Positions 1-9,365 of a stretch of DNA of 9,365 nucleotides are shown one piece after another. Position numbers and translations under genes: made by a program. The stretch covers positions 930-10,294 of the forward strand of contig CAZFVS010000033.1 in assembly GCA_964522265.1 (NCBI GenBank), written 5' to 3'. Numbering within the stretch: the stretch's first letter is position 1; the number at the start of each line of letters is the position of its first letter. The notes below the pieces were generated by a model. The model was not told where the DNA came from and searched no databases. It saw only the letters and a list, made by a program, of their open reading frames with translations. This stretch comes from an uncultured Gammaproteobacteria bacterium (GTDB lineage Bacteria > Patescibacteriota > Microgenomatia > Daviesbacterales > UBA10151).

Positions 1-527
1 CTAAAACACGCGCACAAAAAGAAGAAACAGTCAAATTATTAGCAGACAAGCTCGCAAGAGCAAAGTCTGTAGTTTTTGCAGATTATAAAGGCCTTAACAT
101 GAGTCAGCTTTCAGACCTTCGGAATAAGCTCCGCGAGTCAGGAGCGGAATTTAACATCACCAAAAACAACCTGCTCAAACTTGCACTTGACCAATCCGAC
201 TTCCGGCATCTGGCATCTGACATCCGGACTGGTCCCACTGCAACCCTGTTTTCCTACGAAGATGAGGTTACCCCTATTAAAATACTGGTAAAAGCCTTCA
301 AAGATCATACCAAGGGTTCAGTCAAAACCGGATTTTTTGCAGGTGAGTTGATGGATGATGTTCAGATAAACAGAATTGCCCTACTTCCTTCCCAGGATGA
401 ACTGAGGGCAAAAATTGTTGGCAGTTTAGGTACACCACTTTATGGAATAGTTGGAGTTCTCCAGGCTAATTTAAGAAATTTAGTATACACACTCGATGCT
501 ATTCGAGTTTCGAAGGGGGGTGAGTAA
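1..527 (+). CDS. rplJ: 50S ribosomal protein L10 (uL10), 5'-truncated by the window edge
   Basis: The frame is open from nt 3 and reads KTRAQKEETVKLLADKLARAKSVVFADYKGLNMSQLSDLRNKLRESGAEFNITKNNLLKLAL. The listed ORF 99-527 starts only at an internal Met. The SVVFADYKGL..L..LR motif is typical of L10, and the gene sits directly upstream of rplL. Stop TAA at 525-527. Confidence 0.93.
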   Translation, partial: KTRAQKEETVKLLADKLARAKSVVFADYKGLNMSQLSDLRNKLRESGAEFNITKNNLLKLALDQSDFRHLASDIRTGPTATLFSYEDEVTPIKILVKAFKDHTKGSVKTGFFAGELMDDVQINRIALLPSQDELRAKIVGSLGTPLYGIVGVLQANLRNLVYTLDAIRVSKGGE

Positions 528-535
528 ATAATTTC

Positions 536-650
536 TAATGAAGCCCCACGGCTAAAGCCGTGGTATCTTCTCATACTGCGCTTCGCGCAGACTCGCCTTC
601 GGCGAGGAAAAACATTCACCCACGCCTAAAGGCGTGGTGCTCTGTTTAAT
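536..650 (+). repeat. Four-hairpin structured intergenic element, copy A (possible cis-acting RNA or miniature repeat)
   Basis: HP1 CCACGGC-taaa-GCCGTGG (546-563). HP2 CTGCGC-ttc-GCGCAG (576-590). HP3 CTCGCC-ttc-GGCGAG (592-606). HP4 CCACGCC-taaa-GGCGTGG (620-637). It aligns colinearly with the reverse complement of 9100-9220. Confidence 0.7.
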
Positions 651-688
651 ATGATAGATAATTAGACCAATTAGAAATTTATATTTAT

Positions 689-1132
689 ATGGCAGATGAC
701 GATATAAAAAAAGAGGAGACTGAAAAGAAAACATCAAAGGTTGTTTCAAAAGATCTGGAAAAAATCATCGAGTCTATTGAAAAACTTTCTGTTTTGGAAC
801 TGGCAGACCTAGTCCATGCTTTAGAAGACAGGTTTGGGGTAACAGCCCAAGCGCCAGTTGCAACAACAGGCCCTGCTGCCGCCTCCGCTGGAAGCTCCGG
901 CGAGCCACAGGAAGAACAAACCACTTTTAATGTAATCCTGGCAAGTACAGGTGCAAACAAAATCGGTGTTATTAAAGCTGTAAGAGAGCTGGTCCCAACA
1001 TTGGGCTTAAAAGAAGCAAAAGACCTGGTCGAAGCAGCTCCTAAACCGGTTATGGAAAGTGTCAACAAAGAAACAGCAAATGAGGCCAAAACAAAATTAA
1101 CAGCAGCCGGAGCAACTGTAGAATTACAATGA
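689..1132 (+). CDS. rplL: 50S ribosomal protein L7/L12 (bL12) with an extra ~20-aa charged N-terminal extension
   Basis: [29 protein letters not shown] (N-terminal dimerisation domain), an Ala/Pro/Gly hinge, then [42 protein letters not shown]....[15 protein letters not shown] (C-terminal domain). Stop TGA. Confidence 0.95.
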
Positions 1133-1332
1133 GCCAGAAATGTTTTGATTCCTTTTAAGTCCTGCTACTTGAGCCATATCTTTGATATATTTCTCAAGTT
1201 GTCCCTTAAACTGGACAGGATAATAATAAGTATTCGCGGTAGAGTAGAGAGACATAATATTTCGAGGTTGAATGTAGTCAACTTTATTTATCCCCGCTTG
1301 TTTGTTGGTCAAAAAAGAGTAGAATTCAGACT

Positions 1333-2253
1333 ATGCAGAAAGATAGAAACTGGTTAGAGATTCAGCCTTTTTCAAGGAAAGCTTTTTTGCAAATTACAGG
1401 CTTAGGTGTAGGTTTGCTTTTTTTACCTGAAAAAAGGCAGGATATATTGGCCGGACAGCTTGCAGATTGGGATCAGGAAACTTTAAGCCATCCTGAGAGA
1501 ATTGAGGCAACAGGACTTAAGGTTTCAAATTTGGCCATAGAAAAACTTTGTCAGCGTTTTGAGACCAGCCCGGATAGGTTTAAACATAATGTTTTTCTGC
1601 TTTGGCCTAAGGAATATACAAAAACCCTTCAGGGAACTTCCGGGTGCGTCCGGGAATTCAATAACCCTCTTCAGCTTGGCTCCGCAAGTATTGAGGGCGA
1701 CCAAATATATATCAACTTAAATAATATTTTGTATTCTTCCCCTTTTGGAAAAAACCTGCGGCCCGGACCTGCCAGTACATTATTTGAAGTTGTTTACCAT
1801 GAAGGAGGACATGTTTTACCTAAATTTTTAGATCTTGAAACACCAAGAGAACTAATGGATGCCGGAAACCAGCGGTTATCACTGGTAAAAAAACGCGGGT
1901 TAAGGTCTTACGGGATATACAATAATAACCATGCCGAAGGGAAAGCGTGCTACATCCCCTACCGTTCTGAGGCTGAAGAGGCGTTCGTGCAATTTTTAAC
2001 CATATCCGGCTTCAGGAGGCTGGGTATTTCTATCCCTGAAAATTATGCTTATAAAGACTGGGTTAAAAAATTTGAGCGGGAAATAATTTTACCCTTATTT
2101 GGTTTAAACTATGCAATCCTGGAAAAGCATTTTTTATCCTCCGACCCTGATAATTTCTTCCGGGAAATAGGTATAAGGAAAGGTTACACGGAAGAAGAAG
2201 CAAAATACAAAGGTGAAGCTTTTGTTTTTCAGGTTATCAAACAAGCTAATTGA
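1333..2253 (+). CDS. Putative exported HExxH zinc-metallopeptidase-like protein with a Tat-like (S-R-K-x-F-L-Q) N-terminus
   Basis: N-terminus FSRKAFLQITGLGVGLLFLP resembles the twin-arginine consensus S/T-R-R-x-F-L-K followed by a hydrophobic region. HEGGH at nt 1798-1812 lies in the context LFEVVYHEGGHVL. An acidic cluster EAEEAF about 55 aa downstream could supply a third ligand. I recognise no named family. Confidence 0.55.
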   Translation: MQKDRNWLEIQPFSRKAFLQITGLGVGLLFLPEKRQDILAGQLADWDQETLSHPERIEATGLKVSNLAIEKLCQRFETSPDRFKHNVFLLWPKEYTKTLQGTSGCVREFNNPLQLGSASIEGDQIYINLNNILYSSPFGKNLRPGPASTLFEVVYHEGGHVLPKFLDLETPRELMDAGNQRLSLVKKRGLRSYGIYNNNHAEGKACYIPYRSEAEEAFVQFLTISGFRRLGISIPENYAYKDWVKKFEREIILPLFGLNYAILEKHFLSSDPDNFFREIGIRKGYTEEEAKYKGEAFVFQVIKQAN

Positions 2254-2379
2254 CACAACATAATTTAATGTTTAAGCTGGAATCAGGCTATAAAACCTAT
2301 CTGCATGCTTAAAAGAACATTGAAGTTTTTTTCCTATATTTAGACAAAACCTTTAATTTTAGTCCTTTCATTTGTCAAT

Positions 2380-3453
2380 TTGGGGGTTTTAGTTTTGCTT
2401 GTTTCCGTCCTGTTTCATGGTTACTCAGTTAAAAAAATAGAAAACCAACAGCAGGTTTTAGCTGCCACATCCTGCACCAACTACTCTCCAACCTGCAATG
2501 ATAGAGCTAAAGTTCCTGATCCTAATACCTGGTGCCTTGTTTCAGAGACTGCCTGTACAAAAGGAAAGACTACTAAAACCTACCAGTGTAAAAAGATTAA
2601 AAAGACAAGTAAACAAAACTGTACAGTTGCTCCTCCAGCCCCGGATCCGGGTCATATAGAGGTAACTCTTTCTGACCAAACCTGGCTTTCTGATTCTACC
2701 AACCAGCAAGGAGCGATCCAAAAAGATAAAAATACTTTAGGAGGAAGTTTAAAGATAGCAGGGACAAATTATCCAAAAGGTATCGGTGTCTGGGCAAAGT
2801 CCCATGTTAAATATGATTTTAAAAGTAAATGCTCTTTACTTACAGGAAAAGCAGGTGTAGATGATGCAGCAGGCAGTAAAGGATCAATTAATTTTAAAGT
2901 CCAGGTAGATAATAAAAATGTGCTTTTTTCCTCAGGAGAAATGCATGGAGGCAATGCAGCGAAAGAGTTTACCTTAAATATTAGAAATATAAATGTTTTA
3001 GACTTTTATGCAGATTCAGGGCAATACACTGCATTGGATTATGGCAACTGGGTAGAATTAAAAGCCTGGTGCGACCCAACAGTATTCTCATCTCCATCAG
3101 GAGGAGGTTCAGAGGAGATCATGAAGGAGGAATCTTATCGAGTAATACTGGAATATGATCCAGTAAATAAAACGGTTGAACAAATCAAAACTAAGAAAAC
3201 ACATACTGATCTAGTAAGTATAGATAAAAAACAAAAACCAACTAAAAAAACAAACTTTTTTCAATACAAGGTTAAGGTTGTTGATTCCGAAAATTTACTG
3301 ATTTCAGATGGATGGAAGACTGTTCCTGTTAAATCAATACGGAGAAAGAATGATAAGTATAGGATTCAATTTCTAACAGATTATAAAAAAGACGCCAAGA
3401 TTACTGTTTTTAGTGAAACAGATGAAATTATCTGGGAAGGAAAGATGCTCTAA
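2380..3453 (+). CDS. Exported or anchored protein with a 6-Cys spacer, an NPCBM-type carbohydrate-binding module and a Lys-rich C-terminal beta domain
   Basis: aa ~94-231 (nt ~2659-3072): LSDQTWLS...LKIAGTNYPKGIGVWAKSHVKYDF..C..LTGKAGVDDAAGSKGSINFKVQVDNKNVLFSSGEM....AKEF.L.....VLDFYADSG....DYGNWVELKAWC. This matches the NPCBM/NEW2 pattern (LSD..W......L.IgG..Y.KGlG.ha.S...Y.l...C..F....GvDD.....GS..F.V..Dg.....SG) as I remember it. The TTG start is uncertain (see the finding on 2305-2382). Confidence 0.75.
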   Translation: MGVLVLLVSVLFHGYSVKKIENQQQVLAATSCTNYSPTCNDRAKVPDPNTWCLVSETACTKGKTTKTYQCKKIKKTSKQNCTVAPPAPDPGHIEVTLSDQTWLSDSTNQQGAIQKDKNTLGGSLKIAGTNYPKGIGVWAKSHVKYDFKSKCSLLTGKAGVDDAAGSKGSINFKVQVDNKNVLFSSGEMHGGNAAKEFTLNIRNINVLDFYADSGQYTALDYGNWVELKAWCDPTVFSSPSGGGSEEIMKEESYRVILEYDPVNKTVEQIKTKKTHTDLVSIDKKQKPTKKTNFFQYKVKVVDSENLLISDGWKTVPVKSIRRKNDKYRIQFLTDYKKDAKITVFSETDEIIWEGKML

Positions 3454-3457
3454 AAAT

Positions 3458-4936
3458 ATGCAAAGGATCAGGATTGTTATCTATTTATTTTGTTTTGTAC
3501 TTATTGGTAGTTTTCTACCAAGTATAGTAAGTGGGCAGAGCGGGCAAGAATATAAAGTGATACCGGTTTTCTTACTTGCAAATGACTATCAAGAAGTTAC
3601 TGGGATTGACTTTGATACAGAAAGTCCTAATTATTTTCGTTGGATTCAAATTGCACTTGATGAAATAAATAATTTTTACAGTACACAGACTAAAACGAAG
3701 TATAATCCAAACGGCCTTAAGTTTAATTATGATAAAACACCAAGAGTTATTAACATTCCAAATGTATCTCAAGAGGATTTAGAAGATATGGATAATATAA
3801 TCAAATTGATTAAGTCAGGGGGGATAAAAATTGATCGTTCTGGAGACTTGAAGGATGGCAAAACTATTTTTTTAATAATCCCATTCGGATCTTCAGCCAC
3901 TGATACTGCGGGAGTTAATTTTTGGTATCCCTACAAAGGCAGTAAAGACGCTTATATCTACTCAATAATTGACAGTACATTTCTTTTTGACCTTGATCCA
4001 ATAAACGCATCAGAAGACGCACAGGCATACGGACGATCTTTGACAGTAATCGGTCATGAACTAGGTCATGCATTTGGATTAATACGAGAAAGGTCGGCAA
4101 ACGGACATACCTGTTCTCAACATCGTCCAGAAATAGATTGTATTTCAGGTGCTCCCATACCTCTTCCTTCTTTTGAAGAAGGAGAAAGTGATCTAATGTT
4201 CTGGGCATTAACTAGTAAGGGCTCAATTTTTAATAAAAAACTACATAATACCTTTCATAATCCAGAGGTTCTTGTTGTCTATAGATCTCCCTTTTTGAAT
4301 CCAGATATAAAGATGGCTGGGCCAGATCTAGAACCTTTGCTTGCCCAGAGCCAATTTCCCTTGGTTGCCAACCGTAGAATTGTCTCTTTAGGAGAAGAAT
4401 TCTCTCTTACAACAGGATTTGGAACCTCAAGGTTACCTTTGTCACCTCAACCAGTAGAAATTTACACTATATATAATAATGAAGTTTTTTCTACAGAGTC
4501 ACTTGTTGACCCTTCTTCGTATTCTGTTTCATGGCAGCCCTCAATTGCAAGTGGCGTAGTGATAAAGGTTGAGAAAGTGGAGGATACTGATGAAAAATGG
4601 TTTATCAGATTTCGTGATCCAGTAAAAAATATTGGATATTTTACTGAATCAAATAACTATATTCTTGTCAAAGGAGGCAAGTCCCAAAAATATTTTGTGA
4701 CAAGCAGGTTTAATGCCACATGTGGGGATGAAAACTTACCTGTTACTGGCTCAAGAGTAACTGTTAACTACAACAAATCACTAGGTGAGAGTCGAGAAAT
4801 TCTATCCAGTTACTTAGACAAAGGCTCAACGACAATGAGTTTTTCACCTAGTAATTACGCTGCTAAACGTTTTTACTTTATAATTGGGGATTTGAAGGAT
4901 GGATCAAATTCTATTAATCCAGACATAAGATCATAA
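3458..4936 (+). CDS. Secreted zinc metalloprotease (HExxHxxG, metzincin-like) with C-terminal beta-rich domains
   Basis: The preferred start is ATG 3458, 4 nt after the upstream stop. It gives a classic signal peptide, MQRIRIVIYLFCFVLIGSFLPSIVSG/QSG. The ORF-track start at 3413 adds 15 non-signal residues and overlaps the upstream gene. Active-site motif VIGHELGHAFGL at nt ~4046-4081 (HELGH = 4055-4069). A possible Met-turn, SDLMFW, lies downstream. Confidence 0.75.
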   Translation: MQRIRIVIYLFCFVLIGSFLPSIVSGQSGQEYKVIPVFLLANDYQEVTGIDFDTESPNYFRWIQIALDEINNFYSTQTKTKYNPNGLKFNYDKTPRVINIPNVSQEDLEDMDNIIKLIKSGGIKIDRSGDLKDGKTIFLIIPFGSSATDTAGVNFWYPYKGSKDAYIYSIIDSTFLFDLDPINASEDAQAYGRSLTVIGHELGHAFGLIRERSANGHTCSQHRPEIDCISGAPIPLPSFEEGESDLMFWALTSKGSIFNKKLHNTFHNPEVLVVYRSPFLNPDIKMAGPDLEPLLAQSQFPLVANRRIVSLGEEFSLTTGFGTSRLPLSPQPVEIYTIYNNEVFSTESLVDPSSYSVSWQPSIASGVVIKVEKVEDTDEKWFIRFRDPVKNIGYFTESNNYILVKGGKSQKYFVTSRFNATCGDENLPVTGSRVTVNYNKSLGESREILSSYLDKGSTTMSFSPSNYAAKRFYFIIGDLKDGSNSINPDIRS

Positions 4937-5089
4937 GATTATCCGTTAGATATTTTTACTCTTAATAGCGACAAAGATTTAACCTTTAATATACATTATC
5001 CTGGTTGTCCGGCTGACTACATAACTTCTAAACAAATTCAATCAATTACAATAAACGGTAAGACTTTAATAAGCGCTGATACAGGTGGA

Positions 5090-5764
5090 ATGGCTCTTAA
5101 TTTGAAGGATTTTGGAGGAGTTGAGGGGCAGGCAAGACTCATAGCTGTTCCCGTTACGTTTACTTATACAGACGGCTCATCTGAACAGAAAACCATACGG
5201 TTTAATTACAATGGAGGGGGAGGTTCGGGTGGAGATGGTGGAAACTGTACTAATAGTGAGTGGAGAGATACAAATGAGTTTACTTGTACTGGTTGCGGGC
5301 AGAAGAAAACTAAACAAAGAAAATATTGTGACGGTGTAGCCACAAACGAAACCAGGCTTAAATCTTTTGAAGAAAGAGAATCAGATTGCAACACCAGGCA
5401 ATATTGCACAAGCCCCTGTAACCGGGGTACACCTTACCAGTTTTTCGATGGTAATAAATATGGTTGTCGTGATGGCGGAGCAGAGACATGTTCAAGTGGA
5501 TATTATGATATGAATAATCAATGTACGATAGATGCTGATTGCAAAAAGCTCTTTTGTAACTGTGATTATGAGGAAAATTCGGAAAATACTGAGAATTGTG
5601 AAGGAGAAAAAGTCAGGGTAAGGGTCTGTAAAGGCGGAGACCCAAGGCATGACAGGGAAAGCGGAGATGAAGGTACTAATGATAATACCAGCTCGGGCTG
5701 TGGGTTCAGGCAGGAACGTCCACCTGAGTGTAACTTAACAGACAGGTGTAATACACCGGAGTAA
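5090..5764 (+). CDS. Cys-rich (18 Cys) domain protein lacking its own signal peptide; possibly the detached C-terminus of the upstream protease
   Basis: The frame is open from 4937, in phase with 3458-4936, and is separated from it only by TAA 4934-4936. The first canonical start is ATG 5090. A GGGGSGGDGG linker is followed by 18 Cys in ~170 aa. Confidence 0.5.
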   Translation: MALNLKDFGGVEGQARLIAVPVTFTYTDGSSEQKTIRFNYNGGGGSGGDGGNCTNSEWRDTNEFTCTGCGQKKTKQRKYCDGVATNETRLKSFEERESDCNTRQYCTSPCNRGTPYQFFDGNKYGCRDGGAETCSSGYYDMNNQCTIDADCKKLFCNCDYEENSENTENCEGEKVRVRVCKGGDPRHDRESGDEGTNDNTSSGCGFRQERPPECNLTDRCNTPE

Positions 5765-5809
5765 CTCTGGTGTTTAATATGGTTAAATATATATAATACA
5801 AAAGTACAG

Positions 5810-6070
5810 ATGAGTCAGCAATATTTTAAAGAGTGGTTAAAGAGTAACTGGATATCGAGTCTTTCAATGGTAATCCTGTTAGCAGGATTGGTAACTGGAG
5901 TTTATTTAGTCCAACAAGAACAGTCTATAAGATCTAAAGCCGCAGACGAGGGGATAAACTCAGTTTTAGAGGTAACCAAATCTGATGGTGACAACTTAGA
6001 TTATATAGGATCTGATACATATAACACCGACACTTTGGATATAAAGATTAAGATTAAAACCCAGCAGTAA
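5810..6070 (+). CDS. Small N-terminally membrane-anchored protein (86 aa)
   Basis: A single hydrophobic helix, ISSLSMVILLAGLVTGVYLV, is followed by QQEQSIRSKAADEG and a short acidic/Thr-rich tail. I recognise no domain. Confidence 0.45.
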   Translation: MSQQYFKEWLKSNWISSLSMVILLAGLVTGVYLVQQEQSIRSKAADEGINSVLEVTKSDGDNLDYIGSDTYNTDTLDIKIKIKTQQ

Positions 6071-6086
6071 AATTATCGTAACTATT

Positions 6087-6192
6087 CACGGTTCTAACAT
6101 AAAATTGTCATCGCGAGTGCCAAGTCTGACTTGGCCGTGGTGATCTAATTAGATTGCTTCGCTATGCTCGCAATGACGAAGTTTTGTCAAAT
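6087..6192 (+). repeat. Composite palindromic intergenic element (copy B; a possible diverged relative of the 536-650 element)
   Basis: Outer stem GTCATCGCGAG (6107-6117) / CTCGCAATGAC (6167-6177), 10 of 11 bp. Inner hairpin GCCAAGT-ctg-ACTTGGC (6119-6135). A 12-nt palindrome ATCTAATTAGAT (6143-6154). It shares GCCGTGGT(G)ATCT and GCTTCGC-N4/5-CTCGC with copy A at matching spacing. Confidence 0.5.
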
Positions 6193-6216
6193 CCTGAACG
6201 GTTACAAAGACCGGTC

Positions 6217-6248
6217 TTGACACTAACTAAAACTATATGTTATATAAT
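6217..6248 (+). promoter_or_regulatory. Candidate sigma70-type promoter for the HTH gene
   Basis: Perfect -35 TTGACA (6217-6222), an 18-nt spacer ending in TGt (6238-6240, extended -10), then TATATA (6241-6246), which overlaps TATAAT (6243-6248). It lies ~50 nt upstream of ATG 6298. The context is AT-rich, so a chance match is possible. Confidence 0.35.
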
Positions 6249-6297
6249 ATATTATCTTGCAATCTTTAATATCTAAAATAGATAATTTAATATCCTT

Positions 6298-6531
6298 ATG
6301 AGTAATAAAATATCTTTAGAGAATCTTCCTGATTTACTAACAGTCAAAGAAGTGGCTGAAGTTTTAAGAGTTTCTCCGTTAACTATTAAAAGATGGGGCA
6401 AACGGGGGAAATTGCCGGCAATCAGGATTAACTCACGCGGAGATCGGCGTTATAAAAAAGAAGCTGTCCTTTGGCTTTTGGGCATAACCCAAAAAACATC
6501 AGTTGAATCCCCCTCGTCAAACACATATTAA
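6298..6531 (+). CDS. Excisionase-family / MerR-like helix-turn-helix DNA-binding protein (HTH_17 type)
   Basis: LLTVKEVAEVLRVSPLTIKRWGKRGKLPAIRINSRGDRRYKKEAVLWLL matches the excisionase-family DNA-binding domain pattern (LT..EaA..LgVS..Ti.R....G.lPa.ri.....r......v..wl). 77 aa, stand-alone. Confidence 0.8.
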   Translation: MSNKISLENLPDLLTVKEVAEVLRVSPLTIKRWGKRGKLPAIRINSRGDRRYKKEAVLWLLGITQKTSVESPSSNTY

Positions 6532-6602
6532 GTTCATTCTGGCACTCTGGTAAGTATATTTGCCAACTGATATGGATTAGGTTGTTGCAAAGCCACAAAG
6601 GT

Positions 6603-7121
6603 CTAATGACTGGCTATTTGGGGATGGAAGCTGTAATTAGGATTTTTTTCAAAAGCAATTTCTCCTTTTTTATCTACTACATAATATGCAAATCCTTTTT
6701 TTGCCTTAACTATATCAAAATTAATATATTCATTGTCTTCTATCGCATTATCTATCACTACCAAAAAATTTTTTCCGGTGTTGACTACTGTATGACCATA
6801 GCCTGAAGGCACCTCGATCTCTACACCTGATCTTAGAGTTGCAATTCTAACTTCTTTTGCTTCACCTGCTTCATCATTTTTTTGGATTATCATTATTCCA
6901 TTACCATAAAGTGTACGGTATATTAAAACTCCGGGGAATTTATGGAAAAAACCGTATGTCTTATTAAACTCCAAACCATTTTTGCCTGAAAATAGTATTG
7001 TGAGATTTTCCTTTGTCAGCGGTGATTGAATAACAAAATAAGGTTCTTCCAAACCTTCAGCCTCAGGTTCCATCCAAACCTCTTGCAACTGTTTGCCGGT
7101 AAATTTTGTCAGCATAATCAC
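6603..7121 (-). CDS. Cupin-fold protein of the cupin-type phosphoglucose isomerase (cPGI, PF06560-like) family, with a degenerate metal motif 1
   Basis: Cupin motif 2 G-X5-P-X-G-X2-H-X3-N is intact (GVEIEVPSGYGHTVVN). SGKNGLEFNKTYGFFHKF...IYRTLYGNGIMIIQ and KKGFAYYVVDKKGEIAFEKNPNY align with archaeal cPGI as I remember it. GTG start at 7121, preceded by AAGGTG with a 9-nt spacer. Stop TAG. Confidence 0.65.
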   Translation of the reverse strand: MIMLTKFTGKQLQEVWMEPEAEGLEEPYFVIQSPLTKENLTILFSGKNGLEFNKTYGFFHKFPGVLIYRTLYGNGIMIIQKNDEAGEAKEVRIATLRSGVEIEVPSGYGHTVVNTGKNFLVVIDNAIEDNEYINFDIVKAKKGFAYYVVDKKGEIAFEKNPNYSFHPQIASH

Positions 7122-7134
7122 AGATTAACACACC

Positions 7135-7920
7135 TTATCGCTTAATAGTCAACACCCCAAAAACAAACCTAACCAGATTCCAAAAACGACTAATCCTCCA
7201 AGGCTGCATTATCAACCTGAATAACCATTCAAAACCAACGTTCCTTAAAAATTCAGGCGCTCTGGGTACTGCAGCGGACAGATAATCAAAAGCCCCTCCT
7301 ACCCCCATCATTACTTTCACGGGATATTTTTCTAAATTTTTTGCAATCCACTTTTCCTGCTTAGGAGCACCAAATGCCACAAAAAGAAGATCCATATCAG
7401 GTATTACATATCTTGATACACCTATCTCATCTCCCTCCTTGTCAATGGCCTCTCCCTCATTGCAATATGCTACTTGGAGTTTTGGATATCTCTTGATCAA
7501 GCACTCCTTTAATTTTTCTGCTACACCGCTACCCCCTCCTAAAAAACCTACTGTAATACCCCAATCGCAAGCCTCCTTTATTAACCTCTCCATCAGGTCA
7601 GTGCCGGTAACATGCTCAAAACGGGTTATGGGAGGGGATGTGGGAAATATAAAAAAAGGCCAGATTAGAAGCTTTTTCAGTAAGTTTTTTTCCTGGAGTA
7701 CATCTAATATCCAACCAAACCTTGAGCTGTCAGGAATAGCAAGGTTTGCCCTGTTTAAAACCTCTTTAAACCTTGGATCTTTTTGTGCTATCATTAAAAA
7801 TTCTATATTAGGGGTGACTATATAATGTTTGCCGCCCTGTTTAATCCACTGCTCAACCTGCCCAACAGCCTGAAATAAATTAACCCGATCAATACTGACT
7901 CCCAAAATATTTATCTTCAT
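7135..7920 (-). CDS. WecB/TagA/CpsF-family (GT26) glycosyltransferase
   Basis: MKINILGVSIDRVNLFQAV..VEQWI...K.HYIVTPNIEFLMIAQKD.RFKEVLNRANLAIPD, then LFVAFGAPKQEKWIAKN......VMMGVGGAFDYLS..V.RAP.F....G.EWLFRL..QPWR. These are hallmark blocks of the family. Confidence 0.9.
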   Translation of the reverse strand: MKINILGVSIDRVNLFQAVGQVEQWIKQGGKHYIVTPNIEFLMIAQKDPRFKEVLNRANLAIPDSSRFGWILDVLQEKNLLKKLLIWPFFIFPTSPPITRFEHVTGTDLMERLIKEACDWGITVGFLGGGSGVAEKLKECLIKRYPKLQVAYCNEGEAIDKEGDEIGVSRYVIPDMDLLFVAFGAPKQEKWIAKNLEKYPVKVMMGVGGAFDYLSAAVPRAPEFLRNVGFEWLFRLIMQPWRISRFWNLVRFVFGVLTIKR

Positions 7921-7925
7921 TAATA

Positions 7926-9053
7926 TTAATTTTTAGAAAGCTTTCTAAAAAGCTCCAATGTTTCCCCCGCACACTTCTCCCAACTAAACTGCCCTATCCT
8001 GCTAAATCCCTTTTTAATAAGAGTTTCCCTGAATTTTGCGTCCGATCCTAATCTAATCATACCATCTGCTATCTCATCAATGCGTTCAGGATCAACCAGC
8101 AGAGCTGCATCACCTGCCACCTCAGGCATGGATGAAACATTGGAGGTCAATACCGGACAACCGCAACTGAAAGCCTCAAGTATCGGCAACCCAAAACCTT
8201 CAAATAGAGATGGAAAAACCAAAGCTATTGCTCCTGAATATAAAGCAGGCAGGTCTTGATCAGGTACATGCCCCAGCAATTTCATCTTCTCTCCTAACCC
8301 CAGCTTTTTAGGCAGACTATAGATCTCATCAGACATCCAACCCTTAGAACCAACCATAATAAGTCGCAAGTCGCCAGAATCCAGTGTTACTACTTTGGCA
8401 AATGCTCTTATCAGTTTTTCCAAATTCTTCCTTGGCTGTACTGTACCCACAAATAAAAAATACTTTCCTTGTTTAAGGTCATACTTATTCAAACTATTAA
8501 CTAACACATCTGTCTTAATTGGTCTAAAGAGTTGGCTGTTTACACCTTCATAGATCACTTCTATATTATTTACTGATATATTGATCTTGTTTATCAGATC
8601 CTGCTTTGTTGCTTTTGAAACAGCGATTAATTTAGTGGCAGATTTAAGTTGGAATTTGGTAATAAAATCAAGGTATAACCTTTGTTTTAACTGATGCATT
8701 GAAGGTAGATACTGGGAGCCCAAATCATGAACAGTCATAACTGTTTTTAACCCTGGTCTCCTCAATATCGGCAGTGTGTGGGATGGTACAAATAAGACAT
8801 CCAGGTTATCCTTGAAGGTTTGTATGGCTAACCCACCTTGAGTCCAAAACCTCGACCAATTAAGTATCTGAAAAGTAAAATTCTCCGGCCAGCCTCGTAA
8901 GGGGTGAGCTTGCGTGCCTATCGACCTGAGATAGACTATATATTGATTTACATGATCTATCTTGGCAAGATGCAAAAGAAGTTGATAAGAATAATTTTCT
9001 GTGCCTGTCTTCTCTTTTGTAAAAGCCCTTGATCCGTCAAAACCTATGACCAT
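7926..9053 (-). CDS. GT4-family (glycosyl transferases group 1) glycosyltransferase
   Basis: [20 protein letters not shown]....., [73 protein letters not shown]. This is the canonical GT4 C-terminal Rossmann domain with E-X7-E. Its stop is 5 nt from the start of the next gene. Confidence 0.9.
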
Positions 9054-9061
9054 GAACTAAG

Positions 9062-9083
9062 TATAAGTCAAATTTGACTTATA
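9062..9083. promoter_or_regulatory. Perfect 22-bp palindrome, a candidate operator, 9-30 nt upstream of the GT4 start codon
   Basis: TATAAGTCAAA|TTTGACTTATA is its own reverse complement with no mismatch. It lies between repeat copy C and ATG 9053 (- strand). Confidence 0.4.
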
Positions 9084-9099
9084 AGACAAACATTTTATT

Positions 9100-9220
9100 G
9101 TTCAAACCCAACACCACAACCGTTGAGGTTGTGGATGAAGTTTTTACGAGCGAAGCGAGTACTCCGCGAAACGGAGCAACAAGAAGATACCACGGGCGTA
9201 AGCCCGTGGAAGATTCATTA
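9100..9220 (-). repeat. Four-hairpin structured intergenic element, copy C (inverted relative to copy A)
   Basis: Read on the - strand: TAATGAA, HP1 CCACGGGC-ttac-GCCCGTGG (9209-9190), TATCTTCT, HP2 CTCCG-tttcg-CGGAG (9176-9162), a degenerate HP3 ACTCGCTTCGCTCGT, HP4 CCACAACC-tcaac-GGTTGTGG (9134-9114), then TGTTGGGTTTGAA. Confidence 0.7.
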
Positions 9221-9365
9221 CTCCTTAAACCACTCTATTGTTCTTCTCAACCCTTCTTCCAGACTAACCTTAGCTTCCCAACCGGTGGCTTTTTTGAGTT
9301 TATCGCTTGAGGCAAAATTTGCGGGGATATCGCCTGCCCGCTCACCCAGATCCTGGACTTCCAGC
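9218..9365 (-). CDS. NAD-dependent epimerase/dehydratase family protein, C-terminal 48 aa only (5' end outside the window)
   Basis: The - strand frame reads LEVQDLGERAGDIPANFASSDKLKKATGWEAKVSLEEGLRRTIEWFKE*. This matches the conserved C-terminal pattern R.GD......d..K....lGW.....leeGl..t..W of GalE/RfbB-like SDR sugar epimerases/dehydratases. It is absent from the ORF track because it has no start in the window. Confidence 0.8.
   Translation of the reverse strand, partial: LEVQDLGERAGDIPANFASSDKLKKATGWEAKVSLEEGLRRTIEWFKE

Follow-up and report, generated by a model that had tools for sequence, protein, structure and literature searches.

Protein-less derivatives of IS200/IS605 insertion sequences, known as PATEs, have been reported from Haloquadratum, Halanaerobium and Geobacillus stearothermophilus (PMC7290912; PMC10055086). 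Like the element analysed here, they are short, devoid of open reading frames, made of two hairpin-bearing IS200/IS605 ends, present in multiple copies and presumed to be mobilised in trans. Our element lies between the ribosomal protein genes rplJ and rplL, in a stretch of DNA of 9,365 nucleotides that was analysed as a whole and is called the window below. Its traits fit the definition of IS200/IS605 elements (PMC7290912) and that of PATEs (PMC10055086). It differs from the PATEs described so far in deriving from an IS200-type parent, which carries tnpA only, and in having a host from the Candidate Phyla Radiation (CPR). Since the parent is tnpA-only, the window element contains no TnpB/IscB guide-RNA (omega RNA) scaffold.

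IS200 itself (Salmonella/Enterobacteriaceae, 707 bp, tnpA only) encodes a single Y1 transposase, as do the parent elements reported below, and its hairpin at nt 12-34 is a bidirectional terminator (PMC4513863). The parent elements likewise have a hairpin some 20-40 nt from the tnpA-proximal tip, but they are shorter (~536-539 bp) and their end sequences are different, while the window holds the miniature form only. With IS608 and ISDra2, the element shares similar subterminal hairpins at both ends, the lack of inverted terminal repeats and of target duplication, and insertion beside a fixed motif of 4-5 nt, with a similar motif at the opposite end. This motif, however, is ATAGA, ATGGA or ATGAA instead of TTAC or TTGAT, and tnpB is missing. 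Pairing of a guide with the cleavage site, as in IS608/ISDra2, was not identified in the element, where the TTCA/TGAA complementarity shows no covariation. Its geometry, with the putative cleavage motif far from the last hairpin (HP4) and close to the first (HP1), resembles that of IS608 on the complementary strand. REP/BIME sequences, too, are short palindromes of intergenic DNA with a relationship to IS200/IS605 ends; they are often found just after genes and can affect mRNA (PMC8266576). Compared to REP/BIME and their RAYT (TnpA-REP), the element has no GTAG head, as the original prediction had rightly pointed out, and its hairpins are direct and enclose a defined core.

Two copies of the element, A and B, are present in the window. 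Judging from sequence comparisons, both are very probably miniature, transposase-less derivatives of an IS200/IS605 element (PATE, MITE-like), produced by internal deletion. The type of repeat, a PATE of an IS200-type insertion sequence, is ordinary; what is unusual is its Daviesbacteria-like host. The L7/L12 protein of the window is 93% identical to that of a Daviesbacteria MAG, and the source of the window is a Candidatus Daviesbacteria-like genome, within the Candidate Phyla Radiation.

Anatomy of the rplJ-rplL spacer

The spacer between the rplJ stop codon (525-527) and the rplL ATG (689) is 161 nt long. The rplJ product matches Pfam PF00466 (E = 2.5e-14), and a protein 100% identical to the rplL product is P0001. 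Features of this part of the window are as follows.

1..527, plus strand: rplJ (ribosomal protein L10), cut at its 5' end by the window edge, with its TAA at 525-527 and the frame open back to base 3
538..542, plus strand: ATGAA box on the HP1 side of copy A; ATGAA stands 2-4 nt before HP1 in 11/11 CPR-type copies retaining this end
543..658, plus strand: copy A, putative non-autonomous IS200/IS605-derived element of 116 nt, with ends homologous to those of tnpA-bearing elements
546..563, plus strand: HP1, subterminal hairpin CCACGGC-TAAA-GCCGTGG, tnpA-distal and thus the canonical right end relative to tnpA
564..571, plus strand: conserved TATCTTCT tract 3' of HP1, invariant in six copies, a terminator-like tail by its pattern
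576..590, plus strand: HP2, internal hairpin CTGCGC-TTC-GCGCAG (predicted fold), with three compensated variants among copies (G-C, C-G, T-A)
592..606, plus strand: HP3, internal hairpin CTCGCC-TTC-GGCGAG (predicted fold), in the variable core, site of the internal deletion
610..647, plus strand: HP4-end module (outer helix, internal loop and HP4), tnpA-proximal, canonical left end
654..658, plus strand: ATAGA terminal motif of copy A, directly after which the flanks diverge
689..1132, plus strand: rplL (ribosomal protein L7/L12), Pfam PF16320 and PF00542

In the HP4-end module, the outer helix AAACA/TGTTT (610-614 paired with 643-647) and a conserved internal loop, TTCAC (615-619) facing TGCTC (638-642), surround HP4, CCACGCC-TAAA-GGCGTGG at 620-637. 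The limits of copy A depend on which strand is active. If it is the complementary one, the register becomes 538-653, and the ATGAA box, otherwise a target motif outside the element, would be the last 5 nt of the element; either reading is acceptable.

The four hairpins had been predicted at these positions, and the computed folds agree: as RNA, the spacer reaches -60.6 kcal/mol, against -32.3 +/- 3.8 in shuffled sequences (z = -7.4). The spacer containing copy B gave a z of -6.1 as RNA against its shuffles. When the rplJ-rplL spacer was folded as DNA, z was about -7 on both strands. The G+C content of the element is 53%, versus 39% for the window, and copy A has no coding capacity, only spurious open reading frames overlapping its 116 nt. 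HP1 and HP4 of both copies fit a simple, loose terminator pattern, with weak tails (TATCTTCT, TGCTCTGTTT).

No Rfam family had been recognised in this spacer originally. A scan of the whole window against Rfam at E <= 1 returned a single match, to BSnc120 on the opposite strand, with 23.9 bits for a gathering score of 114. BSnc120 was discarded as noise, its score being far under the gathering score.

The second copy and covariation of the stems

Copy B is read from the minus strand; its neighbours are an epimerase-like gene on one side and a GT4 glycosyltransferase gene on the other:

7926..9053, minus strand: GT4 glycosyltransferase gene, downstream of copy B, Pfam PF00534 (E = 2.9e-36)
9094..9213, minus strand: copy B (subtype B), ~120 nt, 3' end approximate
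9143-9140 with 9107-9104, minus strand: outer helix AAAC/GTTT of copy B
9134-9114, minus strand: HP4 of copy B
~9177-9161, minus strand: HP2 of copy B
9209-9190, minus strand: HP1 of copy B
9214..9218, minus strand: ATGAA box of copy B, sharing its first A with the end of the TAA (9220-9218) of the upstream gene
9218..9365, minus strand: 3' end (...RRTIEWFKE*) of a NAD-dependent epimerase/dehydratase-like gene, from its translation; the syntenic gene of a relative (L101, see below) matches PF01370

The existence of a second, colinear copy in reverse complement had been proposed from the letters alone, and it was recovered here: the reverse complement of ~9094-9218 aligns with copy A over 94/130 columns, and the exact 14-mer CCGTGGTATCTTCT is common to the two. 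It had also been claimed that both arms of the stems change together. This holds for HP1, which reads CCACGGGC/GCCCGTGG in copy B, for HP2, where CTGCG/CGCAG of copy A becomes CTCCG/CGGAG, and for HP4, CCACAACC/GGTTGTGG in copy B, all of them compensated. It does not hold for HP3, which is no longer a hairpin in copy B (ACTCGCTTCGCTCGT). A third HP2 variant, CTTCG/CGAAG, is found in the copies of another genome, and in the JACQIX copies a longer CCGCC...GGCGG stem replaces HP3.

Covariation was then quantified on larger sets. Seven HP4 modules were compared in a gap-free alignment of 40 columns, MAFFT having misaligned subtype B in HP1 and HP4. In this alignment 96.7% of the cells were paired and 7/13 pairs had changed on both sides; in slid controls, paired cells fell to 24-44%. 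Sixty distinct sequences placed on the model gave 96.6% of paired cells and 9/13 pairs changed on both sides, in an alignment which is structure-fitted and therefore favours pairing. Among 81 non-redundant HP4 hairpins, 68 were perfectly complementary at three unconstrained positions, with five Watson-Crick combinations. The outer helix also varies, as AAACA/TGTTT, GTTCAA/TTGAAC, GATCCA/TGGATC, AAAAGCA/TGCTTTT and AAAGCAA/TTGCTTT. Selection on structure, as suggested by the original prediction, is thus borne out by the HP4 modules, and the covariance model, together with the end motifs, could help to screen out this family when structured RNAs are sought.

What the structure is selected for is a separate matter. 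One explanation is that copy A acts in cis, as RNA, within the rplJ-rplL operon, where it would stabilise the transcript, serve as a processing site or attenuate transcription and so set the L10:L12 ratio, copy B doing likewise in a sugar-metabolism operon. The high stability of the fold on the transcribed strand, the terminator-like aspect of HP1 and HP4, the orientation of both window copies, which is that of their flanking genes, and the compensated changes in stems including the internal HP2 would all suit such a role. Nevertheless Rfam offers no match near a gathering score, and the distribution of the copies and the nature of their ends, detailed below, speak against it, so that we hold an operon RNA to be very unlikely. 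The simplest cause of the structural selection is the formation of single-stranded DNA hairpins for a transposase, rather than an RNA function. HP2 is compensated although nothing suggests that TnpA binds it; that stem may be under an extra constraint, at the DNA or the RNA level.

A tnpA-bearing insertion sequence with the same ends

Metagenome contigs were scanned with an HP4 motif in which three stem positions per arm were left free. Ninety-one metagenome loci were obtained, and the same scan of viral contigs gave 0 matches. Many matches were located at contig ends, as expected since repeats break assemblies. At 24 of the 91 loci a complete tnpA gene adjoined the motif on the opposite strand, the HP4 end matching CATTCACCCACNNNTAAANNNGTGGTRCTCT, and in the full-length elements inspected the tnpA start codon was ~35 nt away from the HP4 module. 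The encoded protein is a 142-aa IS200/IS605 Y1 transposase (Pfam PF01797, Y1_Tnp, E = 1.6e-31), scoring 124 bits with NCBIfam NF033573 (transpos_IS200), whose cut-off is 55; the solved structures nearest to it are IS200/IS605 transposases, ISHp608 TnpA among them. Beyond the tnpA stop codon, an HP1-like hairpin is found, with ATAGA before it. A 21-nt segment of the HP1 end, CCCACGGCTAAAGCCGTGGTA, is identical in the full-length insertion sequence of L063/L081.

The distance separating the HP1-like from the HP4-like hairpin is bimodal, 485-517 nt when tnpA is present versus 64-101 nt when it is not; the exceptions are 101 and 145 nt, in two deletion intermediates. Complete elements measure 539 bp (contig L063) and ~536 bp (in a 458-kb contig of a Verrucomicrobiia MAG). 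All parent elements examined, ~536-539 bp long, carried tnpA only, without TnpB or IscB. Annotated IS200/IS605 relatives with the same ends exist on Francisella and Alteromonas plasmids, so that the ends of the family are common to a tnpA-only insertion sequence of ~539 bp seen in metagenomes, in the Verrucomicrobiia MAG and on these plasmids. Deletion intermediates that keep tnpA fragments were found at seven loci (L019, L059, L064, L070, L075, L091 and L100), and within one metagenome such intermediates had several different flanks. A structured MITE-like repeat had been the third role considered for the spacer element, and it is the one supported, its ends being those of an IS200/IS605 element. 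The original prediction had added that an associated transposase would reduce the element to an ordinary repeat; the 24 loci with tnpA beside the same end provide one.

The ends themselves were compared. In the position 2-4 nt before HP1, CPR-type copies have ATGAA and copies from estuarine sediment (SMTZ) have ATGGA; ATAGA, GTAGA or ATGGA precede HP1 in full-length elements. On the other side, ATAGA is found 14-25 nt after the HP4 module in 59/80 non-redundant ends. Neither terminal inverted repeats nor a target-site duplication were detected, the flanks of 12 copies sharing the ATGAA and ATAGA motifs only. HP1 and HP4 are subterminal and in direct orientation, their TAAA loops being on the same strand. 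Because tnpA in full-length elements is on the complement of the hairpin strand as given here, HP4 corresponds to the canonical left-end hairpin and HP1 to the right-end one. Two further pairings were considered and rejected. One was a helix closed by pairing of the 5' TGAA(T) with the (A)TTCA preceding HP4, two blocks which the original prediction lists as TAATGAA and TTCA; it was dropped, as full-length and SMTZ copies keep TTCAC despite having ATAGA or ATGGA. The other was guiding of the kind known from IS608, with TTCAC recognising the flanking motif; it fell on the same comparison, the two showing no covariation. Integron attC sites, CRISPR repeats and tRNA-like structures were set aside on anatomy alone.

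As its ends match those of tnpA-bearing elements, the window element can be read as two insertion sequence ends joined by a short core. The parent would be a ~539-bp insertion sequence encoding a 142-aa Y1 (HUH) TnpA only and lacking terminal inverted repeats, with a single hairpin close to either end (CCCACGGN-TAAA-NCCGTGG), ATAGA bordering both sides. Deletion of tnpA would have left the ends joined by a short variable core, HP1 representing one end, HP4 with the outer helix and the TTCAC/TRCTC loop the other, and HP2/HP3 the core. If IS608 and ISDra2 are a guide, the hairpins would form on single-stranded DNA, and a TnpA dimer acting in trans would bind HP1 and HP4, cut beside ATGAA/ATAGA and reinsert the strand beside a like motif, the target not being duplicated. 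Such a mechanism would explain the likeness of HP1 and HP4, their shared TAAA loops and the compensated stems.

An IS200-type tnpA with matching ends was not found in ~160 kb of distinct Daviesbacteria sequence. A conserved gene for a 215-aa Y1-transposase-like protein is present ~9 kb from rplJ in a syntenic relative, and this protein matches NCBIfam REP_Tyr_transpos, below the cut-off (E = 2e-11). The element could then be a REP/BIME (REPIN)-type repeat mobilised by this single-copy, RAYT-like Y1 gene of Daviesbacteria. Yet in three Daviesbacteria lineages the 215-aa gene is flanked on both sides by another hairpin, (T)CACACCTCNGAGGTGTG(A), and no CCACGG...CCGTGG hairpins surround it. Given also that the element has direct rather than inverted hairpins, no GTAG head, and ends matching those of a classical IS200 element with a 142-aa TnpA, we regard mobilisation by the RAYT-like gene as extremely unlikely, and keep to derivation from the 142-aa TnpA element.

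Dispersed copies and empty orthologous sites

A strict motif, running from the HP1 3' arm across the conserved tail into HP2 (5' half), was searched in species-representative genomes. Four more copies were found, all in Candidatus Daviesbacteria MAGs and at four different loci. Daviesbacteria copies sit after PheT-like (phenylalanyl-tRNA synthetase beta-subunit-like), LysM-like and Fic-like genes. With profile searches, L003 yielded a third subtype; further copies came from CPR-like metagenome contigs, and one, placed antisense just upstream of rplJ, from L101. A family of IS200/IS605 miniature elements is thereby documented in Candidate Phyla Radiation genomes, and offers a handle on gene flow into reduced genomes.

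L101 (MAG JACPKP01) is syntenic with the window over rplJ, rplL, MerR, GPI, WecG, GT4 and epimerase genes, and its L12 is 93% identical to that of the window. Both window sites are empty in this close relative: the rplJ stop codon abuts the rplL ATG (TAAATG), leaving no element in the orthologous spacer, and the epimerase-GT4 spacer is only 28 nt, copy B being absent from that junction. In L102, at 80% identity, the rplJ-rplL spacer is an unrelated sequence of 105 nt. These observations weigh heavily against the operon RNA set out above, since neither operon keeps the element in the close relative, copies occur antisense beside rplJ and inside argS, and in other phyla a transposase gene is bordered by these very ends. 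The intercistronic role originally put forward (stabiliser, processing site or attenuator) is thus contradicted by empty orthologous junctions, by copies in other orientations and contexts, and by the transposase-bearing elements with the same ends. For annotation, the case is instructive, as a covarying block in a ribosomal protein operon can be mistaken for a new regulatory RNA when it is mobile DNA.

In JACPKP01, a copy at a non-orthologous site matches copy B at 120/125 positions (96%), while the orthologous GT4 genes of the window and JACPKP01 have 75% DNA identity. Movement, or transfer, of the element is therefore recent.

The location of the copies can be related to their end motif. 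ATGAA overlaps stop codons, as TAA-TGA-A at copy B and as a TGA stop in L003; in L005, the upstream open reading frame continues across ATGAA and stops at a TAA within the HP1 loop. This overlap, combined with selection against intragenic insertion, accounts for copies being often directly after genes. Comparison of filled with empty sites shows that both boundary registers restore the stop codon (TAA/TGA versus TAA/TAG).

Copies that usually come right after stop codons could also be seen as insertions that were co-opted later, in the manner of enterobacterial REP/BIME, as partial terminators or exonuclease barriers, and kept for this reason in a very small genome. The terminator-like HP1 and HP4 are consistent with such a use, and so is the fact that the left-end hairpin of IS200, the positional equivalent of HP4, is a bidirectional terminator (PMC4513863); the maintenance of HP2 by compensated changes and the absence of a cognate tnpA from the Daviesbacteria DNA sampled point in the same direction. 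However, copies come to lie after stop codons because of their insertion motif, ATGAA/TAATGAA, and an identity of 96% between non-orthologous sites, when host genes reach 75%, points to recent movement and not long retention. Moreover, Daviesbacteria DNA chosen regardless of the element contained one copy only. Co-option therefore appears improbable, and the copies are better described as recently mobile IS200-type miniatures. Should they affect expression at all, partial termination or 3'-end protection of the rplJ-rplL mRNA is a plausible by-product, by analogy with the IS200 left-end hairpin being a bidirectional terminator. There is a slim chance that the element persists in the tiny Daviesbacteria genomes by virtue of transcript punctuation, for instance by uncoupling rplL from rplJ, or, more speculatively, thanks to a transposase supplied from outside. 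Among the intergenic copies inspected, 6 of 8 followed a co-oriented gene (binomial p ~0.14), a possible sign of selection on transcripts, in a sample too small to decide.

Short palindromic insertions within coding sequences are familiar from the Rickettsia palindromic elements (RPE), whose sequence family and presumed transposition chemistry are unrelated to those of our element. A comparable case was met in L101, where a diverged copy lies inside argS and adds ~47-56 residues without breaking the open reading frame; it is probably an in-frame insertion. The rplJ-rplL junction tolerates insertions of this family and so, probably, does the argS reading frame.

A family member inside argS and variant HP1 loops

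In L101, the locus of Daviesbacteria MAG JACPKP01 that is syntenic with the window, a diverged relative of the mini-element was found within a coding sequence.

L101:17402-17535, + strand: diverged family member, inside the argS ORF (L101:17137-19089, - strand)

Its layout is ATGAA, then the hairpin CCCTGCTGC...GCAGCAGGG, then GAAGCA-TTCAT-CCTCGAATCAAGATTCGAGG-TATTT-TGCTTC, and the reading frame of argS (arginyl-tRNA synthetase, ArgRS) is unbroken despite its presence. Compared with solved ArgRS structures, the L101 enzyme has some 47-56 additional residues, which separate the first DALR-domain helix from the remainder of that domain.

Two other copies carry an altered loop in the end hairpin HP1.

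L003:4830-4875, - strand: copy with altered HP1 loop
L026:950-1000, + strand: copy with altered HP1 loop

In both, the loop is replaced by ATACACC, an additional hairpin (TTCCGAC-TTCG-GTCGGAA or CAATTTGAC-TTT-GTCAAATTG) and CAA. This is either a nested insertion or a lengthened form of that end hairpin.

Transposase-bearing relatives and the RAYT-like gene

Full-length relatives bearing tnpA include those at the following loci.

L063:75-613: full-length tnpA-bearing relative
L115:2927-3462: full-length tnpA-bearing relative

At only ~536-539 bp, these are shorter than IS200 (707 bp), which has been called the smallest fully autonomous IS (PMC4513863). TnpA homologues were mostly present on contigs of 0.5-2 kb, as is typical for collapsed repeats.

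A conserved RAYT-like Y1-transposase-like gene (215-232 aa) is widespread across Daviesbacteria and Microgenomates.

L103:9960-10700: RAYT-like gene region
L104:9960-10690: RAYT-like gene region
L109:9960-11710: RAYT-like gene region

On either side of this gene stands its own hairpin, (T)CACACCTCNGAGGTGTG(A) or CGCACCTCCGATGTGCG; L109 carries that hairpin a third time, ~1 kb downstream. The layout resembles that of a REPtron, here within a CPR genome, and is distinct from the mini-element of the window.

Other features of the window

The L7/L12 N-terminus is variable (window 689-760 compared with L101:10001-10140). The window protein has 147 aa; many Daviesbacteria homologues carry a charged low-complexity extension and have called lengths of 170-224 aa. 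In L101, the rplJ stop runs straight into the rplL start codon (TAAATG).

Downstream of rplL, the next gene is not rpoB; window 1133-6600 is occupied by genes for hypothetical proteins, which are probably secreted.

Within 1133-6600: 357-aa hypothetical protein with NPCBM domain
Within 1133-6600: 224-aa cysteine-rich hypothetical protein
9062-9083: perfect 22-nt palindrome TATAAGTCAAATTTGACTTATA, between copy B of the element and the GT4 start codon

The palindrome is absent from L101 at the equivalent position. Near window 6550-6600, the genes switch orientation and the cumulative GC skew switches slope as well.

What the first reader, a model, noticed from the sequence alone, without database searches (positions are those of the whole stretch)
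4934..5092. A single in-frame TAA separates the secreted metalloprotease from an 18-Cys domain with no signal peptide
ORF 3458-4936 and ORF 5090-5764 are in the same reading frame. Translating straight on from the TAA at 4934-4936 gives 51 sense codons before the first canonical start (ATG 5090), with no stop and no ATG/GTG/TTG: DYPLDIFTLNSDKDLTFNIHYPGCPADYITSKQIQSITINGKTLISADTGG. The sequence on both sides of the TAA reads like the same beta-rich repeat style. The downstream product is extremely Cys-rich, which implies an extracytoplasmic, disulfide-bonded fold, yet it has no signal peptide or anchor of its own. The simplest reading is one ancestral secreted protein of roughly 770 aa (protease + beta domains + Cys-rich tail). 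It may now be split by a nonsense mutation, an assembly or strain-variant error, or a leaky stop giving long and short isoforms.
Basis: seen in the sequence. Interest (0 to 1): 0.65.

Follow-up and report, generated by a model that had tools for sequence, protein, structure and literature searches.

The report
Secreted protease gene cut by stop
The two neighbouring reading frames are pieces of one gene for a secreted multi-domain metalloprotease-like protein that a single premature TAA stop codon has cut in two; this is an ordinary nonsense-interrupted gene (or a base-call error), not two genes or a new recoding mechanism.

Summary
TAA 4934-4936 ends ORF 3458-4936. The same frame then runs through 51 sense codons to ATG 5090 and on to TAA 5762-5764.

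The 153-nt "spacer" is coding sequence:
- Its codon usage matches the protease, and the other five frames are full of stops.
- Its 51-aa translation alone hits two homologues at collinear positions (E 5e-9 and 0.002).
- The fused translation aligns in one unbroken BLASTP segment through the stop with a 792-aa Candidatus Daviesbacteria protein and a 1273-aa metagenomic protein (E about 1e-33).

The Daviesbacteria gene is an uninterrupted ORF in the same three-gene cassette (NPCBM protein, zincin, small membrane protein). In the closer homologue the stop aligns with a Tyr codon (TAT), one base from TAA. The Met of ATG 5090 aligns with Leu in both homologues, in the middle of an Ig/Rib-like beta domain. 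The annotated 224-aa "protein" is therefore a gene-calling remnant.

Nothing supports readthrough. TAA is the organism's normal stop, it is followed by G, no RNA structure follows it, and the stop is not conserved.

Without reads I cannot tell a real nonsense allele from a consensus error.

In a related contig the same Cys-rich tail sits in the +1 frame behind a CCC_TGA "shifty stop".

The parts
3458..4933 (+). 5' part (codons 1-492) of the single zincin-like gene. It holds the Sec signal peptide (3458-3535), the HELGH motif (4055-4069) and the middle beta-rich region.
   Evidence: ORF and translation. Motif coordinates. Collinear homology to P0004 (query 66-703) and P0003 (query 168-585).
4934..4936 (+). 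Premature in-frame TAA (codon 493), followed by G. It aligns with a Tyr codon (TAT) in L083, and with no stop in L081.
4925..4940 (+). 8-nt tandem quasi-repeat ATAAGATC|ATAAGATT. The TAA lies in the second copy, and a T-to-A change at 4936 would have raised the similarity of the two copies from 6/8 to 7/8.
   Evidence: Significance not tested; possibly coincidence.
4937..5089 (+). The 51 'spacer' codons. They are real coding sequence for the N-terminal half of an Ig/Rib-like beta domain (conserved HYPxCP and QSITING motifs).
   Evidence: Codon score and stop counts. HMMER hit query 11-99 to P0003 1180-1269, E 3e-16. The 51 aa alone against P0003, E 5e-9, and P0004, E 0.002.
4937..5212 (+). The complete Ig/Rib-like beta-sandwich domain (fused residues about 494-585), which spans ATG 5090.
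   Evidence: Alignments A1 and A4. AlphaFold model with strands on both sides of Met52 (pLDDT 63). Weak RibLong, 4f98 and PKD similarities.
5090..5092 (+). ATG used by gene callers as the start of the 224-aa ORF. It is an internal codon of the beta domain and is Leu (TTA/TTG) in both homologues. The GGTGGA directly before it is the Gly-Gly codon pair and abuts the ATG.
5213..5242 (+). Gly-rich linker GGGGSGGDGG between the beta domain and the tail. P0003 has GGSSGGG and P0004 has SGSGTSG at the same place.
5243..5764 (+). Cys-rich C-terminal tail (18 Cys) and the natural TAA stop (5762-5764).
   Evidence: Tails of similar length and Cys count in P0004 (18) and L083 (19); the window tail is only marginally similar in sequence (E 0.047).
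2380..3453 (+). Upstream cassette partner, an NPCBM/NEW2-domain protein. Its stop lies 4 nt before ATG 3458.
   Evidence: Pfam PF08305, E 2e-30. 52% identical to the L083 neighbour and 24% to the L081 neighbour.
5810..6070 (+). Downstream cassette partner, an 86-aa protein with one hydrophobic helix and a conserved C-terminus (NTDTLDIKIKIK).
   Evidence: 51% identical to the 83-aa protein of L083 and 40% to the 93-aa protein of L081.

Best explanation
Positions 3458-5764 are one gene. It encodes a roughly 768-aa secreted protein made of a Sec signal peptide, a zincin-like HEXXH domain, beta-rich middle domains, an Ig/Rib-like beta-sandwich, a Gly linker and a disulfide-rich tail of about 175 aa. 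The gene is the middle member of a three-gene cassette: NPCBM protein, zincin, small membrane protein.

In this genome a single base substitution, most simply TAT (Tyr) to TAA at codon 493, created a premature stop in the linker just before the Ig/Rib-like domain. Translation therefore ends after 492 residues. The result is a secreted protease body that lacks the last beta domain and the Cys-rich tail.

The 830 nt downstream are an untranslated remnant. They are still intact, which means the lesion is recent. The '224-aa protein' starting at ATG 5090 is a product of ORF calling, not a gene.

Shown: single-gene ancestry, coding nature of the spacer, an intact syntenic orthologue, and a non-conserved Met at 5090. 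Inferred: that the TAA is real in the cells, that it is recent, and that the truncated product is still made and exported.
For: - One BLASTP segment runs through the stop with P0004 (query 66-703, E 1e-33) and with P0003 (query 168-585, E 1e-32).
- An exhaustive HMMER search with 4937-5761 found P0003 and P0004, with matches starting inside the spacer at residues 11-12.
- The spacer alone hits both homologues collinearly.
- The spacer is codon-biased like the protease, and its other frames are full of stops.
- L081 and L082 carry the orthologue as one 792-aa ORF between an NPCBM gene and a small gene, the same cassette as in the window.
- The stop aligns with TAT in L083, and Met5090 aligns with Leu TTA/TTG in the homologues.
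- 275 downstream codons are still open (P about 6e-9) and carry 18 Cys, the same count as the intact P0004 tail.
- TAA is the ordinary stop here, ending 8 of the 11 main ORFs.
- The spacer contains no promoter-like or terminator-like site on the + strand.
Against: - No reads are available and no near-identical second assembly exists, so a consensus error or a minority strain variant cannot be excluded.
- Only three loci of this family are known, so 'ancestrally fused' rests on two comparators.
- The intact downstream frame is also what continued selection would produce, whether through readthrough or separate expression.
- In L083 the tail is likewise detached from the body. Two detached tails out of three could hint at something non-random.
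Confidence: 0.7

Rival explanations
1. The TAA is not in the cells, or is only in a minor strain. It would then be a base-call or assembly consensus error, or a polymorphism picked by the assembler, and the real gene is an intact 768-aa ORF.
For: - A single third-position base separates TAA from the Tyr codon TAT seen in L083.
- The downstream 275 codons show no decay at all.
- The sequence is known from one 10.3-kb contig of one assembly.
- The TAA lies in a local 8-nt tandem quasi-repeat.
Against: - From general knowledge, substitution errors in short-read consensus sequence are far rarer than real nonsense alleles.
- No intact near-identical protein turned up in the exhaustive search of 1.84 billion cluster representatives. 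The only 100% hit is the 224-aa fragment.
- This cannot be tested directly here.
Confidence: 0.13
2. The stop is leaky or programmed. Most ribosomes stop at TAA and make the 492-aa form, while a fraction read through and make the 768-aa form carrying the Rib-like domain and the Cys-rich tail.
For: - The downstream frame is fully preserved.
- The stop falls between domains, so both products would be made of whole domains.
- In L083 the tail is also reached only by recoding-like means, a CCC_TGA with the tail in the +1 frame. CCC_UGA is a documented shifty stop (PMC3082878).
Against: - From general knowledge, UAA is read by both release factors, is the least leaky stop in bacteria, and UAA-G is a strong terminator context.
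- The stop is not conserved: it is Tyr in L083 and absent in L081.
- The 130 nt after the stop fold no better than shuffled sequence (z +0.95).
- No tRNA gene lies in the window.
- The lesions in the window and in L083 differ in both kind and position, so no shared signal exists.
Confidence: 0.05
3. This is a true gene fission. After the nonsense mutation, the downstream part became an independent gene expressed from ATG 5090.
For: - An ATG exists only in this genome, at a position where the homologues have Leu.
- It is preceded by a purine-rich GGTGGA.
- NCBI annotation lists the 224-aa product as a protein.
Against: - The ATG lies in the middle of a conserved beta domain, so the product would start with half a fold.
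- The product has no signal peptide although it carries 18 Cys.
- GGTGGA abuts the ATG with 0-1 nt of spacing, and most genes in this window show no Shine-Dalgarno sequence anyway.
- No promoter-like site lies in the spacer.
Confidence: 0.05
4. TAA is a sense codon in this organism (an alternative genetic code).
For: None beyond the open frame itself.
Against: - Eight of the 11 main ORFs in the window end in TAA.
- Among them, rplJ aligns with its L001 homologue to within one residue of its end (residues 1-141 of 142).
- No suppressor tRNA lies in the window.
- The papers listed by one search on in-frame stop codons in Candidate Phyla Radiation bacteria include no title or abstract on TAA reassignment (abstracts only). 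From my own knowledge, the stop reassignment known in this group is UGA.
Confidence: 0.01

Closest known systems
Hypothetical protein MBI2593366.1 (HYW44_01875), Candidatus Daviesbacteria, 792 aa (P0004; loci L081 and L082)
   Same: It has the same architecture: signal peptide, HELGH domain, beta domains, HYPxCP/DGSxEQ Ig-like domain, Gly/Ser linker and an 18-Cys tail. It also sits in the same cassette, with an NPCBM gene upstream and a small membrane protein downstream. The alignment to the window's fused translation covers residues 66-703.
   Different: It is uninterrupted. Identity is only 25%. Its tail is built of clear YCDxGxxIHKxGGY repeats that the window's tail has largely lost.
P0003 with the following ORF on Logan contig SRR22388241_374380 (L083)
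   Same: It is the closest relative of the junction domain (45% identity, E 3e-16). The NPCBM neighbour is 52% identical and the small protein 51% identical. Its Cys-rich tail is also separated from the body.
   Different: It has an extra N-terminal region of about 780 aa, and its motif is HQLGH rather than HELGH. The tail is cut off by a +1 frame change at CCC_TGA after the linker, not by an in-frame TAA before the Ig-like domain.
Nonsense-interrupted genes (pseudogenes or truncated alleles) annotated as two adjacent CDS
   Same: Two same-frame ORFs are separated by one stop. The 'intergenic' stretch is homologous to the middle of an intact orthologue, and the second ORF starts at a non-conserved internal Met.
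   Different: Nothing essential. The lesion is young, with no further decay downstream.
Secreted multi-domain zinc metalloproteases with C-terminal Ig-like (PKD) modules, such as Vibrio cholerae PrtV and Clostridium histolyticum ColG/ColH
   Same: The general plan is shared: a signal peptide, an HEXXH catalytic domain and C-terminal beta-sandwich modules. The PKD domains of PrtV and ColG/ColH are among the top Foldseek matches of the junction-domain model.
   Different: Those matches are not significant (E at least 0.046). There is no sequence homology and no Pfam peptidase family above threshold. These proteases also lack the Cys-rich tail.
CCC_UGA 'shifty stop' +1 frameshifting (E. coli pheL, Listeria phage tail genes; PMC3082878)
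   Same: This applies only to the related locus L083. There the 0-frame ends CCC TGA, and the +1 frame continues with the homologous tail.
   Different: It does not apply to the window, where the frame does not change. In L083 a simple 1-nt insertion (CC to CCC) explains the same sequence.

Membership tests
Single gene interrupted by a premature stop (nonsense allele or pseudogene) | Both ORFs align collinearly and in the same frame to one protein in relatives. | tested here: met
   A single HSP runs through the stop with P0004 (E 1e-33) and with P0003 (E 1e-32).
Single gene interrupted by a premature stop (nonsense allele or pseudogene) | The stretch between the ORFs is itself homologous coding sequence. 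| tested here: met
   The 51-aa spacer peptide alone hits P0003 (E 5e-9) and P0004 (E 0.002) at collinear positions. Its codon score is +0.135 bit/codon against +0.141 for the protease.
Single gene interrupted by a premature stop (nonsense allele or pseudogene) | The syntenic orthologue is uninterrupted. | tested here: met
   L081 and L082 carry a 792-aa ORF between an NPCBM gene and a small gene.
Single gene interrupted by a premature stop (nonsense allele or pseudogene) | The stop is present in the organism's DNA, supported by reads. | not testable with these tools
   No reads are available, and the window's own contig cannot be retrieved.
Programmed stop-codon readthrough | A leaky stop codon and context. 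| tested here: not met
   The stop is TAA followed by G. From general knowledge, this is the tightest class of bacterial terminators.
Programmed stop-codon readthrough | The stop is conserved at the same position in orthologues. | tested here: not met
   The position is TAT (Tyr) in L083, and L081 has no stop there.
Programmed stop-codon readthrough | A stimulatory RNA structure lies 3' of the stop. | tested here: not met
   Positions 4925-5060 fold at -11.6 kcal/mol, z +0.95 against shuffles. There is no Rfam hit.
Programmed stop-codon readthrough | An extended protein is detected. | not testable with these tools
   This needs proteomics or a reporter assay.
Stop-codon reassignment (alternative genetic code) | The codon is not used as a terminator in ordinary genes. 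| tested here: not met
   8 of the 11 main ORFs end in TAA.
Independent gene for a Cys-rich protein (ORF 5090-5764) | It has its own conserved start at a domain boundary, and an export signal. | tested here: not met
   The Met aligns with Leu in both homologues. It lies inside the beta domain. By inspection there is no hydrophobic N-terminus.
Zincin (HEXXH) metallopeptidase | An HEXXH zinc-binding and catalytic motif. | tested here: met
   HELGH lies at residues 200-204. H200 and H204 are invariant in the three sequences, with Glu replaced by Gln in P0003.
Zincin (HEXXH) metallopeptidase | A match to a curated peptidase family above its threshold. | tested here: not met
   Pfam has no hit for the window protein. 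P0004 matches Reprolysin_5 at E 0.0027 and 18 bits, against a cut-off of 27. The PDB profile search gave archaemetzincin at E 0.12. NCBIfam gave nothing relevant.
Metzincin clan | The extended motif HEXXHXXGXXH/D. | tested here: not met
   The window reads HELGHAFGLIR. The third-ligand position is R, Y or E in the three sequences. An invariant His follows 13 residues after the second His instead.
Rib / Ig-like beta-sandwich domain (junction domain 4937-5212) | A match to a Rib, PKD or Ig domain model or structure. | tested here: inconclusive
   Pfam RibLong gave E 0.011, below its cut-off, on the homologous stretch of P0003. PDB 4f98 gave E 0.043. The best Foldseek hits were the PrtV PKD domain (E 0.046) and Rib Long (E 0.18), using a model of pLDDT 63.

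The most novel reading that the evidence does not exclude
In this small, uncharacterised family of secreted zincin-like proteins from Patescibacteria-type genomes, attachment of the disulfide-rich C-terminal tail might be controlled at translation. Low-level recoding would give a tail-less main product and a minor full-length product. The recoding event would be UAA readthrough in the window and a +1 slip at the CCC_UGA shifty stop in L083. In two of the three known loci the tail is detached while its frame is fully preserved.
Probability: 0.05. Interest if true: 0.6.

Novelty: new member of a known kind. Interest (0 to 1): 0.25.

Why it matters
The main value is for annotation. The deposited record splits one gene into a 492-aa and a 224-aa 'protein'. 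The second of these begins in mid-domain and should be flagged as a fragment. Proteins like this pollute databases with orphan 'Cys-rich proteins'.

The work also defines a rare three-gene cassette: an NPCBM carbohydrate-binding protein, a secreted zincin with an Ig-like domain and a Cys-rich tail, and a small membrane protein. It has been seen in only three metagenomic loci, one of them from Candidatus Daviesbacteria. It lies in a variable island that the closest available genome lacks. That fits an accessory cell-surface or host-interaction module that is gained, lost and inactivated quickly.

If the tail-less forms were produced deliberately, the family would be a small new example of recoding-controlled isoforms. 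The present evidence does not favour this.

Tried and rejected
Searches that found nothing useful:
- The word-indexed protein search with the fused protein, with alignment A1 and with the NPCBM alignment returned only the window's own proteins, plus the Daviesbacteria NPCBM protein and three unrelated NPCBM-domain proteins. It missed P0002, P0003 and P0004, so it is not evidence of absence.
- The search for related loci with the tail in the genome and metagenome collections, and with alignment A2 in the metagenome and viral collections, found nothing.
- Look-ups of the window's own proteins gave 'not on record', so the source assembly and its reads could not be reached.
- Pfam and NCBIfam on both halves gave no family.

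Structure attempts:
- AlphaFold on the 768-aa fused protein with a 3-sequence alignment was unusable (pLDDT 36).
- The junction-domain model (pLDDT 63) gave no significant Foldseek match.

Ideas rejected:
- Internal repeats across the stop: none found.
- A readthrough-stimulating structure, and a promoter or terminator in the spacer: none found.
- TAA reassignment, because of stop usage in the window.
- An 8-nt duplication as the cause of the lesion. Removing one copy would break the frame and the homology, so at most a templated point change is possible.
Full report
**1. The observation.** The window (9365 nt, 38.6% G+C) carries a partial rplJ and rplL at its 5' end. A block of secreted-protein genes follows, then an HTH regulator and cell-envelope sugar genes on the minus strand.

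ORF 3458-4936 (492 aa from the ATG; a GTG at 3413 is also open) ends in TAA at 4934-4936. It reaches ATG 5090 and runs on to TAA 5762-5764. There is no in-frame ATG, GTG or TTG in between. The 224-aa ORF has 18 Cys and no hydrophobic N-terminus. The 492-aa ORF has a textbook Sec signal and an HELGH motif.

**2. Is the 153-nt 'spacer' coding?** Base composition alone gives P about 0.03 for 51 open codons and about 6e-9 for the whole 275-codon stretch 4937-5761.

I trained a codon-usage log-likelihood on the other genes of the window. The spacer scores +0.135 bit/codon in frame, the same as the protease (+0.141). Its other five frames score -0.48 to -1.0 and contain 4-7 stops each. Genuine intergenic regions of the window score negative in nearly all frames. 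G+C at the three codon positions (0.37/0.39/0.20) follows the pattern of the flanking gene.

The decisive evidence is homology. An exhaustive HMMER search of 1.84 billion cluster representatives with 4937-5761 found, apart from the window's own 224-aa fragment, two relevant proteins:
- a 1273-aa protein (P0003, E 3e-16), whose match begins at residue 11 of the spacer;
- a 792-aa protein (P0004, E 6e-11), whose match begins at residue 12 of the spacer.

The 51-aa spacer peptide on its own hits P0003 (46% identity, E 5e-9) and P0004 (E 0.002) at the collinear place.

**3. One gene, not two.** I replaced the stop by X and compared the 768-aa fused translation with both homologues. It aligns in one uninterrupted BLASTP segment with P0004 over residues 66-703 (E 1e-33) and with P0003 over residues 168-585 (E 1e-32). 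In both cases the alignment runs straight through position 493 (multiple alignment).

P0004 is MBI2593366.1, a hypothetical protein of Candidatus Daviesbacteria. On its contig, and on a second one, it is a single 792-aa ORF. It is flanked upstream by an NPCBM-domain gene and downstream by a 93-aa gene. The window has the same arrangement: NPCBM gene 2380-3453, zincin, and an 86-aa gene at 5810-6070. The neighbours are homologous. P0004 is therefore a syntenic orthologue with the fused architecture.

In L083, the locus of P0003, the codon aligned with the window's TAA is TAT (Tyr), one third-position transversion away. The Met codon at 5090 aligns with Leu (TTA/TTG) in both homologues.

The segment from about 4937 to 5212 forms one conserved domain of about 90 aa (HYPxCP ... 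QSITING ... PVTxxYxDGSxEQK). Its similarities to known folds are weak and sub-threshold:
- Long-Rib in Pfam (E 0.011);
- PDB 4f98 (E 0.043);
- PKD and Rib structures by Foldseek (best E 0.046).

A moderate-confidence AlphaFold model (pLDDT 63) puts beta strands on both sides of the Met. ATG 5090 thus lies in the middle of a fold. The GGTGGA in front of it is just the Gly-Gly codon pair and abuts the ATG. Genes in this window mostly lack Shine-Dalgarno sequences anyway. The 224-aa 'protein' is a gene-calling remnant.

**4. What caused the split, and what follows from it.** I tested each mechanism by which the stop could be 'read'.

- *Reassignment of TAA is excluded.* Eight of the 11 main ORFs end in TAA, and there is no tRNA gene in the window.
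- *Programmed readthrough is not supported.* The stop is UAA followed by G, the tightest terminator class in bacteria (general knowledge). It is not conserved in either homologue. The downstream RNA folds no better than shuffled sequence (z +0.95), and Rfam finds nothing.
- *A second promoter or terminator in the spacer is not seen*.

What remains is a plain premature stop. It truncates the protein at a domain boundary. This leaves the signal peptide, HEXXH domain and middle beta region, and removes the Ig/Rib-like domain, the Gly linker and the Cys-rich tail.

The downstream 275 codons have acquired no further stop or frameshift. They keep 18 Cys, against 18 and 19 in the two homologous tails. 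So either the lesion is recent or it is not real.

I cannot separate a genuine nonsense allele from a consensus error. The reads cannot be reached, and the window's contig is the only known copy. On base rates (general knowledge: substitution errors in assembled consensus are much rarer than real inactivating alleles) I put about 0.7 on a real allele and about 0.13 on an artefact or minor variant.

One curiosity: the TAA sits in an 8-nt tandem quasi-repeat, ATAAGATC|ATAAGATT, at 4925-4940. I did not test its significance.

**5. Context.** The closest genome found (L001; rplL 81%, HTH 97%, GT4 60% identical) has rplJ-rplL-[one unrelated minus-strand gene]-HTH-cupin PGI-WecG-GT4. It lacks the whole 4.7-kb block 1333-6070. 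The cassette also sits in different surroundings in L081 and L083. It therefore belongs to a variable accessory island, where gene inactivation is unsurprising.

The family is very rare and un-annotated:
- no Pfam or NCBIfam model matches;
- the HEXXH domain lacks the metzincin extension;
- no further members appeared in genome, metagenome or viral scans.

**6. A side observation that keeps a small door open.** In L083 the 1273-aa ORF stops right after the Gly linker at ...AGG CCC TGA TGA. The homologous Cys-rich tail (208-aa ORF) follows in the +1 frame, which is open from 5755. A +1 slip on CCC_U would give ...GGGSQRP-DDLTYCDNG..., a contiguous protein like P0004.

CCC_UGA is a documented shift-prone 'shifty stop', usually at most 2% efficient, and is used for expression in some phage tail genes (PMC3082878). 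A 1-nt insertion (CC to CCC), real or an assembly error, explains the sequence equally well.

So in two of three loci the tail is detached, but by different lesions at different places. That argues for independent inactivation or error rather than a shared recoding signal. I rate the recoding reading at about 5%.

**7. Verdict.** The feature is an ordinary nonsense-interrupted gene, or a sequence error, in an otherwise uncharacterised accessory gene family. Interest is low to moderate, and rests mainly on annotation and on the rare cassette.

Noticed in passing
L083:5755-5810: In the related contig the zincin ORF ends ...CAG AGG CCC TGA TGA, and the homologous Cys-rich tail continues in the +1 frame. 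CCC_UGA is a known +1 'shifty stop' (PMC3082878). This could be a programmed frameshift, a 1-nt insertion or an assembly error.
   Followed up: partly
window 1333-6070, compared with L001:10408-11479: The whole 4.7-kb block of secreted-protein genes (HEGGH protein, NPCBM protein, zincin, small membrane protein) is absent from the closest genome found. That genome has one unrelated 184-aa minus-strand gene between rplL and the 97%-identical HTH gene. The block is therefore a variable accessory island.
   Followed up: partly
window 4925-4940: An 8-nt tandem quasi-repeat, ATAAGATC|ATAAGATT, contains the premature TAA. The T-to-A change that makes the stop also makes the two copies more alike. This could be a templated mutation or a coincidence.
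   Followed up: no
P0003 residues about 898-902 (L083): The homologous zinc-binding motif reads HQLGH instead of HELGH, so the catalytic Glu is replaced by Gln. That copy may be catalytically dead. P0003 has a second HEXXH (HEIIH) in its long N-terminal extension.
   Followed up: no
window 1333-2253: A 306-aa ORF with a hydrophobic N-terminal segment and an HEGGH motif. It matches no Pfam or NCBIfam family and has no counterpart in L081 or L083. It may be a second orphan zincin-like secreted protein in the island.
   Followed up: no
window 5810-6070: The small single-helix protein of the cassette has a strikingly conserved C-terminus: NTDTLDIKIKIK is identical in the L083 homologue, although overall identity is only 51%.
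   Followed up: no
window 1-527 and 1132-1333: rplJ runs off the 5' end of the window; the listed ATG at 99 is internal when compared with L001. rplL is not followed by rpoB, and no L10-leader or other Rfam family was found anywhere in the window.
   Followed up: no
window 9054-9365: The 3' end of the window is relatively G+C-rich (0.455) and holds only a 78-aa TTG ORF. There is no Rfam or tRNA hit. It may be the start of a gene that runs off the window.
   Followed up: no
tool behaviour: The word-indexed protein search failed to return P0002, P0003 and P0004, and the L083 NPCBM protein, even when they were part of the query. Its negative results for this family should not be read as absence.
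   Followed up: yes
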